Shown: piece after piece, positions 1 through 64,000 of the stretch | How positions within the stretch are numbered: position 1 is the first letter of the stretch | Layout: the number at the start of each line of letters is the position of its first letter | Sequence record: NC_070982.1 | Length of the DNA: 64,000 nucleotides | Source: Escherichia phage vB_EcoP-101114UKE3 | Reading direction: 5' to 3' (one strand) | Notes under the pieces: model-generated | What the model was told of the DNA's origin: nothing | What the model saw: only the letters and a program-made list of their open reading frames with translations | The model's database searches: none | Program-made: the position numbers and the translations under genes

Positions 1-59
1 GCCTTTCATCCTTCCTTAACATGAGTAGAAGAAATACGGGTGGGATATTACTGGTTAGA

Positions 60-125
60 TATACATGGGTAAATAATGCATGTGTAATATCAATGGGTAG
101 GGTATTTATGGGTAGGGATACCACT
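60..125. repeat. Cluster of short direct repeats (ATGGGT and GGTAG units) in the non-coding leader
   Basis: ATGGGT at 65-70, 93-98 and 108-113 and several GGTAG copies within about 65 bp; no ORF. Confidence 0.4.
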
Positions 126-265
126 GGTAGCAGGTAGGGCAAGGCTTAGAGCTTAAAGGCTGATTGATTTCCTAAAGGCAATTGCATTGGTAATAACCCT
201 TTTTTAAATGAGGACTCCCCCTTTTTAGGAAACGCGCTCGGAGAGGCTAGGTCCATCCGGTCAAA

Positions 266-290
266 TTGAAATTTTAAACTGTTATATATA
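266..290 (+). promoter_or_regulatory. Candidate host-type promoter with extended -10 (TGTTATATA)
   Basis: TG-n-TATATA at 280-288, about 20 nt upstream of the small ORF at 309; -35 is poor. Confidence 0.3.
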
Positions 291-308
291 AGCATAAGGA
301 ATAACTTA

Positions 309-473
309 ATGTGGAAATTGAAGATGATTATTCGTCAGATCAAATGTCAACATGAATACTACCCGATACGAATATCAAGAGGTGATGAACGATTACACGC
401 TTATTACAAGAGTACATGGAGATGTGCAGACTGTGGTAAGGTGAGGAATAGTAAATGGGTGGATAGGCCTTAA
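309..473 (+). CDS. Small hypothetical protein (54 aa) with C-x-H and C-x2-C motifs, zinc-ribbon-like
   Basis: ATG at 309 with AAGGA 8 nt upstream; open to TAA at 471-473; below the ORF-track size cutoff. Confidence 0.3.
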   Translation: MWKLKMIIRQIKCQHEYYPIRISRGDERLHAYYKSTWRCADCGKVRNSKWVDRP

Positions 474-600
474 CATGACATGGCCTTTATGGGTATGCCT
501 TAATGTGGGGTAGCCTTTATGAAGTCCCCTTTACTTCAGCGTACATGGGTTTATACATGGGTGGGCCTTTAGATGAGTACGCCTTTATGGGTTGATCACT
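466..600. repeat. Array of about 7 degenerate 14-16 bp direct repeats (core CCTTTATGGGT)
   Basis: Units begin with CCTT(T)A and contain ATG(G/T)GG; ATGGGT recurs near 454, 490, 545, 557 and 587. Confidence 0.45.
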
Positions 601-624
601 CTCGTTTATCAGAGGAGAACAAAT

Positions 625-873
625 ATGTTTCTAGACTTTTTATCAGAGGTACTTCCCTACTTCCGCACTGAGAAATGTGCATTTGTATTTGATGAAGGGG
701 AGGAGTCAATGACTTGTTTGGGTAGATTAGTAGACCTAGACGATGATGAAGATTTTGATGCTACGATGGACATTAGTTCATTGGGCTGGTTGTACATGAG
801 ATGCTTTGTAAGTTACAAGGCTGAAACGTTTAAAGATTATCGCTATAGCGCTGAAGGAGAGAATGATGAATAA
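625..873 (+). CDS. Hypothetical acidic protein (82 aa)
   Basis: ATG at 625 preceded by AGAGGAG; ORF-track frame 592..873 trimmed to the first RBS-supported ATG. Confidence 0.5.
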   Translation: MFLDFLSEVLPYFRTEKCAFVFDEGEESMTCLGRLVDLDDDEDFDATMDISSLGWLYMRCFVSYKAETFKDYRYSAEGENDE

Positions 874-1519
874 TATGACAGGAACTAATACACTGAATGC
901 AATCTATGAGAACATGGGATGTAAAGGCGAGGTTGCTTACAATGGCTCACTCCGTCCTTTATCAGAGGACACTTTCTATCTGAATCGTGTTCATGAAACT
1001 ACTGGAGGTAAATCCCGAGTTGAGATGGTAAAACAACTGGCTCATGGTTCTGTGTACGGTTATGCTCCTTCAACCCGTGAAATATGGGAAGGTTTGATTC
1101 CTCGTACAGAAGCTAAAGATGTGAAAGACTATTTCACTGTAGCAAAAGAAGTTAAACGTAAGTGTCCATCCAATTTAGAAGTTGTTCCGTATGTAGCTGA
1201 CAAACATGCACACCTACCGGACTATGCCCGTGAGATGATTGAGATGATTGAAGAAGCCGAGTATGAAGCTCTGAATAATTATTTAAATTCAAAAGATCAA
1301 TGGTCACGTAATGTAGTAATTGATGAAGAAGGTAATGAAGTTGTAACGTGGGTGCATGTTAGTGAACAAGCTCTGGACCCCGAGCTTGAAGAATACAAAA
1401 AATTTTTGGCGTCCTCTTCTTTTGAGGTAGAGAATGACAAATCTATTCCAGTTGGCTGGGAAGGTGAAACTGTAGCTCTCCAGACTTTGTTCAACCTACA
1501 CGTAGGTGATGTAGATTAA
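863..1519 (+). CDS. Hypothetical protein (218 aa)
   Basis: ORF with AAGGAGAG RBS; start overlaps the upstream stop. Confidence 0.55.
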   Translation: MMNNMTGTNTLNAIYENMGCKGEVAYNGSLRPLSEDTFYLNRVHETTGGKSRVEMVKQLAHGSVYGYAPSTREIWEGLIPRTEAKDVKDYFTVAKEVKRKCPSNLEVVPYVADKHAHLPDYAREMIEMIEEAEYEALNNYLNSKDQWSRNVVIDEEGNEVVTWVHVSEQALDPELEEYKKFLASSSFEVENDKSIPVGWEGETVALQTLFNLHVGDVD

Positions 1520-1530
1520 TAAAAGGCGTT

Positions 1531-1557
1531 GCCTCCTCTCGTGGGAGGCTTTTTGTT
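1531..1557 (+). terminator. Rho-independent terminator
   Basis: GCCTCC / GGAGGC stem with 7-nt loop followed by TTTTTGTT. Confidence 0.5.
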
Positions 1558-1573
1558 ATAATGATAATGTAGA
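1554..1573 (+). promoter_or_regulatory. Candidate promoter: TGTTATAAT followed by TAATGTAGA
   Basis: Extended -10-like TGTTATAAT at 1554-1562 and a near-copy of the recurring TAATGTATA element at 1565-1573, 12 nt upstream of the ATG at 1585. Confidence 0.35.
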
Positions 1574-1584
1574 AGGAGTATAAG

Positions 1585-2052
1585 ATGTTTGGAGAAAAAG
1601 GAGAACTCACGCCTGCACAGGTAGCTGAGATTACAGGAAGACTGCCCGGAGTAACGGAAGAACTTGAATCCAAGGGCATGGAACCAAGCACAGGGAAGTT
1701 CACTAAAGGTAATAAATTTGGACGTCCCAAAGGTAGTAGAGGTAAATTGACACAGCTCATGCTCGATCGTGTTGCTGCTAGTCATCTGTCTCCCGATGAA
1801 GTGTTGATTCAGATTTATGAAGATCCAAATATTCCACCCGATCTTAGATTCAAGGCTGCAAGTAAAGTCGCTGATCTGGTATATCCTAAGGCAGCTTCTG
1901 TTGAGGTTAAGATTGAGGAAGAGAATGTAATCAATGAAGAATCACTGAACGCACAGATTCGAGACTTCTTGACTGGTGCACTGAAAGTGGATGTGCTACC
2001 TCCAGAGGACTCTGAGGACGCTGAAAAGGAGGAGGAAGCGGACGAGAGTTAA
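1585..2052 (+). CDS. Putative terminase small subunit (155 aa)
   Basis: Directly upstream of the large terminase; basic segment KGNKFGRPKGSRGK and acidic C-terminus; RBS GAAGGAG; assigned by position. Confidence 0.4.
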   Translation: MFGEKGELTPAQVAEITGRLPGVTEELESKGMEPSTGKFTKGNKFGRPKGSRGKLTQLMLDRVAASHLSPDEVLIQIYEDPNIPPDLRFKAASKVADLVYPKAASVEVKIEEENVINEESLNAQIRDFLTGALKVDVLPPEDSEDAEKEEEADES

Positions 2053-2080
2053 TAGGAATAGAGGGGAGGGTTCTTTTCGC

Positions 2081-2104
2081 GAGGGATCTCTCCCTTTTTT
2101 ATTT
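2081..2104 (+). terminator. Possible rho-independent terminator or attenuator
   Basis: Short AGGGA / TCCCT hairpin followed by TTTTTTATTTT. Confidence 0.3.
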
Positions 2105-2118
2105 TATTGGAGGAATAT

Positions 2119-3660
2119 ATGTCGTTAGATAAAGAAATCTATGAAGCTCTAACTGGAGACAAGTTGAGTATAGAGGAAAAGAAAGCTTTGCTCAATATGT
2201 TAAAAGAAAGGGACCAGTGGAGAAAATATAACAAGATGTTGGCTTTTAAAGCTTACGACTTTCAGAAGAAATTCTATGCAGCAGGGTTGAAGCATCGCTT
2301 TCGATTCCTGTGCGCAGCTAACCGTGTTGGTAAATCTTACAGCGAGGCATACGAGTTTGCTTGTCATGTCACAGGTCGCTATCCAACTTGGTGGACAGGT
2401 TACAGATTTAATCGACCTATATTGGCTTGGGCAGTAGGGATTACAGGGGACTCTACAAGAAAGGTATTGCAAAAGGAGTTGTTTGGAACACCTATCGGAA
2501 AGGATATGAATCTAATAGGAACAGGTGTTATTCCTCGTGATGCTATCGTATTGGACACGATAGAACGAGATGGGAACAAATTACAGATTGTACAAATTAA
2601 GCATCAAAACGCGAGAGGCGAGTTTGACGGTTTAAGTACATTAGAGTTCCGTTCTACCCAACAGGGTGAACATACATTGATGGGTGCTACAGTTGATTAT
2701 ATTTGGCTGGACGAAGAAGATCCATATGAATCTATGGCAATCTTCTCTCAGTGCGTAACACGTACACTTACAACTAAAGGTTTAGTTACTATTACAGCTA
2801 CACCAGAGAACGGTTTAACAGAGCTGGTGGATAAGTTTATGAAAGGTGAAGGAGATGAGAACACAGGTTCTCTGTATTTCCAGAATGCTTCTTGGTGGGA
2901 TGCTCATGTAGATTTAGGTGGACATATCACTGACCAAGATATTAAAGACATGACTGAAGGTATTCCAACATGGCAGTTAGAGATGCGTTCAAAAGGTATG
3001 CCGTTGCTTGGTTCTGGTTTGATTTATGATGTATCAGATGACATGATTAAGTGTGATCCCTTTGAGATACCTGATACGTGGAAACGTGTTTGTGCTATTG
3101 ATATTGGTATCGATCACCCGACAGCCGCTGTTTGGACAGCATATGATGCTAACACTGATACGATTTATGTTTATGACTGCTATAAAGAAGGTGGGTTTAC
3201 TCCGGTGTACCATGCACCAGCTATTAATGGTCGTGGTCAGTGGATTCCAGTTATTCTTCCTCACGATGCCGATAATATTGAGAAGGGAAGTGGTTCGTCT
3301 GTTGCTCAATTCTATAAGAATGCAGGGGTTAATGTACAGAGTGAGACCTTCTACAACAAGATTGGAATGGATGGTAAGAAGAACTTCTTTGTAGAGCCGG
3401 GAATTACTGATATTCGTGAACGTATGATGTCAGGTCGTTTTAAAATCTTTAACATTGCTTCGTGTGCTAAACTCTTTGAAGAGAAAGCTCGCTATCACCG
3501 TAAGGTTGGCAAGATTGTTAAGGAACATGATGACTTGATGGATGCTATGCGATATTCAGCTTGTTCTGTAACACATCGTGGACGTAGTAAGCATGATGCT
3601 AGTTATGGTAGTTCATCGCTTTATCAAGACAATATTAACAGATGGAATCAGACCTACTAA
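2119..3660 (+). CDS. Terminase large subunit
   Basis: ATG at 2119 with GGAGG RBS (the ORF-track start at 2107 is TTG); Walker A-like RVGKS and Walker B-like IWLDEED; typical size and position. Confidence 0.8.
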   Translation: MSLDKEIYEALTGDKLSIEEKKALLNMLKERDQWRKYNKMLAFKAYDFQKKFYAAGLKHRFRFLCAANRVGKSYSEAYEFACHVTGRYPTWWTGYRFNRPILAWAVGITGDSTRKVLQKELFGTPIGKDMNLIGTGVIPRDAIVLDTIERDGNKLQIVQIKHQNARGEFDGLSTLEFRSTQQGEHTLMGATVDYIWLDEEDPYESMAIFSQCVTRTLTTKGLVTITATPENGLTELVDKFMKGEGDENTGSLYFQNASWWDAHVDLGGHITDQDIKDMTEGIPTWQLEMRSKGMPLLGSGLIYDVSDDMIKCDPFEIPDTWKRVCAIDIGIDHPTAAVWTAYDANTDTIYVYDCYKEGGFTPVYHAPAINGRGQWIPVILPHDADNIEKGSGSSVAQFYKNAGVNVQSETFYNKIGMDGKKNFFVEPGITDIRERMMSGRFKIFNIASCAKLFEEKARYHRKVGKIVKEHDDLMDAMRYSACSVTHRGRSKHDASYGSSSLYQDNINRWNQTY

Positions 3661-3666
3661 AAATAG

Positions 3667-3690
3667 GGGAGGCTTTGTCCTCCCTTTAGT
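3667..3690 (+). terminator. Weak terminator-like hairpin
   Basis: GGGAGG / CCTCCC stem with CTTTGT loop followed by only TTT. Confidence 0.3.
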
Positions 3691-3725
3691 AGTTCCTTCC
3701 AAGCTATCACCGAGGGAGAGATTAG

Positions 3726-5969
3726 ATGGCTAAGAAGAAATTTAGTGAAGATGTTTTGGATGAATTACGCGTTGACCTTCAACGTCGATTCAATTATGCT
3801 CAAGGTTATGTAGACTTAGCTGTAAAAGGCTATGCTCGTGAGGCTTGGGAATACTTCTATGGGAACCTTCCTGCTCCAGTTACTGCTGGTAGCTCTAGTT
3901 GGGTAGACCGTACAGTATGGGAATCAGTGAATGGTACGCTCCAAGATATCATTAACGTGTTCTGTTCTGGTGACGAAGCGGTAACTTTCGTAGCCGATAA
4001 CCAAGAAGATAGTGATGCTGCTGACGTAGCCACTAAACTTGTCAACCAAATTTTGTTACGTGATAATCCGGGATACAATATTATCTCTTCAGCGGCACAA
4101 GAGTGTCTGGTTACACGTAACTCTTTTATTAAATATTATTGGGATGAACAAACTTCTACCCAAACAGAAGAAGCAGAGGGTGTTCCTCCGGAAGCTTTGG
4201 CTGCATATGTCCAAGGTTTAGAAGCTGGTGGGCTTCAAGATTTAGAAATCTTTACCACTGACAACGAAGATGGTACAGTGGATGTTAAAGTAACTTACAA
4301 ACAAACAGTAAAACGCGTTAAAGTAGAATATGTTCCTTCAGAACAGATTTTTGTTGACGAACATGCTACCTCTTTTGCAGATGCTCAGTATTTCTGTCAT
4401 CGCACACGTAAATCTAAAGAAGATCTGGTTGCTATGGGCTTCCCTAAAGATGAAATTGAAGCTTTTAATGACTGGACTGATACAATGGACACCACTCAAT
4501 CTACTGTTGCATGGTCACGTACTGACTGGCGTCAGGATATAGATTCAGATATCGGTGTAGACACTGATGATATCGCTTCTATGGTTTGGGTTTACGAGCA
4601 TTACATCCGTACTGGTGTACTGGATAAGAATAAAGAAGCAAAACTCTATCAAGTTATTCAAGCAGGTGAGCATATTCTCAGTTGTGAAGAAGTAACTAGC
4701 ATTCCTTTTGTAACATTCTGCCCTTATCCTATTCCGGGTTCATTCTATGGACAATCTGTTTATGATATCACCAAAGATATTCAGGATTTGCGTACCGCTT
4801 TGGTTCGTGGTTATATCGATAACGTAAACAATGCTAACTATGGTCGATATAAGGCGCTTGTAGGCGCGTATGACCGTCGTTCTTTGCTAGACAACCGTCC
4901 GGGCGGTGTAGTAGAAATGGAGCGTCAGGATGCGATTGATCTCTTCCCTTACCACAATCTACCTCAGGGTATTGATGGCTTACTAGGAATGTCAGATGAG
5001 TTGAAAGAGACTCGTACTGGTGTTACTAAGCTTGGTATGGGCATTAACCCTGATGTGTTTAAGAATGATAACGCATATGCAACTGTTGGATTGATGATGA
5101 ATGCTGCTCAGAACCGTCTCCGTATGGTCTGTCGTAACATTGCTCACAACGGTATGGTTGAATTGATGCGTGGTATTTATAATTTAGTCCGAGAAAATGG
5201 TGAGGTTCCTTTACAAGTACAAACCCCTCGTGGTATGGTTCAGGTTCATCCTAAACAACTGCCTGCTCGTCACAATCTACAAGTTGTTGTAGCTATCTCT
5301 CCTAGCGAGAAATCAGAACGTGCACAGAAACTCATTAGTCTGAAGCAATTAATTGCTGCTGATGCTCAGTTAGCACCTCTGTTTACTCTGGAGCAAGATC
5401 GTTACATGACTGCACAGATCTTCGAGTTGATGGGAATTAAAGACACTCACAAATACTTAATGCCTCTGGAACAGTATCAACCGCCAGAACCTTCTCCGAT
5501 GGAAATCCTCCAGCTTGAGATGACTAAAGCACAGGTTGAGAACGTACAGGCTTCTTCTCAGAAGATGATTGCTGATGCATTCGACCAGCGTGAACGTACT
5601 ACGTTTGAACAGCAGAAAGCTGCGGACGAGTTCAGCTTACGTCAAGAAGAACTGCAATTTAAGCAAGAGAATGCTGCTGATCAGATGACTTTGGAGAATC
5701 GTAAAGAAGACAACAGTGCTACACTTGAACAGGCTAAGCACAAGTTGGCTCTGCTCCAGCAACAGGTCCGTCAGTATGAATCTGTACTTAAAGAATTGCA
5801 GATGACTCTTAACCATCAGGTTGATGTTGAGAAAGTTGCAAATCAGGCTAAAATTCAAGATAAGACTTTGGAACTCCAAAAGAAAGAAGCAAATGAAACT
5901 AAGAAAGAACAGCAAAGTTCAATCAAAGATTCACGGATTCCTAACCGTCGTCTTGGTAGTAGAAAATAA
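3726..5969 (+). CDS. Putative portal protein (747 aa)
   Basis: Large protein immediately after the large terminase; coiled-coil Q/E/K-rich C-terminus; RBS GAGGGAGAG. Confidence 0.65.
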   Translation: MAKKKFSEDVLDELRVDLQRRFNYAQGYVDLAVKGYAREAWEYFYGNLPAPVTAGSSSWVDRTVWESVNGTLQDIINVFCSGDEAVTFVADNQEDSDAADVATKLVNQILLRDNPGYNIISSAAQECLVTRNSFIKYYWDEQTSTQTEEAEGVPPEALAAYVQGLEAGGLQDLEIFTTDNEDGTVDVKVTYKQTVKRVKVEYVPSEQIFVDEHATSFADAQYFCHRTRKSKEDLVAMGFPKDEIEAFNDWTDTMDTTQSTVAWSRTDWRQDIDSDIGVDTDDIASMVWVYEHYIRTGVLDKNKEAKLYQVIQAGEHILSCEEVTSIPFVTFCPYPIPGSFYGQSVYDITKDIQDLRTALVRGYIDNVNNANYGRYKALVGAYDRRSLLDNRPGGVVEMERQDAIDLFPYHNLPQGIDGLLGMSDELKETRTGVTKLGMGINPDVFKNDNAYATVGLMMNAAQNRLRMVCRNIAHNGMVELMRGIYNLVRENGEVPLQVQTPRGMVQVHPKQLPARHNLQVVVAISPSEKSERAQKLISLKQLIAADAQLAPLFTLEQDRYMTAQIFELMGIKDTHKYLMPLEQYQPPEPSPMEILQLEMTKAQVENVQASSQKMIADAFDQRERTTFEQQKAADEFSLRQEELQFKQENAADQMTLENRKEDNSATLEQAKHKLALLQQQVRQYESVLKELQMTLNHQVDVEKVANQAKIQDKTLELQKKEANETKKEQQSSIKDSRIPNRRLGSRK

Positions 5970-5978
5970 GGATACTGA

Positions 5979-6215
5979 ATGAATACAAGACAGCAATTCA
6001 ATAAAGAGCACGCCGCCGCTTTGGCGGCTCTCAATCACAACGGCATTCTTGACGCAGCATTAGAGGCATTAAAAGAAACCCTCATGAGAGATATTGTATT
6101 AACCGAGGCTCATGAGAATAAGAAACGCGAAGAGTGTTATCAAAAGTATAAAATGGTTGGTAGCTTAAAAGAGGTCATAAAAGCTGCTATCAATAATGCA
6201 GGAGATAATTCCTAA
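5979..6215 (+). CDS. Hypothetical protein (78 aa)
   Basis: ORF between portal and scaffold genes. Confidence 0.45.
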   Translation: MNTRQQFNKEHAAALAALNHNGILDAALEALKETLMRDIVLTEAHENKKREECYQKYKMVGSLKEVIKAAINNAGDNS

Positions 6216-7297
6216 TGGCAAATGATTATATTGACCCGAACGATTTTAAATCTTTCCTCCAACTAGACGACTTAAAAGGCTCCTTCAAAGAAGAGCTTAG
6301 TCAATTAGAATCAGAACGTGAACCAGAAGTGAACATTGATGATGAATTCCCAGAACAGTCTGAGACTTTTGATCTTGATGCTTCCGACCTTCTCGGTGAT
6401 GACGATACGTTAGCGTTCGAAGATGAAGATGGTTGGGAAGATCGTGAAGAGGAAGGCGAAGAAGAAGAGGAAGAGTCTGAGTTCTCTGATGAAGACGATG
6501 AAGAAGATGATTCCGGTGAAGCAGATCACGATGAAGCTGCTAACAGTGATGAAGATGGCGAAGAAGGTGAAGTCTTTGACGTAGATTATGAAACTGTTAT
6601 CACCCTTCCTGATGGTCGTGAGATGACTATTGAAGAGTTGTCTAATGGCTATTTGACTGGTGCAGAAATGTCCGAACGTGAGACTACTTTGCAGCGTCAT
6701 GTTGAAGCTTTTGAAGAACGTGTTTCTGGCTTGGGTGATGTATTAGAACTAGCTGCCCTAGAAGCAGACCGAGTAATTGAAGATTACAACGGTTTTGATT
6801 GGGACAAACTCGCACAAGAAGATCCTCAAGCTTATGTAGAAAATAAACGTTTCTTAGAAAAATATACAGCTCGTCGCCAACAGCTTGAACAAGCTCAGCT
6901 TAAAATCAAGCAAGAAGCACTAGCAAAAGAACAACAGCTCTTCCAAGCTAAATGTACTGAGTGTGTAAGCGTACTTAAACGTGAGATTCCTAATTGGGAT
7001 GACAACTTGTATCAGAACCTGATGCAGTATGCAATCGACTTAGGTGCTACAGAAGAAGAAGTGCTGAAAGAGAACCGTCCGTCAATCTTCCTAGCTCTAC
7101 ACAAAGCATACCAGTTTGATAAAGGTAAGCAGCAGGTGATGGCTAAGATTAAACGTCCCGGCTCTCCACGCAAGGTTGTGAAGTCCGATGCTTCTAAGTC
7201 TCGTTCTTCCAATACGCCAGACAACGCTAAGGTTGCCAAGGCATTCTCAGAGGGTCGTATTCGTCACGAAGATGCATTTAAGTATCTCGTAGATTAA
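6215..7297 (+). CDS. Putative scaffolding protein (360 aa)
   Basis: Very acidic D/E-rich region plus coiled-coil; lies between portal and capsid; RBS AGGAG. Confidence 0.5.
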   Translation: MANDYIDPNDFKSFLQLDDLKGSFKEELSQLESEREPEVNIDDEFPEQSETFDLDASDLLGDDDTLAFEDEDGWEDREEEGEEEEEESEFSDEDDEEDDSGEADHDEAANSDEDGEEGEVFDVDYETVITLPDGREMTIEELSNGYLTGAEMSERETTLQRHVEAFEERVSGLGDVLELAALEADRVIEDYNGFDWDKLAQEDPQAYVENKRFLEKYTARRQQLEQAQLKIKQEALAKEQQLFQAKCTECVSVLKREIPNWDDNLYQNLMQYAIDLGATEEEVLKENRPSIFLALHKAYQFDKGKQQVMAKIKRPGSPRKVVKSDASKSRSSNTPDNAKVAKAFSEGRIRHEDAFKYLVD

Positions 7298-7337
7298 TCG
7301 ACAAATTTATTTTTAATAGTATAGGAGCTAATATAAC

Positions 7338-8393
7338 ATGGCAAATCCAACTTTATTTGTATCTTACGACCAGAATGGTAAAAAACTTTCTTTTGCTAAC
7401 TGGATTTCTGTCCTGTCTCCGCAAGACACTCCGTTTGTGTCTATGACTGGTAAAGAGTCTATCAATCAGACTATTTTCAGCTGGCAGACCGATGCTCTGG
7501 CGAGCGTAGATGCTAACAACGCCCACGTCGAAGGCTCTCGTGCTGAAGACGGCGAAATGAAACCGACTGTAATTAAGTCCAACGTTACTCAGATCCTGCG
7601 TAAAGTTGTTCGTGTTTCTGATACTGCTAACACCACCGCTAACTACGGTCGTGGTCGTGAACTGATGTATCAGCTGGAGAAGAAAGGTAAAGAGATTAAA
7701 CGTGACCTCGAGAAAATCTTGCTGTCCGGTCAGGCTCGTACCGATATTCTGGCAGACCAGTATCTGACCAACTCTGCAACTGATCCTGCTGTTGTAGGTC
7801 AGAATGATACCTCAGCTGCTCGTAAGACTGGTGCTTTCCAGTTCCTGTGTGCACACAATGGTGTTGCTGGTGGTGTTGTTAAGAAAGAAGATGGTCCTGC
7901 TGACCCGGATACTGGTGCAGTAACTGTTAAAGTTGCACAGAATGCTTCTAACCCGACTACTAACATCGGTTTTGATGAAGCTGATATCTTTGATATGACT
8001 CTGCAATTATATACCGCTGGTTCTGAAGCAGACATCATCATGATTAACCCTGCTCACGCTAGCATCTTTGCTAAGCTTCAGGAAAACTCTGTTGGCTCTC
8101 GTCAGCGTATCTTTGAGAACACCAAACAGTTCATCTATGAAGTTAACAGCATCACTGACCCGCTGGGCCAGAGCTATAAAATCATCGTTAACCGTTGGAT
8201 GCCTGCTGATGCAGTTTACTTCTTCCGCAGCTCTGACTGGACTCAGATGGTTCTTCGTGCTCCGAAACGTACTGAACTGGCGAAAGATGGTTCTTACGAG
8301 AAATGGATGATCGAAATGGAAGTTGGTCTGCGTCACCGCAACCCGTATGCCTCCGGCGTTCTGTTCACTGCTGCGGGAAAGGTGGCGGCGTAA
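7338..8393 (+). CDS. Major capsid protein, short form (351 aa)
   Basis: Strong RBS TAGGAG; position after scaffold; followed by an in-register -1 ORF and a strong terminator. Confidence 0.65.
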   Translation: MANPTLFVSYDQNGKKLSFANWISVLSPQDTPFVSMTGKESINQTIFSWQTDALASVDANNAHVEGSRAEDGEMKPTVIKSNVTQILRKVVRVSDTANTTANYGRGRELMYQLEKKGKEIKRDLEKILLSGQARTDILADQYLTNSATDPAVVGQNDTSAARKTGAFQFLCAHNGVAGGVVKKEDGPADPDTGAVTVKVAQNASNPTTNIGFDEADIFDMTLQLYTAGSEADIIMINPAHASIFAKLQENSVGSRQRIFENTKQFIYEVNSITDPLGQSYKIIVNRWMPADAVYFFRSSDWTQMVLRAPKRTELAKDGSYEKWMIEMEVGLRHRNPYASGVLFTAAGKVAA

Positions 8394-8917
8394 CAGTAGA
8401 CAGTGTGACTGTTAGCCCTGCGTCTTTAGCAAGTCTAGAGACAGGGGCTACTCGGCAGTTCACTGCAAGCGCGGAGAAAAGTGATGGTTCTACCGAAACA
8501 ACTGGCTTTACTTGGTCAGTGACAGGAGGTGGTTCTATCACTCAGTCGGGTTTGTATACTGCTCCGAGTGCGTCTCAATCCACTGATGTATCCATTACTG
8601 CAACTTTAGAAGGTGTTTCTGGAACAGCAACCATTTCTGAAATTGTTGCTCCTGCTCCTACTATTGTAGCTAAGGGTCCAATTACGGGTAAAACTGGTGG
8701 TTCCTCCACTAATTTCACTACCATGTTTACTGTAACTAATTCTGCTGCTGCGGATTACACGTTTGTTGTAACTCCTACAGAAGCTGGTACAGTAAGTGCA
8801 GCTGGTGCGTTAACCTTAGATGCTGCTGCAAGTGGCGAAGTTACTGTTCAAGCAAGTTTGACAGCTGATCCGTCCATCAATGCAACATGCACTTTTACTG
8901 GTGTAACACCTGCTTAA
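7338..8917 (+). CDS. Major capsid protein, long form: predicted -1 frameshift fusion adding about 178 aa with Ig-like (BIG2-like) domains
   Basis: The -1 frame after the heptamer reads GKGGGVTVDSVTVSPASL...; no separate RBS seen for the downstream ORF 8303..8917. Confidence 0.5.
8375..8381 (+). other. Candidate -1 programmed frameshift slippery heptamer G_GGA_AAG
   Basis: X_XXY_YYZ heptamer in the capsid frame 10 nt before its TAA; the -1 frame stays open to 8917. Confidence 0.5.
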
Positions 8918-8924
8918 AACTAGA

Positions 8925-8950
8925 CCCTGCCTTCGGGCGGGGTTTTTTCG
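8925..8950 (+). terminator. Rho-independent terminator with UUCG loop
   Basis: CCCTGCC-TTCG-GGCGGGG followed by TTTTTT. Confidence 0.6.
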
Positions 8951-8976
8951 TTTTAAGACCTATACAAGCCAGTGTG

Positions 8977-8985
8977 TAATGTATA
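8977..8985 (+). promoter_or_regulatory. Candidate phage promoter element TAATGTATA
   Basis: Exact TAATGTATA 34 nt upstream of the ATG at 9019, just after the capsid terminator. Confidence 0.35.
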
Positions 8986-9018
8986 TTCTTTGTCTACATA
9001 CAACTAGGAGGACAATCT

Positions 9019-9771
9019 ATGGCGATGCCAGACGTTCAAAACCCAATTAATACCTACGGATGGCTTAAGAAGGCTGTGTCCCTCTGGGCTGACCGTGATG
9101 ACCCTGAATTTGTTAATCAAATTCCAAACTTTATTAACTTTGCAGAAAAGGAAATCTACCGTAATTTACGCATTCCTCCTCTGGAAAAAGAAGTCTATTT
9201 AGATATTAAAGATGGAGTAGCTTATATTCCTCCTGATTACTTAGAAGCTCAATGGATGATGAGAGCTAAAGATGGTACAATCTTCCAAGTAACATCTCCG
9301 GAAGAGATTAGCTATCGTAGACAGCATGGAACAATTAACCCATCTCATTGGAATAATCAACCTGTTAATTTTGCTCGTTTCGGTAGTCGTTTCATTTTCT
9401 ATCCTAGTATTGAAGCAGATACTCCGTACTACCCTGATGATGGAAGCCCTTTGATTCCAGCAGAAAACTCAGTGATTCTTAGCTATTATGCAGACCCACC
9501 GGAATTCCATGAAGATACAGATACTAGTACTATTCTTACTATAGCACCGGAACTTCTTCTGTACTTCACCCTACGTCATGCTTGTCTCTTTGTTCAAGAT
9601 GATAATGGTGTTCAGAAATGGTCAGCATTAGGAAAAGCTATCCTTGATGAAATGGTAGAACAGAATAAGAAACAAGAGTACTCAGGTTCACCTATCGCAA
9701 TTCCGAATAACATGACTCGACTTCAGAGCAGCTTGCCTGATATTTATGGTATTCGTACTTCTCGTGTATAA
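9019..9771 (+). CDS. Virion structural protein (250 aa), possibly head-tail adaptor or tail tubular
   Basis: RBS AGGAGG; position between capsid and tail fibre genes. Confidence 0.45.
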   Translation: MAMPDVQNPINTYGWLKKAVSLWADRDDPEFVNQIPNFINFAEKEIYRNLRIPPLEKEVYLDIKDGVAYIPPDYLEAQWMMRAKDGTIFQVTSPEEISYRRQHGTINPSHWNNQPVNFARFGSRFIFYPSIEADTPYYPDDGSPLIPAENSVILSYYADPPEFHEDTDTSTILTIAPELLLYFTLRHACLFVQDDNGVQKWSALGKAILDEMVEQNKKQEYSGSPIAIPNNMTRLQSSLPDIYGIRTSRV

Positions 9772-9780
9772 GGAGATAAT

Positions 9781-12423
9781 ATGATCGTTTATAATAACCA
9801 AGCACCTGATGCAGTGAATAACGTTGGGCAGTTTGGTGCTACTGAAGGCTCTATCGGAGCTTACAAGCAAGCAGCAGAGTATGCAGCTGACTCCAAATAT
9901 TGGGCACTGTTAGCGGAGTCTAAGTTTGGTACAATTGATGACTTGATCGCTGAAGTAGAGCGTCTGTATCAACAGGGTGTTCTGATGAAGCAGGATATCG
10001 AGGATCTTAAGCAGGATTTTAAAGATCAAGATGCTCGTCTGATGAGTTTGATTGCTCAAACTAACGCAGCGGTATCAGATGCGAATAATGCTGTAGCTCT
10101 AATTAATCAGAAACTTATTGAAGTCCAGAACCAGCTTGACGTTCTGTTAGGAATGTCCGTTGATGTAACCACACTTCCTCCGGGAACTCCGGCTACTGGT
10201 TCTTTTAATCCTAACACTGGTGTAGTCTCTCTAGGTATCCCAGAAGGCGAACCCGGAAAGGATGGTTCTGTTAAGGATTTAGACACAGCTCCTACTGGTG
10301 TTCCAGAGCTAGGTGACTTGGGTTTCTATGTTGATAAAGATGACAATACCGTCCATAAAACTACTCTAGAGAATATTGCTAACTTAATCCCATCTGTTCG
10401 TTCTGTTTCTGTTAATGGGGGACCAGCTCTTGATGGAGAGGTTGCTCTAACAATCAACAAAGAGACAGTAGGTTTAGGAAATGTTCTGAATGTTGCTCAG
10501 TACAGTCGTCAAGAGATTAATGACAAATTTGACAAGACTACCAAGACATACCAATCAAAAGCAGAGGCTGATGCTGATGCTCAGTATCGTCAAGTTGGAG
10601 AGAAAGTCTTAGTTTGGGAAGCTACTAAGTATGAATTCTACACTGTTGCTGCTAACAAAACACTAACTCCTGTTAAAACTGAAGGTAGAATCCTTACCGT
10701 TAACTCCCGTTCTCCAGATTCCAGTGGTAACATTGACATTACCATTCCAACAGGAAACCCTTCTCTGTATCTTGGTGAGATGGTGATGTTCCCTTACGAC
10801 CCATCTAAGAATATCTCCTACCCAGGAGTTCTTCCTGCTGATGGTCGTCTGGTATCAAAAGAATCTGCTTCAGATTTAGGCCCATCCCTTGTCAGCGGAC
10901 AGCTCCCTGTTGTTTCAGAAACTGAATGGCAATCGGGGGCTAAACAGTACTTCTCTTGGGGCAAGTTAGCAGACGGTATTACCGATGCGGATTCTACTAA
11001 TTTTATCAACATTCGACTCCCTGATTGGACTGGAGGGGAGGCAATAAGAGCACCAGATTCTGATAAAGACTCTCAGTACAATGGGTCTGTACAGGCTCAG
11101 AAACCTTATGTTGTTACTGTAAATAACCAAGCTCCTGATGAGATTACTGGTAATGTGAACATCTCCAGATCAATTTTAGGTGCTGCTTCTTCTGGAGCAA
11201 ACTCTGACATTACATCTTTATCTGGACTCACAACACCGCTATCCATCTCTCAAGGTGGTACTGGAGCTAAAGATGCTGCTGGTGCTCGTTCTAATTTAGG
11301 TCTAGGCTCAACAGCTACCCTCAATACAATACCTGTAGCCAATGGTGGCACAGGAGCAACTACTGTTGATGTTGCTCGTTCCAATTTATCCATAGACCGA
11401 ATAGATCAAGCCTCCGGGGAGAGTAAATTATTATCCCCTAACAAAGAAACCTACCTCTTTGTGGATAACAATGGGTGGGGCTGTTATAGTACCTCAGCTG
11501 GAAGGGTTGGTGATGTGGCTCTTTCTGTTGAAAGAGGCGGTACTGGAGCTAAAAATGCTGCTAGTGCCCGATCTAACTTGGGGTTGGGGAGTGTTTCCAC
11601 TCTAGATAACGTCCCTATCGCTAGTGGTGGGACAGGGGCTGGAGATGCTGCTGGTGCAAGGTTTAATCTTGGGTTAGGTAACTCAGCCACAATGAATACC
11701 GGAACTAACAGTGATAATGTTCTTAAGGTTGGTGATTTTGGAATTGGAAGACCTGACGGCGCTCTTGTTTTTGATACTACTTCACAAGACCAACTTCTTG
11801 CTGGACTTGACACTTATGGGCTGTGTGTGTTTAGGAATAACCAACAAATAGCAGCACCTTGGGACATATGGAACTACTCCTCAAACCTTTTCTTTAGGGC
11901 GGGTGACACATATAGTATGATAAGTATTCCGTTTGAGTCTGCCGGTAAGATAAAAGTTTTTGGTGGTGCATCAGGCAGTGGGTGGAAAACCTCAAGGACG
12001 GTATATGATACTGTAAATACAACTGTTGACGTCAATGGCTTTATCAAAGCAGCGTCACCAATAGTTAAGGTATTCCATGACGGAAGTTTTGAAACAAACG
12101 AACAATCTGATGGAGTTAGTGTTAAGAAAATCTCCACCGGGGTTTATTTAATTTCAGGGTGTCTTGGTCTTAATTCTGATGCAGGGTGGGGTGGGGTAGA
12201 TGGAGGTTTTGAAATCCCAATAGACCGAAACAAACAACCTAGAGTTTGGCTTGACTATGAGGTTAAAGAGGATGGTTCTCTTTTAATTAAAACTTATCAT
12301 AGAACCCATTCAACATCCCCAGCTTTTGCTAGAAACGAGTTGGAAGGTTTTTCTGACGGAGACCCTGTTGACATTCCTAAGGATGCGTTCATTTCGGTTC
12401 GTGTTGAAATGCCTTCTAAGTAA
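9781..12423 (+). CDS. Tail fibre protein with phage tail-fibre repeats (880 aa)
   Basis: Repeated GGTGA...ARSNLGLGS units and an N-terminal coiled-coil; RBS AAGGAG. Confidence 0.7.
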   Translation: MIVYNNQAPDAVNNVGQFGATEGSIGAYKQAAEYAADSKYWALLAESKFGTIDDLIAEVERLYQQGVLMKQDIEDLKQDFKDQDARLMSLIAQTNAAVSDANNAVALINQKLIEVQNQLDVLLGMSVDVTTLPPGTPATGSFNPNTGVVSLGIPEGEPGKDGSVKDLDTAPTGVPELGDLGFYVDKDDNTVHKTTLENIANLIPSVRSVSVNGGPALDGEVALTINKETVGLGNVLNVAQYSRQEINDKFDKTTKTYQSKAEADADAQYRQVGEKVLVWEATKYEFYTVAANKTLTPVKTEGRILTVNSRSPDSSGNIDITIPTGNPSLYLGEMVMFPYDPSKNISYPGVLPADGRLVSKESASDLGPSLVSGQLPVVSETEWQSGAKQYFSWGKLADGITDADSTNFINIRLPDWTGGEAIRAPDSDKDSQYNGSVQAQKPYVVTVNNQAPDEITGNVNISRSILGAASSGANSDITSLSGLTTPLSISQGGTGAKDAAGARSNLGLGSTATLNTIPVANGGTGATTVDVARSNLSIDRIDQASGESKLLSPNKETYLFVDNNGWGCYSTSAGRVGDVALSVERGGTGAKNAASARSNLGLGSVSTLDNVPIASGGTGAGDAAGARFNLGLGNSATMNTGTNSDNVLKVGDFGIGRPDGALVFDTTSQDQLLAGLDTYGLCVFRNNQQIAAPWDIWNYSSNLFFRAGDTYSMISIPFESAGKIKVFGGASGSGWKTSRTVYDTVNTTVDVNGFIKAASPIVKVFHDGSFETNEQSDGVSVKKISTGVYLISGCLGLNSDAGWGGVDGGFEIPIDRNKQPRVWLDYEVKEDGSLLIKTYHRTHSTSPAFARNELEGFSDGDPVDIPKDAFISVRVEMPSK

Positions 12424-12432
12424 ATTAACAAT

Positions 12433-12451
12433 GCTCCCTTCGGGGAGCTTT
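12433..12451 (+). terminator. Terminator-like hairpin with UUCG loop and short U tract
   Basis: GCTCCC-TTCG-GGGAGC followed by TTT. Confidence 0.3.
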
Positions 12452-12463
12452 AAGGAGATTTTA

Positions 12464-14611
12464 ATGTCTAGAGAACTAATGCCCAAATCTGGCATAATGA
12501 TGCCTCATGTAGTTGTAACCAGAGATGCGGCTGTTGTTGGCGTTTCTACTGTAGATGGGGCCGCTGGTGCTATCAACTTAACAGAAAAATACCTTCAGAA
12601 ATCTGACGCTGAAGCAACCTATCAAACGAAAGCAGAAGGGGCTACTAAGCAATATGTAACCGACGCTATCAACCCCATTATGACAAATGCTCTTTTTAAA
12701 GATGACCCCTTTGTTAATAATGACACACCTATTCGCTCTGGCGGTGGTAATGGTGTTGAATCGGTAGATATGATTAAAGTCACCCCTGAGAACACCATCA
12801 AACTAGGGAGCTATGCTTCTTCTGTTCAGGGGGTTGAGATTCATTCTGCTGGTCGTCTTCAGGTTGTTGATCAGAATGATAGTGGTGTAGAAACTAAATA
12901 CCCTGTGTATTCTAAGCGCTATCGTCCTGAGATTGAAGATTTACCTTTTGCTGCAATCGGTTCTTATGTTAAGGATTCAAAAGGTCGTACTGTTGGTGTA
13001 ACCCGTACCGGTATCAACTCTGATATCAAACAACTTACACAGAAAGTCACTTTTACTCAACCTGTAACCGTAGCCGATGCTGTAGGCGATTATGATGCAG
13101 TGACACTGAGACAGCTTCGTAACAGTGGTGGTGGTTCTGGAGGTCCTACCATGAGTGGTATCTCGAACTTTGGTATCGGTGATTTCCACTTACGCGATAG
13201 TCGTGCTTTTATCCCAGCTTTTGAAGTAGTGTCTGATGGTCAGCTTTTGAATCGTGCTGATTATCCAGATTTGTGGGCTTATGCTCAACTGCTATCTCCA
13301 ATCGAGGATTCTCTTTGGTTATCTAACATCTACCAGAGGGGTAAATACTCTACGGGTAACGGTACAACGACTTTCCGTGTTCCTGACCGAAATGGTATTC
13401 AAGAAGGGTCTCTGAAAGCTCTGTATGGTCGTGGTGATGGTGGAGCTTCGGCTGCTAATGGTCAAATATTTGATTCTGCTGCTCCTAACATTTATGGAGA
13501 TATTGGTGGTGTTGTTGCTTATGGCCAGACTGGAGCTATTCTACGAGGTCAAGAGGAACAACCTCTCGCCCCTCAACCTTCAACTGGAAATGGTGTCTTG
13601 AGAGTTAGTTTAGACGCCTCAAAAGCAAGTCCTGTATATGGTCGTTCCACCGATGAAATCCTAACCCGTAACTTTGTTGGTGTTTGGACTATTCGTGCTC
13701 ATGGTGGTTTTACTGCTGCTAATACTTCTTGGTCTGTTGTTAACAGTGACACAAATCGTCCTCCTAAAGGAACTAAAGCTTCTAGCGGTTCTGTTGTTGC
13801 TGAATATAAAATTGGTTCAGAAGTAGAGGCTTCTACTACGCTCCAAACTGATGCTTATATCGACGGAGCTTATTATGGGATTATCAATGTTTATAATAAA
13901 ACCAAAGGAGTTACCAAGCAATTAGCTTTTGACGATTCTGGAACCCTGAACTCTGATAGATATGTTGCTCGGTTTGGGACATTGATGTCTTGGAGTGAAA
14001 CAGGAAGTCGCAGAGGGACGTTTTCTACAGACAACCAAGGGATCGGTGCTAACTACTCTTTTAACTCTATACTGAGTGCTTCCCAAGCATCCCAAGGTGG
14101 ATACAAAACTACTACCCATGTAGGGATGATTCACAATGATGCTGGAACTTTTGCTGATTCTTGTTGGCACGTAGCTGGGGATGAAGATAACAAGTATGGT
14201 TGTCGTTTAACTCTTCGACCAAACAGAAATGAGATTTATTACTACACTTGGCAGCCAAGTTCAACCGGAACTTATACTCTTGCTATGAATCCTGTATCTG
14301 ATGAAAAGTTGAAACATAACATCCAAGATATCTCTCCTGATGAAGCAATTCGTGCGATAAAAGGTTTGGATTTCAAATCGTTTGTGTACAACAATGATAA
14401 TCAAGGAAGAACTCGTCGTGGTATCATTGCACAGCAGGCAGAGAAAGTTGAACCTCTTTATGTTAAAACTCGTAAATTCCATGACAACGATGGGGTAGAG
14501 CAGGAACAGAAAGAGTTGGATGCAACTCCAATGCTTTTAGATACCATGCAGGTTGTTCAAGATCTGCTGAAGCGTATTGAAGTTCTAGAAGCGAAGTTAG
14601 CAGAGAAGTGA
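12464..14611 (+). CDS. Tail fibre or tailspike with C-terminal intramolecular chaperone (peptidase S74-like) domain (715 aa)
   Basis: ATG at 12464 with AAGGAG RBS (the ORF-track start at 12326 overlaps the previous gene); C-terminal motif VSDEKLKHNI matches the SD-x-LK-x-NI autocleavage signature. Confidence 0.7.
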   Translation: MSRELMPKSGIMMPHVVVTRDAAVVGVSTVDGAAGAINLTEKYLQKSDAEATYQTKAEGATKQYVTDAINPIMTNALFKDDPFVNNDTPIRSGGGNGVESVDMIKVTPENTIKLGSYASSVQGVEIHSAGRLQVVDQNDSGVETKYPVYSKRYRPEIEDLPFAAIGSYVKDSKGRTVGVTRTGINSDIKQLTQKVTFTQPVTVADAVGDYDAVTLRQLRNSGGGSGGPTMSGISNFGIGDFHLRDSRAFIPAFEVVSDGQLLNRADYPDLWAYAQLLSPIEDSLWLSNIYQRGKYSTGNGTTTFRVPDRNGIQEGSLKALYGRGDGGASAANGQIFDSAAPNIYGDIGGVVAYGQTGAILRGQEEQPLAPQPSTGNGVLRVSLDASKASPVYGRSTDEILTRNFVGVWTIRAHGGFTAANTSWSVVNSDTNRPPKGTKASSGSVVAEYKIGSEVEASTTLQTDAYIDGAYYGIINVYNKTKGVTKQLAFDDSGTLNSDRYVARFGTLMSWSETGSRRGTFSTDNQGIGANYSFNSILSASQASQGGYKTTTHVGMIHNDAGTFADSCWHVAGDEDNKYGCRLTLRPNRNEIYYYTWQPSSTGTYTLAMNPVSDEKLKHNIQDISPDEAIRAIKGLDFKSFVYNNDNQGRTRRGIIAQQAEKVEPLYVKTRKFHDNDGVEQEQKELDATPMLLDTMQVVQDLLKRIEVLEAKLAEK

Positions 14612-14616
14612 GATAA

Positions 14617-14636
14617 GCCCCTTCGGGGGCTTTTAG
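14617..14636 (+). terminator. Rho-independent terminator with UUCG loop
   Basis: GCCCC-TTCG-GGGGC followed by TTTT. Confidence 0.5.
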
Positions 14637-14700
14637 GAGTGAAACTGGTGAATAAGTAATGAAACTACTATATCCAAAAGGAAAATGAAAGGAGAAGAAA

Positions 14701-14919
14701 ATGAAAATGATGAAACAGGTAACTTATGGTCTAGCTTGCTTAGGGACAGGTTTTGTGATTTCCACAGCAGTACCTGTAAATGCAGTAGGCTCTCATTCTA
14801 TTATAGAAGCTCCTGTAGAGAAGCTTAGTTCTCAATGTAAACAAAGGACCATTCAAAATAATTTGGTTGTTATTTGCCCAGACGCTCAATCTTCAGCTCT
14901 GAGAAAAATTCTTCCTTAA
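14701..14919 (+). CDS. Small protein with N-terminal signal peptide or membrane anchor (72 aa); holin-like candidate
   Basis: Hydrophobic N-terminus ending VNA; RBS AAAGGAGAAG; sits directly upstream of the lysozyme. Confidence 0.4.
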   Translation: MKMMKQVTYGLACLGTGFVISTAVPVNAVGSHSIIEAPVEKLSSQCKQRTIQNNLVVICPDAQSSALRKILP

Positions 14920-14952
14920 TTGACCTAAAATAACAACAAAAGGAGGTCAAAG

Positions 14953-15444
14953 ATGGACGCTATCGCATTGCCGCCTATACAGATGAGCCTAAGTCCGGCT
15001 GGTATGGAGTTTATCATGAAGCATGAAGGCATGAGAACTAAAGCCTATAAAGACTCCGCTGGAATCTGGACTATATGTGTAGGGGCTACGCGCGATATGA
15101 ATGGGTATCCAGTAAGACAAGGATTAACGTATTCTATAGAGGATTGTCTAGCTCTGCTAGATAGAGACACACAAGACTCTGTTCGTGCTACTCAGAAAAA
15201 CATAAGAGTTCCTATGCTAGCTCATGAATTTGATGCTGTCACTTCTTTCAACTTTAATGTTGGTGGTGGTGCTTTGTCAGCTTCAAAACTTAGGAAAGTG
15301 ATCAACGGAGATGTGAAGGGTGATGTTTACTCAGAGTTCTTACGTTGGGATAAGATAACTGTTAAAGGTGTAAAGCAGCGGAGTCCGGGACTTCACAATC
15401 GCAGGGTTGCAGAAGCAAATCTATACACTACAGGAAAATATTAA
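14953..15444 (+). CDS. Lysozyme (GH24-like) (163 aa)
   Basis: Motifs KHEG, YKDSAG and WTICVG match the Glu/Asp/Thr catalytic pattern of T4-type lysozymes; RBS AAGGAGG. Confidence 0.75.
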   Translation: MDAIALPPIQMSLSPAGMEFIMKHEGMRTKAYKDSAGIWTICVGATRDMNGYPVRQGLTYSIEDCLALLDRDTQDSVRATQKNIRVPMLAHEFDAVTSFNFNVGGGALSASKLRKVINGDVKGDVYSEFLRWDKITVKGVKQRSPGLHNRRVAEANLYTTGKY

Positions 15445-15456
15445 TGGAGGTGCCTT

Positions 15457-16260
15457 TTGGCTATCGAAACAACTGCGGTAGTTACTACCGATTTAAACCC
15501 CCTATACCCACGGGACAGGGATTATCTTTATGAAGGGGCTGCCCAGATACGACTGGTCAAACAAGTATTAATTAACACCTTTCCTAACATCACAGAGCCA
15601 GTTCAACTTGACTCAGATTCTTTCAACATCTTAGCAAACAAGGTTTCCTTTACTGGAGATTCTATGGATGTTGGAGGTTTGATGATCAAAAACTTAACTC
15701 CGGGAACTGGTGATAAAGATGCTGTAACCAAAGGTCAGATGGAAGCTTTCATGTTAAACTGGATGCAGAATAAACTCTATCGTATTGGGGCTTACTATAT
15801 CACTGAAGAAGATATCAACCCCGGAGATTCTAGCTCTCTTGGTTTTGGTTCTTGGGCTAAAGTAACTGGTGTTGTTATGGGTACTGGTGTTGTTAACCCT
15901 GATGGCTCTGTTCCTAATGCTCAGCGTGTAGAGTTCCAAGCAGGTGGTACTGGTGGTCGTGTATTTAACACAATTCGTGCTGACAACATGCCTCTGACTA
16001 CAATCAATGGTTCTAGTTTTCAAGTTAGTTCTTATTCTCACTCACATAATATCACAATGGGTCGTGGAGATGCTAGTGGTCACAACAGCAGTCCTAATTG
16101 GTATAGTCCGGGTGGTGGTTATACTCAGGTAACTGACACTAACACCCACTCTCACTCAATTACAGGTTCTGTTAGTTTTGGACGTGATGATGTATCGAGA
16201 CAACCCATCAACACTTTGCCGCCTTTCAGAGCAGCGCATATCTGGAGACGTATTAGCTAA
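15457..16260 (+). CDS. Tail fibre or receptor-binding protein with His-x-His motifs (267 aa); apparent TTG start
   Basis: SHSHN and THSHS motifs, G/S/T-rich; TTG at 15457 preceded by GGAGG 6 nt upstream; no in-frame ATG near the 5' end. Confidence 0.45.
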   Translation: MAIETTAVVTTDLNPLYPRDRDYLYEGAAQIRLVKQVLINTFPNITEPVQLDSDSFNILANKVSFTGDSMDVGGLMIKNLTPGTGDKDAVTKGQMEAFMLNWMQNKLYRIGAYYITEEDINPGDSSSLGFGSWAKVTGVVMGTGVVNPDGSVPNAQRVEFQAGGTGGRVFNTIRADNMPLTTINGSSFQVSSYSHSHNITMGRGDASGHNSSPNWYSPGGGYTQVTDTNTHSHSITGSVSFGRDDVSRQPINTLPPFRAAHIWRRIS

Positions 16261-16269
16261 GGAGGAACT

Positions 16270-19200
16270 ATGGCGCTTTATCCAATAAAATCTTTAGGGG
16301 CTGTAGGGGTTATTGCTGACCAAGCTCCGACTGATTTAGCACCTAATGCTTTCACTAATGCTATCAATGCCCGCTTTGTAGAGCAAAGAGTTTTTAAGAC
16401 GGGGGGCAATGCCCCTCTTTCTTATGTAGAAGAAGATAAAGAGATTACACCACTTTCTTTTATATCAATGCCTTTTGACTACTATAGTGCAGGTAATAGC
16501 TTTCTGATTGTTGGTACAGACAAAAAGCTATACAAGCTAACAGATGAAAGTTTGACAGATATTAGCCGAAAGGTTGCTACTGTCACAAAAAGAGCTTCCG
16601 CTTCTATTAAGATATATCCGGTTGTTTCTCAGATTGTTCCTAAAGAAACTTCTATTTCAATGAATTTCAATCAAACTAAAACCTTGGAAGTTTCTATTCT
16701 TCCTGAAGATGCTAATAACACAGCTTTAGTTTGGGAGGTTAGTAATTCTTCTTATGGTAAAGTAGAAGCTGACACCGAGAACCCTAAAACTGCAACCTTG
16801 ACGTCTTATGAAAAAGAAGGGAATTTAGTAGTTACTGTATCAACAGCTGATAAATCTATTAGTGCTCAGATTGCAGTAAACATCATAGATGGTGATTCTG
16901 GTATCTTCTTAAGTCAGGATACAATAACTGTCCGCAAAGGTGGTAACACAACACTAACTGCTGTTACTGGAAAAACTCCTGTAACTTGGGTCTCTAGTAA
17001 TGCTTCTGTTGTGTCTGTAACACCTAATGCTAATACACTGACAGCTACTTTGTCTGCTAATGGTGAGGGTACTGTAACAATAACTGCTGATAACGGAACT
17101 AAGAGTGCTTCTTGTCAAATTACTGTTATACCTCAGATAGACAGTATCACTCTGAGTCAGACAAGCGTTCAAATGAGCAGGGGTACTCAGTATGTTTTAA
17201 CTGCTACGGTTAATCCTTCAGATGCTCCCAATAAAAGCATAACTTGGACTTCCTCTAATCCTGCCATTGCCACAGTTTCTGGAAATAGTACAGAAGCGGT
17301 AATAACAGGGTTACTAGCTGGGTTTACTGAAATCACAGCTGTTACTCAAGAGGGTGATAGATCAGCAACCTGTACAGTGAGAGTTGATTTAGCTGGGAGA
17401 ATGATGCGAACTTCTGCAATGGCTTTATCAGAACCTGTTGTAGATTCTATACAAGAAGAAGAAACCAATAATACTCCTATCGAATCAGAAGAGGTTTTAT
17501 ATTTTGTTAATGAGCCATCTGGAGTTGATACCTCAGGGATGTATGAAGGTAACAACTTCTATGATTACTCAAACGTCAATGATATGGAAGGTTTTGCACG
17601 AGCTGCACTTATGTCCAGCGATACTCCGTTGCAATCTTTATCACTAGATATCATCGATGCCTCTCTTGATGTTGGGGAAGATATTGTAATTACAGCCAAT
17701 GCTTTGCCTGAGGGAGAGTATTTCTATCAGTGGACAGTGGACAAAGCAGGATATGTTTCAACCACATCTACTACCGGGAAATCTCTAAAACTGACAGCTA
17801 TTCGTAAAGGTGAGATCAAAGTTACTTGTACTGCTAGTCAAATGACTCAGAAAGATTATGATGCTTTTGACGACTATCCTTGGTATCACACCATAATCTC
17901 TAACTGTGCAGTGGCTACCACTCACTATGAAACACCACAGGTCAAAGAATTTGAATCTGAGTATTTCGTAGATCTTCCGGGATGGGGTGAGCAAACAGTC
18001 GTTGATAATGATGGCAACCCTTCTGTTAAGAAATTTAACTGGAAGTGTGAGCGTATTCGTGCATTCAACAACAGACTTTTTGCTCTGAATATGAGGGAAT
18101 CTAATGCATCTGGTGTAACTACTCACTACCCTCTAAGACTTCGGTGGTCGAATTTCGCTAACGAAAACAAAGCTCCATCTCTTTGGGATGATTATGCTTA
18201 TGATCGTTTAACAACTTCAGACCTATCAGCAAACATTGTTGGTCAAACTGAGGCTTTGGAAAATGGGTACGCTGGGTATATAGATTTAGCAGATTCTAAC
18301 GGAAGCTTGATTGATGTACTTCCTCTGAAAGATTACCTTTTTGTTTACACGGAGTTCGAAACCTACATTGGTTCTCCAACCAATAACACATATCAGCCTC
18401 TTATGTTTAAGAAGCTGTTTAATGACTCTGGCATACTTGCTCCTGAGTGTGCAGTTGAAGTCGAAGGTGGACACTTCGTAGTAACTCAAAATGATGTGAT
18501 CTTACACAATGGTGCATCTAAAAAATCTATAGCATCTAACCGAGTCAAGAATCTTCTCATTAATGAGATCTGTCTAGTAAACCCTCTAGCTACTAGAGTT
18601 CACCTACACCAAGACAAGAAAGAGGTTTGGGTTTTATATGTAGGTCCGGGAGAGCCTAAAGAGAGTTTTGCTTGTAATAAAGCCGCTGTTTGGAATTATG
18701 AGTTTGACACTTGGTCTTTCCGTACAATACCATATGCTCAGTGTATTGGGTTAGTCGATCCACCAGTTCTTGAGAGAGGTCCAATCTGGGCAGATTTTCA
18801 AGAGATCACTTGGGATGATCCCTCTATTAACCAATTAGTCTGGAGAAAGGATGCTAATAACTTCCGTCAAAGGATTACAATAGTTGGCTCTTTCCTGAAA
18901 GGATTCTATCAAGTGGATGTTGGTGCTCTGGATTACATCTATGATAGAACCAACGATAGGATTATAGAAAAACCTTTAGAAATGAGGCTAGAAAGAACTG
19001 GTATTGATTTTGATAGTGTCACTAACGAGTGGAATCAAAAACATATTAATAGATTTAGACCTCAAGTCACTGGTACGGGTACCTATACTTTTGAAGTCGG
19101 TGGAAGTCAATTCTCAAACGAGTATGGACATAATCACTCAACTAAAGAGTTTAGGGTAGGCTCAGATCGTCATGTATCCGTGAGACTGAACCATCCATAC

Positions 19201-19290
19201 CTATTCTATAATGTTATAGATAATGATGTTAACAGTAATGCTTCTATGAATGGTTTAACTATAGAGTTTAGTGTTGGCGGTCGAAGATAA
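16270..19290 (+). CDS. Large virion or tail protein with multiple Ig-like (BIG2-like) domains (1006 aa)
   Basis: Several repeats of the VTW-SSN-x-VATV...TAT type; RBS AAGGAGG. Confidence 0.6.
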   Translation: MALYPIKSLGAVGVIADQAPTDLAPNAFTNAINARFVEQRVFKTGGNAPLSYVEEDKEITPLSFISMPFDYYSAGNSFLIVGTDKKLYKLTDESLTDISRKVATVTKRASASIKIYPVVSQIVPKETSISMNFNQTKTLEVSILPEDANNTALVWEVSNSSYGKVEADTENPKTATLTSYEKEGNLVVTVSTADKSISAQIAVNIIDGDSGIFLSQDTITVRKGGNTTLTAVTGKTPVTWVSSNASVVSVTPNANTLTATLSANGEGTVTITADNGTKSASCQITVIPQIDSITLSQTSVQMSRGTQYVLTATVNPSDAPNKSITWTSSNPAIATVSGNSTEAVITGLLAGFTEITAVTQEGDRSATCTVRVDLAGRMMRTSAMALSEPVVDSIQEEETNNTPIESEEVLYFVNEPSGVDTSGMYEGNNFYDYSNVNDMEGFARAALMSSDTPLQSLSLDIIDASLDVGEDIVITANALPEGEYFYQWTVDKAGYVSTTSTTGKSLKLTAIRKGEIKVTCTASQMTQKDYDAFDDYPWYHTIISNCAVATTHYETPQVKEFESEYFVDLPGWGEQTVVDNDGNPSVKKFNWKCERIRAFNNRLFALNMRESNASGVTTHYPLRLRWSNFANENKAPSLWDDYAYDRLTTSDLSANIVGQTEALENGYAGYIDLADSNGSLIDVLPLKDYLFVYTEFETYIGSPTNNTYQPLMFKKLFNDSGILAPECAVEVEGGHFVVTQNDVILHNGASKKSIASNRVKNLLINEICLVNPLATRVHLHQDKKEVWVLYVGPGEPKESFACNKAAVWNYEFDTWSFRTIPYAQCIGLVDPPVLERGPIWADFQEITWDDPSINQLVWRKDANNFRQRITIVGSFLKGFYQVDVGALDYIYDRTNDRIIEKPLEMRLERTGIDFDSVTNEWNQKHINRFRPQVTGTGTYTFEVGGSQFSNEYGHNHSTKEFRVGSDRHVSVRLNHPYLFYNVIDNDVNSNASMNGLTIEFSVGGRR

Positions 19291-19296
19291 CAAATA

Positions 19297-19322
19297 GGGG
19301 CTTCGGCCCCTTTTATTGTTTT
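19297..19322 (+). terminator. Rho-independent terminator with UUCG loop
   Basis: GGGGC-TTCG-GCCCC followed by TTTTATTGTTTTT. Confidence 0.55.
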
Positions 19323-19337
19323 TAATTGGAGGTACTT

Positions 19338-20306
19338 ATGGGTGCTGGAGGTTTTCGAAAGAATACTGGTAGAAACAACACCACACTTCCGTACAATGTT
19401 GGTTTTCTAAACAATGTGCAGGATACAGAAACTTACAACGTTGCCGTCTATGATGAACTACAAAAAGTTAGTACAGCAACTAATCAGATGTTTCAAGCCA
19501 TTGATGAAATACATGAAGAAATTGATGTTAGGATTAAAGCTCTTAATGCAATGAATCTTCAATTTGATGAACTTGAAAACAGAATTACTACAGAGATCGA
19601 AACAGCTATTGCTGATATTCAAACACAGATGGGCAATCTGTCCACTGAAGATATTTGGGATAATTCAGTACAACCGCCAGTTAAGCTAGAAAGTTCTATG
19701 GCAGGGTTTAAAACTTCTATAGAAGGTAATGAGGTTAAGATACAATCTGTTGAGGGAATCGTAAACCAGCAGGGAGAGGAAATTGGCTTAGTTCAAACAG
19801 AGATCTCTAATATCAATAGCAGCCTATCTTCTTATATGAAGCTATCTGACTACGAGGCTACGTGGGGGGTTAACTCAAATGTCAACGGTAGGTATGCTGG
19901 TGTCAAACTAACTAACAATGGCACGAACAGTCAGTTCCAAGTTACGGCTGATAAGTTTGTTGTGGGTGACGGTAACTCAGGTAATACACCTTTTGTGTTT
20001 GAAGGAGGTCGAGCTAAGATAGAGTTTGCTGATATTAAGAATGTCAATATCACAACTGCTCAGATTGCTAATGCTCGTATCCAGTTTGCTCAGATAGATA
20101 ACGTGTGGATTACTGATGGTCAGATTGCCAATCTTACAGCTAACAAGATCACTGCTGGCTCTATGTCCGGTTCTAACTGGAGACTTACAGTAGGTGGAGA
20201 TTTTGTAATGGGTGGTACAGGCGGTTCTCAGTTATGGATGAACGGTAATAGAATAGATTTTTATGATGGGAGTGGAACTCTTCGCATAAGAATAGGGAGT
20301 TGGTAA
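19338..20306 (+). CDS. Tail or virion structural protein with coiled-coil N-terminus (322 aa)
   Basis: ATG at 19338 with GGAGG RBS; position in the tail module. Confidence 0.5.
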   Translation: MGAGGFRKNTGRNNTTLPYNVGFLNNVQDTETYNVAVYDELQKVSTATNQMFQAIDEIHEEIDVRIKALNAMNLQFDELENRITTEIETAIADIQTQMGNLSTEDIWDNSVQPPVKLESSMAGFKTSIEGNEVKIQSVEGIVNQQGEEIGLVQTEISNINSSLSSYMKLSDYEATWGVNSNVNGRYAGVKLTNNGTNSQFQVTADKFVVGDGNSGNTPFVFEGGRAKIEFADIKNVNITTAQIANARIQFAQIDNVWITDGQIANLTANKITAGSMSGSNWRLTVGGDFVMGGTGGSQLWMNGNRIDFYDGSGTLRIRIGSW

Positions 20307-20307
20307 T

Positions 20308-21342
20308 ATGGCATATGGAATATGGACAAGACCTGTTGGTCCGGGTCCGGCGGCACCTGCTGACATTTACATTGATAGTGGTAGCACGTTTCCTCAACTC
20401 AAGAATAGAGTTAGCGGTAACTTTGCATTTAGTGGAAACATTTGTGACCTCCCTATAAACGGGTGGGATGGAAGTGGTCAAATAGTTATTGTCCCAACAG
20501 GCTCTGTGGTATGGGAAAGATACATACCGCCTAATGTGACCTCTGACGTATACTGGATAAATAACATCTCAGTTATTAATAACTCTACTTTTCGAGTTAC
20601 TATGGATTATAATGTTAATGGGTGGATATTTGATATGGCTTTTAATGTGTATCAGATATGGCCTAGAGCTAATAGAAACTACGGAATTACTTTTTCTAAC
20701 ACAGCTGATTACTTCTCTATTTCTGACTCTGGTACTGTTGGTCAGTGTATCTGGGCTTGGGAAGGTGACATAAACGGCTCTCTTCAGATACCAGATATTG
20801 GAGGTTTTGATATGAGCCGGGCAACTGTTTATGCAAACTGGAGTCACGGAGGGGCTGGGTTGTTATATAACCCGTCTAACAGGGTTGTTTATGTGTACCA
20901 AAACAGGTCTCACGATAACAGTAACACAAACCAAACAGGATATATTGGTGGTGTTAGGATTGCTGTTTTCTGCGATGGTTCTGTGGTACCAACTCACAAC
21001 GGTGGCCTAAATATCTTTTCCCCAAATGGGTCTCAGTGCGTATTCTCTACCTACAGAACCCCTTTTAGTGTTGAGGGGTTTATGCCTATGAGTGGAGGTA
21101 ATACATCTCTGGCCTATCCAATGATACCACTGTCTTATGGGGCTGGGGCTATACGAGGAAGTGCTAGTGGTTGGTACTTTCAACACACAAGATCTCATAT
21201 GATGAATGGATCTTCTTTTGGGACAGGGTATGGAAGAATGATATACTCTTGGTCAAATCAGTATGATCTCGGTGGTGGGGGTGCTCTAGGATTAAGTATT
21301 CCGGTATTAGACGCCAAGAAGATTTTTAGAAGCATACAATAA
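20308..21342 (+). CDS. Virion structural protein (344 aa)
   Basis: ORF tightly packed within the tail module. Confidence 0.5.
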   Translation: MAYGIWTRPVGPGPAAPADIYIDSGSTFPQLKNRVSGNFAFSGNICDLPINGWDGSGQIVIVPTGSVVWERYIPPNVTSDVYWINNISVINNSTFRVTMDYNVNGWIFDMAFNVYQIWPRANRNYGITFSNTADYFSISDSGTVGQCIWAWEGDINGSLQIPDIGGFDMSRATVYANWSHGGAGLLYNPSNRVVYVYQNRSHDNSNTNQTGYIGGVRIAVFCDGSVVPTHNGGLNIFSPNGSQCVFSTYRTPFSVEGFMPMSGGNTSLAYPMIPLSYGAGAIRGSASGWYFQHTRSHMMNGSSFGTGYGRMIYSWSNQYDLGGGGALGLSIPVLDAKKIFRSIQ

Positions 21343-21351
21343 GGAGAGGAT

Positions 21352-22149
21352 ATGGATAGGATTTTAGGAGTTTCAGAACTAGACCCACTGGTTCAACAAG
21401 CTGCTAAGAAGTATGGTATTCCTGCTGCTCTTGTTCATGCGGTGATTCAGAGGGAGTCTAGTGGTAAACCCTCTGCCGCTTCAGGAACAGGGCCAGTAGG
21501 ATTGATGCAGATTAGTAAAGGCTTGGCTAAAGATTATGGATATAAACTTGAAGATAGGTTAGACCCTGCAAAGAATATTGACATGGGTGCTAGATATTTA
21601 AGAGATAACCTGAAAGCTTTTGACGGCGATGTGAGGAAGGCTTTGGTGGGGTATTCAGAAGGGACTGGTGGTGCTAAGCAAATGTTTGCTGGTAAGAAAG
21701 GGTTTACACCTCAAGCTTTAGATTCAATGAATAATAAGCTGTTCCTACCATTCTTTGATAAGAACACAGCAGCGGCACAAGTGGCTAATCCTGTAGGTGC
21801 TTTGAAAGCAGTACAGCCTGTGGACCAGTTTGATTCTAATACGCTGACTAGAGAAGGTGCTGCAAATGCTCCCACTCAAGCAGAGATGGCTGCAAGCAAG
21901 GCTGGGGCTTTGGGTGGTCGTCCTGTAGAGTTTTACTCTGATGAACAACAGTCTGGAGAAGATCAAAAACCTCAACAGAACTTTGGTAATGCTGTGTTGG
22001 CAGCTGCTTCTATGCTTGCAGGAAAACAGCCTAACTCTCAAACTGTACAGAGAGCACACGCCCCTACTCAAGCAGGTTCTCGATATAGTCCACAAACACA
22101 AGCTGTGCTGAGACGTCTGTCTAGCATAGGTACTGACATTTACAGATAA
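21352..22149 (+). CDS. Lytic transglycosylase (SLT domain) virion protein (265 aa)
   Basis: N-terminal motif VHAVIQRESSGKPSAASGTGPVGLMQIS resembles the SLT catalytic region; RBS AAGGAGAGG. Confidence 0.65.
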   Translation: MDRILGVSELDPLVQQAAKKYGIPAALVHAVIQRESSGKPSAASGTGPVGLMQISKGLAKDYGYKLEDRLDPAKNIDMGARYLRDNLKAFDGDVRKALVGYSEGTGGAKQMFAGKKGFTPQALDSMNNKLFLPFFDKNTAAAQVANPVGALKAVQPVDQFDSNTLTREGAANAPTQAEMAASKAGALGGRPVEFYSDEQQSGEDQKPQQNFGNAVLAAASMLAGKQPNSQTVQRAHAPTQAGSRYSPQTQAVLRRLSSIGTDIYR

Positions 22150-22158
22150 GGAGGACTT

Positions 22159-23211
22159 ATGTCTCTTTTCGGTTCTGCTCCTAAATCTAAGACTACGGTA
22201 GCTCCGTCTTCTCAGGTTGATGCTCTTCTGAAACAGATTGTAGCAAATGCTCAGGCTATGAATCAAAACGATCAAGGTTTTATTAATCGTAACATAGCAG
22301 GTTTTAATGAAAATCAAACAGCAGCTCTTTCTAATTTAGCAAATTCTAACACACTCAACCAACTCAGTCAGATGTACACCCCTAGAACTCAACAAGGGTT
22401 GGACCAGATGAATGAGTTGGCTCAGAAATATCAAAACCTAGTTAATAAGGGTGGTATCTCCGCTCAAGATGTTAATAATTTTAGCTCTGGACTGAATAAC
22501 TCTGCACTAGCTAAGTCTACAGGTAAAGCTGCTGCTAATATATCTCTTGGTAATGGCTCTGATTCAGGTTCTCTGAGACGTGCTGCTGCTCAAGGTGCTG
22601 CTCTCTCTTCAGCGAATACAAATCTTTCTCGTTCTATTCAAGGTAAGAATATGGGTGTTAACACTCTTCTGAATAACAACTCCTATCAGCAAGGTTTGCT
22701 CAATGCTCAGTCTGGTTTAGCAAATCAGAACCTGAATCTAGGAGCTGCTGGGGTACAAGCTGGTCAACAGGCAATACATAATCAGCTCACTGCCGGGAAT
22801 CTTCAACAGCAGCAAGATCAACTCCAAGCTAACAACAATTGGGAGAATGCTATTGGCAATCAGCAGTATGGTTGGAATCAGCTTAACAATCAGCTTAATG
22901 TATTAAACTCAGTAAGTCCAATGGCTGGGTACACTATTACTAATAGAGGTGCTGCCCCTAATGCTTCACAACAAATCCTTGGTGCTGGGGTTACTGGTCT
23001 TGGTATTGCTGGTCGTCTAGGTGCTTTTACCCCTAACCAGCAAACTACTAATGCTTGGAATTCGTACAATGCTTCTGGAGGTCAAGCTGGGATGGCTGGT
23101 CCTATGATTGGTGGCTCAAACCTGTCTCAACAGAACGGTCAGAGCAACTGGTTATCTACCGCAGGGAGTAATATCTTAGGTGGTGTTCTAGGAGCCTTTG
23201 GAGCAAATTAA
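22159..23211 (+). CDS. Q/N/G-rich low-complexity virion protein, internal or ejection-type candidate (350 aa)
   Basis: Paralogous to the next gene; RBS AAGGAGG. Confidence 0.5.
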   Translation: MSLFGSAPKSKTTVAPSSQVDALLKQIVANAQAMNQNDQGFINRNIAGFNENQTAALSNLANSNTLNQLSQMYTPRTQQGLDQMNELAQKYQNLVNKGGISAQDVNNFSSGLNNSALAKSTGKAAANISLGNGSDSGSLRRAAAQGAALSSANTNLSRSIQGKNMGVNTLLNNNSYQQGLLNAQSGLANQNLNLGAAGVQAGQQAIHNQLTAGNLQQQQDQLQANNNWENAIGNQQYGWNQLNNQLNVLNSVSPMAGYTITNRGAAPNASQQILGAGVTGLGIAGRLGAFTPNQQTTNAWNSYNASGGQAGMAGPMIGGSNLSQQNGQSNWLSTAGSNILGGVLGAFGAN

Positions 23212-23220
23212 GGAGGAGCT

Positions 23221-24189
23221 ATGGCTTTATTTGGTGGTGGGAGTAGCAAGACTACTTCTAAAATGACAAGACCTGACTACATTCAATCCTATATTGATCA
23301 GTTGGTCAATCAGGTTAATAACACTAGTTCAGGCGATTATGTGTATCGAGAAAATGTTGGACTTAATCAAAACCAGCAAGAAGCTCTGAATAATCTATCA
23401 CAATCTGGTGCATTAGGTGCACTTTCTTCTCAGTATATGGATGCTGCTCAATCTGGCTTAGGTTATCTAGATAATGCATACTCTGGATATAACAACCTGT
23501 CTAACTCTGGTCAAATCACTGGGGAACAGATTGGTGCTCTTGCAGGCCAGCTCTATGACGATGAGGCTGTGCAAGCAGCTATTGCAGCGAATAATGAACA
23601 AACCCAACAGAGTTTGGCTAGGAATGCACTTCCTCAAATCTCTCAGCAGTTTGCTGGTCAGCAAGGTTCTGGTGCACGTATGGCTAAATCTTTTGCTCAG
23701 GGTGATGCTCTGAACCAGATGCAGAACACAGCAACTAATATTACTAATAGTGCCTATGACTCCGCTCTAACTCAAGCACAGAACATTCTTTCTGGTAATA
23801 GACAAACACAAGCATCTGCTTTAGGTGGTTTATCTAACATTGGCTCCAATCTTGCTAATCTAGGAAACCAAGCTGGTCAGTTATCACAACAGCAAATGAT
23901 GAATCAGTGGAATGCAGGACTGCAACAGCAGCAACAACAGCAGTCTGATTTGAACAATGCTTATGAGAATGCTCAGAATGCTGCTAATTGGGGTTGGCAG
24001 GATATTAACAATCAACTAGGTGCTGCCGGGGTTCTTAATGGAGCTTTAGGGACAACCACAACTACTAAAACATCTGGTGGTAGTGGAGGCTTCCTAGGTG
24101 GTGCTGCGAGTGGTGCTGCTGCTGGTTCAGCTTTTGGCCCTTGGGGTGCTTTAGCTGGCGGTGTTATCGGTGGATTAGCTAGCTCTTAA
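23221..24189 (+). CDS. Q/N/G-rich low-complexity virion protein, paralog of 22159..23211 (322 aa)
   Basis: Similar N-terminus (M-x-LFG) and shared NQ-rich blocks; RBS AAGGAGG. Confidence 0.5.
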   Translation: MALFGGGSSKTTSKMTRPDYIQSYIDQLVNQVNNTSSGDYVYRENVGLNQNQQEALNNLSQSGALGALSSQYMDAAQSGLGYLDNAYSGYNNLSNSGQITGEQIGALAGQLYDDEAVQAAIAANNEQTQQSLARNALPQISQQFAGQQGSGARMAKSFAQGDALNQMQNTATNITNSAYDSALTQAQNILSGNRQTQASALGGLSNIGSNLANLGNQAGQLSQQQMMNQWNAGLQQQQQQQSDLNNAYENAQNAANWGWQDINNQLGAAGVLNGALGTTTTTKTSGGSGGFLGGAASGAAAGSAFGPWGALAGGVIGGLASS

Positions 24190-24203
24190 TTAGGAGAATA
24201 ATT

Positions 24204-25871
24204 ATGCAACAAACTTCTTATGCGTATCTTCGCAGTCAAGACCCAAGAAATCAGATTTATGGTGTTAAACAAGGGGCCGCTTCGGCCTCTCCATACATGG
24301 CAAGACCTGCTTATCCAGCTGCTGATGTTTCTATGTATAACCGGAGACCTCCTGCTTCTCCTGTAGGTTTGTCTTCTCTTGTTGCCAATGCTCAAGAAGA
24401 CCAAGAAGCTATGTTAAATCCGGGATTTAGACAGCGCCTTATGGAAGCAGAGAATCAAGGAACTCCTACAAGCCTTCAGGGTATTGATATTGGTGAACCA
24501 GCTCCTGCTATGAATAACCCAGATCTATCCTCTGATGAGGGTCTACAAGCTGCTGGGTTGATGCCTAGTGACCCACTTCCTGTTACTCCTCCTCGTAAAC
24601 CTCTGGAAGAAACAGATAAAGAGTTCTCTCCAGTTCAGGTGGAACAGGCTCAGAATGTTATTAACACTTTAGCTAATAGTAATCCAGCTCCTGAAGGTAT
24701 GGCTGGTGCAACTCGTGCTAAAGATCAAGAACGTATTAATAATGATATTATGGAAGTAGCTAAAGCTAAAGACCCAGCACAAGCTTGGAATGAGCTTCAG
24801 AAGCAACCGTTCTATCAGAAGTCTAGTTTCTACACTGGCTTAATGGGTGTTGGTCTTTCTATCATGTCAGGTAAATCCCCTATTGAAGCTTTCCAGATTG
24901 GTTCTGGCTTAGCTGCTCAGGATGAAACTAAACAACAACTAGAAGCCAATCGCGATGCTCTGTTAGAACAAGGCTACTCTCAAGATTCAGTTGCTGCTGC
25001 AATTGCTTCGGGAGATCCTTCTCTTCTCAAGATGCGTCAGATGAGTCCTCAGGAGAAAATGGCTCTTGCTGCTCAGGATGAAGAACGTGCCAATCGTGAG
25101 TGGGATAGACGTCAACAGATTCAAGAGAATTCGATGCGGGAACGTGCTGCTGAAACTCGTCGTGCTGCTGAAGAACGTGCTAATGCTCAGTTCGAGAAAC
25201 AGAAAGAACTTATTGGATATCGTGATCAAGTTAAAGCAGAGCGTGCAGAGAAAGCTGCTCAGAGCTTTACTTTCAACCCTAAAGAAGTTCGTCTGGCTCA
25301 GAATACAGCAGAAGGTACTGTTGCTAAACAGTGGGCAGAAAAAGCAGGTCTGTTTAATCAGTCTCACAAAGACTTGGATTTAGCTGACAAAGCTATTAAA
25401 GATAAGGATTATCAAACTGCTCGTTCTGCTTACATGCAGGCTATCATGAACTCCGCAAGGGCAGAAATTGGTGCTAACCGCTCTCTCCAAGCTGATGACT
25501 TGGCTCACTTTGCAGAAGACCCGTCAATCTTTGTTAAGGTTGGTAATACTTGGTCCCTTAAAGCAGGCTATCGTCCTTCTGATGCTGCTCTGTCATATGC
25601 TCGTAAGCAGGCAACTGTTGGTGCTACTTCCGCTGAGAAAGGTGTGAAGGATGCTAAGAAAGCAACAATTGAGGCATATATCGGTTCTGGTATGGATAAG
25701 AAACGAGCGACAGCTCTTGTCAACCGTGCTATTCCTTCTGCTGGTTTCTATGACCCATTCGGTACGTTTGAGAGTGAAGCTGAAGCAGCTGTTGGTGGAG
25801 ATGCTACAAATCCTCGATTAACAGGTGCTCTTTCTTCTTCAGCGGCAGATACGAGTTGGATGTTCCAGTAA
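24204..25871 (+). CDS. Internal virion protein candidate with a central hydrophobic segment (555 aa)
   Basis: Coiled-coil and charged regions with one transmembrane-like stretch; RBS AGGAGA. Confidence 0.5.
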   Translation: MQQTSYAYLRSQDPRNQIYGVKQGAASASPYMARPAYPAADVSMYNRRPPASPVGLSSLVANAQEDQEAMLNPGFRQRLMEAENQGTPTSLQGIDIGEPAPAMNNPDLSSDEGLQAAGLMPSDPLPVTPPRKPLEETDKEFSPVQVEQAQNVINTLANSNPAPEGMAGATRAKDQERINNDIMEVAKAKDPAQAWNELQKQPFYQKSSFYTGLMGVGLSIMSGKSPIEAFQIGSGLAAQDETKQQLEANRDALLEQGYSQDSVAAAIASGDPSLLKMRQMSPQEKMALAAQDEERANREWDRRQQIQENSMRERAAETRRAAEERANAQFEKQKELIGYRDQVKAERAEKAAQSFTFNPKEVRLAQNTAEGTVAKQWAEKAGLFNQSHKDLDLADKAIKDKDYQTARSAYMQAIMNSARAEIGANRSLQADDLAHFAEDPSIFVKVGNTWSLKAGYRPSDAALSYARKQATVGATSAEKGVKDAKKATIEAYIGSGMDKKRATALVNRAIPSAGFYDPFGTFESEAEAAVGGDATNPRLTGALSSSAADTSWMFQ

Positions 25872-25894
25872 TCTAAGACCTAAGTCCTATCTCT

Positions 25895-25905
25895 TATAAT
25901 GTATA
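25895..25905 (+). promoter_or_regulatory. Candidate promoter element TATAATGTATA
   Basis: TATAAT overlapping TAATGTATA, 37 nt upstream of the ATG at 25942. Confidence 0.35.
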
Positions 25906-25941
25906 TAGGAGGTAGGACATTTTTATTTATAAGGAGACGTT

Positions 25942-28900
25942 ATGGCTAATTTAAAATCGTGGGAAGAAGCTTCCAAAGCTCCTGCGTATCTGAACGCCTC
26001 TCCAGAGCAACAGGCTCAAATGAGAGAACAATACAAGGCAGCAGGGGGCACTATTCCTGAGACTCAACCACAAGAGCAACCACAACAAGAAGAACGAGGT
26101 GCTATTGGGGAGTTTGCTCAAGGTGTGTCTAACGCTCTTCAATCAGGTGGTGCTAACATTGCAGCTAGTGCTGCTAAAGGTTTAGGTGGGCTGGTAGAGA
26201 TTGGTGAAAACTTAACTGGTTCGGAAACAAGCTATGGTAAGCGCATTCAAGAGAACTCTAAACAGTTGCTGGAAGAACGCTTATCTAAGATAGAAGATGG
26301 TTTTGGTAAAACAGCTGGTCAGTATGCTGGTGTTGCTGCTGATATTGGTTTGACAGTTGCAAACCCTGCTGTTGCTGCTGCTGTTATCGCAGCTCGTGAA
26401 ACAGGTCGTGCTTATGCTGATCAAACTCCTAAAGAAGATGAAGATAAATCAGTCTTAGATGCTGCTCTTGTTGGTGGTGCTAACTACGCTGCTCAGAAGA
26501 TCCTTCCGGGCATGACTGGTACAGCTTCTACTACTCTTGGTCGTGTAGGACAAAGCGTAGCCTCTAACGCAGTTGCTGGTGCTAAGGGTGGTGCTATTGT
26601 TGGTGCTGCTGAAGCTCAGAACAAATATGGGGATGACACTACTCTAGCTAACGTATTAGAAGGGGCTATTGAAGAGGGTGCACTCGGTGCTGCTTATGGT
26701 GGGGCGATTGGTGGGGTTCATGGGTTAATAAGCCGTCCTAGCCCTCAAGTGTTTGATCGTACTCCTGAGCATGTTAAGACTGACATTGCTGCTGAAGATG
26801 AGGCTATTCGTAAAGCTGCTAACGCTGATGAACTTCGTGAAGCCTATGCTAAAGCTGAGAATGCTAATGCTGCCTCTGCTTTAAACCTTCTGGATGAAAA
26901 TGGTTTCCGAATCACAGATGCAGTTGCTATGGACTCTCCTGCTGTTCAGCGTATATTAAATACAGACCAAAGTCGTGCAGAGAAAGCTGCTACGGTTCAG
27001 AAAGATAGCTCTAATGTTCCCGGTCTCAATCCTCTCGCTTCTCCTAAGAAGACTCAAGGTAAAGCTTTTGCTGACAATGAGTACAACCAGAAACAAGCTG
27101 TGGCAATGAAAGATGCAATGGCTGACTACACTAAAGATAACACCAAAGCCCTTACTGATGTTCTAGACAACCTAGACCGAGAGTTAGTAGCTCTGAGAGC
27201 AAGTGGTGATTTTACTGGTAGTGCTATTGACATTAAAAACCGTACTCAAGCTGATCGTGATTTTATTGATGCTTATAAAACTTTTTACAGTGAAGCTAAT
27301 CGTTTCAAAGCTCGTGATGGTGAAGACCTAAACAACTTCATTGATAAAGCTACTCAGTTGCAGAAGCTATCTGAAAATGTTTCTCCAGAAATGAAGAAGG
27401 CCATTGGTGGATTAAAGAAACTAAAAGGTATGCCTGAAGGTTTTAACCCTATCCAAGATGCTTTCACTCTGAATAATACAGCTAAGTTCATGAGTAACCA
27501 AGACCGTGGTTGGACCTCTCTGACTGATGACGGTTTTCGTGAAGCTCCGGCTCCTGTGTTAGTTAAGAATCCTCTCGGTGCAGCCAAGTATGTACTTAAC
27601 CGCTTTACTTCCGATCGTGCTCGTGCTCAACGTGAGAAGCAACAGTCAGCTAATAGTGAAGCTATCCGCTCTTTGGCTAGGGCTGATTTAGAAGTACAAC
27701 GAGCTAGGACTCAGGCTGAAGAAGCAAGAGCAAAAATGGAAGAAGAACCAACCACAGAAGACATCAAATTCCGTACTCAAAATGATGCACCTTCCGAACC
27801 GGTTCGTGAGGAGCCTTCTGCTACTACTGTGACGGAAGAAATTCCGTCCTCTCCAGCTCCAACTGAAACACCTCTTACTGCGAGGGATTTGGTTGCTCAA
27901 AGACGTGCTCTCCAACAAGCAGAGCTTAGACGTCAAGAAGCTGAAGCTGCTCAGGCTCAAGAAAGTGCTACACCAGAACCTGAACCACAGCAAGAAGCTC
28001 TTACAGCTAGAGAATTAGTAGCTCAGCGTAGGGCTGTAGCAGAGGCTAAGAAACGTCAAGAGGCAGAAGAAGCAGAACGTGCTAAAGAAGCTCCTGAGGA
28101 AGCCGTAGAAGAGCCTAAAGAGAAACCTGAGCCATTACCTGCTCGTGCTCCTAAAGCTCCTGAGAAGGCTCCTGAGCCTGTTAAACCGTCACTTGGTGTA
28201 GAGCGTCTAGCTTCTATGTCAACTGCTGCTCGTCAAGCAACGAAAGACCGTGCTGATCGATTTGCTCGTTCTTTGTATTCGGCTGCTGCTAAAGCTAAAG
28301 CCACTGCGGAAAATTTCCTTTCTTACAAGGGAGATCCTAAAGAGCTTATGCGTCGTATCCGTCAGGAAGACCAAGCAAACAACACACAGCGTCATGAAGA
28401 GATGGCTAGAAACCAACTAGCTTCACAGCAAGGCATTGCTTCTGCTAAATCTCAACATGTTCGTGCTTCTTTTGCTGATTGGGTGAAAGAACGTGGGTTG
28501 CCTTCTGATATTGCTACTAAGGCTTTACGGGCTGAAGAGAAAGGTTTAGGTGGGAACGTCACAAGTCTAGATTCACTGAAGCGAAGAGCTGAGCGTTTAT
28601 ATCAGAAACAAAGAGATGATGAGTTTGACCGTCTCTATCGAGAGGCTCTGGAAGAGAATAAAGCTTTTGATAAGAGAGATGCTCCTAAACTGGTAGACCA
28701 GAAGAAAGAGCTTCAGGATGAAATTGGTGCGTTGCTTGATGCTGAACCGTTACGTCCTGCTCAGAAAGATGCTATGCGTAGGATTATGGAAGACTTCGTG
28801 GAGAGTAAGTTTAAATCTTCAGAGAAAGCTGGAAGGGTTGAGGCTTTGGAAGTTGGTCAGATGAAGGATGTGTGGGATGGGTTTATTAATACCTATAACC

Positions 28901-30387
28901 GAGAAGTTAACATGTTCAACAAGGCTAACAAGAATTCTCAATACGAAGCAGCAGCTAAACACTTGCAAGCACGTCAAGAACGTCTTGAGACGCTCCGTAA
29001 CAGAGCTAAAGCTCGCAGTGATGCTAAGGCAGCCATGGAGGCTGAGAAGCAGTCCTTGGAGGCTATAGCGGCTCAGAAATCAGAGATAGAGAAGATGTTC
29101 AAAGAATTGCCTGAAAGTGTCAGAGAGGCTCAGGAAGGGCGTACTTTGAAACAGCTTGCTGCTCACCATGATAAGAACTCTCCAGTACCACCAGAGCGTT
29201 TCCGTAGTATCATTGAACGTATTCACAACGCTGAGAGTGATTACCTCGATCGCAAACGTCGTTTGACCGAAGCAGAGGAAGATGCTCGTGAAGCTAAGTG
29301 GAATAGGATGTATGAACAGGCTGAGGAAATGAACCGTAAGTTTGATATCGATGCTAGAGTGAAGAGAGATAAGGCTCTGAAGGAAGCTCAAGAACGAGAG
29401 AATGACTTAATGGCAGTTCAACGTCAGCGTGACGACATTCATAAGCGTTTGGTCAATACTCTGGAAGAGAAGGGAGTTTCTAGAGAAGATGCTGAAGCAT
29501 ATGCTGGGTCTTATATGGATAATCGGTATGCTTTGTTAGAGAAACCAATGACTCCAGTGGAACATCAGAATGCTCGTGCTCGTATCGAATCTGACGTAGA
29601 GAAGTTTGTTAAGAAATACGAAACAGCTACTCCAATCGAAAGAGAGATTGCTAAAGCAACTGGTGATGCAGATGGGAAACCTTCTGACTTAGATGCAGAA
29701 ACATTAAAAGCTATCGAAGATGCTCGTAAAGTTGATTCCGATTTTAAGAAACTCTTAGATGAAGAGAAGGAAATGGAGAAGATTCGTTCAGCTCTACCTG
29801 AAGATGAAAGATCTCAGGCGAACTCTGATATTCTGGAAAGTATTAAGAAACAGGAAGATGATTTTGCTAGCAAAGCAGAGAAAGCTTTTATTGAAGGGAA
29901 GGACTTGCAGGAGTTAGCGAGTGTTGCAGAAGTTCTAGATAGGGTTCATGGTGCAGACAAGGCTGGTAACAACCGTCGATTTGTACGTGCTCTACAGACT
30001 GCTGCCGAGAACAAGAAACGTTATGGGGATAATCCAGTGGCTTGGTTTAGTGCTGATGATTACTCTGCTATTGCGAAACTTGGTGCTGCTTCGGCAGGTG
30101 GTAACAAATCTCGAGCACTTGAGAAAATCTTTGGTTCTACAGCAGAACAAGCTAAAGGGAAACTTTTAGGGCGGGATGATGTAGCTAAGATTAGACGTGT
30201 GATTGAAGCGAATCCCAATGTTAAGATTCCTTCTTACAAGACAACTACTCGACAAGAGTACATGCAGTTCTTGGAGAAGTATAATGACGAGGGAGAGTTG
30301 AAAGTCAAACGTGGTTCTCTGTCTGACAAGTTGGAGAGAGGTAAGCGTCAAGCTAAACTCCGTGTTAGAGTTCGAGCTAAGGAGTAA
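25942..30387 (+). CDS. Giant coiled-coil virion protein, internal or ejection protein or tape-measure-like (1481 aa)
   Basis: A/E/K/R-rich helical repeats; last gene of the plus-strand module; RBS AAGGAGA. Confidence 0.55.
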   Translation: MANLKSWEEASKAPAYLNASPEQQAQMREQYKAAGGTIPETQPQEQPQQEERGAIGEFAQGVSNALQSGGANIAASAAKGLGGLVEIGENLTGSETSYGKRIQENSKQLLEERLSKIEDGFGKTAGQYAGVAADIGLTVANPAVAAAVIAARETGRAYADQTPKEDEDKSVLDAALVGGANYAAQKILPGMTGTASTTLGRVGQSVASNAVAGAKGGAIVGAAEAQNKYGDDTTLANVLEGAIEEGALGAAYGGAIGGVHGLISRPSPQVFDRTPEHVKTDIAAEDEAIRKAANADELREAYAKAENANAASALNLLDENGFRITDAVAMDSPAVQRILNTDQSRAEKAATVQKDSSNVPGLNPLASPKKTQGKAFADNEYNQKQAVAMKDAMADYTKDNTKALTDVLDNLDRELVALRASGDFTGSAIDIKNRTQADRDFIDAYKTFYSEANRFKARDGEDLNNFIDKATQLQKLSENVSPEMKKAIGGLKKLKGMPEGFNPIQDAFTLNNTAKFMSNQDRGWTSLTDDGFREAPAPVLVKNPLGAAKYVLNRFTSDRARAQREKQQSANSEAIRSLARADLEVQRARTQAEEARAKMEEEPTTEDIKFRTQNDAPSEPVREEPSATTVTEEIPSSPAPTETPLTARDLVAQRRALQQAELRRQEAEAAQAQESATPEPEPQQEALTARELVAQRRAVAEAKKRQEAEEAERAKEAPEEAVEEPKEKPEPLPARAPKAPEKAPEPVKPSLGVERLASMSTAARQATKDRADRFARSLYSAAAKAKATAENFLSYKGDPKELMRRIRQEDQANNTQRHEEMARNQLASQQGIASAKSQHVRASFADWVKERGLPSDIATKALRAEEKGLGGNVTSLDSLKRRAERLYQKQRDDEFDRLYREALEENKAFDKRDAPKLVDQKKELQDEIGALLDAEPLRPAQKDAMRRIMEDFVESKFKSSEKAGRVEALEVGQMKDVWDGFINTYNREVNMFNKANKNSQYEAAAKHLQARQERLETLRNRAKARSDAKAAMEAEKQSLEAIAAQKSEIEKMFKELPESVREAQEGRTLKQLAAHHDKNSPVPPERFRSIIERIHNAESDYLDRKRRLTEAEEDAREAKWNRMYEQAEEMNRKFDIDARVKRDKALKEAQERENDLMAVQRQRDDIHKRLVNTLEEKGVSREDAEAYAGSYMDNRYALLEKPMTPVEHQNARARIESDVEKFVKKYETATPIEREIAKATGDADGKPSDLDAETLKAIEDARKVDSDFKKLLDEEKEMEKIRSALPEDERSQANSDILESIKKQEDDFASKAEKAFIEGKDLQELASVAEVLDRVHGADKAGNNRRFVRALQTAAENKKRYGDNPVAWFSADDYSAIAKLGAASAGGNKSRALEKIFGSTAEQAKGKLLGRDDVAKIRRVIEANPNVKIPSYKTTTRQEYMQFLEKYNDEGELKVKRGSLSDKLERGKRQAKLRVRVRAKE

Positions 30388-30396
30388 ACAAGAAAA

Positions 30397-30434
30397 GCCC
30401 CCAACCTGTAAAAAGGAAGGGGGCTTCTTTATTT
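30397..30434. terminator. Bidirectional terminator between the convergent gene blocks
   Basis: GCCCCCAACC...GGAAGGGGGC hairpin flanked by T-rich tracts on both strands. Confidence 0.5.
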
Positions 30435-30504
30435 CTAGATGTTAGAATCCATCAAATTCATCATACATCCCAATTTTCTTCTTCAAAGTCAATCATAAAA
30501 CCTC

Positions 30505-30804
30505 CTAGATTAAATCGTAATACTTAATAATATCAGAGAGCTTAAACTCTCTAATGTCATTCTTGTCATTATCCCAAGCAGTCATTATCCAACAAGGTTT
30601 GCCCCCATTATGATAAGGGGAAGAAGCAACTGAGGTTCGTATAGGAATAACGGAGCGGTCTGCAATCTCGCCTCTCCAATTACGATAGCTAAAGCGAAGA
30701 ATTTGTTTCGTAGATACTTGATCATTTGTGCTTTCCTTGTTCATTGATTCAAAGACTTCTTTTTCTTCAGGAGTCTCTAGATTTTTTAAATTCACGTCTT
30801 GCAT
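30505..30804 (-). CDS. Hypothetical protein (about 100 aa)
   Basis: ORF-track frame 30505..30927 trimmed to the ATG at 30804 with AGAGGA RBS; 38-nt overlap with the upstream gene. Confidence 0.4.
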   Translation of the reverse strand: MQDVNLKNLETPEEKEVFESMNKESTNDQVSTKQILRFSYRNWRGEIADRSVIPIRTSVASSPYHNGGKPCWIMTAWDNDKNDIREFKLSDIIKYYDLI

Positions 30805-31171
30805 CGTTTTCCTCTTTAGTTTTAATCTTATGGCATGGTTCTTTACATAAGACCTGAAAGCCATCTTTCTCAACCAAAGCTCTCTCAATAATCTCATCCC
30901 AAGTAGCTTCATGGTCCACTGGAACAATAGGCTCGATGTGGTCGACAGCCACCTCTTTCAGAGGAGAGTCATTACCGCACATGGCACACTTGTAGTGCAT
31001 TGCCAGCTTGCCAGTCTTAGGATTGATTTTACGTTCTGTCTGAGCTTCTTTGAGAGCATCAAACATAGGCTTCCACTTTCTAGTCAGAGAACGAATCCCT
31101 GACTTAATGAAGGAGTTGTAACGTGCTTCAGTCCACTGATTTGAACATCTTGTCTTCTCAGCCTTCGCCAT
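30767..31171 (-). CDS. HNH endonuclease (134 aa)
   Basis: Motifs CAMCG, DHIEP and CHKIK fit the HNH fold. Confidence 0.6.
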   Translation of the reverse strand: MAKAEKTRCSNQWTEARYNSFIKSGIRSLTRKWKPMFDALKEAQTERKINPKTGKLAMHYKCAMCGNDSPLKEVAVDHIEPIVPVDHEATWDEIIERALVEKDGFQVLCKEPCHKIKTKEENDARREFKKSRDS

Positions 31172-31349
31172 AACCTACATCCATATCAGCGTCTTCCCAA
31201 ATGCGTTTATTGACTCGGTGTGATTCTTTATCAGCACGAGGGATACGACCTGTGCGACGATCAAATGCTTGGTGCTTAATCTTTTGATCTTTACGAGATT
31301 CACGAGTAGAGAAGTTTTCATCATACGAACGATAGTCAAATTTACCCAT
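31158..31349 (-). CDS. Hypothetical basic protein (63 aa)
   Basis: RBS AAGGA; stop overlaps the HNH start. Confidence 0.4.
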   Translation of the reverse strand: MGKFDYRSYDENFSTRESRKDQKIKHQAFDRRTGRIPRADKESHRVNKRIWEDADMDVGYGEG

Positions 31350-31359
31350 TATAATATCC

Positions 31360-32181
31360 TTATTCCCAAGTTTTATCTAACCATGACCAATCAAAGAGGT
31401 CACCTTCAGCTTGTCCAACGAAGAGCAATCGAGCGTTTTCTAACATCTTATCTTCTGCTTCTTCCTCGAACCTCTTATAGTATTCCATTCGTATAATATG
31501 ATAAAGAGTCCACTTATCGAATACCTTCTCAATAAGTTTGATTGCAGCCTTGCTACCAATGCCTTTACGGCGCATAACCAAGTTGCCACCCCACATCATT
31601 TCAACCTTCTCACCACAACCGGGAATATTATCTGTATTATCCCCAATCAACATTTGGTAGAAGAAATTCTGCCATGCTACTTCTTCTGATACATAATGAG
31701 GAGGTACTTCTTTCTGTCTTTCTCCACAAGCCCAACGATAATGCCATCCGGGAGTGATTAACAAATCTTTATCACGAGTACAGATAATCGTATTCTTATC
31801 TCGTCTCTGTCTTTCAGCTAGGGCATCATCTGCCTCTCTCCCAAAGACTTCTACATACTCGTAATTTTCTTTAATATAATCACTAACGTTCTGCCAGTGG
31901 TGGGGTCTTTCTCCCGGTGGGCGATTAGCTTTGTAGCCTTGCTGTTTAGCAATGTTAAATCGAAAGTTACCACCTTCACTGAAGTAAAAGATTGTTTTCT
32001 CACAACCTGACCTTGCAATGATTACATCAATTTTGTGTTGAAGTCGTTCAATCAAGAATCCATAATCAACTGGAACACGACCTGTGTCTAGAAAAGGATG
32101 CTCTTGTGTAAGAGCACCGACTTCATATCGCAGAACATCTGCATCCACAATTGCTACTTCAGGATAGATTACATCAGACAT
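31360..32181 (-). CDS. Flap endonuclease / 5'-3' exonuclease (274 aa)
   Basis: GREADD and IGDNTDNIPG motifs typical of phage FEN / RNase H-type nucleases; ATG at 32181 with GGAGAG RBS. Confidence 0.65.
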   Translation of the reverse strand: MSDVIYPEVAIVDADVLRYEVGALTQEHPFLDTGRVPVDYGFLIERLQHKIDVIIARSGCEKTIFYFSEGGNFRFNIAKQQGYKANRPPGERPHHWQNVSDYIKENYEYVEVFGREADDALAERQRRDKNTIICTRDKDLLITPGWHYRWACGERQKEVPPHYVSEEVAWQNFFYQMLIGDNTDNIPGCGEKVEMMWGGNLVMRRKGIGSKAAIKLIEKVFDKWTLYHIIRMEYYKRFEEEAEDKMLENARLLFVGQAEGDLFDWSWLDKTWE

Positions 32182-32770
32182 AGAGTTCTCTCCGTGTCCG
32201 TACAACAATCCAGTTTAAATAATCTACTGCATCTTCTACAGTAGAATTATTCGCTAGGTAGTATGTATTTCTCTGACTACCTTCAATGTAGGAACGAGAA
32301 TCTCCTTTAAAATCACAACCTTCACGAATCACCTGAATTACCTGAACATGGAAATGTTTCTCTAGTTCTTCAACTTCGGCTTTGAACCCACCATCAGAGA
32401 AGACGATAACATCATTCTGTGATGGGATACGTTGTTGAATACTGCTAACAGCAAGTTTACCCATGCAGGTCTCACCAAACATAGGCTTCAGGTAATTCTC
32501 GCTAGTTGCAATCATCAAGTCTCGAACTGACTTACCGTCCCATTCAGGACGGCTATGTTCTTTCCACTCACGATCGTTGTACAGCTCCATGAACTCATAA
32601 AGAGGTAGACCTAATGCAGCAGCAGCCACTCGATACATAGGCTCCTTAAAAGCCTTTACATGAGGCCTAAACTCGGTGTTACCAAGTGTTTTCTCTAACC
32701 AAGAATTAGCGATTGTATCTTTACCACAACCCGGTGGTCCATTCAGAATTACTACTAATGGTTTACTCAT
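32174..32770 (-). CDS. P-loop kinase, deoxynucleoside monophosphate kinase-like (198 aa)
   Basis: N-terminal P-loop GPPGCGKDT. Confidence 0.5.
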   Translation of the reverse strand: MSKPLVVILNGPPGCGKDTIANSWLEKTLGNTEFRPHVKAFKEPMYRVAAAALGLPLYEFMELYNDREWKEHSRPEWDGKSVRDLMIATSENYLKPMFGETCMGKLAVSSIQQRIPSQNDVIVFSDGGFKAEVEELEKHFHVQVIQVIREGCDFKGDSRSYIEGSQRNTYYLANNSTVEDAVDYLNWIVVRTRRELYV

Positions 32771-33420
32771 TATTGAATCATCCCTTGAAGATCTTCTTTA
32801 TCAAAGTGCTTCTCTACTACCGCTTCATACAGATCACGATTCTCTGAATAACGACGATAGAAGGTTCCGTGTGAAATTCCCAACTCTTGCTGGATGTGAT
32901 CATGTGGGATGCCGAGAAAGAGCATTGAGAACATGCTTGCCATCTTACGGTTTTCCATAATGTCACTCAGGTCTTGGAAGAAGAAAAAGATTCTAGATTC
33001 CAAGAACGGGTCTCCAGTAGAATCATGCTTATCCATCGCAATCTCTAAAGGACTTTCCCATGAATTCATCTCAGGAGGTCTAAACATATCAGCCTCTGGA
33101 ATAGAGTAGATACGTCGGTCTCCAACTGTCTGGCGATTAGAACGAATCGACCAGATGATATTCTTGACACGATAAGTCATGTGCTCAATATCTTTTTCAT
33201 CAGTGAGCAGAAGTTCTTCTTGCTTTGCAAACACAAAACGCCAAGCGTTCAGTAATACTTCCTGAGCAACATCCTCTGCCTCGTGATAGTCTTTAATGTC
33301 ATACATAAAATACTTATGCACAACTTTCCAATTCTCTCGATAGAATTCATCGAAGGTTGGGTAGTACTTAATAGGTATGCCATGAATACGATAGCGTGTG
33401 GGTGTTGTCTTTTTCTTCAT
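32770..33420 (-). CDS. Sigma-70 family (ECF-like) sigma factor (216 aa)
   Basis: Region 2-like [15 protein letters not shown] and region 4-like [29 protein letters not shown]. Confidence 0.55.
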
Positions 33421-33444
33421 AAGTCATCCTTAACTTACTTTACA

Positions 33445-33669
33445 TTAAACTACACAGAATAAATACATTGCTGTTTCAGGGGAAGGTATGTGGTCACTAG
33501 GATATCTAACCCTAATCCACTCATCATCTTCTGCTACATAATAAGCCCAATAAGACCCATTTTCATTAATAAAGAACTTGAAGGTACAACCAAAGATTTG
33601 GTTATTGTGTTCCCATACTGCATGAAACTGAGTAACACCTTCTGGTATTGTAAGTTCCGCTCTGATCAT
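33445..33669 (-). CDS. Hypothetical protein (74 aa)
   Basis: ORF whose start overlaps the o-spanin stop. Confidence 0.4.
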   Translation of the reverse strand: MIRAELTIPEGVTQFHAVWEHNNQIFGCTFKFFINENGSYWAYYVAEDDEWIRVRYPSDHIPSPETAMYLFCVV

Positions 33670-33926
33670 TGTATTCCTCTCTCCTTTAGAGCTTTAAGCA
33701 AACCGTTGTGGTTAGCGGCACAGGTTGTATAAGTGTCCTGATACCACTCGAGTGTTGTTGCAAGTGCTACTCCCTGTCCACTCTGAAGTAAAGGGAGGTC
33801 TACATCACATTCAGCTTTTAGGTTTGTTGGTAAGGGCATTAGCTGCCTGCTGTTGTCGCTCGTTGAACAAGCTGACATACTCATCACTAGCACACACATT
33901 GTAAAAAACTGGCTTAGTCTTTTCAT
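33666..33926 (-). CDS. o-spanin candidate (Rz1-like outer-membrane lipoprotein, 86 aa)
   Basis: Signal peptide ending MSAC (lipobox-like), proline-rich mature part with Cys; embedded in the 3' end of the i-spanin gene in another frame. Confidence 0.5.
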   Translation of the reverse strand: MKRLSQFFTMCVLVMSMSACSTSDNSRQLMPLPTNLKAECDVDLPLLQSGQGVALATTLEWYQDTYTTCAANHNGLLKALKERGIQ

Positions 33927-34158
33927 AATGCATCTCTTTGTAAATAGTTTCCGTGTTCTTCTTCCAGTTAGATAAACCAGTCAGAACTTTCTGAGCCACT
34001 TCATCAGCAGCCTTAGCTCTCTCAACCTCAATCTCTTGCTGTTTCTTCTCATGGTCAAGAGCATTACTATCACTTCTGTATTGCTCAAACTTGACACCAC
34101 CAAAGAAAATAATAGCTGTGAAAATAAGAAAGCCTATATTGTTTTGAAGCTTTTCCAT
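33811..34158 (-). CDS. i-spanin candidate (Rz-like, about 115 aa)
   Basis: N-terminal transmembrane helix IGFLIFTAIIFFGGV followed by coiled-coil; ATG at 34158 with GGAG RBS. Confidence 0.5.
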   Translation of the reverse strand: MEKLQNNIGFLIFTAIIFFGGVKFEQYRSDSNALDHEKKQQEIEVERAKAADEVAQKVLTGLSNWKKNTETIYKEMHYEKTKPVFYNVCASDEYVSLFNERQQQAANALTNKPKS

Positions 34159-34171
34159 TTTAACTCCAACG

Positions 34172-34197
34172 AAAAAAGCCACCCGAAGGTGGCTAAG
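34172..34197 (-). terminator. Rho-independent terminator with UUCG loop (minus strand)
   Basis: Minus-strand RNA reads AGCCACC-UUCG-GGUGGCU followed by UUUUUU. Confidence 0.5.
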
Positions 34198-34217
34198 CTA
34201 TTACAAGGAGAGATTCA

Positions 34218-34958
34218 TTAGAAAGGGCTGTCATCTTCTTCAAAGGTAGACTGCGGCTCTTCGTTAATAGTAGGGATACTTGGAGTAGCATCTTTCTGTT
34301 CAGTATCAGAAGCTTTAGTAACTTCACGACCAGCCAGAGGGATGTTCTTAGCATCATTAGCTTGGGTCAGAAGATTACGTTGGAATGGGAAGATTGCTTG
34401 ATAAGCAGCCAAGTTAGCATCAGTCTCAGCATACGGTTCGAAGAAGATCAACTCACTACGAGGGGCACCTACAGCATCACGATATTTGGTAGGGATTGGA
34501 GTGATACTCTTAATGGAGTTTTTCTTCTCACCAGCTTTGTTTACATAGGAATTAACCAGAATGTTAACAGGCTGACCTAGCAGCATATCTTTAAACCAAC
34601 CCAAATCACCTTTCAGTGCTTGAACACTTGGGTCGATCATTTTAATCAGATTCAGAATACCAGAGTTCTTAGCTCGTGGGTTTACGTCGAAAGTTTTAAA
34701 CTGGCAAGCAGGACGAGGGTCCAGAGGTTTGCCTTCATTATCAGTCCCTGTTGCATCTACGCCAATCAGCTCAAAAGCTAAGTCCATACGGAAAGCTGGG
34801 TTCTTAGGGGTAACTGCTTTGGTCTTAGGGTCAATCCAAGGGTCACGATTGTGAACACCTAAACCTACAACACGAACAATACGTGCTTCGTACTCACCAT
34901 CAGGGATTACATCGTAGTTGGATTTACGGGATACAGACAGTTCAGGGATCATAGACAT
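34218..34958 (-). CDS. ssb: Single-stranded DNA-binding protein (246 aa)
   Basis: Acidic C-terminal tail EEDDSPF resembling the SSB DDDIPF-type tail; position in the replication module. Confidence 0.55.
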   Translation of the reverse strand: MSMIPELSVSRKSNYDVIPDGEYEARIVRVVGLGVHNRDPWIDPKTKAVTPKNPAFRMDLAFELIGVDATGTDNEGKPLDPRPACQFKTFDVNPRAKNSGILNLIKMIDPSVQALKGDLGWFKDMLLGQPVNILVNSYVNKAGEKKNSIKSITPIPTKYRDAVGAPRSELIFFEPYAETDANLAAYQAIFPFQRNLLTQANDAKNIPLAGREVTKASDTEQKDATPSIPTINEEPQSTFEEDDSPF

Positions 34959-35017
34959 ATTAATATTTCCTTATATAAATTTAAGATTGTTGCTCTCTTT
35001 GAGCGGTTTGTATACTA

Positions 35018-35026
35018 TATACATTA
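35018..35026 (-). promoter_or_regulatory. Candidate promoter element TAATGTATA upstream of the SSB gene
   Basis: Minus strand reads GTGTAATGTATATA about 60 nt upstream of the SSB ATG. Confidence 0.3.
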
Positions 35027-35087
35027 CACTTATACAGATAAGGTTCTATTATACTATAACCTTTTTGGTAGTAGATAATGACAAGTA

Positions 35088-35096
35088 GTAATGTAT
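35088..35096 (+). promoter_or_regulatory. Plus-strand copy of TAATGTATA in the AT-rich intergenic region
   Basis: GTAGTAATGTATATATGG on the plus strand, divergent from the minus-strand copy at 35018-35026. Confidence 0.25.
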
Positions 35097-35372
35097 ATAT
35101 GGTATAGCTAGTAAAGCTATTGCAGGCTTGTATATTGGGCAATCATTGTAACCCTTGCAAGTACCGAAGGGCAGGAGACACCTGCGAGATAAAATAGAGA
35201 ATTAAGGAAATCCTTGATTTAGGTTGTAGGGACTCCTAGGGACTTTGATTCTCTATTTAAAAGAATATTAATTACTTACTACCTAAATAATTAACTAACT
35301 TACTTAAACCAAACTCAAGAATAATAGATAAAAAGATTATTCCTAAGAAAGCTAAAAAGTAAAGGATATAAG

Positions 35373-35993
35373 TTACCATTCAAGTAAACCTTTAAAGTTA
35401 GTTTGTTCTACTATCCTCTGATAAGGTAAGTTAGATTCTGCTTGTTTGCTTAACACCTCTTGTACTTTATCAGTAATTGAATAATCTTTTTGTAATAAAG
35501 AAGCTACCCACTCTTTCCTACTTTCCAGTTCTTTTCTAATCTCTTGCAGAGACACAGCTCTGTAATCAATTTGTTCCATAGAAGTACAGAAGTATCTCCA
35601 ATCTCTGATAGTAGAATTATGAGTATGAGCATAGATATTATACTTTCCTCTCATTTCATCAGAGTGAATAGGAATATGAGTTACCCAAAACTCTTTGTAC
35701 TTATAATCACCACTGATGTGTCTAAAGACTTTCATCATATCAGGGAGAAGTTCTAATCTGTCATGGTTTCCTAAGACAAGATGTTTCTCTCCTTTTACTT
35801 CAGCGATAATATCAAGTGCATATTTCTCAAACACCCAATCACCTGTAAAGAAAGTTTTATCACGTTTAGTAACATGGTCAAACGCTGCTAAGATAGCTTT
35901 GTCGTGTTCTTCAATACTACTAAACTTCTTCCTAAAGTTACAGATGTTACGATGGCCTAGGTGACCATCACCTGCAAAATAAACTTCAGCCAT
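35373..35993 (-). CDS. Calcineurin-like metallophosphoesterase (206 aa)
   Basis: GDGHLGH and GNHD motifs. Confidence 0.6.
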   Translation of the reverse strand: MAEVYFAGDGHLGHRNICNFRKKFSSIEEHDKAILAAFDHVTKRDKTFFTGDWVFEKYALDIIAEVKGEKHLVLGNHDRLELLPDMMKVFRHISGDYKYKEFWVTHIPIHSDEMRGKYNIYAHTHNSTIRDWRYFCTSMEQIDYRAVSLQEIRKELESRKEWVASLLQKDYSITDKVQEVLSKQAESNLPYQRIVEQTNFKGLLEW

Positions 35994-36153
35994 TCTCGTA
36001 TGTGTCCTCGTAATATGAGTAGTTGAAGGATTCAGCTTTCGTTTCAGCCTCCTCCCTATCGTCTGTTTCTAAAATAACTCTCCAGCCAAAACCCTCAGGA
36101 TACTCAGCCCCTTCGTCTAGCCAGACTTTATATCGTTTAGATAGTGCAACCAT
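35986..36153 (-). CDS. Small hypothetical protein (about 55 aa), paralog of 36721..36900
   Basis: Start placed at the ATG at 36153 by alignment to the paralog (K-x-W...GW-x-IL-x-TDD-x-EEAE). Confidence 0.3.
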   Translation of the reverse strand: MVALSKRYKVWLDEGAEYPEGFGWRVILETDDREEAETKAESFNYSYYEDTYENG

Positions 36154-36340
36154 CGCAGATGTAATCTCCACTGAGTGACTCTTGTAGGAGGCGAGATTGT
36201 TCATCTGACACCAGTTTGTCAACCTCCTCTTTCAGAGCCATAAGGTCAACAAAGGTTAGTAGCTCATGCCGGTCAGCAATTATTTGGTATTTGTAATCAC
36301 TGATGTGCCCTACGGTTTGTGCGACGTAAATATTAGACAT
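36137..36340 (-). CDS. Hypothetical protein (67 aa)
   Basis: RBS AGGGAG; start overlaps the upstream stop. Confidence 0.4.
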   Translation of the reverse strand: MSNIYVAQTVGHISDYKYQIIADRHELLTFVDLMALKEEVDKLVSDEQSRLLQESLSGDYICDGCTI

Positions 36341-36564
36341 TATAAGATCTCCCTTTGTTTAGCGTTAATGACTGACATTGCTGTGATTGGATTATTTGTT
36401 CCGAGATACTCTAGAACAGGTGGACTGCTAACTGGTTTATCAGCCTCCACATAATTCTTAACCTTGCCACCAAGAACCGCTAGAGAAGCCTGAGCTTCCG
36501 CTTCATCATAGTGAATTCGGTCAACTGTTTTCTTTCCAATCCTATAAGTGTGAACGTAAATCAT
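36340..36564 (-). CDS. Hypothetical protein (74 aa)
   Basis: ORF in a tightly packed operon. Confidence 0.4.
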   Translation of the reverse strand: MIYVHTYRIGKKTVDRIHYDEAEAQASLAVLGGKVKNYVEADKPVSSPPVLEYLGTNNPITAMSVINAKQREIL

Positions 36565-36767
36565 TTAACTTCCTCAATATCAACTAATTCAAAACTTCCT
36601 ATTTCTTCAAGCTTAATAATCTCTTTAACTTTCTCAACAGCTTTAATAGGGTTTTCTTCTTCTACAACTTTACACCCTGATACTTCAAGACTGCCTGTTC
36701 CACGAAGGTATAAATTCAACTTATAAACTACTTTGTAGTATCTCATCGTGCTCCCAATTTCTTTCAT
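36561..36767 (-). CDS. Hypothetical protein (68 aa)
   Basis: ORF in a tightly packed operon. Confidence 0.4.
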   Translation of the reverse strand: MKEIGSTMRYYKVVYKLNLYLRGTGSLEVSGCKVVEEENPIKAVEKVKEIIKLEEIGSFELVDIEEVK

Positions 36768-36900
36768 AATATCCAGAGTTGTAGTTTAGGGCGCATTTCT
36801 CGGCCTCTTCTATGTCGTCTGTGTTTAGGATATTAACCCAACCACCAACTTCATCAAAACCCTCTTCTACCTCATTGAACCACACGCTGTATTTCTTCAT
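36721..36900 (-). CDS. Small hypothetical protein (59 aa), paralog of 35986..36153
   Basis: Starts MKKYSVWFNEVEEG; shared GW-x-IL-x-TDD-x-EEAE motif. Confidence 0.35.
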   Translation of the reverse strand: MKKYSVWFNEVEEGFDEVGGWVNILNTDDIEEAEKCALNYNSGYYERNWEHDEILQSSL

Positions 36901-37072
36901 CTTGATAAGACCCTTCCCCAATCCTTGATGTAACATCGACCATCAACCCACTTGGTCTCTGATTTAAACTTTTGAGAGATTCTTGTTTCACAGTCTTCTT
37001 TACTGTAATCACCAAGAGCATCCATCACCCAAAGAAACAGAGCAATTACAATAGACCAGATTAGAAACTTCT

Positions 37073-37465
37073 TCATCGTATCACCAGAGGCTCTTCAGAG
37101 TACACAGGAGAGGTTATTTCTACCGGAGGTGCTGCTCTAAGGTCATTAAGCCTTACGCCCTTCAGCATACCATCTAGGTGGTCCATTTTAGGGATACCTA
37201 CAGGGAAGTCATCAATCCAAACATCCACAAAGAAACCCAAGCTCTGAGTGACGGAATCCTTCTGAACACCATTGCAAAAGATAACAGGAATATCTAGACT
37301 TGCTGCATCTGCTAGAAGCTCCTCATTTGAATACCCATTAGGTTGAGCAAAACGATAGGTGACAATACGTACATCATGTCCACGAGATTTCATAAGACCT
37401 ACAATGTGGGTCCACATCTCTTTGTCCACTGTAAAAGTGTCATCATAATCTAAACCAATATTCAT
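37073..37465 (-). CDS. HAD-like hydrolase, possible nucleotidase (130 aa)
   Basis: N-terminal motif I IGLDYDDTFT (DxDxT). Confidence 0.45.
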   Translation of the reverse strand: MNIGLDYDDTFTVDKEMWTHIVGLMKSRGHDVRIVTYRFAQPNGYSNEELLADAASLDIPVIFCNGVQKDSVTQSLGFFVDVWIDDFPVGIPKMDHLDGMLKGVRLNDLRAAPPVEITSPVYSEEPLVIR

Positions 37466-37487
37466 ATTAGCCTCTTAGACAAGAAAA

Positions 37488-37503
37488 GCCACCCGAAGGT
37501 AGC
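37488..37503 (-). terminator. Terminator hairpin with UUCG loop (minus strand)
   Basis: Minus-strand RNA reads GCUACC-UUCG-GGUGGC followed by UUUUCUU; abuts the stop of 37504..37749. Confidence 0.45.
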
Positions 37504-37749
37504 TTATTTATTCTGTGTTTCCAGTTCGCTGATACGAACTTTCAAACCGTTAATCTCAGCCTGAGCAGCTTCTAGTTTAATTAGAGCTTCTTCAGCGTCA
37601 GCTTCTGTTTGAAGAACCGCAGTGGTTAGTTCGTATAAAGCTTGGCGGAGAGAATCTTTTCCCATAGCATGAATCTGTGCAACAAAGAATTGCTTACCTT
37701 CCGTGGTTTCCAAAGTCTCTTTTAATTCTTTAGATGTTAAAGTCATCAT
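37504..37749 (-). CDS. Coiled-coil hypothetical protein (81 aa)
   Basis: ORF followed by a terminator. Confidence 0.45.
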   Translation of the reverse strand: MMTLTSKELKETLETTEGKQFFVAQIHAMGKDSLRQALYELTTAVLQTEADAEEALIKLEAAQAEINGLKVRISELETQNK

Positions 37750-37916
37750 TACTCCCTTTCATAAATTTTAAGAACTGTACCGCCATCTGCTTCAATCTGA
37801 GCAACTACTTCATCGCGCTCTTCATCAGAATAAACCAGTTGGTTGTGAAATTTGCCTGTACTATCTTGGAAATACACATTCCATTTTGGAGCAGGTTTAC
37901 GAATCAAATCCATCAT
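37749..37916 (-). CDS. Small hypothetical protein (55 aa)
   Basis: ATG at 37916 with GAGAGGAG RBS; stop overlaps the next ATG; below the ORF-track cutoff. Confidence 0.35.
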   Translation of the reverse strand: MMDLIRKPAPKWNVYFQDSTGKFHNQLVYSDEERDEVVAQIEADGGTVLKIYERE

Positions 37917-38128
37917 TGATCTTTCTCCTCTCGTTCAACCCATGTATGGAAAAGCTCCCCATACACTTTGGCATCATCAAAACGTCCTTCTTCCTGTGCG
38001 AGTTTTTGTTGCTTCAAGCACCATTCAGAACTTTTTACTTCTTCCACTTCCTTGTCTCCTTAAAAAGAACTAATCAATAAGACTAGTTCATTTCATAATA
38101 CGATTCAGCTCTTCCACTGAACTAATCA

Positions 38129-38440
38129 CTACTTCTCCACCACAAAGAGGTTAACTTCAATGAAAGTTTCGTATTGTGTTGACTCCTGCTTACGGGTGTA
38201 GTAGAAATGACGACCTTCTAATGCACCTCCGTACTGAGTGGCACATCTTTTAACCATCTCTTTTATCACATCTACAACTGATTCGCCTTTCCACGGACGT
38301 AACCCCTGAGTTGGGACTTTTGCTGTACAGGTTACTTGTGTGTAACCTACATCTTGTAGAGATATCTCAAGAATCAGCTTTGCCCAAGCATCAAAATTAA
38401 GCTTGGGGTTATATTTAACTTCAGTTTTGATATCAATCAT
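38129..38440 (-). CDS. Hypothetical protein (103 aa)
   Basis: Start overlaps the DNA polymerase stop. Confidence 0.45.
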   Translation of the reverse strand: MIDIKTEVKYNPKLNFDAWAKLILEISLQDVGYTQVTCTAKVPTQGLRPWKGESVVDVIKEMVKRCATQYGGALEGRHFYYTRKQESTQYETFIEVNLFVVEK

Positions 38441-40284
38441 TAGTGAGTATGATTCCAGTTTAATCCAATCTTACAATCTGATGCAAGAGGACATTCCATC
38501 TTGAGGTATTCCCCTGCTTTACGAACACATTCTTCAGTGAGGGTACGAAGTTTGTTAACATCATCACGATGTACAGTGAACTGTCCTTCATCATGCATGT
38601 CAATAACCTTCGCACAACGAACACCATCCCGCTCAATCCATTTATTGAGGAATAGCATTGCATACTTCATAACAATCGCCCCAGCGCTCTGTAAGAGTGT
38701 ATTTAAGGCTTTATGGACCATAACCTTTCCAGTTGCATCTCTTCTCATTGTAATACGACGTCCATCCACACCGTAGATATATCCACTTTGCGCTTTCTCT
38801 GTCATACGTTCAATAAGGATTGCAATACAAGGGTTCTCTGCTAAGAATCTTGCTCTCATGATAGCCCCTTCGTCAGAGCCACCACCTACAATACTTCCTA
38901 ACTTAGCGTCACCTGCCCCATAGTTAAAGGCATAGATAAACGTTTTAGCATTATCACGAGTAGGAAGGCCAGCAAGTTTTTGGTTATGTGAGTGAATATC
39001 TCCTTCTAAAAGAATATCTCTATACATAACAGCAGAAGCTAGACCACGTTCAGCTTCTCGTTTCTTAGCCGGGTTGTTTTCTCGCTCTGCTTCAGCGAGC
39101 ATCTCACGACATTCTTTAATAAGGTAGTGAGCTAGCATCCTCAGCTCAAGACCAGAGCCATCGTAACCTAAGAAGATTTCACGACCAGCAGGAACATAGA
39201 ACTTATAGGCACCTACGGGTTTGTCTTTCTTGCCCGGTTTTCCCACTTCGTAGATAATGTTAGTACCCTTTCGTACGTAACACCCATCAGGGATATGGTT
39301 GGTAATGATGAAAGGATGGTTATGACTATCGTCTGAGGAATAGTCAGATTGAAAAAGACTGCGGCACTCGTGACCAAACAAACCGCGAGAAGGAATATTA
39401 ACAACAATGCGATGTTTAAAACGAAATGTCGGAGTAGCGCAGCTATTAGCTTCGGCGGACAACTTACCATCTTTACGTTCCTTGTCGATAAGCCCGCTAA
39501 TCAAACCTAGCCTGTGAGCCGCTACAACGCGTCTCTTAAGCAAACTTCCTACACCCCCTAGCTCACCCCCAAGCCCCTCTTCAAGAGTCTCCTCAAGGTT
39601 TGTAGGGGCTGTGGGCCACTTGTTTGATGTAGCCAAAGCTTTTTTGATTTCATCAAAGGTTACAGGTTTCTTCCTATTCGGATTAAGACCTAAACCACTG
39701 ACGTAGGCTTTCATGTAGTTGACAGTGTGATAACGGAAATGTTTATCCAAAAATCTTCGGATATCAGCATCTATCATCTCCGCTGTCTGTTTCTCTTTAG
39801 CATTACCTCGAATCCAAGCAGAATACCATGCAGAGTATGTACCATACTTCTTCATAGCTCTACGGATTTCAAATGTATTCCAAGGTTTCTTAGAATAATT
39901 CCACTCTGGAGGTATGAAGCCCTCATCCATCAAGGCTTCTTTAATACGTGCATCTTTCGATGGGTCGAAGTCTACATACTCAACGCAAGTAAACGCCCCA
40001 CCGATATCTTCTCTTTTAAGACCAACCCTATCGCAATAGAGCTGAGGCCACTTCTGTAAAGCACCTGATTTCTTAAAAGGCTTAGCATAAGTTGAACCAT
40101 CCACCCGCATTTTAGGGAGGAGAGGAATCAGTTCTTTATCAATATTGACAATAATCTCTTTGAGAAGGTGAACAAACCACCGAGCGTTTCTTCTGTTGAA
40201 GTTGACTCCATGCTTCGCTTGTTTTGAGATTATATCAGCGACTGTCATCTCCGTTATGAAAGGTAACTTATCAGGGTTATCCAT
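38440..40284 (-). CDS. DNA polymerase, family A, polymerase domain only (614 aa)
   Basis: Motif A DGSGLELR, motif B RDNAKTFIYAFNYGAG, motif C IDMHDEGQ; ATG at 40284 with AAGGAG RBS; no 3'-5' exonuclease domain in this ORF. Confidence 0.8.
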   Translation of the reverse strand: MDNPDKLPFITEMTVADIISKQAKHGVNFNRRNARWFVHLLKEIIVNIDKELIPLLPKMRVDGSTYAKPFKKSGALQKWPQLYCDRVGLKREDIGGAFTCVEYVDFDPSKDARIKEALMDEGFIPPEWNYSKKPWNTFEIRRAMKKYGTYSAWYSAWIRGNAKEKQTAEMIDADIRRFLDKHFRYHTVNYMKAYVSGLGLNPNRKKPVTFDEIKKALATSNKWPTAPTNLEETLEEGLGGELGGVGSLLKRRVVAAHRLGLISGLIDKERKDGKLSAEANSCATPTFRFKHRIVVNIPSRGLFGHECRSLFQSDYSSDDSHNHPFIITNHIPDGCYVRKGTNIIYEVGKPGKKDKPVGAYKFYVPAGREIFLGYDGSGLELRMLAHYLIKECREMLAEAERENNPAKKREAERGLASAVMYRDILLEGDIHSHNQKLAGLPTRDNAKTFIYAFNYGAGDAKLGSIVGGGSDEGAIMRARFLAENPCIAILIERMTEKAQSGYIYGVDGRRITMRRDATGKVMVHKALNTLLQSAGAIVMKYAMLFLNKWIERDGVRCAKVIDMHDEGQFTVHRDDVNKLRTLTEECVRKAGEYLKMECPLASDCKIGLNWNHTH

Positions 40285-40300
40285 CACCCACTCCTTATAG

Positions 40301-40654
40301 TTATTGGTATATTAAGTCTGTGAATGCTTGGTTGTCTTCAACAATATCTAAAGCTTCATATGAATCAGACAATTCATCCACATAAAAGACTGCTGGAATA
40401 TCTTCTGCTCGCTGTCTACGAGATTCCCTTTGTTCATTGATATTTCTTTGAACCTGTGCAAGTTTCATACCCCACACCTGCTCATACAACTCTGGATATT
40501 TGTCACTAACCACTACATAATTTCGAGCTGGTTGGTTTCTATTAATCTTCGCTGTCAACTCAATAAACTGGCGAAACTCTTGAATAGAGAGGTTGTCATG
40601 AATATTATCCCATTTGAGAACGCAGTGACGTTCTAGGCATTGAGGTACTGGCAT
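40301..40654 (-). CDS. Hypothetical protein (117 aa)
   Basis: RBS GTGGAG. Confidence 0.45.
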   Translation of the reverse strand: MPVPQCLERHCVLKWDNIHDNLSIQEFRQFIELTAKINRNQPARNYVVVSDKYPELYEQVWGMKLAQVQRNINEQRESRRQRAEDIPAVFYVDELSDSYEALDIVEDNQAFTDLIYQ

Positions 40655-40657
40655 AAC

Positions 40658-40915
40658 TTACTCCACTGTCGGGAATGGTTTTAGGTTGTTCATGGCTGTA
40701 CGAACATCAGCACAGATTTCAGGATCACGATAAGAGAGGAATTTACCATCCTTACCACGAATCATTACATTAGTCCGTGATGTTTTATTAGGCAATAAAG
40801 AAATCCCTCCAATAAGATGGTTGGTAGGGTGTTGTCCTTGATTAACCTTGTAGTCATGAGTCTGAGCGTCACCATTAAAGAGATGATCACGAATTTGGAT
40901 TAAGCTAATCTTCAT
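40658..40915 (-). CDS. Small hypothetical protein (85 aa), tandem paralog of 40917..41168
   Basis: ATG at 40915 coupled to the upstream stop (TAATATG); shared RTNV-x-RG-x-DGKF-x-S-x-RD...NLKPFP motif. Confidence 0.45.
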   Translation of the reverse strand: MKISLIQIRDHLFNGDAQTHDYKVNQGQHPTNHLIGGISLLPNKTSRTNVMIRGKDGKFLSYRDPEICADVRTAMNNLKPFPTVE

Positions 40916-40916
40916 A

Positions 40917-41168
40917 TTATGCACCAAAGTTAGGGAAAGGTTTCAGATTTTCAATAGACTTAGCAATACGCTTAGGAACAGCCTTATCACGGAAGGAGAT
41001 GAACTTTCCATCAGGACCACGAAGGGCTACATTAGTACGAGCTGTTGTTTTGTTAAACTGAATCATCTCAACAGAGCTTGTAACATTTTCTACAGGAAAA
41101 GTATAGCTCTCAGTTGTGTTCAGAGAAGGGAGGAAATCAGTTACAGTGATGTAAGTTACTTTAGACAT
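40917..41168 (-). CDS. Small hypothetical protein (83 aa), tandem paralog of 40658..40915
   Basis: ATG at 41168 with AAGGT RBS; the ORF-track start at 41204 lies inside the terminator hairpin. Confidence 0.45.
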   Translation of the reverse strand: MSKVTYITVTDFLPSLNTTESYTFPVENVTSSVEMIQFNKTTARTNVALRGPDGKFISFRDKAVPKRIAKSIENLKPFPNFGA

Positions 41169-41198
41169 ATTTATTACCTTAGGTTCTATAAAAGAAAA

Positions 41199-41220
41199 GG
41201 CCACCCGAAATGGGTAGCCT
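41199..41220 (-). terminator. Rho-independent terminator (minus strand)
   Basis: Minus-strand RNA reads GGCUACCC-AUUUC-GGGUGGCC followed by UUUUCUUUU. Confidence 0.45.
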
Positions 41221-41224
41221 TATA

Positions 41225-41539
41225 TCAACTTGAGCTTAAAGCTCCTTTGCGACCGCCTGCTGATTTTCCAGCACGATCTCCACTTTTGCCGCCGTTCGAG
41301 CGATTTCGAGAGACTGATTCAACACGTAAGTTACTTGACGCATTAGAACCTCCCGACTTGATTGATCGTTTGTGTCCAACATCTTTACCTCGGACAGCAG
41401 CTTTTCCATCGCGCTTTTCAACGATGCGACGTGCACGGTGGCGCTGAGCATCTCCGCTCTTGCTACCAACGCCGGTCTCACCCCTTGCGATTGCAGTTCT
41501 TCGTTCTTGTGCATAATCACGTTTCGCCTTATCGGTCAT
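41225..41539 (-). CDS. Highly basic low-complexity R/K/G/S-rich protein (about 104 aa), candidate nucleic-acid binder
   Basis: Strong AAGGAG RBS, its own TAATGTATA element and terminator; local GC is visibly higher and an alternative-frame ORF 41236..41520 is also open. Confidence 0.4.
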   Translation of the reverse strand: MTDKAKRDYAQERRTAIARGETGVGSKSGDAQRHRARRIVEKRDGKAAVRGKDVGHKRSIKSGGSNASSNLRVESVSRNRSNGGKSGDRAGKSAGGRKGALSSS

Positions 41540-41574
41540 CATAACTCCTTAATATATCAGTGTACACTAAGGAG

Positions 41575-41583
41575 TATACATTA
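41575..41583 (-). promoter_or_regulatory. Candidate promoter element TAATGTATA upstream of the basic-protein gene
   Basis: Minus strand reads CATAATGTATACTCC about 35 nt upstream of the ATG; overlaps an 8-bp inverted repeat ACTCCTTA / TAAGGAGT that includes the RBS. Confidence 0.35.
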
Positions 41584-41586
41584 TGT

Positions 41587-42324
41587 TTATGATTTTTCAG
41601 ATTCCATTGCTTTAACAATAGCTTTACAGAAACCTGAACGAACAATATCATCCGATTCGCCATCTACTAGAGCGGCAAATTCAAATAACTGGTGACGGTA
41701 GATGAAATCAGTAGCCCAATCAAGACCGCTCTCACCACGCATGTCGTGCTGGTTAGTGTCCCCCATGCAGAACATCTGAGAGGTTTCACCAAGACGTGTC
41801 ATGATTGAATATGCTTCATCAGGAGTAGTGTTCTGGAACTCATCAACAATCACGATAGCATCGTTGAACGAGCGACCACGTAGATATTCCAGAGGTACGA
41901 ACTCAATATTACCATTACCTACTTGACATTCGTAGAAACCTTTACCGTAGCGCTGAGTAATAACATCAACGATTGGCATTAGGTATGGTTCAAACTTCTC
42001 ACGAAGCCCACCGGGAAGTAATCCAAGACTATTACCCATACCAACAGCAGGTCGGCTTAGGATAATCTTCTCAATCTTCCCACTCTTCAGAGCATCAATC
42101 ACTGTAGAAGTGATTACGAAGGTCTTACCACAACCAGCAGGAGCATCTGTGAATACAACCTGTTTGGTTTTAATTGCATCAAGCAGCTCACTCTGGAATT
42201 GGTTCTGAGGTACTACCGGCTTAGCAAGAACTACTTCTTCAAATTCCCGCTTTCCTTTCTTGGTGACGAGAGCTTCACGACGTAATTCTCTCCGTGATGC
42301 TTTCCGAGATTCTCTACGACTCAT
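41587..42324 (-). CDS. phoH: PhoH-like ATPase (245 aa)
   Basis: Walker A-containing FTDAPAGCGKTF and PhoH-like downstream blocks; RBS GGAGG. Confidence 0.8.
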   Translation of the reverse strand: MSRRESRKASRRELRREALVTKKGKREFEEVVLAKPVVPQNQFQSELLDAIKTKQVVFTDAPAGCGKTFVITSTVIDALKSGKIEKIILSRPAVGMGNSLGLLPGGLREKFEPYLMPIVDVITQRYGKGFYECQVGNGNIEFVPLEYLRGRSFNDAIVIVDEFQNTTPDEAYSIMTRLGETSQMFCMGDTNQHDMRGESGLDWATDFIYRHQLFEFAALVDGESDDIVRSGFCKAIVKAMESEKS

Positions 42325-42502
42325 TTCCTACCTCCGTGTTCTTCATATAAGAAGCTACAGGATTTACACTCTGAGCAATGGATACCTATAACCTTAATTT
42401 CGACAAACTTCTTATTCTTCCCTTTAGTCGGGGAGCCTTTGGCAAGCTCCCGTATTACTTTCGAGTCCAAATGGAGAAGAGTTGATTCACATTTAAAACA
42501 TT

Positions 42503-42823
42503 TCAGATTGATTTGTCCTTATGTAAACGGTATACTTCAGTAGCCATACAAGCTATACGCTCGTCATGTGGGAGATGCATACCAGTAGAGCCGTTCCATC
42601 CTTCGAACTCTGAATCAAAGAATCCAATAGGCTCGGGATACATCTCTTGCAAGGTGGTTAAGTCATCAGCCACTTGTTGCCACTTATCGTCAGACCAGAT
42701 TGGGTCATCCAACCAATAATACAAATAGGAGTGGATAAGCATCTGTGTTCTATGTCGTTTAATCACTTCAGCAGGACTGATTTCATTTCCGTTACCAGTC
42801 CTAAATGTATTATTGTTGATCAT
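42503..42823 (-). CDS. Small protein resembling the N-terminal Ia domain of NAD-dependent DNA ligase (106 aa)
   Basis: YLYYWLDDPIWSDDKWQQVADDLTTLQEMYPE parallels the LigA pattern YLYHV-D-P-I-D-EYD-L...LE-HPEL; no KxDG adenylation motif. Confidence 0.35.
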   Translation of the reverse strand: MINNNTFRTGNGNEISPAEVIKRHRTQMLIHSYLYYWLDDPIWSDDKWQQVADDLTTLQEMYPEPIGFFDSEFEGWNGSTGMHLPHDERIACMATEVYRLHKDKSI

Positions 42824-43299
42824 TCCAAAACCCTTTCTTCTAAATCATAAAAGATTTGATTTGTCCCATTATTCTCAACAAGCACTGTTCCATTATCTAG
42901 CAGGGTAGCAACTTGGGAATAAGGAATGTTCTTTAACATCAGAGCATTAATGGTCGGCTTGTTTTTGAAGTAAGCGACAGGCTCAACATAGAAGGAAATC
43001 CCACGACTTCCTTTAATTGGGGTGCTTGAAGATAGAACCCAAATTGTTTCTGGCTTGTCTATTTCCTTTTCAACACCAACCTCAACAAGAGAGTCAGCAG
43101 CGAAACCTACAGGACGCCTAGAAGAACCAAGCAACCGAACATATCCCGGTAATTTTGACATATTAGACCAACTACCAGTGTTTTCATTAAACACAGGTCT
43201 TACATCACCATATGCCCAAACCAGATTATCATAGTCACGGGCTATGTATTTAACCCAATCAGGAACATCATACTCCCTTCCTTCAAAAATAGCTTTCAT
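42820..43299 (-). CDS. Hypothetical protein (159 aa)
   Basis: RBS AAGGT. Confidence 0.45.
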   Translation of the reverse strand: MKAIFEGREYDVPDWVKYIARDYDNLVWAYGDVRPVFNENTGSWSNMSKLPGYVRLLGSSRRPVGFAADSLVEVGVEKEIDKPETIWVLSSSTPIKGSRGISFYVEPVAYFKNKPTINALMLKNIPYSQVATLLDNGTVLVENNGTNQIFYDLEERVLE

Positions 43300-43494
43300 T
43301 TAGATAACCTTGTGCTTATAGATGTTAGGGTTGTAGTAATGCAACCAGTTTATGTATTGTTTCTGTTCAAGGTAGTGTCTGCAATCATGACAAAAAGCAT
43401 GACCCAAACCTGTTTCCTCGTTCAGCTTGAAGTTGATAAGAAGCTTCTGCTTTTGACAGAAGCTACATGCTTTAGTGGGCTTCACGTAATGCAT
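43300..43494 (-). CDS. Small Cys/His-rich protein, possible zinc ribbon (about 64 aa)
   Basis: C-x2-C ... C-x2-C pattern; start uncertain because the ORF-track frame overlaps the ThyX-like 3' end and the RBS is weak. Confidence 0.25.
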   Translation of the reverse strand: MHYVKPTKACSFCQKQKLLINFKLNEETGLGHAFCHDCRHYLEQKQYINWLHYYNPNIYKHKVI

Positions 43495-44122
43495 CCCATG
43501 AGATTGGGAAAAGTTTACGAAGCTCTTCATCAACAGTTGATGCGAACACTCGTACTTCATACTGAGCATGGTCGGACAGTCGCTGACGACATAACTCTGA
43601 CCAGCCATATAAAGAACCTGTCCACACCCACTCAGTGATCATACCTTGAGGTAGAACGAATCGGGCTTGCTCTGGAGCAATAAACTTAATCAACTCATCA
43701 TATGACTCAAGAGCTGTTTCATATGCCCGATTAATCAGAACTAGTGCAGAGTTTTGCGCTCCCGTGGTGAGGAGATTCCCCGCACCTGCATGGAGGTCCG
43801 AAGGTCTTTCAAAAATCTCTTTAGGGATGAAGAGTTCAACTGCTCCATCTTTATACCGCCGGGACATTTCGTTCCACGAGAATCCAACTTGATGCTTGCC
43901 CAGCTGTCTCGCAATTGCGATTGGCGCTTTGCATCGGAAGCTAATTGTCGGATGGCGGAATGGTGTGACATGCTTTTCTCTGGCAAGGAACTTGATAAGG
44001 CGTTCATCTCGTTCATTTAACTCTCCTTCACGAGTAACCCCAAAGGAAACTCGAGCTGCATTAACAACAGATTTATCAGAACCCATTGCTTCAATTAGTG
44101 TTGCTTGTAATTGTTCGTTCAT
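43472..44122 (-). CDS. thyX: ThyX-like flavin-dependent thymidylate synthase homolog (216 aa), divergent
   Basis: ARVSFG, ARQ...NE-S-RRY and LPQG-x-T blocks fit the ThyX fold, but the RHR signature position reads KHQ. Confidence 0.5.
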   Translation of the reverse strand: MNEQLQATLIEAMGSDKSVVNAARVSFGVTREGELNERDERLIKFLAREKHVTPFRHPTISFRCKAPIAIARQLGKHQVGFSWNEMSRRYKDGAVELFIPKEIFERPSDLHAGAGNLLTTGAQNSALVLINRAYETALESYDELIKFIAPEQARFVLPQGMITEWVWTGSLYGWSELCRQRLSDHAQYEVRVFASTVDEELRKLFPISWDALREAH

Positions 44123-44136
44123 CCTTGAATTCTTCC

Positions 44137-44352
44137 TTAGTAATGAATCTTTTTATAAATCAGGTTGCTTCCACTTTCTGTTTCAATCCCTTTCTGGATT
44201 GTAATCTTAGAAGCACCGGTATTAGCAATTTTTAAAGCTCGTTTAAAGCGGCGAGCCTCTCTCCGTGTTGTGTATGAGGAGAAGCTAGGGATTGTACTAT
44301 CAAAATTAAACCACTTAACTACCCAAAAAGTAATCCAAGGTTTCTTTTCCAT
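44137..44352 (-). CDS. Small hypothetical protein (71 aa), member of a three-gene paralog family
   Basis: Shares W-x-W...TRREAR...KITI-x-K...Y-x-K-x-HY with 46217..46432 and 46432..46629. Confidence 0.45.
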   Translation of the reverse strand: MEKKPWITFWVVKWFNFDSTIPSFSSYTTRREARRFKRALKIANTGASKITIQKGIETESGSNLIYKKIHY

Positions 44353-44353
44353 A

Positions 44354-44629
44354 TTAAATACCTTTCAGAGCTGTATCTAAAAACGCACGGAGGTTTGATT
44401 CAGTTTGCATACCGGACAAGCTGTAGTGAGCACCACTGTTCATGTTAGGAACCACAAAGGCTGGGATACTGCGAACACCATATTCAATGGCTCGCTCTCG
44501 ACCATTACCTTCAGAGATATTTACTTCTTCAACTTCTACGTTGTAATCAGCTACAACTTTCTTAAACACAGGAGCCATAGCTGCACACGGAGCACAGGAA
44601 TTACTATAAAACTTAATTACTTTACTCAT
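44354..44629 (-). CDS. Thioredoxin-like protein with CAPC active site (91 aa)
   Basis: FYSNSCAPCAAMAPVFKKV resembles the thioredoxin WCGPC region; ATG at 44629 with AAGGA RBS. Confidence 0.6.
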   Translation of the reverse strand: MSKVIKFYSNSCAPCAAMAPVFKKVVADYNVEVEEVNISEGNGRERAIEYGVRSIPAFVVPNMNSGAHYSLSGMQTESNLRAFLDTALKGI

Positions 44630-44819
44630 TTTATTCCTTGTTAATAAACAGATTGATATGACGTTGGGTAGCAGGAACAACAATAAAAGATTTATACTGA
44701 CCTTTTGCTAAGTCATGAGCAATCTTCTTTGTCTGACTAAGACCCATTACACAGCCACTAACAATAATAGCATGTGCTTGTAGCTCTTCAGGTAGGTTTA
44801 GTTTCACTCTTTGGGTTCC

Positions 44820-45005
44820 TTATAGCATACAAAGAATAATAACAAGAGGTAGTGTTATAGCAAAATGTACCAGAACAACACTACCTAGCTTGATAGCTTT
44901 AACATCCTCTTCTGCTGGGTTTTCTTTAATTGCTAAATTTCGAGCTTTATATATAACAGTACCAACTATTAACGACCACACGGCCCACACAATCAGTGAA
45001 ATCAT
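44820..45005 (-). CDS. Small two-TM membrane protein (61 aa), tandem paralog of 45015..45194
   Basis: Two hydrophobic helices flanking a KENP-containing loop. Confidence 0.4.
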   Translation of the reverse strand: MISLIVWAVWSLIVGTVIYKARNLAIKENPAEEDVKAIKLGSVVLVHFAITLPLVIILCML

Positions 45006-45014
45006 ATCAAACCC

Positions 45015-45194
45015 TTATGCAGTCAACAGGTGGAGAAGGAAAGGAATGACAACAGAGAAGACTACCAGAGCAATGCTGCCATGTTTAATGGGTTTAGCGT
45101 CATTCGGGTTCTCTTTAAGCATCTGTTTCTGAGCTACATAAACGATACCGCCAACAAAAATTGCCCATACAGACCATACGATTGCTGAAAACAT
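45015..45194 (-). CDS. Small two-TM membrane protein (59 aa), tandem paralog of 44820..45005
   Basis: ATG at 45194 with AAGGA RBS; same helix-LKENP-helix layout. Confidence 0.4.
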   Translation of the reverse strand: MFSAIVWSVWAIFVGGIVYVAQKQMLKENPNDAKPIKHGSIALVVFSVVIPFLLHLLTA

Positions 45195-45257
45195 ACTCAT
45201 ATCCTTATAAAGAAGTTCGCCCCACCTCTTGAACAAAGAGACAGGGCGGAGGTTTGA

Positions 45258-45824
45258 TTAGTAAGACACATCACCACTGGAGTGGGACATGTTGCTCTTG
45301 ACGAAGTAACAGAACTTGCCAAGACCTTCATTAATTTCTTGAAGCATACTCTGGTCCACTGGATAGGTGCACAAGTCTGAATCAAACTCATCCATCTTCT
45401 CAATGATACACATAAGAGTCATGCACATGTCGGAAAGCATACCGTCCATGTCAAGATCAGCGTTACCTTCTCGGAACCAAGCATGACCTAAATAATTACT
45501 AGCAGTAGCATCCACTTTAACACAATGAAAGCGCATACGCTCTGCTATTCGGTCGCCTGCCTCACGAGCATAATCTTCTAGTTCATCGAACATACCATGA
45601 ACACCTTGGAAACCAGCTCCAGAGACGTTCCAGTGGTAGTTCTTTGCTTTGATGTGTAGAAGTTCAAGGTTAGCTTGCACACCACACAAGATGTGTTCTA
45701 AGCTGTTACCGCTAATCAGTTTATTCATTCCCTCAAGACGAGAGATAGAAGAGTCAGTAGCAGAGAATGGGTTGCTAGAACCCACTCGTGTTAGTTCTGG
45801 TAAGTCGAAGACATTATTATGCAT
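45258..45824 (-). CDS. Dps-like ferritin-fold protein (188 aa)
   Basis: KNYHWNVSGAGFQGVHGMFDELEDYAREAGDRIAERM matches the Dps pattern HW-x-V-x-G-x-F...H...F-x-E...D-x-IAER. Confidence 0.65.
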   Translation of the reverse strand: MHNNVFDLPELTRVGSSNPFSATDSSISRLEGMNKLISGNSLEHILCGVQANLELLHIKAKNYHWNVSGAGFQGVHGMFDELEDYAREAGDRIAERMRFHCVKVDATASNYLGHAWFREGNADLDMDGMLSDMCMTLMCIIEKMDEFDSDLCTYPVDQSMLQEINEGLGKFCYFVKSNMSHSSGDVSY

Positions 45825-46146
45825 TAGGTGCATCCCCTTCTAAGTTAGTTGAATTAGCTACATTACGAGCAATGTTATCCATGACCTGCTGTGTAATAAC
45901 AATGCAATTCTGAGGGTCTACTGATTTAGAACGCCCCATCTCAGGGTCATAGACTTTGACTCGCTTGGCTGTTGAGCCAGTAACTTGCAACACTTTGAGA
46001 AGATAGCCTTGGTTTCCAATAGACCATGCAACAACATCACGATTCTTGATATAACGACCAAGCATGTCACGATGATAGAACTGCTGCATAACTTTAGCTT
46101 TGCTAATCTCTTCAGATGGCGGGGCCACTTTACTCAAATCTAACAT
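45817..46146 (-). CDS. Hypothetical protein (109 aa)
   Basis: ATG at 46146 with AGGAGAG RBS; a near-copy of the TAATGTATA element lies about 40 nt upstream. Confidence 0.4.
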   Translation of the reverse strand: MLDLSKVAPPSEEISKAKVMQQFYHRDMLGRYIKNRDVVAWSIGNQGYLLKVLQVTGSTAKRVKVYDPEMGRSKSVDPQNCIVITQQVMDNIARNVANSTNLEGDAPNA

Positions 46147-46216
46147 AACTCTCTCCTGTTTCATACAATATTCTTATACTGTATATACATTTGAGAGTTA
46201 TCATATCTACTACCAA

Positions 46217-46432
46217 CTAGTAATAAACCTTGCTGGATATGAATCCAGCACTGTTATGGATATTTTCAATCCAACGATGAATCTCCACCTTTTCAGCGAT
46301 TCCTAAAGCTTTTGTAGCTTTTATAGTTTTCTTAGCAAGACGAGCCTCTTGTCTTGTGTTGAATAATTGAATACAATCACCACCAAGAGCTTTGTTAGCC
46401 CATTTAGTACGAACTGCCCATAATTTATCCAT
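46217..46432 (-). CDS. Small hypothetical protein (71 aa), paralog family member
   Basis: NTRQEAR and SSKVYY motifs shared with 44137..44352 and 46432..46629. Confidence 0.45.
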   Translation of the reverse strand: MDKLWAVRTKWANKALGGDCIQLFNTRQEARLAKKTIKATKALGIAEKVEIHRWIENIHNSAGFISSKVYY

Positions 46433-46629
46433 TAGTAATGTACCTTTCCGCTGATATAGAAACGACCTGATTTAAAGTCTTGAGCTTTGTGGATAGTGAT
46501 CTTATTAATTGTGCTTTCACAACTTAATAAGAACTTCTTATGAGCGCGAGCTTCTTGACGGGTATTCCTAATACCCATTGACTCTGTACCACTGCTCCAG
46601 TGAATACGAACTACCCAACGTCTTTTCAT
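46432..46629 (-). CDS. Small hypothetical protein (65 aa), paralog family member
   Basis: ATG at 46629 with GTGGAG RBS; NTRQEAR...ITIHK...SGKVHY. Confidence 0.45.
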   Translation of the reverse strand: MKRRWVVRIHWSSGTESMGIRNTRQEARAHKKFLLSCESTINKITIHKAQDFKSGRFYISGKVHY

Positions 46630-46643
46630 TGTTCCAAACTCCA

Positions 46644-46835
46644 CTATCTGTCAACCGATTTAGGGACAAACTGCATTACACAGACCTGACTACGAGGGAG
46701 ATTTATTTCACAAGCGGCTCTTCTCGTCTCAATCTTAACGCTAGAATCTGGACCAACGTTAGATATAAATACTCCCATAGCAAATGCCCCAACTACAAAA
46801 CCTATAGCTAAGTAAGTAGCTTTTTCTTCTTTCAT
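46644..46835 (-). CDS. Small membrane protein (63 aa)
   Basis: N-terminal hydrophobic helix; weak RBS. Confidence 0.35.
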   Translation of the reverse strand: MKEEKATYLAIGFVVGAFAMGVFISNVGPDSSVKIETRRAACEINLPRSQVCVMQFVPKSVDR

Positions 46836-46840
46836 CTTGG

Positions 46841-47374
46841 TTATACACCCTTAGATGCAACTACACCATTACTGCCGTTGTATCGACCCTTCACTGCATA
46901 AGAGTCATCACCAGCGTGAGAGTGTTCGAACATAACCATTTGACCAACACGCATCCCAGCACGAACTCGTAAGCTATGATTATGGGTAACGTTATGAAAT
47001 TCAAAGGTTAGTTTACTGCTGTTAAACCCTGCATCAGCCCAACCAGCATGGAGGTGGTTTAAACCACAACGAGCCATTGAGGAGCGAAGTACAAACAGGC
47101 TTGAGATGTTATCTGGAAGGTTAAACTCTTCCATTGAGTGCGCTAAGAAGAATTGCCCCGGAGTGATAACAATACCATCTTCAGGGATTTTTACTTCTTT
47201 CCACTTGAGGTTTTCTTTAGCATCAATGTCAACAATTCCGTCAGCCTGTTCTTCAACAAGGATAGTATCACCAATACGGATATCCACGCTAGCAGCGTTA
47301 ACATATTTATGCTCCGCATCTAAAAAGCCATTATCAATAACGCTGTGTAATTCTTGAGAACCTAAAAGACTCAT
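46841..47374 (-). CDS. dcd: dCTP deaminase / dUTPase-family enzyme (177 aa)
   Basis: SSMARCGL and GWADAGFNSSKLTFEF blocks typical of the dCTP deaminase family. Confidence 0.7.
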   Translation of the reverse strand: MSLLGSQELHSVIDNGFLDAEHKYVNAASVDIRIGDTILVEEQADGIVDIDAKENLKWKEVKIPEDGIVITPGQFFLAHSMEEFNLPDNISSLFVLRSSMARCGLNHLHAGWADAGFNSSKLTFEFHNVTHNHSLRVRAGMRVGQMVMFEHSHAGDDSYAVKGRYNGSNGVVASKGV

Positions 47375-48819
47375 GAGTTTCTGTTTCCTTGTACAGATGA
47401 TGCCAAATTATTAATCATGTTACGAGCTGTTTCACGAGATAGTGTAACACCTGCTAAGTTGTTATGAAGCTCACCAGATAGCTCACGAGCAGCAGCTCGA
47501 AGTTCTGTACCAAGTGTAGTATCGGAGTGAGCCAAACCATTACGACGACTATAAGGTCGAGGAGCTTCGTTAGCGTCATTAGCCAATGATGCAAAACCAA
47601 TATGAGCAGCTTCACGAGACGCTATAGTTGACACTCGATCTTCCGTAGGGGTTGGCAAATCACCAACTTCTACACGTTCTATATCACCAGCACGTAGACC
47701 CTGAACGACTGAGCTTACTGTTTCCCATGAACGACGAGAACGCTGTAAATCACCCATTGACGGAGAAGAAGCAGGTCGAACAGTTACTCCACCTGTATCA
47801 TGAGTGACATGCCATGTACGAGTATCCATTCCAGAAGAGCGTGCACTACCAAAACTGCCAGTGAAAGTGTCACGAGGTGCCATTGTAGGAGGAACTGCGA
47901 ATCTTTCCTGTTGCCAAGAATCGCGTCTGTTAGTTCCCGGAGTCCAAGGCTGCGTGATTGCTTCAGCACCTATAGTGGTTAATCCGCTAGACCATTCTGT
48001 CTGTAGGTTAACTTCCTCGTCCAGATAACTACGACCCCTTTCCTGAGGAATGTTTAATATAGTTTCCATCATCTTCAGGGTATAATGACGACGCTGATTC
48101 TGATATAAATTTACACCAGCCATAGGTCCAACTAAATCACTAATCAGGTGAACTTCTGGCTCACCGAAAGCTCCCATTGCAAGGTGCATATATTCGGTAG
48201 AACTGCTATAAACTGCAACAGTTGCTTCAGGCCACTTCTTGTGAACATACTTCATTTCACGACCAGATACCACAGGAATGTCACGAGTGTATGACATTGC
48301 AAACAAACCTTCGTTTGACACATACATGTCATCAAGAGACATGAACCCCTGACAGATCATAGGAAAGCGACGGCTTAAAGTATCCATATCCAAAGGTAGA
48401 TTAATCATCATCTGGATTTTAACTTGATCAATCTCAATTTCCAGAATCTCTTGGAAAGTGAAAAGTGCTTCAGCGTAAGTTGTCCCACTAACAGGCTGAA
48501 CTAGGCGAGATGTAGTTTGAAGCCCTTTACTCTCTGTCCAAGACAAGAAGTTGTCAAGGAACAGTGCAGCATTCATCACGTTAGCAGGGTTGTTTTCCTG
48601 ACGGGTGTTCCAACGAAACCCTCCTTGGACTAGGAAGATATCCACATCATTCGGAGTTCGGTTCTGGAAGAACGTATCACGGATAGCACCACCTGCAATA
48701 ACAGGGTAGATACCATCAGGAACTACGTTGTCTCTGATCAGATTGCGAATCAGATCAAGCCCTACGCTGAGGGCTTCTCCTTCTTGAAGGTTTAATTCAG
48801 ACAATGGAATCTTAATCAT
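47371..48819 (-). CDS. Nucleotidyltransferase-fold protein with long S/T/R/G-rich C-terminal region (about 482 aa)
   Basis: GG-x13-DVD pattern (VIAGGAIRDTFFQNRTPNDVDIF) fits Pol-beta-type NTase; ATG at 48819 sits 2 nt after the exonuclease stop. Confidence 0.5.
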   Translation of the reverse strand: MIKIPLSELNLQEGEALSVGLDLIRNLIRDNVVPDGIYPVIAGGAIRDTFFQNRTPNDVDIFLVQGGFRWNTRQENNPANVMNAALFLDNFLSWTESKGLQTTSRLVQPVSGTTYAEALFTFQEILEIEIDQVKIQMMINLPLDMDTLSRRFPMICQGFMSLDDMYVSNEGLFAMSYTRDIPVVSGREMKYVHKKWPEATVAVYSSSTEYMHLAMGAFGEPEVHLISDLVGPMAGVNLYQNQRRHYTLKMMETILNIPQERGRSYLDEEVNLQTEWSSGLTTIGAEAITQPWTPGTNRRDSWQQERFAVPPTMAPRDTFTGSFGSARSSGMDTRTWHVTHDTGGVTVRPASSPSMGDLQRSRRSWETVSSVVQGLRAGDIERVEVGDLPTPTEDRVSTIASREAAHIGFASLANDANEAPRPYSRRNGLAHSDTTLGTELRAAARELSGELHNNLAGVTLSRETARNMINNLASSVQGNRNS

Positions 48820-48821
48820 TT

Positions 48822-49370
48822 CTACATTTTCCAATTTAGAGATGGGGGATTCTTATAATCAAATCCAGCCATTTGGCAAAGACACATGTAAACCTTAACT
48901 GTCAAGTTAACGTCTTGCTCACAATACGTGAACATGTCTTCAGTGAATGCATCCCATGCTTCTTCCTGTTCACCATAATCACCCTTCAGCTCTCCCAGAA
49001 ATTCGCCCCATTGCTTGAGGCCATGACCGCGAGGGCCATGTCTAGGGTCGCCTTTGGGGTATTCTGGACTATCACCAATACGGTCAGGCTTGAGATATCT
49101 ACTCAGGCACAAAGTATCGAAGACGTTAAAGCGAAAAGGTATCACATGAGAATAAAACTTAAACAAAGCAGGAAGGTCAAAATCAATAATATTGTGACCT
49201 ATTACTACATCAGCTTCTTTCAGTTTGTGTAGTGCTTCTTCAATTTGGTGAGGGCGATACCCCCACCGCTCTCCAGATAATACATCAAATATCCAGATAC
49301 ACCAGACATTCTGAATACCATCATAGAGATTATCACCCTCGATATCAAACGCATACAGTTTCTTTACCAC
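48822..49370 (-). CDS. DnaQ-like 3'-5' exonuclease, stand-alone proofreading domain (182 aa); GTG start
   Basis: Exo I FDIE, Exo [13 protein letters not shown], Exo III YCEQD; GTG at 49370 preceded by GGAGG. Confidence 0.65.
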
Positions 49371-51154
49371 GGACGTGCCTCCCCTTCCTGTGCAAGTAAG
49401 GAAGCTGCATCCTCTCCATTGGTAACGGTAAAAGGATGCTCTTCATCAACTTCATGATCTTCTCGTTCTACAAGACGACCTGTTTCGTTAATGTATTTGG
49501 TATAGCAAACCCCTGTCTGTCCATAGTTACGCTCTTTGAGCAGTCGTATGATTGACAAGTTTTTACCTAACCCATCCGCTTGTTTGTTACGTTCAAAACC
49601 AATAATACACTGACACCAGCGCATCAATGAACGTGAACCAGTAAACTGTACTTCTTTAACCTGACCACCTTCTTCGTGAGGTGCACCACCTGCCGGAGCG
49701 TTCAAGTGAGATAATACAAAAGCAGTGAAGTCTAATTCCTTACACATACCAGCAAGCTCTGAAGCAATCTTGCTGATTTCTGTGTTTACCTCAGATGGGG
49801 TTAAGTGAGATACCAATGCAGTGATGTTATCAAGAATGATAAATTTACACTGATTCTCAACTACCCAAAAGCGAATACACTGCTTAATGTCTTCCCACTC
49901 GTTCTGCCCAAAGTTGTCATACAAGAAAAACTTATCAGCGTATCGAAGTGCTTCATCTCGTAGCTGGCTTTCTTCGTACTCAACATCTGGTCGGTGGAAT
50001 GGAATAGATGCAGATTTACCTGCAATGTTCTTAACAGACATGCCTACCTTCTCTTCCAAGAAGAAGCCACCACCATTAAAACCATGCTCAAGGCAAAGCC
50101 ATGCTACTAGTTCGTGTGCGATTAAGGTTTTACCTGAACCAACACCACCGCCGATTGCAACCATCTCTCCCCAACGAATACCAAAGGTCATGTCGTTAAG
50201 AGTTTTCCACGGATAAGGAATACCCCATTCCGCTTTCTTCAGAGCATCTTCGAGGCAATCAAAAACTGTAACAGCTCCAGCAGGAGATTCCCGCTTAGCT
50301 GAATATTTCAGATTGTTGAAAAGCTCTTGACCTCTCCCTGCAAGTAACATGTCGTTTGCATCTTTGATTTCCTTTTCTTGTCCGTTATAAGTGAACGTAC
50401 CTTTTGGAATCCTTGCAAACTTAACATGCGGGTACAGAGAACGACCCTTAGTTAAAGCAATCTCACCTGCATCATCATTGTCCATGCAGAGTACAATCTC
50501 CTCGAAACCATTAATAAAATCACGGTTTCTTGATAATACAGAAGAGATTGAACCTGCACCGAACGGAAGAGAGACGCAAGCAGGTTTGATGTTAGTTGCG
50601 TTTGTAAACGCGGTAAGTACGTGGAACCCAGACATACAAGAGAGAGGATCTTCAAAGATGAAGAGTTTCTTGTTGTATACGTCACCACGTTGTGCTTGAG
50701 CCATACCAAACAAGTCGGCTTCTTTCACATTACCTACATAATAGAACTTCTTGCTGTCTAGAAGTTTTACTTCATATCCAACAATGTTCCCATCACGTTC
50801 ACGAGGGAAGAAGTAGCTGTCAGGAGTTTGACCATCTGTTTGGCTTAAACCGATACGGCATCCATAACGTTCAGATACAGCTTTAGGAATTAAGCGACGA
50901 GTCAACTCTCCCTGAGGAAGCTCTAAGCAATCGTCTAAGACTTCTCGGAGTTCTTCAGGGGACAGCTCTTTCTTTTCATTAGGAGTGGGCGTCGTTCCTT
51001 TCTCGAAGATTTCATACGCACCACATCTGTTACATGAACCCCACTCCTCACCGGACTCTTCATTTCGGAAGAGAATCATGTGATTGCGGGTCTTATCACG
51101 ACCATGAGAGATACACTCTTTACAGCCTGTGTCTCCCAAAATGATCTTTGACAT
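49364..51154 (-). CDS. Primase-helicase (596 aa)
   Basis: N-terminal C-x2-C...C-x2-C zinc ribbon, central primase-like region, C-terminal Walker [10 protein letters not shown]; RBS AAGGAGG. Confidence 0.8.
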
Positions 51155-51189
51155 GCTCTATCCTCCTTGGAATTCCTTGAGCAATCTTC

Positions 51190-51396
51190 TTAGTAAAACG
51201 ATCGTATTTCTTCCCACACATCATCTTGCAAGTTTCTAAAACCCTGCAAGGTTTGCTTTGTTCTGTGAATAAATTCTTCAGAGTGCTTATCAGGTGTGAG
51301 CATACTGACAAACTTTTCATAGCGATTAATCTTCCACCGCATCTTCAAGTAGTCAGATTCCAGCTTTCTTAACTTCTGCCTGTCAGTTACTGTCAT
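51190..51396 (-). CDS. Small hypothetical protein (68 aa)
   Basis: ORF-track frame 51190..51492 trimmed to the ATG at 51396. Confidence 0.35.
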   Translation of the reverse strand: MTVTDRQKLRKLESDYLKMRWKINRYEKFVSMLTPDKHSEEFIHRTKQTLQGFRNLQDDVWEEIRSFY

Positions 51397-51814
51397 CCTT
51401 CTCACCTGCCAGATATGCTGTCCAGTCACCAGATTCAACCAGAACATCTTGTTCTTCGTCGATGTGATAAATCCACGCTTCCACAGTTTCACCGCTGTCC
51501 AATAATACTGGAATCAGTGTACGCTTGTAAAAGGTGTATGGGTTATCATTACCACGATGACCTTCCAGACCGTCATACGGACCTTCCAGACCAGCTTGGG
51601 TTGTTTCAAAGACTTCTACACGAACAGGCTTACCATTGCTGTCATGCTCCAAAGATACACTTGGGAAGTATGCTGTGCAATACTGATACAGGTTACAGTT
51701 GTTTACTGTCCACCCTTCACCAATAGACACACCACCTGCACGAGCATTGATAGCGTGGTTGTGTTGACCTTTACGAAGAGAACCATACGTTGCAACTAAT
51801 ACTTTATCAGACAT
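51383..51814 (-). CDS. AIG2 / gamma-glutamyl cyclotransferase-like protein (143 aa)
   Basis: N-terminal YGSL motif (VATYGSLRKG) with downstream acidic residues; RBS AAAAGG. Confidence 0.55.
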   Translation of the reverse strand: MSDKVLVATYGSLRKGQHNHAINARAGGVSIGEGWTVNNCNLYQYCTAYFPSVSLEHDSNGKPVRVEVFETTQAGLEGPYDGLEGHRGNDNPYTFYKRTLIPVLLDSGETVEAWIYHIDEEQDVLVESGDWTAYLAGEKDDSN

Positions 51815-51818
51815 TACA

Positions 51819-52016
51819 TTACCTTTTGTTTAAAATTTCTTTTGTACAAGAAGTCCCGTTACACACGAGAACTGTTTGAGTTATAGAATCGACAACTGTT
51901 ACATGGCTGCCGCATTGAGTTATGATTTGACCTCTCCCTGAATCTTTAGAGATGCATTCATCAGCGGCGATCGCTGACACACTGAATAAGGAGAGGAAAA
52001 ATAGAATCTTTTTCAT
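51819..52016 (-). CDS. Small secreted cysteine-rich protein (65 aa)
   Basis: Signal peptide MKKILFFLSLFSVSAIA followed by about 48 residues with 4 Cys. Confidence 0.45.
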   Translation of the reverse strand: MKKILFFLSLFSVSAIAADECISKDSGRGQIITQCGSHVTVVDSITQTVLVCNGTSCTKEILNKR

Positions 52017-52022
52017 GGCTGC

Positions 52023-52439
52023 TTACCAATCATGTTGGAAACCAGAATATCCAGAGAAGATGATTGATCGGATTGGCTTTTCAGGGAATCCTTCAAAACA
52101 TCCCTTAATGGCTTTCTTGGTTTCATCAGAAATTGACTCTTTTTCACCAAACCAATATTCTTCAAAAATATCAGAGAAGATATAAGTTCGGTATCTTTCC
52201 AAGTCATAAAAACCTTCCACTGCACTTGTAACAGCTCTACTAATTACACTTGAAGCTACAGGAAATAAGTCACCGTGTTCCAGAAACAAGCACCAACGAT
52301 CAAAGAGAGGAATCTCTTCATCTTTCAGAAGACTTTCTAACTCTTCCTTTGCCTCTTTCTTGTGCTTCTCAAAGAGGTTTTTGGAATACTCTACATCTAA
52401 GATACGACTTTTAAACATATCCAGTTTATTATTAACCAT
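52023..52439 (-). CDS. Hypothetical protein (138 aa)
   Basis: RBS AGAGG. Confidence 0.45.
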   Translation of the reverse strand: MVNNKLDMFKSRILDVEYSKNLFEKHKKEAKEELESLLKDEEIPLFDRWCLFLEHGDLFPVASSVISRAVTSAVEGFYDLERYRTYIFSDIFEEYWFGEKESISDETKKAIKGCFEGFPEKPIRSIIFSGYSGFQHDW

Positions 52440-52496
52440 TTTACAACCTCTAGTTAAATTCGAACTAGCCTCCTCTTTCGAAGAGGCTAAAGCAAA

Positions 52497-52682
52497 TTAT
52501 TCTACTTCGAAGTGTTTGATCACACCAGTCAGTACATCAGATTGGAATGTACCCACTAGCTCTGTACCTCGGAAAAAGTTAACACTTGTTCCAAGTGATT
52601 CAAAGCGATCTGCTTGAATGTCCAGAGATTGAATATTTCCTTCTGCTGACATTGTACGAAACATGATTGTGTATTTATTCAC
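52497..52682 (-). CDS. Small hypothetical protein (61 aa), GTG start
   Basis: GTG at 52682 with AAGGGAG RBS, overlapping the upstream stop. Confidence 0.35.
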   Translation of the reverse strand: MNKYTIMFRTMSAEGNIQSLDIQADRFESLGTSVNFFRGTELVGTFQSDVLTGVIKHFEVE

Positions 52683-52921
52683 AGACTCGTTACTCCCTTA
52701 TCTGCTTGTGCAATTGCGATGATACGCTCAGCACATTCCATTGAATACTTATCACCTCGTTTGAGGAAGGTGATGATTGCAGAGAACTGATTACCAATCA
52801 TTCTCTTATTTGTGATACCAAACTCTTCACAGAGTTGGTTGATAGCTTTACGAGAGCCTACAATCAGAGGCTCTTTTTCTTCGGTCATTCCACGGCTGAT
52901 CAAATCTTCGATAGACAACAT
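52679..52921 (-). CDS. Small hypothetical protein (80 aa)
   Basis: ORF in the operon. Confidence 0.4.
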   Translation of the reverse strand: MLSIEDLISRGMTEEKEPLIVGSRKAINQLCEEFGITNKRMIGNQFSAIITFLKRGDKYSMECAERIIAIAQADKGVTSL

Positions 52922-52947
52922 TACAAATTCCTTTTTGTTTAATTTAA

Positions 52948-54183
52948 TTACAGAGTTACTGCTACTTCGCTACCTTCAACATTGACAGACTCTAACTTGC
53001 GAGGGTTATGAATCTGGACTGGATTGACCGGAACGTTCCAACCACTGCGGTAGAAGTTACGACCATCACAGAACAAAATGACATTGGCAGACATTGCATT
53101 CGGTTGAAGGTTGTTGTGGACGTGACGGATATCTGCAATCCAGTAACCACGAGACAAAGTGTAACCAGTAGGTGCATTACGAATAGTTTGAGTATTCATC
53201 TGACCTTCTAGCTGCATTTCTTCAGGAACTACATCTACCGAATCAACCGGCTGTGCTACTTGTCCTTCCAGTGCAAAGTTTTCATCATCAGCACTTTCAA
53301 TATCATCCACTAACTCACCGTCTCCATCTTCAATCGGAGTCTGGTAAACCACTTTATACTGAGGAGTATAGAGAGGGTTCTGAGCTTTAACAAACTCAAG
53401 AATGTTATGACGGTAGGTATCCAGAGTTGTACCAGTCAGGCCCGGTGCTGTATTAACTTCCAGTACCCACGCTTCTTGACCTTTGGTGATAATATCAACT
53501 GCACCGAAATCCAGACCCATTGATTCAACAGCTTTCACTGCATTGATCAGAGAGGCGTCATTCGGAGCATCTGTGAAGGAGCTTGAGTAAACCCAGCCAG
53601 TGTGGTGATTACGAATATCTTCACGATAGTTAGGGTCTTCGCGATAACCATTGCGACGAATCTTCTTCTGAACATAGGTGATTACACCTTTGAACACATG
53701 GACACGCCACTCACGACGTGGGCCTTGAATGCCTTTAGTGTACAGTTCAGCTCGACCAAGACCATCACCCGGTTCTACAACAACAATGCCCGAACCAGAG
53801 TGACCAGTCAGCTCATGGCGCTCATACACAATATTACCAGTGTTTGACCACTCTTGAGCAGTCTCTTGAACATCTGTGTATTCCACAGTTTTAACACCTG
53901 CTTGGTCCATCACGCTGAAAGCACGACGTTTGTTCGCTGCCATATGTAAGGCTGCGGTACGGTTAAGGACGGTTGCAGAACCAAAGAATGATTCAGGATA
54001 GCGACGGTTCCCGTAGTTAACAACCACATCACCTTCACGAGAACGCCAGCGGCTATTCTCTGAAAGAAGACCCATCACGTTAGCATTGATGCGTTCATCA
54101 CGGATAGTATCACTGATAGCAGATACTAGAGCGTTAACAGAATCAGACGGGCCATACGGAAGAACACGGATACGAGTAGTCAT
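52948..54183 (-). CDS. ATP-grasp ligase (411 aa)
   Basis: Glycine-rich GHSGSGIVVV loop and C-terminal VLEVNTAPGLTG motif typical of ATP-grasp enzymes. Confidence 0.7.
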   Translation of the reverse strand: MTTRIRVLPYGPSDSVNALVSAISDTIRDERINANVMGLLSENSRWRSREGDVVVNYGNRRYPESFFGSATVLNRTAALHMAANKRRAFSVMDQAGVKTVEYTDVQETAQEWSNTGNIVYERHELTGHSGSGIVVVEPGDGLGRAELYTKGIQGPRREWRVHVFKGVITYVQKKIRRNGYREDPNYREDIRNHHTGWVYSSSFTDAPNDASLINAVKAVESMGLDFGAVDIITKGQEAWVLEVNTAPGLTGTTLDTYRHNILEFVKAQNPLYTPQYKVVYQTPIEDGDGELVDDIESADDENFALEGQVAQPVDSVDVVPEEMQLEGQMNTQTIRNAPTGYTLSRGYWIADIRHVHNNLQPNAMSANVILFCDGRNFYRSGWNVPVNPVQIHNPRKLESVNVEGSEVAVTL

Positions 54184-54185
54184 TT

Positions 54186-54416
54186 TTAGATACCTTTTAG
54201 TTTAAGAATTTCGTTACGACAGGATTGAATTTTAGCTTCGATTGCCCAATACTCAGCGAACATTTCGTCTTCTTGGGCATCGCTTGGAGAGTCGATTAAG
54301 TTAAAAGCAAACGGATACAGCTTTCGCTGCTCCGTTACCAGTTGTTGAAGTCGGAGTTGTTGATACTCCAGCATTGTCAGGTGAGGCTTAGCTCCCTTGC
54401 TTGACATGAGGCTCAA
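54186..54416 (-). CDS. Small hypothetical protein (about 76 aa), possible TTG start
   Basis: TTG at 54416 with AAGGGG RBS; the first ATG is at 54407. Confidence 0.35.
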   Translation of the reverse strand: MSLMSSKGAKPHLTMLEYQQLRLQQLVTEQRKLYPFAFNLIDSPSDAQEDEMFAEYWAIEAKIQSCRNEILKLKGI

Positions 54417-54621
54417 CTTTAATCCCCTTCATTTTAACATAGTCAGCCAACACGTTATTGATAACGGTTGGAAAAGGGATTTCTACTGGAGAGTCAACCA
54501 GCTTCCCAATACCTTCTTGCATCCACTTCTGGATTGCTCGGAGGTTATCACATCCTGTGCTTGTCATCGGAATACGGCGGGTAGTTACCACGTTATCCAA
54601 CATCAGTTTACGAACTTCCAT
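54388..54621 (-). CDS. Small hypothetical protein (77 aa)
   Basis: RBS AAGAGG. Confidence 0.4.
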   Translation of the reverse strand: MEVRKLMLDNVVTTRRIPMTSTGCDNLRAIQKWMQEGIGKLVDSPVEIPFPTVINNVLADYVKMKGIKVEPHVKQGS

Positions 54622-54632
54622 AACTATACCTC

Positions 54633-56666
54633 TTAGTGTTTACCTTTACAGTAATCTGAATTACAGATCACCCTGTTTTCTTTGTTCAGTGAGCAAGTTT
54701 CTGCATCACGCCACGGAATTTGTTTATAACAGACTGCACAAAACCCAATTGAAGTCCAGAGGGCTTTTGTAAACTCAGCTGTTCGTTGTCCATCGTAACT
54801 GACAACTGTTTTTCGGAGAGAGGTTGACTTTTCTGGAAATGTCTCCGCTTTCTCAGCGGGTACCTCCTTTGGGGCATTCTTTGGACCATAAACAGAGATG
54901 GCATAAGTATCACCACCACGTTTTTCCAAATACGAATTAGGAACATCTGCAAGTGTGATGTCCCCTGAACGTTTTGCTGAGCTGACCATTACAATCATAC
55001 GGCTAAGCATACGTTCATCAACACGAACAGCTACTTCAGGACGACGTGGGTTGGTTGTGTCTACTGCTTTAGTCCAAATATAACCTTCAGATAGAGTAAC
55101 ATTCTTTACTTTATCTTTGATTTCTTTGGAGCAGATATAACAAACGTCTTCACCACGAAGTTTACTCATTTCGTTGTCAAACTCGAAATCAGTCTTGACT
55201 TCACCACAGATAGCACATACACCCAAAGGCACATCTTCTTCCTCTTCAGAGGTTTTAGATAACGCTTCGAAGCATTCTGGATGCCAGTATGCCTGATAAG
55301 CAAACACAGCCTTACGAGCATCTTTCCAGTCAATGTGCTTATCACAACCACCACAGTCACCATGAGAGTGAGATTCCCAGAACTTACGAGTGACTTCTAC
55401 ACCATTCTTAGTGATGAAGGAGTCCTCTGCATCAAAAGGGATATCATCATCAAAATCAGCAGTAGTGCTTTGAGGCTCCTTATCTGTAGCATCAACAAAC
55501 AGCCCTGAAGTTAGTACGAGGCGAATCATACTGTCCACTTCGGAGATACAAGCAATCGTCCCGCGATATACTACCTTTGGGTTTTCAAGAGCCTTAAGAT
55601 ATTCATCTTTGGCTACGTTGTGAACATCCCCTTCGACATACTCTTGAGCTTTATCATCGTAGATGTAACCAACCATCTTACCACGATCTGTGTTGTTATA
55701 AGCATGGAACTCGTGAGGAATAATATCCACACGACCATCACGACGATAAGGAAGACCGCGATCGGCAGCCAGTTTGTTCTGGTCTTCAATCGCTTTACGA
55801 CGACGAATGTCTCCGCTTGTCACGCCGGGCTTGTCGTCTTTGTTTCCGTAAATGTCGCTTGTGCTGCTGCTTGATTTGTTTGTCTGTTGGTTCTGATAAA
55901 GAGAGGAGTTCGAGTAATAGCCGCCCCAGCGACTCGTTACCGTAAAAACCGGAAGCGTGTGCTCCACCTCTTGAACCAGAGTCATACGACTGTTAGACAC
56001 ATCAAAGATATACTCAGTTCCCACTTTACATTCGAAGTGGTCATTGATATGGTTCTTATGGGACTTAGAACGCTCTAAAATCCACATAAGCATAGCTTCT
56101 TCAGAAGCTCCAAACCAATCCAAACCACAGCGGGCTAGGTGGAAAGGACGCTCATCATTACGGATAATGTGAAGTGTGTTGTCTTTAGCATCATGCCAAA
56201 TCAAAGTGAATGCACCATCCAGTTTTTGGATAGTCTCTGCTGCTCCAATGGTGTTAATTGAGTGGCAGATGTTTTCACTATCAACTTCGAAACGCTTACT
56301 GTCAGGAAGGAGATCTTGATCTAACAGGGTTCCATTATGAACCAGAGTAATATCCCCGTGAGTAAATGGGTGAGCATTTCGAGCATTGACAGCCCCACGA
56401 GTGGCATGTCGGCTGTGACCAACAATCCACGAAGGAGGAACTACGTAGTTCGTAAGCCCTTTGGTAATATTTGTATATTCTGTCTGGAGCATAAAAGCAT
56501 AAGAAGGAAGAGCTTCTTTATAAGAGAAGACTTGCTTTTCACCTTTACGCTGACCAAACACACCAGTTGAGTGCTGTCCACGGAAAACACCAGCATACAG
56601 AAGTTGGTTGAAAATGTCCAAATCTGCTGAGGTCATGTTGCCGCCAGCTAATACGATACCACAAAT
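54633..56666 (-). CDS. Ntn-hydrolase / class-II glutamine amidotransferase-like protein fused to a CxxC-rich C-terminal region (about 677 aa); predicted AUU start
   Basis: The frame upstream of the first ATG reads stop-K-I-CGIVLAGGNM..., giving the GAT-II N-terminal Cys; ATT at 56664-56666 has AGGTGG 8 nt upstream; RHATRG and NAHPF blocks; at least five C-x2-C pairs in the C-terminal third. Confidence 0.65.
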   Translation of the reverse strand: MCGIVLAGGNMTSADLDIFNQLLYAGVFRGQHSTGVFGQRKGEKQVFSYKEALPSYAFMLQTEYTNITKGLTNYVVPPSWIVGHSRHATRGAVNARNAHPFTHGDITLVHNGTLLDQDLLPDSKRFEVDSENICHSINTIGAAETIQKLDGAFTLIWHDAKDNTLHIIRNDERPFHLARCGLDWFGASEEAMLMWILERSKSHKNHINDHFECKVGTEYIFDVSNSRMTLVQEVEHTLPVFTVTSRWGGYYSNSSLYQNQQTNKSSSSTSDIYGNKDDKPGVTSGDIRRRKAIEDQNKLAADRGLPYRRDGRVDIIPHEFHAYNNTDRGKMVGYIYDDKAQEYVEGDVHNVAKDEYLKALENPKVVYRGTIACISEVDSMIRLVLTSGLFVDATDKEPQSTTADFDDDIPFDAEDSFITKNGVEVTRKFWESHSHGDCGGCDKHIDWKDARKAVFAYQAYWHPECFEALSKTSEEEEDVPLGVCAICGEVKTDFEFDNEMSKLRGEDVCYICSKEIKDKVKNVTLSEGYIWTKAVDTTNPRRPEVAVRVDERMLSRMIVMVSSAKRSGDITLADVPNSYLEKRGGDTYAISVYGPKNAPKEVPAEKAETFPEKSTSLRKTVVSYDGQRTAEFTKALWTSIGFCAVCYKQIPWRDAETCSLNKENRVICNSDYCKGKH

Positions 56667-56743
56667 TTTCTAATCCACCTGAAGGGTAAACCCTTTCATC
56701 TAATTAACCTTTAAATGCGCCCTGTATAAGAGCGCCCGTTGTG

Positions 56744-57844
56744 TTACAGCAGTCGTTCTAATTGCATTTCCAGATGGTCTGGAATATAACCAGTGACGTT
56801 ATCATCACTGCTACCTGATTCACGCATCAATGCAAACATGTGACGAATTTCACGAACCGTTGCGATTCGAGTGCTTTCAATCTGAGGGGTGTAGTAGGTC
56901 ATGATCTCTTCGTAGACACTGTTGGCATTACCGCGCACATATCCCAAGAAACCATAGAAGTCATTCATATCACGTAAGTTGATAAGGACTTCACCATCAG
57001 GGCCAGTCTGTTGCACACGAACACGACCAACCAAAGTTACAGATTGCTCACGACAGAAGAGAATATCACGAGCAAGACGATACCCTTCAGTGAGATCACT
57101 GTCTCTTGGAGTATAGTCTAGGGGTAGATGTTGAATCATAGGAGCGAAGCGCAGCTCATTCAACTTCTCAACATAAGCTTCATTGTCTAAATCTGCATAT
57201 TCAACAGCCAGTTTCTTGAGAACCAAGAAGCGGTTGACCAGATTCAGAAGTTGGCTCTTTTTCCACTTCGGCTCTGAGATACGGAACTCAACAGAACCAA
57301 ATTGAGATAGAGGCAAAAGATTAAGGGAGGTGTATTTATCCCAGCTATTAACAAGAGAGTGGAAGAAAGCTTCCCCGTCTCGGTTGAACGCTGACGAAGC
57401 ATTCATAACTTGTGCTTGAACGACAGCAAAAGCTGGACAGAAGTTGCTACGATAGCGATGGTATCCAGAACATTTGAACATCATCTTTTCATAGAACGTC
57501 CATCCAAGAATAACTTTCTTAAGGATATTACTATCAGCGTCACGCATATCCATATGAACGTGAGTGGAGCAGCGCCAAGTTCCCTCGGCTCCAGAATCCT
57601 GTACTGCTTCACTCAGATTGTTAATAGCACGAAGTAATTCTTCACCGTTGTAAGGTCGTGCACATACTAATTCACAACCATCACGAAGAGAGCCATCTTC
57701 AGTACAAACCCACATATCAGCGTCAATGTCAGTTGTACCTTCGACTTCTAACTCAATACCAACACCACACTGAAAAGCAATACTTGGATGCGGTTCAGAT
57801 AAGCGAGGGTTACGGTATCCAAAAACTTGTGCTACGGTTGTCAT
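56744..57844 (-). CDS. Amidoligase-like (carboxylate-amine ligase, glutamine synthetase-like fold) protein (366 aa)
   Basis: GVGIELEVEG near the N-terminus and a downstream STHVHMD motif; genomic context with GAT-II-like and AIG2-like genes. Confidence 0.45.
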   Translation of the reverse strand: MTTVAQVFGYRNPRLSEPHPSIAFQCGVGIELEVEGTTDIDADMWVCTEDGSLRDGCELVCARPYNGEELLRAINNLSEAVQDSGAEGTWRCSTHVHMDMRDADSNILKKVILGWTFYEKMMFKCSGYHRYRSNFCPAFAVVQAQVMNASSAFNRDGEAFFHSLVNSWDKYTSLNLLPLSQFGSVEFRISEPKWKKSQLLNLVNRFLVLKKLAVEYADLDNEAYVEKLNELRFAPMIQHLPLDYTPRDSDLTEGYRLARDILFCREQSVTLVGRVRVQQTGPDGEVLINLRDMNDFYGFLGYVRGNANSVYEEIMTYYTPQIESTRIATVREIRHMFALMRESGSSDDNVTGYIPDHLEMQLERLL

Positions 57845-58467
57845 AATGATTCCACCAACTCTACATTATATGATGACAGGTCTGAAGAAATATGCTTGAA
57901 CTTCTCCAGAAGGTTTAAAGATTGACGACCATTGTCGCCATAACCAGCTTCAAGAAGCACGTTTCCAACGTAAGCCCCTTTGTAATAAACTTTTCCATCG
58001 ACAGGATTGATATAGATGAAACGAGTAACCAACCCTTCAAACTCTGGATTAAACAGGTTATACACCAAATCACCCGGAATCGAACGTCCGAGAGAAGGTG
58101 GAGTACCACGAAGTTTATTCCCCATCAAGCCTTTAGCTCGCTGACGAACAGGGTTGATATGGGTCCAGCTCACCACGTTATTACCATGCTGAAGGTATCC
58201 TACATCTGGAGACTCCAGAATGAGGCTGTGATCAAACACTGGGATATTACTAACAATCTGACGTTCAAACTGACCTTCGGAGTTTTTAGTCCAGCGTTCC
58301 GCCTCAAACACTAAAGACATTTCAGCGTCGTGTGAGTAGTCGTCGATATCAAAGTTACCTTGCTGACGAACATCAAGCACATATAGAGGGAGGTTTTTAC
58401 CATCAGGTGATCGCTGAGCAATCCATGTTCCACAATAATAGTGTTGAAAATCTCTTAACAAGCTCAC
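57841..58467 (-). CDS. Hypothetical protein (208 aa), GTG start
   Basis: GTG at 58467 with AAGGTGA RBS; no early in-frame ATG. Confidence 0.45.
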   Translation of the reverse strand: MSLLRDFQHYYCGTWIAQRSPDGKNLPLYVLDVRQQGNFDIDDYSHDAEMSLVFEAERWTKNSEGQFERQIVSNIPVFDHSLILESPDVGYLQHGNNVVSWTHINPVRQRAKGLMGNKLRGTPPSLGRSIPGDLVYNLFNPEFEGLVTRFIYINPVDGKVYYKGAYVGNVLLEAGYGDNGRQSLNLLEKFKHISSDLSSYNVELVESL

Positions 58468-58476
58468 AATATCACC

Positions 58477-59283
58477 TTATACAATCTGGAGTTTAGAGGA
58501 GAATTTATCTGCTTCTTTAACATCGTTACTGTTGATGATGTTGTGAAGCTTTTCAATTGGAAGGCGAGAGTGAAGTGACATCAATACTTCCATATCACAG
58601 CCTTGAACAACCTTATCAACTTGCTCATAAACAAACTTGCGGGTTGACTTCTCGCCAATCCAGAAGTTAGAAAGAGAACGATATTCAATACCGTAATCCT
58701 TGTAACGAATGGCAGAAGCCTTTCCGTATAACTCTTTACGACGAGTGTCTTTATCCATGATTACAGCTGGCAAGGACAGGAAATAATCACACAACACACC
58801 CAACATCATTTGAGTTTGTCGAGTAATCTCTAAAGTCCCGGAGACACCAAGGTGCACATGACCCCCAGCAGTACGCAAACCCTTATTAGTTGCGACCGGT
58901 GAAGGGTTCTTTTGTCCAGTGAAGGCATTGAAATCAGGAGTACAACCAAATACAAAGGCTGACGGATGGAAAGATTCAAGCTCTTCTGAAGTGAACACAT
59001 GAGAGCTAATCCCAAGTGCTGCCTCCATGCCACGTTCATTGAGAACTTTGTTAGTCAGATCAATACCACGCTGAATGTTATCATCAAACGCTTCAAACCC
59101 TTCCTGTGGGTTAATATCAAACTCGGCCAGAACGTTGTCTTCTTGAAGACGAACATCAGGAGCCAGATCAATTTTATTGTCTTTAGAACAGCCCAGCTTA
59201 CCAGCCACAGAGGTGATAATACCGGAAGCAGTACGAACAAACATTTCAGGGTCAGAGCCAATAAGGAAAGCGCGCTTAGTCAT
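58477..59283 (-). CDS. Second amidoligase-like protein candidate (268 aa)
   Basis: ATG at 59283 with GGAG RBS; LIGSDPEMFV and GGHVHLG motifs parallel the E-rich and HVH motifs of 56744..57844. Confidence 0.35.
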   Translation of the reverse strand: MTKRAFLIGSDPEMFVRTASGIITSVAGKLGCSKDNKIDLAPDVRLQEDNVLAEFDINPQEGFEAFDDNIQRGIDLTNKVLNERGMEAALGISSHVFTSEELESFHPSAFVFGCTPDFNAFTGQKNPSPVATNKGLRTAGGHVHLGVSGTLEITRQTQMMLGVLCDYFLSLPAVIMDKDTRRKELYGKASAIRYKDYGIEYRSLSNFWIGEKSTRKFVYEQVDKVVQGCDMEVLMSLHSRLPIEKLHNIINSNDVKEADKFSSKLQIV

Positions 59284-60226
59284 TGTAATACTCCACGAGT
59301 TCATCAAAAAGGGAAACAACACGAGCACCAGCTTCTTCTGGTGTCATTGAGGAAGGTACTGCTTGCATCAGACGTTCGATAAAACTTTGAACAGTAATTC
59401 TGTCCATACGCTGATCTAATACTTCTCGCTTGTGACCTGCACAAGTTGACCAGAGACGTAACCACTCACTCATACTCTCATAATGGTCAGGGTCTTGGTC
59501 ACGACGACGTGCCATACGACGGAGAACTCCATCATTATGGTTTCGTACATAACCATCTCGGTTGTCATCAACACCGAATACATTCTGAACCCATACGTTT
59601 TCAGAAAATTCATCAGTGGTGCAAATTAATGGCAGAAATGCAATTGCACTCATGTCGCCATCAAAATAAGTCGCTGCTGACTCATCGGTTGAGTCTACGT
59701 CATTACTATAACACCAGCGACCAAAGAAGTTACGACTTAAACCAGCTAAGCGTAGAGCTAAACCGATTCGTTGTCGCTTAAGCAACTCTTCCTTGTCTTG
59801 TACGCCTTCCTGAAGGAACTCCATTCCATTAAAATCACCATCCAAATAGCTACGGATGGTCATTAGTCCAGTAAACACCTTGTCTGCTGGATGGTTTCGA
59901 AGGTTCACGGCAATAGAGTTCACCGAAGTGACAGAGAACATATCTTTATAGCAAGACATTGAGTTAAAAATGTCTGTTGCTTCAACTAAAGCTCTTTCGA
60001 TATCTTTAGCTGGTACGCCATAAAAATTGTGAGGCCAGAAGTTAATAACTTCAATTTCTGAAGTTCTGTCACGAAGGCTTGTTCGGTTACGACTTTCACC
60101 GTTAATGTCTGTAACAGAATACATGTGCATACAGTTAAAAGTACCAAAGCAAGCTCTTCCTTTGAACACTGACTCACCGAAATCCTCTGCCGGTGTTACC
60201 GGAGCAATCGATGCGGAGATTGACAT
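59276..60226 (-). CDS. Hypothetical protein (316 aa)
   Basis: RBS AGAGG; part of the operon. Confidence 0.5.
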   Translation of the reverse strand: MSISASIAPVTPAEDFGESVFKGRACFGTFNCMHMYSVTDINGESRNRTSLRDRTSEIEVINFWPHNFYGVPAKDIERALVEATDIFNSMSCYKDMFSVTSVNSIAVNLRNHPADKVFTGLMTIRSYLDGDFNGMEFLQEGVQDKEELLKRQRIGLALRLAGLSRNFFGRWCYSNDVDSTDESAATYFDGDMSAIAFLPLICTTDEFSENVWVQNVFGVDDNRDGYVRNHNDGVLRRMARRRDQDPDHYESMSEWLRLWSTCAGHKREVLDQRMDRITVQSFIERLMQAVPSSMTPEEAGARVVSLFDELVEYYND

Positions 60227-60234
60227 ATTCGCCT

Positions 60235-61452
60235 CTATTTATTAAAGAATAATTTTTCCATAATGGTTTCCCACTCTTCTGAGGGGAGGGTTGAGAACCC
60301 GTTTCCGTGAAGCCTGTTTGTCATGCAACTAATAATATTGTACATGTTGTAGCTTCGGGTGGATTCTGTTCCATTGTTCCAGTTATAACCGAAAACAATT
60401 TTATCGAAGGAGGTTTTATCCGTAGTTACTTCTCGGATGAACTCAACCAAGAGCGATTTCTCTGTGATGACCGCACGTTCACCATCTGGCAGATTACAAT
60501 ACTGAGGAAGAAGAATTGGTAAGAACATCGAATTGTTCACTCGACAATCACGAACATCTTCACTGCGATAGATTAGGCTTGAGAAGTCTTCATCACGCAG
60601 GTGTCCTTCACCTTCAGTGTATTCACACTGTCGCCATTTGGTCTGACGAGGTTCAATCATTGTACTACCAACGCCTACTGTATACAGAGACGCTTGGAAG
60701 ATACACGAGTCGTAATCATTCCCTGTTAAAGCAACTTGCTCATTGCCGAACACATCCACTGAAGAGTTAATCAGTCGGCTGAATGCAAGAGAGGCTAGTG
60801 GAGACCAACCTTTCTTATACATCTTGTTCAGCATTTCATACACAGCAGATTTTTCATCATCTGTATAGAATGTACGATTCAGCATCAGATAGAACAGAGC
60901 GCGATCAGCAGGACAACCATCAGTACAAACACCCATGAATCCTACTTCATGCCATACCAGACATGAGTCAGAATCTTTATCCATGAATGCTTCAAAGGCT
61001 TCCATTACAGCCCTGTCAGTAACATCAGGACGGTTGTTTTCTTCTGCCCATGTTTCTACATGAGAAGGAGGACGAGGGTCTCCATTCTCCACCCCTTCGC
61101 GGAAATATTGAGTGGTAATAGGCTTTTTATCACCATAACGTTTTACACCATAAGCGGGAAGGTGTGTACCAGAGTTCCAGATGTACTTAATTTCGGACAT
61201 AGGCATCATGTTTTCGAGAACGTTCTCTTCAGCAGTGCCTTGACGAACCATCATATTTTCACTCCACACCTTAATGCGGATATTCCAGCCGTAGTTGCTG
61301 TCATACGTGTTATAATAATCAGGATCACCATCTTCATCTTCATCATAATCACCACCCTGATAGTAACCTGCTTTCAGGAAACCATAACAAGGAGGCCAGA
61401 CGGTTACAACATCATCTGATTCTTTCCAGCTTTGAAGTGTTACAGGGAACAT
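60235..61452 (-). CDS. Hypothetical protein (405 aa)
   Basis: RBS AAGAGG; first large gene of the operon. Confidence 0.5.
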   Translation of the reverse strand: MFPVTLQSWKESDDVVTVWPPCYGFLKAGYYQGGDYDEDEDGDPDYYNTYDSNYGWNIRIKVWSENMMVRQGTAEENVLENMMPMSEIKYIWNSGTHLPAYGVKRYGDKKPITTQYFREGVENGDPRPPSHVETWAEENNRPDVTDRAVMEAFEAFMDKDSDSCLVWHEVGFMGVCTDGCPADRALFYLMLNRTFYTDDEKSAVYEMLNKMYKKGWSPLASLAFSRLINSSVDVFGNEQVALTGNDYDSCIFQASLYTVGVGSTMIEPRQTKWRQCEYTEGEGHLRDEDFSSLIYRSEDVRDCRVNNSMFLPILLPQYCNLPDGERAVITEKSLLVEFIREVTTDKTSFDKIVFGYNWNNGTESTRSYNMYNIISCMTNRLHGNGFSTLPSEEWETIMEKLFFNK

Positions 61453-61463
61453 CTTTTACCTCT

Positions 61464-61826
61464 TTACTCTGCTACCAAAAGGCTCAGAGATTTGCGAATG
61501 TAGTCAATACTACGGAAGTTTCGATAGTTCTCTTGGAAGCGCATTTTTTCAAACTCTGCTTCCTGAAGCTCTACCTCTGCTGCTTTATATCCTGATAAAG
61601 CTAAACTTACCACATCCTGAGGTAAGGTATTACGACGGCGAATAAGATATTTATTCGCTTTTAGTTTACCTTGTGCACGAGCCATTTTGGCCTTTGCCGC
61701 CTTGATACCATGAGAAATCCAAAGCAGTTGCTGTTTCAGATCTTCCTCATCCATACCACCTAAATCATTTGCTACTTTATGCAGCGTAGACAGGTTCACA
61801 TGGCCTTTAATGGGGCGTAGGTTCAT
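61464..61826 (-). CDS. Hypothetical coiled-coil protein (120 aa)
   Basis: Start overlaps the stop of an upstream small ORF (ATGA). Confidence 0.45.
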   Translation of the reverse strand: MNLRPIKGHVNLSTLHKVANDLGGMDEEDLKQQLLWISHGIKAAKAKMARAQGKLKANKYLIRRRNTLPQDVVSLALSGYKAAEVELQEAEFEKMRFQENYRNFRSIDYIRKSLSLLVAE

Positions 61827-61990
61827 AACTTCTCCTGTTTGTCACATTGATTGGTTAGCCAGTTGTAAGACCCACTGTTGTTCTTGCTTAACTCGCAAGA
61901 TGCAAAAGAGTACATCCTGACAAACCCCACAGTGGCTAAGCAAATAAAGATTGCTGCCAATAAGAATTTAGCTTTCAACTTATTATCCAT
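61823..61990 (-). CDS. Small membrane or secreted protein (55 aa)
   Basis: ATG at 61990 with AGAAGAGG RBS; hydrophobic N-terminus KFLLAAIFICLATVGFV; below the ORF-track cutoff. Confidence 0.35.
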   Translation of the reverse strand: MDNKLKAKFLLAAIFICLATVGFVRMYSFASCELSKNNSGSYNWLTNQCDKQEKL

Positions 61991-62231
61991 ACAACCTCTT
62001 CTTTGAGCTTAAAAAAGGACTCTCCTAAGAGAGCCAAGCTTTAAGGCCAATTAAATAGATATCACCCAATATCTGTGGATAACCTGCTCTTAAAATATTC
62101 TATCCGACGGATGTTCGAGGATTATTCCTCTCCCTAGCATCGGCCCCATACGGGAAAGATTAAATTAAGTTTAGGTTAGTTGAGCCAGAATAGCTCACAT
62201 AGCCCTCTGATACTCACAAGGGCTATAGATG

Positions 62232-62480
62232 TTACTCTGTGGCTCCGTCGAATCGGAGGATTGCTGCTGGAACAGGGTATGCTTCCAGATCTTCATCCAG
62301 TCGGTATAGATGCCCTGTACTTAAATTTACAGCTGTTACTGGCTTAGAGTGGCCTCCAGCCTGTATGGAAGGAACTCTGATAAAGAACTCTTCTGGATAT
62401 TCAACAGAGTGGAACACACTTCCTGAATAAAGATCTTTTATTTTAGAAGTTTGTTTAGGAGTTTTATCAGCAATTTTCAT
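62232..62480 (-). CDS. Hypothetical protein (82 aa)
   Basis: RBS AAAGG. Confidence 0.4.
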   Translation of the reverse strand: MKIADKTPKQTSKIKDLYSGSVFHSVEYPEEFFIRVPSIQAGGHSKPVTAVNLSTGHLYRLDEDLEAYPVPAAILRFDGATE

Positions 62481-62713
62481 TACAGACCTTTCTTAGCACG
62501 ATCTTTGGCAGTTTTGCCAGTGCGGATACGATGGGAAACATTAACCAGCTCGCCACCTTCGACGATGGTTACGCTTTTGTTTTTCGCAATATCAAACACA
62601 GTTTTCTCTGTGCCGCCCAGACGAATCTGTTTAGGCTCACTGTGGGTCTGAGTTGATTTAGACTGGAACTGGAACGGCTGACGGATGGCATCAATTGCGC
62701 TAACTTTAGACAT
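62480..62713 (-). CDS. Hypothetical protein (77 aa)
   Basis: ORF with a TAATGTAA-like element about 20 nt upstream. Confidence 0.4.
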   Translation of the reverse strand: MSKVSAIDAIRQPFQFQSKSTQTHSEPKQIRLGGTEKTVFDIAKNKSVTIVEGGELVNVSHRIRTGKTAKDRAKKGL

Positions 62714-62741
62714 GTTTTTATTACCTTACATTAAAGAGAGA

Positions 62742-63155
62742 TTAAACAACGAATTGGAACGCTTCGTATCCAAACTTGTATAAGAAATCGTGTTTGAACT
62801 TTACTACACGACCACGATCGCGGAAAGCTTTCAGGCGACTGCTGAACCCAACCATTGGCTCAGGGTCAATAGGGCTACGAATCTTCATAGCTACAGAGTG
62901 CAGCTTGAAGCGTTTACCAGTGCTACAGGCCATCATCACATACTCCATACGAGTAGTCCAGATGTTGAGCACCATGCTTGTTTTCTCCGCTGACCAACCA
63001 GTCTTGCGGGCGATTTCTTTATGGACATTAAGCTCCAAAGGAAGAGGGAATTGCTTGTTGAATGAAGCCGGATATAGCTTGACCAGAAGGTCAATGTTTT
63101 CTTTATACGTTAAGTAAGCCAATTTCTTGCTTACGTTAGGGAATTTCCCAGACAT
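62742..63155 (-). CDS. Hypothetical protein (137 aa)
   Basis: RBS GGAG. Confidence 0.45.
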   Translation of the reverse strand: MSGKFPNVSKKLAYLTYKENIDLLVKLYPASFNKQFPLPLELNVHKEIARKTGWSAEKTSMVLNIWTTRMEYVMMACSTGKRFKLHSVAMKIRSPIDPEPMVGFSSRLKAFRDRGRVVKFKHDFLYKFGYEAFQFVV

Positions 63156-63353
63156 TTTTGAAGCTCCAAAACAGCGCCGAAAAGAGAGGCGTCATAGTAG
63201 CTAAAAGGAGGAGAGAAGAGGGCTTATTTACTTGCCTTTTTCTGTCCGTTAATGTACCAGATAACTGAACCGTCAGGCTGTCGTTGACCGAAGCCTTTCA
63301 AGTTAACCATTTCTTCTTCAGAGTAGGCACGTTTTCTCACTGATTTTCTCCTG

Positions 63354-63611
63354 TCAGTAGAAGGTGTGTGTAGAGTCGTCGTTCATAGATAACCAAACGA
63401 AGAAGACAATCACACAGAAAGCAATAATACCGAGAGTTGCAAGGATTATAGTGTTAGCTAATGTGATATCTAACACGCTTTGCAGATATATAAAGAACTG
63501 TACGACACCACATACCATCAGCACAACCCCAACGACAATGAGGAGCCAATATGTGCAGAGAAGGACTGCATCTAATAGTGATACATACTTTGGATGATCT
63601 TTATGTCTCAC
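63354..63611 (-). CDS. Small membrane protein with two hydrophobic helices (85 aa)
   Basis: Hydrophobic stretches LLCTYWLLIVVGVVLMVCGVV and IILATLGIIAFCVIVFFVWL; apparent GTG start. Confidence 0.35.
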   Translation of the reverse strand: MRHKDHPKYVSLLDAVLLCTYWLLIVVGVVLMVCGVVQFFIYLQSVLDITLANTIILATLGIIAFCVIVFFVWLSMNDDSTHTFY

Positions 63612-63867
63612 TGATCTTTTCCACTAAATCCAGAGTTGCTGATTCAAATACAACACCAACTACCATATTAGGTGCCATATTACGAACGTATCCGCTCTGC
63701 ATAGACACGGCCCGAGAGTATTCAGAACCGTTAGAACTTTTGTTTACCTTCATGTAAAGGGTTTGCTCTTTATCTTCTTTCAGAGTAAAGAAAGAGCCGG
63801 GAAGAAGCCTCTGAACAGTCAGAGGGATATCTGCAACATGAGTCTTATTGATAGTAAGAACTGTCAT
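63601..63867 (-). CDS. Hypothetical protein (88 aa)
   Basis: RBS AAGGA. Confidence 0.4.
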   Translation of the reverse strand: MTVLTINKTHVADIPLTVQRLLPGSFFTLKEDKEQTLYMKVNKSSNGSEYSRAVSMQSGYVRNMAPNMVVGVVFESATLDLVEKISET

Positions 63868-63870
63868 TGC

Positions 63871-64000
63871 TTATTCCTTAATAGTTGCTTCAGCTTTAAT
63901 AGGAATAACAGCAACATCTTTACGAGGTGCTGTCGCTCGACCTGTGTTAAGGCAGGCTACAAGTCTATGCTCGTCCGCACCCTTGATGCAGAGTCGAGTT
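63871..64000 (-). CDS. Partial CDS, 5' end beyond the window edge
   Basis: Open frame on the minus strand from the window end to TAA at 63871-63873. Confidence 0.35.
   Translation of the reverse strand, partial: TRLCIKGADEHRLVACLNTGRATAPRKDVAVIPIKAEATIKE

Follow-up and report, generated by a model that had tools for sequence, protein, structure and literature searches.

Gene organization at the locus

The window considered here, the whole 64,000-nucleotide stretch of DNA that was analyzed (Escherichia phage vB_EcoP-101114UKE3, NC_070982.1), belongs to a Gordonclarkvirinae (phiEco32/SU7-like) coliphage of the Kuravirus group. Positions 14000-16500 share 100% identity with Escherichia phage vB_EcoP-101114BS3, 99% with vB_EcoP_SU7 (Gordonclarkvirinae, Suseptimavirus), and 80-95% with approximately 90 other phiEco32-like/Kuravirus-group coliphages, and the region of the two genes described below is 100% identical to MZ234015. 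An earlier note on this DNA had reported a 72-aa protein with a single N-terminal hydrophobic segment encoded directly upstream of a T4-type lysozyme, the two being set between tail-fiber genes. Both ORFs are as described, each preceded by a strong Shine-Dalgarno sequence, with the lysozyme gene beginning 33 nt downstream of the small gene, and the pair is indeed flanked by the gene for the distal subunit of the long tail fiber upstream and that for the short tail fiber downstream (Table 1). The note also called this placement atypical, which holds relative to lambda-type cassettes, but the arrangement is a fixed and already described hallmark of the subfamily, and that of T4 t is similar. In the other frames of the lysozyme gene, there is no plus-strand ORF of at least 30 aa that could represent an embedded Rz1-style gene.

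The spanin genes are found approximately 19 kb from the pair, on the opposite strand and among middle genes, with the o-spanin gene overlapping the 3' end of the i-spanin gene. Their presence agrees with a spanin census in which the phiEco32 spanin family is listed (PMC6139136). The window also encodes two paralogous 2-TMD proteins, conserved in 96 of these phage genomes, which are formally alternative holin candidates; their genes sit in the DNA-replication (middle) region, and neither is annotated as a holin.

Table 1. Coordinates of the two genes, their flanking elements, and other relevant features of the window
Feature	Position	Strand	Evidence or remark
Long-tail-fiber proximal subunit	9781..12423		Domain matches; SU10 cryo-EM paper (PMC9509320)
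Long-tail-fiber distal subunit, Peptidase_S74 chaperone domain	12464..14611		Upstream of the pair; domain matches; PMC9509320
GC-rich UUCG stem-loop with short U-run	14615..14637	+	Directly 3' of the distal long-tail-fiber stop codon; dG -12.6 kcal/mol
Conserved intergenic element, (A/G)GTAATGAAA(C/T)…TATAT…CCAAAAGG	14655..14685	+	Spacer between hairpin and ribosome-binding site
Ribosome-binding site of the 72-aa gene, AGGAG	14690-14694	+	6 nt before the first ATG; RBS annotated at the equivalent position in SU7
Putative holin, 72 aa, predicted single-pass N-in/C-out	14701..14919	+	ORF; PHROG 11161; annotation in relatives
Ribosome-binding site of the lysozyme gene, AAGGAGG	14940-14946	+	Read from sequence; RBS annotated in SU7
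GH24 (T4/P22-type) muramidase, 163 aa, predicted soluble endolysin	14953..15444	+	PF00959; PHROG 7; PDB homologs
Short tail fiber, Gp10_C	15457..16260		Downstream of the lysozyme gene; domain matches; PMC9509320
Nozzle protein, Big_2	16270..19290		After the short-tail-fiber gene; domain matches; PMC9509320
Tail needle, Phage_Tail_Tip	19326..20306		After the nozzle gene; ejection-protein genes next
SLT-domain transglycosylase, SU10 gp20 counterpart	21352..22149		PF01464, 7.6e-26
o-spanin, 86-aa lipoprotein, lipobox …MSAC at Cys20	33666..33926	-	SU7 homolog 'O-spanin'; PHROG 2425
i-spanin (Rz-like)	33811..34158	-	PHROG 1152, 1.7e-35; N-terminal membrane segment; SU7 annotation
Two tandem paralogous 2-TMD proteins	44820..45005, 45015..45236	-	PHROG 9296, no assigned function

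The downstream gene encodes a GH24 lysozyme

The product of the downstream gene matched the Pfam family Phage_lysozyme (PF00959) over positions 2-125 of the 125 in the profile (E = 9.6e-31; 107 bits, against a cutoff of 22.3), PHROG 7 endolysin (7e-46), and GH24 endolysins in the PDB (1e-27 to 1e-11), the best of which was 8app (1.3e-27) and which included those of P22 (2anv) and P21 (3hde) as well as the RrrD enzyme. In the BLASTP alignment, E25, D34, and T40 correspond to E11, D20, and T26 of T4 lysozyme, the Glu-Asp-Thr catalytic triad; the Glu-(8 residues)-Asp-(5 residues)-Thr spacing is present, and the motif EG…Y.D..G..T is kept in the lysozymes of relatives. Judged by its sequence, the 163-aa protein is unambiguously a GH24 phage lysozyme, with predicted muramidase activity.

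The enzyme is a single catalytic domain on its own, lacking any structural module. A scan for a SAR or signal segment found no 19-residue window at KD 1.5 or with a Hessa sum of <=8, and the N-terminus (MDAIALPPIQMSLSPAG) has Asp, Pro, and Gln residues and is without a basic n-region. A SAR endolysin of the P21 R or P1 Lyz type was ruled out, as the lysozyme has no N-terminal hydrophobic segment. The absence of such a segment points instead to a soluble endolysin that would accumulate in the cytoplasm and, having neither signal nor SAR segment, would need a hole-forming partner, or holin. In the window and in positions 1-40000 of the SU7 annotation, the GH24 enzyme was the only endolysin candidate noticed, which implies that it is needed for lysis.

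The 72-aa protein belongs to a lineage-restricted family linked to the endolysin gene

All 97 matching phage records, each of them Kuravirus-like, carry the small protein, as do 24 metagenomic clusters. When 1.84 billion representative proteins were searched with a HMMER profile, only two further relatives emerged (P0025 and P0026, with 49% and 39% identity), both in the same gene context, for a total of 26 clusters, and this conservation across phage records and metagenomic clusters argues that the ORFs are not due to chance. The linkage to the endolysin gene that is expected of a class III holin is kept in all 97 records and in every metagenomic relative examined, down to 39% identity, with the small gene always 33 nt ahead of the endolysin gene, and the gene order of tail fiber, small gene, GH24 lysozyme, and short tail fiber is the same in every context examined. 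The related C3 phages 7-11 and GAP52 (PMC4281155) lack the pair, as does phage Privateer (PMC7881722), and the two genes have apparently been gained or lost together.

Comparison of the 72-aa protein with Pfam yielded no match at E <=0.01 and only chance-level matches at E <=10 (12 family members), NCBIfam yielded nothing relevant, and a profile search of the PDB yielded no match. The protein therefore falls outside the curated holin families of Pfam and NCBIfam, including Phage_holin_T, and no link of the family to known holins, antiholins, or inhibitors, and no fusion, was found in Pfam, NCBIfam, the PDB, or the 1.84 billion proteins. The sole labeled match, at 1e-40, was to PHROG 11161 'holin', which is the same family named from annotation. 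By these comparisons, the 72-aa protein belongs to a lineage-restricted orphan family.

Across the 97 phage records, the small gene is labeled 'putative holin' in phiEco32 (phi32_16) and SU10 (SU10_014), 'holin' in SU7, IME267, the BASEL phages Bas86-94, and many others, and 'holin class III' in phage Paul, where the label was assigned by holin specialists; the lysozyme gene is labeled 'lysis protein', 'lysozyme', or 'endolysin'. For no member of the 72-aa family did a search of the literature turn up an experiment on hole formation, lethality, or lysis, and two papers that resembled functional holin tests (PMC10204329, PMC12661215) were set aside, as they concern unrelated phages. The holin label is unproven and derives from gene position and one hydrophobic segment.

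Sequence features and predicted topology of the 72-aa protein

The protein (MKMMKQVTYGLACLGTGFVISTAVPVNAVGSHSIIEAPVEKLSSQCKQRTIQNNLVVICPDAQSSALRKILP) comprises an n-region (MKMMKQ), a hydrophobic helix at approximately residues 7-26, a linker at residues 29-40, and a presumably periplasmic core, Cys46…Cys59. One uncharged hydrophobic run (residues 6-31; maximum KD19, 1.66) is present, and a hydropathy scan found no second hydrophobic segment, leaving the exactly one predicted transmembrane segment that characterizes class III holins. Across the family, the uncharged run is 24-27 residues in length, and approximately 50% of the segment is made up of Gly, Ala, Ser, Thr, and Cys, as in SAR domains.

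Conservation is unevenly distributed along the protein. In the 26 full-length sequences, down to 39% identity, Y9, G10, C13, and G17 of the hydrophobic helix are invariant and lie on one helical face, and G10, C13, G17, and S21, at positions i, i+3, i+7, and i+11, make up a single face of small residues. The end of the segment resembles a signal peptidase I site (V/T-x-A; V26-x-A28 in the window), with A28 invariant at -1 and V or T at -3 in 26 of 26 sequences and Pro usual at -4. The linker is variable and is the only part to vary between genera, whereas the C-terminal core is almost invariant (L42-S43-x2-C46-x2-R49-x-I51-x2-N54-L55-x-V57-I58-C59-P60), such that 21 of 32 residues are invariant in the periplasmic domain as compared with 4 of 18 in the helix. 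AlphaFold2, run on the family alignment, returned a low-confidence model (mean pLDDT 52, pTM 0.17) with a helix at residues 3-22 and a beta hairpin at residues 47-58, between two cysteines. A lipoprotein, o-spanin, or u-spanin reading of C13 was rejected, as the surrounding Y-G-L-A-C, with Gly at -3, does not fit the lipobox [LVI][ASTVI][GAS]C; only about six hydrophobic residues precede C13.

The two N-terminal lysines, the acidic flank following the helix, and the invariant Cys pair favor an N-in/C-out topology, and the C-terminal domain is probably periplasmic and disulfide bonded. How the protein is anchored is less easily read: the charges and the Cys pair fit a C-out orientation, but the V/T-x-A site and the weak hydrophobicity fit cleavage or SAR-type release equally well, so that a cleavable or releasable signal is as good a reading of the N-terminus as a stable membrane anchor. 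For calibration, a simple unweighted sum on the Hessa scale was compared for T4 RI, T4 T, lambda S, and lambda Rz. The segment of the 72-aa protein scores +4.6, similar to the lambda S segments (+4.3 to +5.6) and weaker than the SAR domain of T4 RI (+2.2) and the segment of T4 T (-1.4), a measure that does not discriminate between these types of segment.

Transcription of the pair

According to the earlier note, the pair follows a terminator. The hairpin itself (7-bp stem at ~14615-14632; z = -2.0 for the fold) is present and is conserved in SU7, phiEco32, L009, and L010, but it is followed by only ~4 U, fell below the threshold of a terminator scan, and was not called, which makes it at best a leaky terminator or an mRNA 3'-end hairpin.

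In phiEco32, middle and late promoters consist of an experimentally defined single element, tAATGTAtA, that is recognized by gp36 (PMC8948821). Exact copies occur in the window in front of the adaptor gene, at 8977 (+), and also at 25897 (+), whereas no match within 1 mismatch of the phiEco32 late-promoter consensus TAATGTATA occurs upstream of the pair. A 1-mismatch match at 12462 was discarded, as it merely contains the start codon of the distal-fiber gene. Given the absence of a consensus promoter before the small gene, the simplest route to transcription of the pair is from the promoter at 8977, with read-through of the hairpin. The spacer between the hairpin and the ribosome-binding site, however, holds a conserved element, GTAATGAAAC, which is retained in relatives with a small protein only ~49-62% identical, matches the gp36 promoter consensus at 6 of 9 positions, and occurs once in the window. 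Because this element survives divergence of the coding sequence, it may be a dedicated weak late promoter of the gp36 (phage sigma) type for the pair, a possible but unproven role. Whether by read-through or from such a weak local promoter, we infer that the two genes are co-transcribed.

Discussion

The best explanation for the two genes, to which we assign a probability of roughly 60%, is that they encode a class III-type single-pass holin and a soluble endolysin of a Kuravirus-group coliphage. Under this model, the pair would be transcribed late, within the structural operon, and the 163-aa GH24 muramidase would accumulate folded and active in the cytoplasm, as it has no export signal. The 72-aa protein would span the inner membrane once, its short N-terminus cytoplasmic and its 45-residue C-terminal domain periplasmic, as in class III holins, and its helix would oligomerize via the conserved small-residue face of G10, C13, G17, and S21. 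At a programmed time, it would form lethal holes through which the lysozyme is released to the murein, and the separately encoded i-/o-spanin pair (33666..34158, minus strand) would then disrupt the outer membrane. The ORFs, the identity of the GH24 enzyme and its triad, its lack of an export signal, the linkage and synteny of the two genes, and the conservation pattern can be read directly from the data, whereas for the small protein we infer membrane topology, oligomerization, and hole formation.

That the two genes are a lysis pair, one of the two options raised in the earlier note, is supported; it is also the standing database annotation and the view taken in the literature (PMC7881722, PMC9965538, PMC4281155). 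The other option was that the lysozyme is a virion (tail or ejection) hydrolase used at infection, with the small protein as its secreted or assembly partner. Such a role would explain the location among tail genes, where the pair is embedded between the long- and short-tail-fiber genes and is apparently co-transcribed with them. GH24 domains also do occur in some virion proteins, such as T4 gp5. The published SU10 data nonetheless speak strongly against it. In the SU10 proteome, 34 phage proteins were detected, including all structural neighbors of the pair (CDS 11-13, 16-18, and 20-24), whereas CDS14 (putative holin) and CDS15 (lysis protein) were not, even though the sample was PEG-concentrated phage, deliberately not purified on CsCl, such that even non-structural proteins were seen as contaminants. 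The SU10 cryo-EM model of the tail is likewise fully accounted for by gp6, 11, 12, 13, 16, 17, and 18 (PMC9509320). The wall-degrading activity for ejection already resides in SU10 in gp20, a transglycosylase, for which the window encodes an SLT-domain homolog. The lysozyme is, furthermore, a free-standing 163-aa catalytic domain, and a virion role would leave the phage with no other endolysin noticed in the window or in positions 1-40000 of the SU7 annotation. We therefore regard the virion enzyme as very improbable and the proposal as largely refuted already.

The identity of the hole-forming protein is less settled. In the main alternative, which we think possible but distinctly unlikely, the 72-aa protein is a Sec-exported or SAR-type periplasmic regulator and the true holin lies elsewhere, for example in the paired 2-TMD proteins (44820..45236, minus strand). 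Cleavage after A28 would yield a 44-residue disulfide-stapled peptide, or the protein could be released from the membrane in a SAR-like manner, and it might serve as a lysis regulator comparable to the T4 RI antiholin or as a modulator of the lysozyme, possibly by way of a thiol-disulfide switch of C13, C46, and C59. The N-terminus does follow the rules for a cleavable Sec signal, with a basic n-region followed by an invariant site of the signal-peptidase type in which V or T occupies -3 and A occupies -1, most often with Pro at -4, and the segment is weakly hydrophobic, rich in Gly, Ala, Ser, Thr, and Cys, and positive in the simple Hessa sum. That measure, on the other hand, cannot separate the segment from the genuine membrane segments of lambda S, the range of which it falls within, and an uncharged run of 24-27 residues is long for a cleaved signal. 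The most conserved part of the protein is the periplasmic domain rather than the helix, and an invariant Cys pair flanks the predicted beta hairpin, as would suit a regulator. Against this, Y9, G10, C13, and G17 are invariant on one face of the hydrophobic segment down to 39% identity, which is unexpected for a disposable signal peptide and suggests a function for the helix as such. Of the three invariant cysteines, one lies in the potentially releasable segment, an arrangement that recalls the SAR thiol switch of P1 Lyz, and T4 RI provides a precedent for an N-terminus that can look like a cleavable signal and yet act as a SAR domain.

Gene context enters into the weighing as well. A gene immediately before the endolysin gene is in the canonical position for a holin, and the strict linkage of the two genes, their apparent co-gain and co-loss, the class III label of the phage Paul homolog, and the absence of both proteins from the SU10 virion proteome all favor the holin-endolysin pair. 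The small protein shows no similarity to curated holin families, and other conserved small membrane proteins, namely the 2-TMD proteins of PHROG 9296 found in the same 96 genomes, could provide the holin in its place; these are, however, encoded among DNA-replication (middle) genes and lack holin annotation.

The pair itself is already known: its annotation dates back to phiEco32 (2008), and several papers describe its position among tail genes. What is new is limited to the recognition that the holin assignment concerns an orphan family whose sequence is also compatible with a periplasmic role of the signal-cleaved or SAR type. The practical value lies in cleaner annotation, in that the GH24 enzyme should be treated as the phage endolysin and not as a tail enzyme, whereas the putative 'holin' label of its neighbor has been copied into approximately 100 genomes and PHROG 11161. 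Kuravirus-group phages are popular candidates for therapy, and members that infect K-12 now exist (BASEL Bas86-94), among them Bas86 and Bas87, in which the small protein is 100% identical. A bolder proposition, which we offer tentatively and consider rather doubtful, is that the Kuravirus-group 'holin' is either mis-named or the founder of a new family of minimal single-pass holins unrelated to T4 T. In the former case, it would be a periplasmic mini-protein of ~44 residues, cleaved or SAR-released, with a disulfide-stapled hairpin and a timing switch formed by C13, C46, and C59, and the PHROG 9296 proteins would be the hole-former. If either is true, lysis control in Kuravirus-group phages would differ from the textbook classes.

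Comparison with known lysis systems

The closest counterparts are phi32_16/phi32_17 of phiEco32, SU10_014/015, and SU7_13/14, which are orthologous to the pair, with small proteins 78-100% identical and the same order of long-tail-fiber distal subunit, small gene, GH24 lysozyme, short tail fiber, and nozzle. There is no difference of substance between these and the window, as only the linker (residues 29-40) varies between genera.

T4 offers a looser parallel. T, the class III archetype, shares with the 72-aa protein a single membrane segment, a predicted N-in/C-out topology, a functional periplasmic domain, and periplasmic cysteines; t is located directly after tail-fiber genes (37/38), as is the small gene; and T4 lysozyme E is likewise a soluble GH24 muramidase with the same triad. 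T is, however, far larger (218 aa); its periplasmic domain has ~160 residues and its membrane segment is strongly hydrophobic. It shows no sequence similarity to the 72-aa protein and is encoded apart from e, whereas the putative holin and lysozyme genes of the window are adjacent. T4 RI resembles the 72-aa protein in its small size (97 vs 72 aa), its signal-like, weakly hydrophobic N-terminus, and its small Cys-containing periplasmic domain. Again the two sequences show no similarity, rI lies away from the endolysin gene, and RI acts on the periplasmic domain of T, a partner for which no equivalent was identified in the window; the invariant residues within the hydrophobic segment also set the 72-aa family apart from RI.

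The S-R-Rz/Rz1 cassette of lambda has in common with the window a holin gene (putative in the window) immediately upstream of the endolysin gene, marginal hydrophobicity of the membrane segments, and two-component spanins. The N-terminus of the small protein (MKM…) even resembles the dual-start motif of lambda S107, but the second Met is not conserved in the family, and an S107/S105-like dual start was rejected as a family feature. Lambda S differs in having three membrane segments and a cytoplasmic C-terminal tail, R is a transglycosylase rather than a GH24 muramidase, and the lambda spanin genes are contiguous with S and R, whereas those of the window are set well apart on the other strand.

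Upstream element and start of the putative holin gene

Between the UUCG hairpin that follows the long-tail-fibre distal gene and the ribosome-binding site of the gene for the 72-aa putative holin lies a conserved intergenic element (see the table), which is still carried by relatives with protein identity as low as ~49%. This element agrees at 6/9 positions with tAATGTAtA, the promoter consensus of the phiEco32 phage sigma factor gp36 (PMC8948821), a likeness that makes it a candidate for a weak, dedicated late promoter. A second match to the late-promoter consensus, TAATGTCTA at 12462-12470 (+), has a single mismatch but was rejected as a promoter, as it simply includes the ATG start (12464) of the long-tail-fibre distal gene.

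The N-terminus of the small protein, M-K-M-M-K (14701-14712, +), resembles the dual-start motif (MKM) of lambda S107/S105. The second methionine varies across the family, and the resemblance is therefore probably coincidental. One metagenomic database protein of 76 aa, P0028, has the first 24 residues of an aligned stretch of 33 in common with the family; what comes after them is hydrophobic but bears no relation to the family, and a frameshift or a chimeric assembly is the probable cause.

Other small hydrophobic proteins

Two tandem paralogues belonging to PHROG 9296 both carry a pair of strongly hydrophobic segments and are kept in the same set of 96 Kuravirus-like genomes. In formal terms, they count as alternative candidates for a holin or an antiholin. 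An 85-aa ORF has two strongly hydrophobic segments and a marginal third, and no match to it was found in PHROG. The signal-like N-termini of the two small Cys-containing ORFs read MKKILFFLSLFSVSAIA|ADEC… and MKKFLIWSIVIALFLWV…, respectively, and these may be secreted or membrane proteins of the early or middle class.

Features of the window discussed in this section
Feature	Coordinates	Strand	Context
Conserved element (A/G)GTAATGAAA(C/T)…TATAT…CCAAAAGG	14655-14685	+	between hairpin and small-gene RBS
Tandem paralogous small proteins, PHROG 9296	44820-45005 and 45015-45236	-	among replication genes
85-aa ORF	63354-63611	-	early-gene region
Two small Cys-containing ORFs	51819-52016 and 36897-37076	-	N-terminal signal-like segments
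Two-component spanin genes, overlapped architecture	33666-34158	-	

Spanin genes

A distance of ~19 kb separates the holin/endolysin pair from the spanin genes, which are encoded on the other strand and adjoin the phage sigma-factor gene. In the related phage vB_EcoP_SU7 (locus L002, 33816-34853), an HNH homing-endonuclease gene sits between the i-spanin and o-spanin genes, whereas the spanin locus of the window is without one.

Follow-up and report, generated by a model that had tools for sequence, protein, structure and literature searches.

An open reading frame on the plus strand of Escherichia phage vB_EcoP-101114UKE3 (NC_070982.1; the 64,000-nucleotide stretch analysed here is called the window) raises three questions: which virion protein it encodes, where its translation begins, and what two His-x-His (HxH) motifs in its C-terminal part are for. 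A preliminary description of the locus had proposed a tail fibre that starts at a TTG codon and carries, near its C-terminus, motifs reminiscent of the metal-coordinating HxH repeats of some fibre tips. Considered as a whole, the best explanation of our data is a short tail fibre of the SU10 type with a TTG start and a His6-clamped tip, and we regard this reading as highly probable. Several of its elements are already known: a 2022 paper (PMC9509320) describes the protein itself, its place on the virion, its nozzle-forming role and the His pairs as putative Fe2+ ligands. The features of the locus are collected in Table 1.

Table 1. Features of the short tail fibre locus and its neighbours, with positions in the window.
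Feature	Position	Strand	Basis or remark
Endolysin gene	14953..15444	+	Pfam Phage_lysozyme 9.6e-31; phrog_7 endolysin
Shine-Dalgarno GGAGG	15446..15450	+	6-nt spacer (TGCCTT) to TTG
TTG initiation codon	15457..15459	+	first possible start past in-frame stop
Short tail fibre gene, orthologue of SU10 gp16	15457..16260	+	267 aa plus stop (TAA)
Proximal helical domain, residues 1-98, docks on nozzle protein	15457..15750	+	boundaries from SU10 structure (PMC9509320)
Central T4 gp10/gp12-like domain, residues ~104-186	15766..16014	+	Pfam Gp10_C; hhalign to T4 gp10
HxH site 1, His195-Ser-His197 (SHSHN)	16039..16047	+	invariant in 25/25 relatives
Hypervariable distal tip between HxH motifs, residues 198-230, presumed receptor loop	16048..16146	+	column entropy
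HxH site 2, His231-Ser-His233 (THSHS)	16147..16155	+	in 24/25 relatives
Conserved C-terminal strand, residues 245-267 (…QPINTLPPFRAAHIWRRIS), back to central domain	16189..16257	+	lowest entropy, 0.60 bits
Nozzle protein gene, SU10 gp17 orthologue	16270..19290	+	phrog_14417 E=0; three Big_2 domains
Nozzle fibre-dock loop, Trp840/848/858 (SU10 Trp839/847/857)	18787..18843	+	computed positions; role from PMC9509320
Terminator-like GC hairpin AGGGGCTTCGGCCCCT then T-run, closing fibre-nozzle unit	19296..19311 (T-run to ~19320)	+	hairpin scan and sequence

The gene encodes a short tail fibre

Megablast of positions 14900-16400 returned 100% identity to Escherichia phages MLP3 and vB_EcoP-101114BS3 and 99.7% to SU7, which belongs to the genus Suseptimavirus of the Gordonclarkvirinae; the ~1.5 kb around the gene are 81% identical to phiEco32. 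At the protein level, comparison with the SU10 genome gave 82.8% identity. When PDB sequences were searched with phmmer, the entire product aligned without gaps to chain 7z47_I (residues 1-267 on 1-267, E=1e-156, ~83% identity), a chain named 'putative structural protein' in entries 7Z47, 7Z4B and 7Z4F. They come from the study of the SU10 tail by Siborova et al. 2022, in which the chain is gp16, the short tail fibre (PMC9509320). Likewise, the product matches the full profile of phrog_6465 (3e-107) and Pfam PF21939, Gp10_C (1.1e-9; 39.8 bits, the cut-off being 27 bits; residues 105-266 cover profile positions 3-139 of 139), and an NCBIfam search gave no match. Judged by these alignments, the protein belongs both to the SU10 gp16 family and to Gp10_C. 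The phage is a podophage of the Gordonclarkvirinae (phiEco32/SU10/SU7-like) and this gene specifies its short tail fibre; the tail fibre proposed earlier is indeed an orthologue of the short fibre that cryo-EM shows on the SU10 virion. The BASEL study described the family as a conserved second receptor-binding protein of the Gordonclarkvirinae (PMC11990801).

Public annotation of the gene is uneven. The identical protein at NCBI, from phage 4E8, is labelled 'baseplate', and many other GenBank records name the gene 'baseplate' or 'hypothetical'. Under a full-length tblastn match the gene is unannotated in MG983840 (myPSH1131), MN715356 (EcoN5), PV591328 (EcP-vB) and OR296290 (SDYTW1-F1-2-2_3), where gene callers probably missed it because of its TTG start. 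The practical value of the present work lies in annotation, since the start-codon tally and the conservation map given below justify a confident 'short tail fibre' call. Its weight for discovery is small, as the main facts on this fibre were published in 2022 (PMC9509320).

An exhaustive profile search recovered 1875 cluster representatives (50% identity) at E up to 1e-3, so that the family is far larger than the cultured phages suggest. The best 150 of the 1875 were listed and 149 retrieved; among these, 124 representatives of 240-300 aa with mutual identity <=50% form the deep set used below. In several larger proteins among the listed matches (e.g. 588 and 412 aa), similarity is confined to the N-terminal 60-100 residues.

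Translation is expected to begin at a TTG codon

We examined where the ORF can start. The closest in-frame stop on its 5' side is the TAA at 15442-15444, shared with the endolysin gene and ending 12 nt before the TTG; therefore the ORF cannot extend further upstream. From that stop to codon 70 there is no ATG or GTG, and past the first TTG the frame next offers an ATG at codon 70 (nt 15664), followed by TTG and ATG at codons 75 and 76. The preliminary description held that the frame contains no in-frame ATG: taken literally this is incorrect, as eight are present, but it is true of the stretch between the upstream stop and codon 70. Its other statements on the frame, namely the extent of the ORF, the TTG start and GGAGG 6 nt upstream, are all borne out by the sequence. 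TTG is a legitimate initiator, weaker, and is read as fMet.

Comparison of relatives supports the TTG. We tallied the codon homologous to the start in 24 loci drawn from IMG/VR (5 loci), GenBank phage records and Logan contigs, a tally that is new in this analysis. The codon is TTG in 14 loci and ATG in 10; no other codon occurs there in the 24 loci examined. TTG is found in the window, SU7, ECBP2, phiEco32, two IMG/VR genomes, SU10, ES17, myPSH1131, XT73, 1-6bf, Bas94 and Paul, and also in a 54%-identical metagenomic relative whose upstream gene differs. ATG is found in KBNP1711, EP335, EK010, three metagenomic relatives and four distant homologues (Grimontviridae/Lahexavirus) from Salmonella phage PKM.Hi.22.6, Cronobacter phage A24, Aeromonas phage LAh_6 and Proteus phage J3S. 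EK010 starts with ATG, yet its 30 nt upstream are nearly identical to those of the window, TAATGGAGGTGCCTT included. This toggling between TTG and ATG supports a start codon, because an ordinary internal Leu codon should drift to CTN or TTA. The GGAGG is kept in all TTG-start relatives and is annotated as a ribosome-binding site in SU7 and Paul.

An alternative is that the true start is an internal ATG at codon 70 or 76, which would give a product of ~190-200 aa and leave the TTG-proximal part untranslated. ATG76 (nt 15682) does have GGAGG 4 nt upstream, at 15673-15677, and several GenBank records lack an annotation of the gene. This internal GGAGG resembles a start signal, however, only because the conserved Val-Gly-Gly codons happen to form it. 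Codons 1-69 are kept as protein, with several invariant residues, and comparison with SU10 over codons 2-69 gave 28 synonymous and 17 non-synonymous codon differences, an excess indicating purifying selection on the very segment that an internal start would lose. Furthermore, residues 1-98 of SU10 gp16 were built into a 3.8 Å map, where residues 3-6 and 23-25 make the attachment contacts (PMC9509320), and a product devoid of residues 1-69 would be unable to dock on the nozzle. Given these data and the restriction of the homologous codon to TTG and ATG, we consider an internal start almost certainly wrong. Since the SU10 gene too begins with TTG and residues 1-98 of its product lie in density, TTG initiation is as good as demonstrated for the SU10 orthologue. 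For that orthologue, the possibility that the protein is absent from virions or initiates elsewhere has thus already been answered in the negative.

We searched the surroundings of the start for additional signals. Folding of the RNA at 15425-15505 gave z=-0.23, with no special structure that would hide or expose the TTG. A perfect 6-bp palindrome, CGGTAG-TTA-CTACCG, is located at 15476-15490 (fibre codons 7-12); in the MFE fold it pairs into a small hairpin, but the regional energy is not better than that of shuffled sequence. Scanning 14500-19500 for sigma-70 promoters gave 12 sites vs 12.2 expected by chance, a count that lends no support to a promoter of the fibre gene's own. The output of a start-codon caller applied to the window was noisy, with for instance the start of the long-fibre gene mis-called, and could not serve to quantify TTG usage; with that noise, it suggests only that the fibre gene is the one clear TTG start among window ORFs of at least 150 aa. 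The long-fibre ORF as mechanically delimited opens at TTG 12326, which is not its true start: the ATG annotated in SU7 corresponds to ~12464, and residue 47 is the first covered by the phrog match.

Gene neighbourhood and translational coupling

The order endolysin, short fibre and Big_2 nozzle is shared by SU7, SU10 and ES17, as well as by metagenomic relatives that are 70% and 59% identical. In relatives at 51-54% identity the fibre-nozzle pair is kept and small ORFs without Pfam matches stand in place of the upstream lysozyme; the metagenomic relatives L023 and L024 have their lysozyme slot filled in this manner. The nozzle gene of the window, encoding 1006 aa, begins 10 nt past the fibre stop, and its Shine-Dalgarno sequence (AAGGAGG) overlaps the fibre stop codon.

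The short distance from the endolysin stop, together with the overlapping stop before the nozzle gene, suggests translational coupling along endolysin, fibre and nozzle. Translation of the fibre begins at the TTG by means of the upstream GGAGG and is probably coupled to termination of the endolysin. A more adventurous thought is that the weak TTG is a selected dosage device, placed right after the endolysin stop. It draws on the retention of TTG in most of the subfamily and on its recurrence in the 54%-identical relative with another upstream gene; synthesis of the short fibre might then be throttled and follow the translation of the lysis cassette instead of that of the other tail genes. We think this improbable, and hold the same of a related reading, in which the two His6 sites might form a fixed metal-clamped scaffold that lets the 33-residue tip (198-230) diverge freely.

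Other features of the cluster are recorded here as observations. The lysis cassette (holin 14701..14919 and the endolysin) is located inside the tail-fibre cluster, between the genes for the long-fibre distal subunit and the short fibre. At its C-terminus the distal subunit (12326-14611) has a Peptidase_S74 intramolecular-chaperone domain (8.7e-13), and it also matches Phage Tail Collar weakly. On the far side of the nozzle gene, the strong hairpin and T-run at 19296-19320 separate it from the tail-needle gene, whose ATG lies at ~19338 with its own GGAGG.

The proximal domain and docking on the nozzle

It is documented by cryo-EM that six gp16 trimers of SU10 sit on the hexameric nozzle protein gp17. 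Residues 3-6 of gp16 contact nozzle domain 4, and each chain clamps the dock loop with its Tyr23-Ile24-Tyr25; Trp839/847/857 of this loop form a pseudo-threefold star (PMC9509320). The fibre of the window has Tyr23-Leu24-Tyr25 at the clamp. The presence of Tyr23-x-Tyr25 in the fibre and of Trp840/848/858 in the nozzle protein indicates, at the level of sequence, that the docking partnership is conserved. During SU10 infection the fibres swing by ~135 degrees and take up places between nozzle proteins that have straightened, forming a nozzle of ~28 nm (277 Å), and tomography places the fibre tips at the cell surface (PMC9509320).

The N-terminal module was also detected in the Pa223 tail fibre 9NXK, both by profile search (E=3.3e-9) and by Foldseek (E=2.7e-3). 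Together with the larger proteins mentioned above, this match suggests that the N-terminal 60-100 residues are a reusable fibre-attachment module.

A central domain related to T4 gp10

An hhalign comparison of the family profile with T4 gp10 placed fibre residues 104-186 on gp10 450-540 (probability 81%, E=1.2e-5). Comparison with T4 gp12 was not significant, nor was that with T4 gp37 residues 810-1026 (probability 4.8%). Trp263 and Arg265, in the C-terminal strand, are nearly invariant among the 124 deep representatives. By eye only, a likeness is seen between this strand (…NTLPPFRAAHIWRRIS) and the C-termini of gp10 (NIQPYITVYRWIRIA), gp12 and gp37 (NIAFNYIVRLA). Residues ~104-186 and the C-terminal strand would form one gp10/gp12-like domain, from which a beta-hairpin 'needle' (~187-244) is predicted to project.

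An AF2 monomer computed on a 25-sequence alignment reached pLDDT 54.5 and pTM 0.32. So poor a score is expected for an intertwined trimer, and we took only secondary structure from the model. It places the HxH motifs on two long strands, 190-200 and 223-233; the geometry of the trimer lies beyond a monomer. For SU10 itself, the central and tip domains were modelled with AlphaFold-multimer and then placed in maps of 7 Å and 15 Å (PMC9509320). Foldseek of our low-confidence model against the PDB returned 7z4f (E=1.6e-19; sequence-driven, TM 0.11) and weak matches to the Pa223 fibre, to 2fkk, which is T4 gp10 (E=0.04), and to 6ov6 (E about 3); 2xgf was absent from this search, and we gave its matches no weight as evidence on structure. 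Neither 2XGF nor 6OV6 appeared in a profile search of the PDB at E up to 10.

Two conserved HxH pairs as putative metal sites

The two motifs described earlier as lying near the C-terminus, SHSHN and THSHS, are real and span residues 195-233 of 267. They contain four of the six His residues of the protein. In 200,000 sequence shuffles, two or more HxH occurred in 0.4% (P=0.004), which makes a chance origin of the pair unlikely; the matter is settled by conservation.

We followed the motifs through 25 relatives, down to 51% identity. The one relative without the second HxH at the aligned position, P0025, has other HxH motifs. The middle residue is variable, being S, A, R, N, H, V, T or E at site 1 and S, T, D, G, K or Q at site 2. 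Fixed His residues around a free middle residue fit a beta-strand on which the His face one way and the middle residue the other. In the deep set of 124, His is found at 195, 197, 231 and 233 in 94, 94, 95 and 82 representatives (66-77%), and 118 have at least one HxH. The distant full-length homologue of Salmonella phage PKM.Hi.22.6 (31% identity; Grimontviridae; L009:3001-3867) keeps both sites. Its His residues form three clusters, PAHAHGH, AHQH and AHEH, and PAHAHGH stands at the position of T4 gp12 HKH445-447. Kuravirus-type fibres have MPLTTING there instead and have lost this first His site.

The authors of the SU10 study noted both His pairs and proposed that they 'may bind' Fe2+, as in T4 gp37 and JUB59; the words 'zinc' and 'metal' are absent from the main text of their paper (PMC9509320). 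The paper numbers the pairs 194/196 and 230/232, whereas the PDB 7Z47 chain and the SU10 genome (L007:1501-2301) give 195/197 and 231/233. The published His numbering is off by one, as Tyr23-Ile24-Tyr25 fits Met1 numbering. His6 sites built from HxH are known with Fe in T4 gp37, P2 gpV, the phi92 spike and R-pyocin fibres (PMC6116203; see PMC11705849), and with Zn in the equivalent site of T4 gp12 (PMC6116203).

From the motif pattern it is plausible that the HxH pairs are metal ligands. His195 and His197 of the three chains would form one octahedral His6 metal site (Fe2+ or Zn2+), His231 and His233 of the three chains would form a second, and together they would grip the hypervariable tip (198-230) at its base.

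The pairs might instead bind no metal and be kept for another reason, such as trimer-core stacking, hydrogen-bonding or pH sensing. In SU10 gp16 no metal was observed or measured (PMC9509320), and the metal-containing tips 2XGF and 6OV6 have no significant sequence or fold match to the fibre. T4 gp10, the best-supported distant homologue, is without any HxH, and His233 is replaced by Pro in 16 of the 124 deep representatives. Against this, every solved trimeric fibre or spike with axial HxH in PMC6116203 holds Fe or Zn in a His6 site, and the pattern of fixed His and free middle residue, together with the two long strands, fits His6 geometry. A metal-free role for the pairs is, in our judgement, quite unlikely.

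A hypervariable tip between the two HxH sites

Column entropy reveals a sharp division of the protein. The mean is 2.22 bits over residues 198-230 and 0.6-0.9 bits over residues 1-189 and 245-267. This pattern fits a distal loop, presumed to contact the receptor, held between two conserved clamps. The tip would presumably touch the terminal receptor, which by analogy is probably a conserved feature of the LPS core. Receptor binding by the short fibre is predicted.

We considered whether the protein could be mainly a structural wall of the extended nozzle, a 'baseplate protein' whose tip recognises no receptor. That is how many GenBank records label the gene; its Pfam match is the T4 baseplate protein gp10, and the SU10 fibre alternates with nozzle proteins to build the nozzle in a paper that calls receptor binding only 'predicted' (PMC9509320). 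The protein is also highly conserved across the subfamily, with 163/267 identical sites (PMC11990801). Such conservation, however, is also compatible with a conserved receptor in the LPS core, as in the case of T4 gp12. Variability peaks precisely in the distal tip flanked by the HxH motifs, as expected of a surface contact, and it is the fibre tips that SU10 tomography finds at the cell surface (PMC9509320). Roles in the wall and in receptor binding are not mutually exclusive. We consider a mainly structural protein with no receptor recognition unlikely.

The conservation map singles out residues 198-230 for work that re-engineers or compares terminal-receptor specificity among therapeutic kuravirus-like phages. 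If the metal-clamped scaffold were true, the same residues would be the minimal engineerable receptor-binding cassette.

Comparison with known systems

The closest known system is SU10 gp16. Both proteins have 267 aa, a TTG start with a Shine-Dalgarno sequence, the endolysin upstream and the nozzle protein downstream, and they share the dock-clamp Tyr23-x-Tyr25 and both HxH pairs at the same positions. They differ by 45 substitutions, e.g. Ile24 to Leu and THSHN to SHSHN, and nothing differs in kind. The genus differs, the window phage being Suseptimavirus-like and SU10 a Kuravirus.

The Pseudomonas phage Pa223 fibre (9NXK) has homologous N-terminal 60-65 residues, a podophage-fibre attachment module. 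The rest of this 215-aa protein is unalignable, and it has no HxH pair at the equivalent place.

Likeness to T4 gp10 (2FKK, PF21939) resides in residues ~104-186 and the C-terminal strand, which appear homologous. T4 gp10 and gp12 differ in being myovirus baseplate proteins of 602 and 527 aa with unrelated N-terminal parts. In gp12 the HKH motif (445-447), whose His6 site holds Zn, follows a GG…MP-like segment (PMC6116203), whereas the HxH pairs of the fibre are on the inserted needle and not at the gp12 HKH position. Among the T4 proteins, gp10 has no HxH, gp12 one and gp37 seven.

In the trimeric fibre tips of T4 gp37 (2XGF) and Bizionia phage JUB59 C24 (6OV6), strands that run outwards and back carry HxH motifs, which build His6-Fe2+ sites on the axis, and the SU10 authors found that their gp16 tip model structurally resembles both (PMC9509320). 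T4 gp37 differs in having its seven HxH within residues 883-998, as against two in the fibre. By analogy, the fibre probably works like the His6 metal sites of gp37 and gp12 in principle, and not as a demonstrated member of their family.

Follow-up and report, generated by a model that had tools for sequence, protein, structure and literature searches.

Tandem paralogous ejection proteins in a Gordonclarkvirinae podophage and their putative place at the outer membrane

What do two adjacent genes for glutamine- and asparagine-rich proteins contribute to a podophage virion, and are the two proteins related? The question is raised by positions 22,159 to 24,189 of a 64,000-nucleotide stretch of Escherichia phage vB_EcoP-101114UKE3 (NC_070982.1), which was analysed as a whole and is called the window here. 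Gene A (22159..23211, + strand) encodes 350 residues and gene B (23221..24189, +) encodes 322, exactly the adjacent reading frames described in the original prediction. Each has a Shine-Dalgarno sequence, AAGGAGG, that can be read directly from the DNA: that of gene A (22148..22154, +) overlaps the stop codon of the transglycosylase gene, and that of gene B (23210..23216, +) overlaps the stop codon of gene A. The common M-x-LFG start noted earlier is also present, as MSLFG in A (22159..22173, +) and MALFG in B, and alignments of the A and B families retain it throughout both.

The composition of both proteins is strongly biased. A contains N 15.4, A 13.1, G 12.0, Q 12.0, L 10.3 and S 9.4%, and B contains A 14.3, G 13.7, Q 13.7, N 10.9, S 9.9 and L 9.3%; charged residues make up just 7-8% of either. 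Among the 40 open reading frames in the window with 150 aa or more, A (27.4% Q+N) and B (24.5%) rank first and second, against a median of 8.7%. The description of the pair as Q/N/G/A-rich is thus borne out, but the label of low complexity fits only in part, since neither family is featureless: their alignments contain invariant P, W, Y and G columns, and position-specific conservation that includes such columns spans families to ~30% identity. Nor are the proteins built from recurring NQ...AL-x-NL blocks, as had been proposed. No internal repeats were found in A or B (best off-diagonal self-alignments at z=0.9 and z=2.1, respectively), and the NQxxAL-xNL motif is a single homologous position common to both proteins, at residues ~51-62. 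A Pfam search of A and B returned no family even at E<=10, glycine-zipper families included.

A and B are true, ancient tandem paralogues whose kinship far exceeds their shared composition. The pairwise alignment suggested as a check on the pair gives a Smith-Waterman score of 289 against 95+-12 for shuffled sequences (z=15.9; 34% identity over 299 columns), and the signal persists against 25-residue block shuffles (z=12.5). Profile-profile comparison with hhalign places the relationship at 100% probability (E=1.4e-39, 300 columns). Default BLASTP with composition adjustment finds no significant similarity between A and B; this miss is an artefact of the composition correction and is overturned by the shuffle-controlled alignments and the profiles. 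Each protein represents a separate orthologous lineage conserved to ~40% identity; 97 phage records contain A and 99 contain B, two Aeromonas phages making up the difference. The pair is old and has been maintained side by side, as indicated by sequence comparison with a distant prophage-like element (L005), in which genes for an SLT protein, an A-like protein (hhalign E=3e-51), a B-like protein and members of phrog_12130 and phrog_14629 are found.

Experimentally characterised counterparts of both proteins exist in phage SU10. A is the orthologue of SU10 gp21 (77.4% identity) and B that of gp22, annotated as a 'DNA injection/ejection protein' (82.0% identity), with the same lengths of 350 and 322 aa. 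Both match the phrog_4287 'DNA ejection protein' profile (E=4e-102 for A and 4e-99 for B), a family of ~1,070 cluster representatives, and phiEco32 and SU7 are other phages with proteins of this type. The gene order of SU10 is also that of the window, running from nozzle, needle, DUF6453 and SLT through A and B to proteins of ~555 and ~1480 aa. Within Gordonclarkvirinae the window falls into the SU7/Suseptimavirus-like branch (96-100% DNA identity to SU7, 4E8 and 101114BS3), whereas SU10 is a Kuravirus; otherwise we note no substantive difference between them. In SU10, gp21 and gp22 are listed as present in the virion and detected by mass spectrometry (Supplementary Table 1 of PMC9509320), and a separate mass spectrometry study of SU10 virions found gp21 (35.9 kDa) and gp22 (33.3 kDa) at 49-53% peptide coverage (PMC4281155). 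The two proteins reside in the head with the DNA and exit the particle upon release of the tail needle, and gp20-24 are missing from the genome-release intermediate (PMC9509320). Because A and B are orthologous to these experimentally characterised proteins, they can be assigned as ejection proteins, in agreement with the earlier suggestion of an internal or ejection role. Virion presence and ejection of such proteins were previously established for SU10, so that this finding is real but not new.

The same data bear on whether only one gene of the pair could be functional, its neighbour being a duplicate that is redundant or in decay. Single-copy relatives do exist, namely L004 (387 aa) and gp53 of phage LUZ24. 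However, A and B are both intact with strong ribosome-binding sites, gp21 and gp22 are both seen in SU10 virions at the coverage given above, and the two conserved lineages stay distinct and adjacent even in the distant prophage-like element. We regard redundancy as scarcely credible.

After SLT, genes A and B open a conserved cassette that continues with a ~500-aa and a >1000-aa protein. The upstream partner is the SLT lytic transglycosylase (265 aa; 21352..22149, +), orthologue of the SU10 ejection protein gp20. Downstream lie a 555-aa ejection protein (24204..25871, +; SU10 gp23 orthologue, phrog_12130) and a highly charged, helical 1481-aa ejection protein (25942..30387, +; SU10 gp24 orthologue, phrog_14629) whose residues 131-149 form an N-terminal hydrophobic segment. 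The pair had been placed between the transglycosylase and the giant protein; the upstream boundary is correct, but the 555-aa gene separates A and B from the giant protein. Judged on position and size, the 555-aa protein is a candidate periplasmic-tunnel subunit and the 1481-aa protein a candidate inner-membrane/cytoplasmic subunit. In BLASTP comparisons of these two proteins with LUZ24 gp51 and gp50, respectively, no pairwise similarity was found, and the presumed equivalence is one of size and order only.

Distant relatives carry the A/B module in longer proteins. Of 40 longer members, 13 (best E=6e-16; for example P0321, at 37.9 bits and with SDERIK as its putative cleavage site) have it fused to a self-cleaving Peptidase_S74 domain that stands directly after the module, and relatives also fuse it to the cell-wall lytic domains SLT or Hydrolase_2. 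The lytic fusions tie the module functionally to envelope penetration. Domain searches of A and B themselves found neither a Peptidase_S74 domain nor its SDxxxK cleavage motif. The 555-aa protein was also considered as a homologue of the fusion proteins and rejected, as it shares only a 27-residue motif with P0321 (E=0.005) and nothing with P0358. Peptidase_S74 is an intramolecular chaperone that acts on trimers, as in endosialidases, tail fibres and MYRF. A trimerisation-dependent chaperone in these relatives is compatible with a trimeric helical rod no less than with a pore of 6- to 9-fold symmetry.

Both proteins are predicted to be all-alpha, with helices over residues ~18-270. The longest predicted helices span residues 176-252 in A and residues 150-202 and 218-272 in B, and B shows amphipathic helical periodicity (z=3.7). 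AlphaFold2 monomer models built from the family alignments reach a pLDDT of 41.4 and 41.7 and are unusable past 'all-helical'; a Foldseek search of the PDB with the B model (pLDDT ~41) gave no hits at E<=0.001 and TM values of at most 0.21. Searches of PDB sequences with single sequences and profiles of A and B found nothing significant, and the weak matches, to coronavirus HR1 coiled coils (E=0.015-0.045) and to a 'lysozyme' chain (5i8l_A, E=0.0068), were set aside as similarity at the level of composition.

The C-termini contain Gly-rich hydrophobic segments. Residues 273-291 of A, ILGAGVTGLGIAGRLGAFT (22975..23031, +), form a Gly/Ala-rich, glycine-zipper-like hydrophobic stretch with R286 as the single charged residue and a Kyte-Doolittle mean of 1.29 over a 19-residue window. 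A second C-terminal Gly-rich hydrophobic segment lies at residues 331-349, WLSTAGSNILGGVLGAFGA (23149..23205, +; mean 1.03). In B, residues 286-322, GGSGGFLGGAASGAAAGSAFGPWGALAGGVIGGLASS (24076..24186, +), form an uncharged glycine zipper, and the last 60 residues contain 10 GxxxG motifs. With Kyte-Doolittle window means of 1.0-1.3, the hydrophobic segments of A and B are weak for classical transmembrane helices.

These features bear on the earlier idea of a gel-like core. On that view A and B would do their main work within the capsid, where a Q/N-rich core resembling a gel or scaffold would order the DNA or put it under pressure, and they would be ejected only incidentally. Extreme Q+N content (27% and 25%) with few charges, the low-confidence monomer models and the SU10 reconstruction, which has no resolved or ordered internal density attributable to ejection proteins (PMC9509320), are consistent with it. 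Disordered gel formers, however, are not expected to show the position-specific conservation with invariant W, P, Y and G described above, nor the consistent helix prediction and conserved terminal glycine zipper seen here; the fusion of relatives to lytic enzymes and the position kept in an ejectosome-type cassette also argue against a core function. Nothing found here supports a gel, and we consider a chiefly intracapsid role very improbable. The (near-)invariant columns, the predicted helices and the lack of repeats do not fit a classification as disordered, prion-like or gel-forming Q/N-rich proteins.

The motif in the glycine zipper of B recurs in two other phage proteins, at the C-terminus of P22 gp7 and in LUZ24 gp53. 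B and gp7 have in common a PWGAxxGGxIG (PWGAxxGGxIGxL) motif (hhalign probability 81.5%, E=1.1e-5, 33 columns, 52% identity), to which A is a weak match. Outside these last 33 residues the similarity is marginal, with Smith-Waterman comparisons over the protein body giving z=3.8-4.6 against global shuffles and 2.4-2.7 against block shuffles. The gp7 family PF25688 has no match in A or B at E<=10, and gp7 itself matches phrog_598, not phrog_4287. The literature search found nothing that joins 'glycine zipper' with 'ejection protein'.

The relationship to LUZ24 gp53 extends further. The B family aligns with gp53 over 196 columns (hhalign probability 96.5%, E=8e-10; hmmsearch E=4e-12), and B itself scores z=11.3 against it in Smith-Waterman comparison. 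LUZ24 gp53 is of the phrog_7477 type. Against phrog_4287 it scores 2e-10, and two intermediates, P0094 and P0095, match both PHROGs. Sequence comparison thus makes the phrog_4287 family homologous to gp53, with A connected solely via B (direct A-gp53 z=1.35). From genus, length and position we infer that gp53 is the orthologue of gp56 of phage Pa223, a virion component by mass spectrometry whose gene precedes those for a tunnel protein of 505 aa and a protein of ~1000 aa (bioRxiv 10.1101/2025.06.11.659172). Pa223 gp56 (313 aa) has been proposed on bioinformatic grounds to be an outer-membrane channel, with predicted C-terminal transmembrane helices and an AlphaFold3 nonamer (bioRxiv 10.1101/2025.06.11.659172). 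A channel role of A and B, also raised in the original prediction, is plausible through this homology to a proposed channel and through the C-terminal glycine zippers.

A different geometry has to be weighed here, in which the ejected A and B become part of the periplasmic conduit and lengthen the nozzle as a soluble, perhaps trimeric, helical rod or tube, with the Gly-rich C-termini acting as subunit-packing zippers instead of membrane anchors. The long predicted helices of both proteins, the amphipathic periodicity of B, the Peptidase_S74 chaperone domain behind the module in relatives and the only moderate hydrophobicity of the C-terminal segments all suit such a rod. The cassette, however, already holds a tunnel-sized 555-aa protein and the 1481-aa protein, the predictions for the Pa223 homologue include transmembrane helices and give a channel only in the nonamer, and the motif has its closest counterpart at the C-terminus of P22 gp7, the gp14-like outer-membrane factor. 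On balance we hold a periplasmic rod to be unlikely, though it deserves consideration.

We instead favour, as the probable reading, that A and B are ejection (pilot) proteins of the SU10 gp21/gp22 type that make up the outer-membrane end of the delivery channel of a Gordonclarkvirinae podophage. They would be membrane-inserting, outer-membrane-proximal ejectosome subunits, possibly in a heteromer. In the proposed mechanism, once the nozzle has formed and the needle is gone, A and B would leave first, in extended form, and would refold at the nozzle tip into long helical hairpins or bundles. Their C-terminal glycine zippers would then enter the outer membrane and give rise to a proximal ring or pore, maybe as an A/B heteromer. 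The transglycosylase would cut the peptidoglycan, and the 555-aa and 1481-aa proteins would prolong the pore over the periplasm and the inner membrane.

A broader and more tentative proposal, which we put forward as a possibility, is that the A/B module is the Gordonclarkvirinae form of a widespread outer-membrane-penetrating module of the gp7/gp14 class, with the ~1,070 cluster representatives given above. In other podophages this module may be part of a self-cleaving polyprotein composed of the module, a Peptidase_S74 autoprotease, a cell-wall hydrolase and a tunnel-like region, while here tandem duplication may have produced an outer-membrane ring of A+B, the first heteromeric one in a phage ejectosome. 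If true, this would unite P22 gp7, Bruynoghevirus gp56 and SU10 gp21/gp22 in one superfamily; at the least, there is a hint of kinship among the small ejection proteins of several podophage groups. No part of a short-tailed phage is less well understood than its ejection proteins, Kuravirus-like phages feature in phage-therapy collections, and SU10 gp21 and gp22 have so far been labelled merely 'ejection protein'. The paralogy, the Bruynoghevirus homology, the P22 gp7 zipper motif and the polyprotein relatives with Peptidase_S74 and lytic domains turn these labels into testable assignments within the SU10 ejectosome.

Comparison with T7 places the pair by position and not by sequence. T7 gp14 forms the pore of the T7 ejectosome in the outer membrane, and A and B correspond to it in being the first and smallest of an ejection-gene cluster, followed by tunnel-sized and giant proteins (framework of PMC8954989). 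T7 gp14 is ejected from the virion as well, but A and B have no sequence similarity to it (hhalign probability 0.06%; Smith-Waterman z ~0). It has 196 aa, is 20% charged and lacks a glycine zipper, and its size class is 180-240 aa against 322 and 350 aa here, A and B being 1.5-1.8 times the size of gp14/gp7-class proteins. The T7 ejection proteins also form an ordered core stack, whereas none are resolved in the SU10 reconstruction.

P22 gp7 (PF25688, phrog_598), a gp14-like outer-membrane factor and ejected virion protein (PMC8954989), comes closer in character. Its Q/N/G/A/S/L content is 68.5% against 72% in A/B, it shows two C-terminal hydrophobic Gly-zipper peaks (1.31/1.03 against 1.29/1.03 in A), and it is encoded just upstream of larger ejection proteins, as A and B are. 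It differs in length (229 aa against 322-350 aa), and its N-terminus is known to be processed by OpdA. The Bruynoghevirus proteins gp53/gp56 resemble A and B in size (313 aa), in their Gly-rich uncharged C-terminus and in their place upstream of ~505-aa and >1000-aa ejection proteins. About 200 residues of LUZ24 gp53 are homologous to the B family while its N-terminal third is not alignable, and bruynogheviruses carry a single copy where the window holds a tandem pair.

Genes A (22159-23211) and B (23221-24189) are adjacent + strand ORFs of 350 and 322 aa, as originally predicted, and each is preceded by an AAGGAGG ribosome-binding site that overlaps the stop codon of the preceding gene. N, Q, G, A, S and L make up ~72% of the residues in both proteins, and just 7-8% are charged; their Q+N contents (27.4% in A and 24.5% in B, median 8.7%) are the two highest among the window's 40 ORFs of 150 aa or longer. 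The predicted similarity of the N-termini also holds (MSLFG in A, MALFG in B). The recurring blocks that had been described in both proteins do not behave as internal repeats upon self-alignment (z=0.9 for A, 2.1 for B), and NQxxAL-xNL is a single homologous motif found at an equivalent position in A and B.

Default BLASTP reports no significant match between A and B, which is an artefact of its composition correction. Smith-Waterman alignment of the pair, a check proposed with the original prediction, reveals relatedness beyond composition: the pair scores 289 and 300 shuffles give 95+-12 (z=15.9), with 34% identity across 299 collinear columns, and the signal is kept under 25-residue block shuffles (z=12.5). 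Profiles built from the homologues of each family align over 300 columns (hhalign probability 100%, E=1.4e-39), and both proteins match phrog_4287 'DNA ejection protein' (E ~1e-100). The shuffle-tested alignment, the profile alignment and the common PHROG together indicate that A and B are real paralogues.

The DNA of this region is 96-100% identical to Escherichia phages SU7, 4E8 and 101114BS3 and ~76% identical to phiEco32/SU10-type Kuraviruses (subfamily Gordonclarkvirinae). A and B are equal in length to SU10 gp21 (77.4% identity) and gp22 (82.0% identity), and the gene order is that of SU10: nozzle, needle, DUF6453, lytic transglycosylase (SLT, 21352-22149, +), A, B, ~555 aa and ~1480 aa. 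The SU10 proteins (350 and 322 aa) were detected in virions by MS (Supplementary Table 1, PMC9509320), as also in an earlier proteome (gp21, 35.9 kDa, 53% coverage; gp22, 33.3 kDa, 49% coverage; PMC4281155), and are carried in the head until genome release expels them (PMC9509320). The proposed refutation, absence of the proteins from virions, is contradicted by these data for close orthologues. The SU10 reconstruction has no ordered internal density assignable to its ejection proteins (PMC9509320). A and B are very probably ejection proteins, and the predicted virion or ejection role is correct, yet already published for SU10; our additions are modest and of specialist interest, namely the paralogy, a link to Bruynoghevirus, a motif shared with P22 gp7 and fusions to S74 and lysin domains. 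The gel-like core that was also proposed for these proteins is without support and highly improbable.

Of the phage records, 97 contain A and 99 contain B. The difference is due to two Aeromonas phages (BUCT695, NC_070977.1 64673-65113, is one), which match 45% of B at 35% identity, are annotated 'DNA injection protein' and are the sole B matches in the phage collection beyond E. coli and Shigella phages. A prophage-like element on a 389-kb E. coli contig (GCA_023211535.1, DAHCAP010000002.1, 204317-225285) carries SU10-type capsid, terminase and portal genes together with the whole cassette: SLT, A-like (334 aa; hhalign E=3e-51) and B-like (322 aa) genes, and members of phrog_12130 (498 aa) and phrog_14629 (1113 aa). 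A and B belong to a conserved five-gene cassette, and these comparisons indicate that the pair is older than Gordonclarkvirinae. The element itself points either to a temperate, integrated relative of the Gordonclarkvirinae, which are otherwise virulent, or to a chimeric assembly.

More distant SU10-like contigs have one copy, such as the 387-aa P0047 (locus L004, 9722-10885), whose gene lies upstream of a tail-needle gene and not after an SLT gene. Single-copy members P0047, P0094 and P0095 (387-423 aa) have a C-terminal extension resembling Peptidase_S74, for which the Pfam search gave a sub-threshold match in P0095 (E=0.015, 16 bits) and none in P0047 and P0094. A joint A+B profile retrieves 1,071 cluster representatives (E<=1e-3), 185 of which reach E<=1e-10, from a library of 1.84 billion proteins.

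In nineteen of the 150 best family members, the A/B-like module forms the N-terminus of a protein of 768-1591 aa. P0321 (1153 aa; locus L010, 9834-13295, within an SU10-like tail module) joins the module to a significant Peptidase_S74 intramolecular-chaperone/autoprotease domain (37.9 bits) and then a Hydrolase_2 cell-wall hydrolase, with 'SDERIKEN' immediately after the Gly-rich uncharged C-terminal segment, or glycine zipper, of the module; in P0358 (1309 aa) the module is followed by an SLT domain. Among 40 longer members, 13 have Peptidase_S74, two SLT and two Hydrolase_2; we also note a Hint (intein-like) domain in one long fusion. Some relatives thus produce the module and a lysin as one polyprotein, and these architectures suggest that ejection proteins undergo polyprotein processing, where cleavage would release the module exactly where A and B end. 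The module-lysin fusions tie the module functionally to envelope penetration. Because S74 domains work in trimers (endosialidases, tail fibres, MYRF), a trimeric precursor state for the module is a possibility.

Several observations concern neighbouring genes. The 555-aa protein (24204-25871, +) contains a short motif, FYTGLMGVGLSIMSGKSPIEAFQIGSG (residues 209-235, 24828-24908), that is similar to part of the C-terminal half of P0321 (BLASTP E=0.005 over 27 residues); a comparable segment was seen by eye in P0358, for which BLASTP gave no alignment, and this evidence is too weak to infer homology. The 344-aa DUF6453 protein (20308-21342; labelled 'membrane protein, moron' in PHROG), encoded between the tail needle and the transglycosylase, is the most diverged of this gene module: it shares 61.7% identity with SU10, compared with 75-90% for the neighbouring genes, and its orthologue SU10 gp19 is listed as absent from the virion. 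The 1481-aa ejection protein (25942-30387, +) is helical and 33% charged, with a single strongly hydrophobic N-terminal segment, VAADIGLTVANPAVAAAVI (residues 131-149, 26332-26388; window-averaged mean 1.71), and Gly/Ala-rich segments at residues 205-264 resembling the A/B glycine zippers, which are compatible with membrane insertion. After this gene the + strand late operon ends and - strand genes start, near the cumulative GC skew maximum (~30 kb; about 30000-30400), and SU10 carries an annotated terminator in the corresponding position. No tRNA genes were found within the 64-kb window.

AlphaFold2 with family alignments models both monomers as all-helical at low confidence (pLDDT 41.4 and 41.7), with long helices over residues ~18-270 and mainly coil in the Gly-rich tails, and Foldseek and PDB sequence searches returned nothing meaningful; both outcomes are expected of proteins that adopt their fold only as oligomers once ejected. 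Hydrophobic moments point to amphipathic helices in B (z=3.7), with weak support in A (z=1.5). The main rival reading, a soluble helical conduit or rod, appears unlikely. A and B are a conserved, charge-poor paralogous pair, predicted to be helical and ending in glycine zippers, and we give roughly even weight to their being an outer-membrane-proximal pore. As such a pore, A and B would exit the particle first and refold at the nozzle tip, where their glycine zippers would insert into the outer membrane as the proximal, possibly heteromeric, ring of a trans-envelope channel that the transglycosylase, 555-aa and 1481-aa proteins would then complete.

T7 gp14 has no similarity to A or B. P22 gp7, classed as a gp14-like outer-membrane factor (PMC8954989), shares their unusual composition (Q/N/G/A/S/L 68.5%), their paired C-terminal hydrophobic peaks and a C-terminal motif (PWGAAIGGGIGLLGS in gp7, PWGALAGGVIGGLAS in B). 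Its profile aligns with the B family over just 33 columns (probability 81.5%, E=1e-5), whole-protein similarity is marginal (z=2.4-4.6) and neither Pfam nor PHROG gives a cross-match, and we regard the resemblance as a common terminal motif and a pointer to remote homology rather than as family membership.

Homology of the B family to LUZ24 gp53 is indicated by profile alignment (hhalign probability 96.5%, E=8e-10, 196 columns; hmmsearch E=4e-12), by a gp53 match to phrog_4287 (2e-10), by Smith-Waterman alignment of B (z=11.3 under global and 5.5 under block shuffles) and by the intermediates P0094 and P0095, which match both phrog_4287 and the PHROG of gp53. From genus, length and position we infer that gp53 (313 aa) corresponds to Pa223 gp56, the proposed outer-membrane channel of the Bruynoghevirus ejectosome, a proposal that draws on transmembrane helices predicted near the C-terminus, on a nonameric channel modelled with AlphaFold3 and on MS of virions (2025 preprint, bioRxiv 10.1101/2025.06.11.659172). 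Pairwise comparison of the 555-aa and 1481-aa proteins with their LUZ24 counterparts gave no similarity. The Pa223 gp56 gene adjoins those of a 505-aa periplasmic-tunnel protein and a ~1000-aa gp16-like protein (bioRxiv 10.1101/2025.06.11.659172), a size series paralleled here by A/B, then 555 aa, then 1481 aa.

Follow-up and report, generated by a model that had tools for sequence, protein, structure and literature searches.

A candidate bidirectional intrinsic terminator between the convergent gene arms of a phiEco32-like Escherichia phage

The gene arms and the hairpin between them

The window, i.e. the whole stretch of 64,000 nucleotides of Escherichia phage vB_EcoP-101114UKE3 (NC_070982.1) that was analysed, was assigned to the Gordonclarkvirinae (phiEco32-like prolate podophages) with a 5-kb query around the junction of its two gene arms. 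This query matched 97 phage records, nearly all of them from Escherichia or Shigella phages, and showed 100% identity over the 5 kb to vB_EcoP-101114BS3 (MZ234015), 99.7% to IME267 and 94-96% to NC-B, Bas87, 4E8 and SU7. All sizeable open reading frames (ORFs) are on the plus strand to the left of position 30387 and on the minus strand from 30505 rightward, and the maximum of the cumulative GC skew coincides with this junction, where the skew switches because the coding strand does, making another cause unnecessary. The plus arm (1 to 30387) codes for the terminase large subunit, the portal, scaffold and major head proteins, several tail fibre proteins, an ejection protein and, in its last gene (25942..30387), a 1481-aa homologue of phiEco32 gp26 (full-length match to phrog_14629, 80% identity), a protein recorded as virion-associated in a note to the GenBank record of phage Paul (MN045231). 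The minus arm (30505 rightward) carries genes for a small WYL-like protein, an HNH endonuclease, a 5'-3' exonuclease, a dNMP kinase and the phage sigma factor, followed further along by a phosphoesterase, DNA polymerase, PhoH, a primase/helicase, early metabolic genes and a gp79 homologue. Its last sizeable gene (30505..30807) encodes a 100-aa WYL-domain-like protein (PF13280, 24.7 bits against a Pfam cut-off of 21.8; phrog_3715), a homologue of SU7 gp024 that is annotated in relatives as hypothetical only. The sigma factor gene (32770..33420, minus strand; phrog_1740, E 1e-43), which lies 2.3-3.0 kb upstream of the junction hairpin on its strand, is a homologue of phiEco32 gp36 (80% identity), and the corresponding gene is labelled sigma factor in the Bas87 record. 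When phiEco32 proteins were used in tblastn searches, gp36 was found at 33420..32776 (80%), gp79 at 52921..52682 (76%) and gp26 with 80% identity.

A single hairpin (30395..30426, both strands) occupies part of the 117-nt gap between the two convergent genes. It reads AAGCCCCC-AA-CCT-GTAAAA-AGG-AA-GGGGGCTT and consists of an 8-bp outer stem with six G-C pairs (AAGCCCCC, 30395-30402, with GGGGGCTT, 30419-30426), a 2x2 AA/AA internal loop, a 3-bp inner stem (CCT, 30405-30407, with AGG, 30414-30416) and the 6-nt terminal loop GTAAAA. The stem starts 8 nt past the plus-strand stop (TAA, 30385-30387); on the minus strand it starts 79 nt past the stop of the WYL-like gene. To its left, the A-rich run ACAAGAAAAG (30388-30397) follows the TAA; the A-tract AACAAGAAAA, which shares the last two bases (AA) of this stop codon, is read on the minus strand as the U-tract UUUUCUUGUUU (30386..30396) and is A-rich in all 20 relatives with an intact hairpin. 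To the right lies the T-rich run CTTCTTTATTTC (30424..30435; RNA CUUCUUUAUUUC), which is T-rich in relatives as well. An A-tract 5' and a T-tract 3' of one palindromic stem thus yield a hairpin plus U-tract on both strands: GGGGGC-UUCUUUAUUU in the plus-strand reading, with an interrupted tract and eight U among the ten tail positions, and GGGGGC-UUUUCUUGUUU in the minus-strand reading, with nine U among eleven. Compared with an intrinsic terminator, the sole atypical detail is the 2x2 internal loop. The whole element spans approximately 30386-30436; the preliminary description, which placed it at 30397-30434, missed the left A-tract (30388-30396), the template of the minus-strand U-tract.

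As plus-strand RNA the 36-nt core folds with -20.0 kcal/mol (z -3.9) and as minus-strand RNA with -21.8 kcal/mol (z -4.25), a stability reached by none of 200 shuffled sequences in either case, and folds of the minus strand exceed those of the plus strand in stability by 1.8-4.4 kcal/mol. A custom constrained-fold scan for single hairpins abutting a T-rich tail, covering both strands of all 64 kb, ranked the junction hairpin first on each strand (-20.0 kcal/mol on the plus and -23.0 kcal/mol on the minus strand). Among the best 25 candidates per strand, only one other site recurred on both, at 45212-45254 (-15.5 on the plus and -14.6 on the minus strand). This second hairpin is located just past the stop of a minus-strand gene (45258..45833) and has the minus-strand tail CTTCTTTATAAG and a poor plus-strand tail; judged by these features, it probably terminates transcription in one direction only, inside the middle region. 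A simpler terminator scan did not list the junction site, because it was limited to loops of 3-8 nt and disallowed internal loops. Searching the whole window against Rfam at gathering thresholds gave zero matches, and known structured RNA families therefore do not explain the hairpin.

Two overlapping mini-ORFs were recognized by sequence and alignment on the minus strand at 30442..30496, namely MIDFEEENWDV-stop (30496..30461) and MYDEFDGF-stop (30468..30442), the latter ending 16 nt before the stem. The alignment identifies both as remnants of what is the gp27 region in phiEco32; beyond them, no further coding sequence is possible ahead of the putative minus-strand terminator. Database records conflict on the frame of gp27 (MKKLL...EENWDV versus MNEEVV...PDF). 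Between the window and phiEco32 the MYDEFDGF frame has three differences, and since all three are synonymous, present or past translation of this frame, whose peptide is acidic and ends in Phe, is hinted at. A prfB-like +1 frameshift by which EENWDV would be joined to DEFDGF was considered and rejected: the P-site codon GUA is unable to pair again after a +1 shift, and proper Shine-Dalgarno spacing is absent.

Conservation and known counterparts

The junction was extracted from 21 relatives, a sample of the 96 related GenBank records, with GenBank phage records as the main source, as an IMG/VR scan with the gp26 C-terminus returned 4 loci only. In 20 of the 21 the hairpin is kept at an equal distance past the stop of the gp26 homologue and is bordered by A-rich sequence on the left and T-rich sequence on the right. 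Several relatives differ within the stem on both sides at once: the inner stem CCT/AGG is replaced by GGA/TCC in KBNP1711, Paul and SGF2, CC/GG by TC/GA in O18-011, and the outer stem CCCC/GGGG by CCCTC/GAGGG in Bas92, Paul and SGF2. In 4E8 (locus L008, 1304-1353) a change of AA to TT closes the internal loop, giving a perfect 13-bp stem of -33 kcal/mol, and in YF01 (L017, 1304-1353) the hairpin top is inverted relative to EcoN5 with both flanks kept. The hairpin is broken in myPSH2311 (L016, about 1485-1536), whose gp26 region also looks fragmented, gp26 being annotated merely as a 198-nt fragment. Across the 13 distinct sequences 96.3% of cells were paired, as against 31-69% in controls with slid partners, and four of the 11 pairs had changed on both sides; the covariation score was 0.214, compared with 0.082 in shuffles (attained by 0 of 500). 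In the MAFFT alignment of the hairpin the phiEco32 and EP335 rows are off by one column, so that these pairing counts are slightly understated and hence conservative.

To the right of the T-tract the sequence diverges, several relatives having insertions or an additional ORF there, and in these alignments the hairpin together with its flanks is the conserved island of the junction. An indel hot spot was observed in the interval that separates the terminator from the first leftward sequence to be conserved (relatives' loci L001, 3939-4113; L002, 3994-4260; L003; L004; L006). SU7 (L001, 3939-4113) and ECBP2 (L003) have a non-coding insertion of ~130 nt at this place, right of the terminator, and NJ01, KBNP1711, Bas87, EK010 and Bas88 have an extra small ORF.

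Terminators have been annotated by independent annotators on both strands at the homologous gp26/gp27 junction spot in SU7 (NC_070980, 30422-30479), where the hairpin is base-for-base identical to that of the window, in 4E8 (OQ689734, 30766-30818) and in Paul (MN045231, 32211-32252). In all three, the annotated position has the gp26 homologue on one side and the first leftward gene on the other, and the hairpin family is the same, with nothing materially different; the annotations are software predictions, not experiments, those of SU7 having been made with ARNold according to its paper. The record MZ234015, which is identical to the window, has no terminator annotated at the junction. For SU10, the last middle gene has been reported to be followed downstream by a putative Rho-independent terminator (PMC4281155). 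The junction terminator is thus already known, from the annotation of close relatives and from descriptions of the group.

More distant systems show a similar arrangement. In Salmonella phage 7-11, two intrinsic terminator signals, one on the forward and one on the reverse strand, have been described between the gene clusters (PMC4331800). At this point of its genome (NC_015938, 30420-30454) a plus-strand structural and a minus-strand functional cluster converge on one hairpin with A/T tracts that folds on both strands and is annotated as a terminator on both, and the phage sigma factor is likewise situated deep in the leftward cluster. Phage 7-11 differs in belonging to the Grimontviridae, in its unrelated hairpin (GGGGA-UUAAUU-UCCCC) and in its other flanking genes. 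For TD1 of Bacillus phage phi29 transcript-level experimental support exists; phi29 transcription depends on the host sigma-A holoenzyme and phage regulators, not on a phage sigma factor. TD1 is likewise a single hairpin, called a bidirectional transcriptional terminator on the genetic and transcriptional map (PMC2731898), but belongs to an unrelated phage and host and has an unrelated sequence. The ynaJ-uspE pair of E. coli also has one hairpin common to two convergent units, which are transcribed by the host core RNA polymerase (RNAP) and have overlapping complementary 3' ends; it differs in its host chromosomal context and in that termination in a single direction is weak and depends on collision (bioRxiv 10.1101/2022.10.23.513370).

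The preliminary description had proposed that plus-strand virion genes and minus-strand replication and early genes converge on one hairpin flanked by T-tracts on both strands, which serves as a shared bidirectional terminator. The convergence is borne out by ORF strands, gene functions and inward-pointing promoter motifs (see below), and the single hairpin with its two tracts by the sequence, the folding and the top rank in the window scan. The proposed shared function is in agreement with the annotation on both strands in three relatives and with the retention of the hairpin, with compensatory changes, in 20 of 21, which argue for a terminator acting in both directions.

Promoters, internal terminators and the sigma factor gene

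In phiEco32 three transcription classes have been published: early and middle genes are on the minus strand and late genes on the plus strand, early genes being transcribed with sigma70 and middle and late genes with the phage sigma gp36 and its co-activator gp79 (PMC12276001; PMC4281155; PMC4331800). Promoters of the form tAATGTAtA precede phiEco32 genes 13 and 26 (late) and 40, 58 and 68 (middle), P40 included (PMC4331800), and P26 is the model late promoter (PMC12276001). An exact match to the gp36-type motif, TAATGTATA, is present in the window at the position homologous to P26 (25897..25905, plus strand), 37 nt before the ATG at 25942, and a second one at the position homologous to P40 (35018..35026, minus strand); of the phage-sigma promoters from which minus-strand transcription runs to the junction, the latter is the nearest. 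Both of these motifs point inward to the junction. The exact gp36-type motifs of the window are located at 8977 and 25897 on the plus strand (late) and at 35018 and 41575 on the minus strand (middle), with AAATGTATA at 46184 on the minus strand (middle), and the P58 and P68 contexts align with those of phiEco32. By homology, the minus strand would comprise middle genes from the junction to 46.2 kb and early genes beyond about 46.2 kb, and both transcript streams arriving at the hairpin would be driven by gp36 and overlap in time. In an RNA-seq paper involving Kuraviruses, reads were mapped to the host genome alone.

In view of these classes, the simple two-strand temporal programme that had been suggested in the preliminary description on the basis of strand and of the late position of the sigma gene is too simple and not supported: by homology the minus strand would combine early (distal) with middle (junction-adjacent) genes, as in the three classes of phiEco32, gp36 would drive both of the streams that meet, and internal promoter motifs and candidate terminators exist. 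The sigma gene does lie distally, a position that has already been discussed (PMC8948821). A strong candidate intrinsic terminator, AGCCACC-TTCG-GGTGGCT followed by TTTTTTCG (RNA UUUUUUCG), was found by the terminator scan on the minus strand at 34177..34194 and is also conserved in phiEco32. Because the P40-like promoter (35026..35018) and the sigma gene lie on either side of it, expression of sigma would need read-through or another promoter and is not readable from strand position alone, a dependence that has likewise been discussed before (PMC4281155; PMC8948821).

Other observations concern the start regions of individual genes. In the window and in SU7 the sequence TAATGTAAA (33447..33439, minus strand), one mismatch from the gp36 consensus, is found 19 nt before the ATG of the sigma gene, while the same spot carries a sigma70-like TGGACA-18-TATAAT in phiEco32 and TAATATAAA in Bas87; control of the sigma gene may therefore differ between genera. 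A role of TAATGTAAA as a gp36-type autoregulatory promoter of the sigma gene was set aside, the sequence being changed in Bas87 and absent in phiEco32. Just upstream of the start of the gp26 homologue, a 15-bp hairpin followed by ATTTTTATTT (25884-25918, plus strand) encloses the late motif TAATGTATA, so that a terminator-like structure of the upstream late genes overlaps the promoter of the next gene. At 1540-1584 on the plus strand, upstream of an ORF starting at 1585, the hairpin GCCTCC-TCTCGT-GGGAGGC is followed by TTTTTG and then by TTATAATGATAATGTAGA, which combines a sigma70-like -10 element with a one-mismatch gp36 motif. The first plus-strand genes have been considered to be possibly read by both holoenzymes (PMC4281155), and TTATAATGATAATGTAGA fits this proposal.

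Probable termination at the junction

The host core enzyme responds to intrinsic terminators. The phages of this group have no RNA polymerase of their own and use the host core with either sigma70 or the phage sigma (PMC12276001), so that the polymerase transcribing their genes should respond to such signals too. The junction element is, in our judgement, very probably a bidirectional Rho-independent (intrinsic) terminator for the host core RNA polymerase. We infer termination at this site, its efficiency and the exact 3' ends from the element as follows. On the plus strand, the late transcript from the P26-like promoter (25897), carrying the 4.4-kb gene of the gp26 homologue as its single gene, would end at the hairpin: the RNA hairpin 30395-30426 would form and the UUCUUUAUUU tract would free the transcript, with predicted 3' ends near 30431-30436. 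Leftward transcripts, namely those of the sigma, dNMP kinase, exonuclease, HNH and WYL-like genes, would be stopped in the minus-strand reading by the complementary hairpin together with UUUUCUUGUUU, with predicted 3' ends near 30386-30391. Overlap between the two sets of transcripts would be confined to the hairpin region of ~45 nt; each arm would thereby be spared antisense read-through, and head-on polymerase traffic would be limited. Because the plus-strand U-tract is interrupted and the stem contains a 2x2 internal loop, the efficiency of termination may be partial. An antitermination mechanism, not defined further, has been suspected in these phages by the authors of the 7-11 study (PMC8948821), and the N-terminus of gp79 enters the so-called RNA channel of RNAP (PMC12276001); either antitermination or gp79 could alter the response to the terminator in infected cells.

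The same interrupted U-tract and internal loop would also fit a sub-maximal intrinsic terminator, as is assumed when the hairpin is regarded mainly as a strong pause site that fixes the point of head-on polymerase collisions, release being dependent on collisions with trailing polymerases and not by the hairpin and U-tract. [quoted passage not shown] Dense convergent traffic would indeed be expected at the junction if, as homology suggests, one phage sigma serves both arms during mid and late infection. The hairpin, however, is strong (-20 to -23 kcal/mol) and its two strands both carry U-rich tails, as in efficient intrinsic terminators, and we regard release mainly by collision as unlikely; moreover, it would refine the explanation as a terminator without excluding it.

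Termination on one strand only, with the hairpin and U-tract of the other strand arising as a by-product of palindromy, would be compatible with the difference between the two readings, as the minus-strand tail UUUUCUUGUUU opens with four unbroken U, the plus-strand tail is UUCUUUAUUU and the minus-strand folds are the more stable ones by the 1.8-4.4 kcal/mol given above. Both flanks, however, are kept in the 20 intact relatives, in which the sequence beyond them diverges or has indels, and YF01 retains both in spite of its inverted hairpin top. As both arms need a stop and other strong candidates are absent between the last genes, a one-way terminator appears improbable.

Terminator hairpins are also known to protect mRNA 3' ends, and the predicted convergent transcripts would share ~45 complementary nt that would form an RNase III target if the 3' ends of the two arms paired. 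The hairpin might accordingly be chiefly a 3'-end stabiliser or processing site (an exonuclease block or an RNase III target), with transcription being stopped by Rho or further downstream. This is very improbable in our view, considering that the U-tracts, which are needed for intrinsic termination but not for protection against exonucleases, are conserved on both sides, and that directly beyond the hairpin a polymerase coming from either side would be transcribing a long gene in antisense, with other terminator candidates absent nearby. The A.A (on the other strand U.U) 2x2 internal loop is widely kept in relatives. A more elaborate and very speculative reading makes the junction a programmed collision point at which polymerases modified by gp36 and gp79 meet head-on, the ~45-nt 3' ends would pair as double-stranded RNA and couple the processing or decay of the late gp26 mRNA to that of the leftward middle mRNA, and the A.A (U.U) loop would serve for recognition or tuning. 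A role at the DNA level, be it cruciform formation, termination of replication, or recombination or endonuclease action at the boundary of the modules, is scarcely credible: the cumulative GC skew peaks at the junction, an indel hot spot lies just right of the hairpin and HNH endonuclease genes are nearby, but the skew switch follows the switch of coding strand, the indels fall outside the hairpin, which is itself kept, and stem changes that preserve pairing together with retained A/T tracts are the signature of an RNA terminator.

Read as a bidirectional intrinsic terminator, the element has small significance beyond correct annotation, given that the regulatory logic of the phiEco32-like group has already been published. 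Being compact and naturally validated, it could be of use as a part for two-way termination, and the junction could provide a site at which the response of gp79-bound RNA polymerase to intrinsic terminators may be tested. For the phage itself, a phiEco32-like coliphage that is a therapeutic candidate, the element would bound the late structural arm against the middle and early arm and predicts where both sets of transcripts end.
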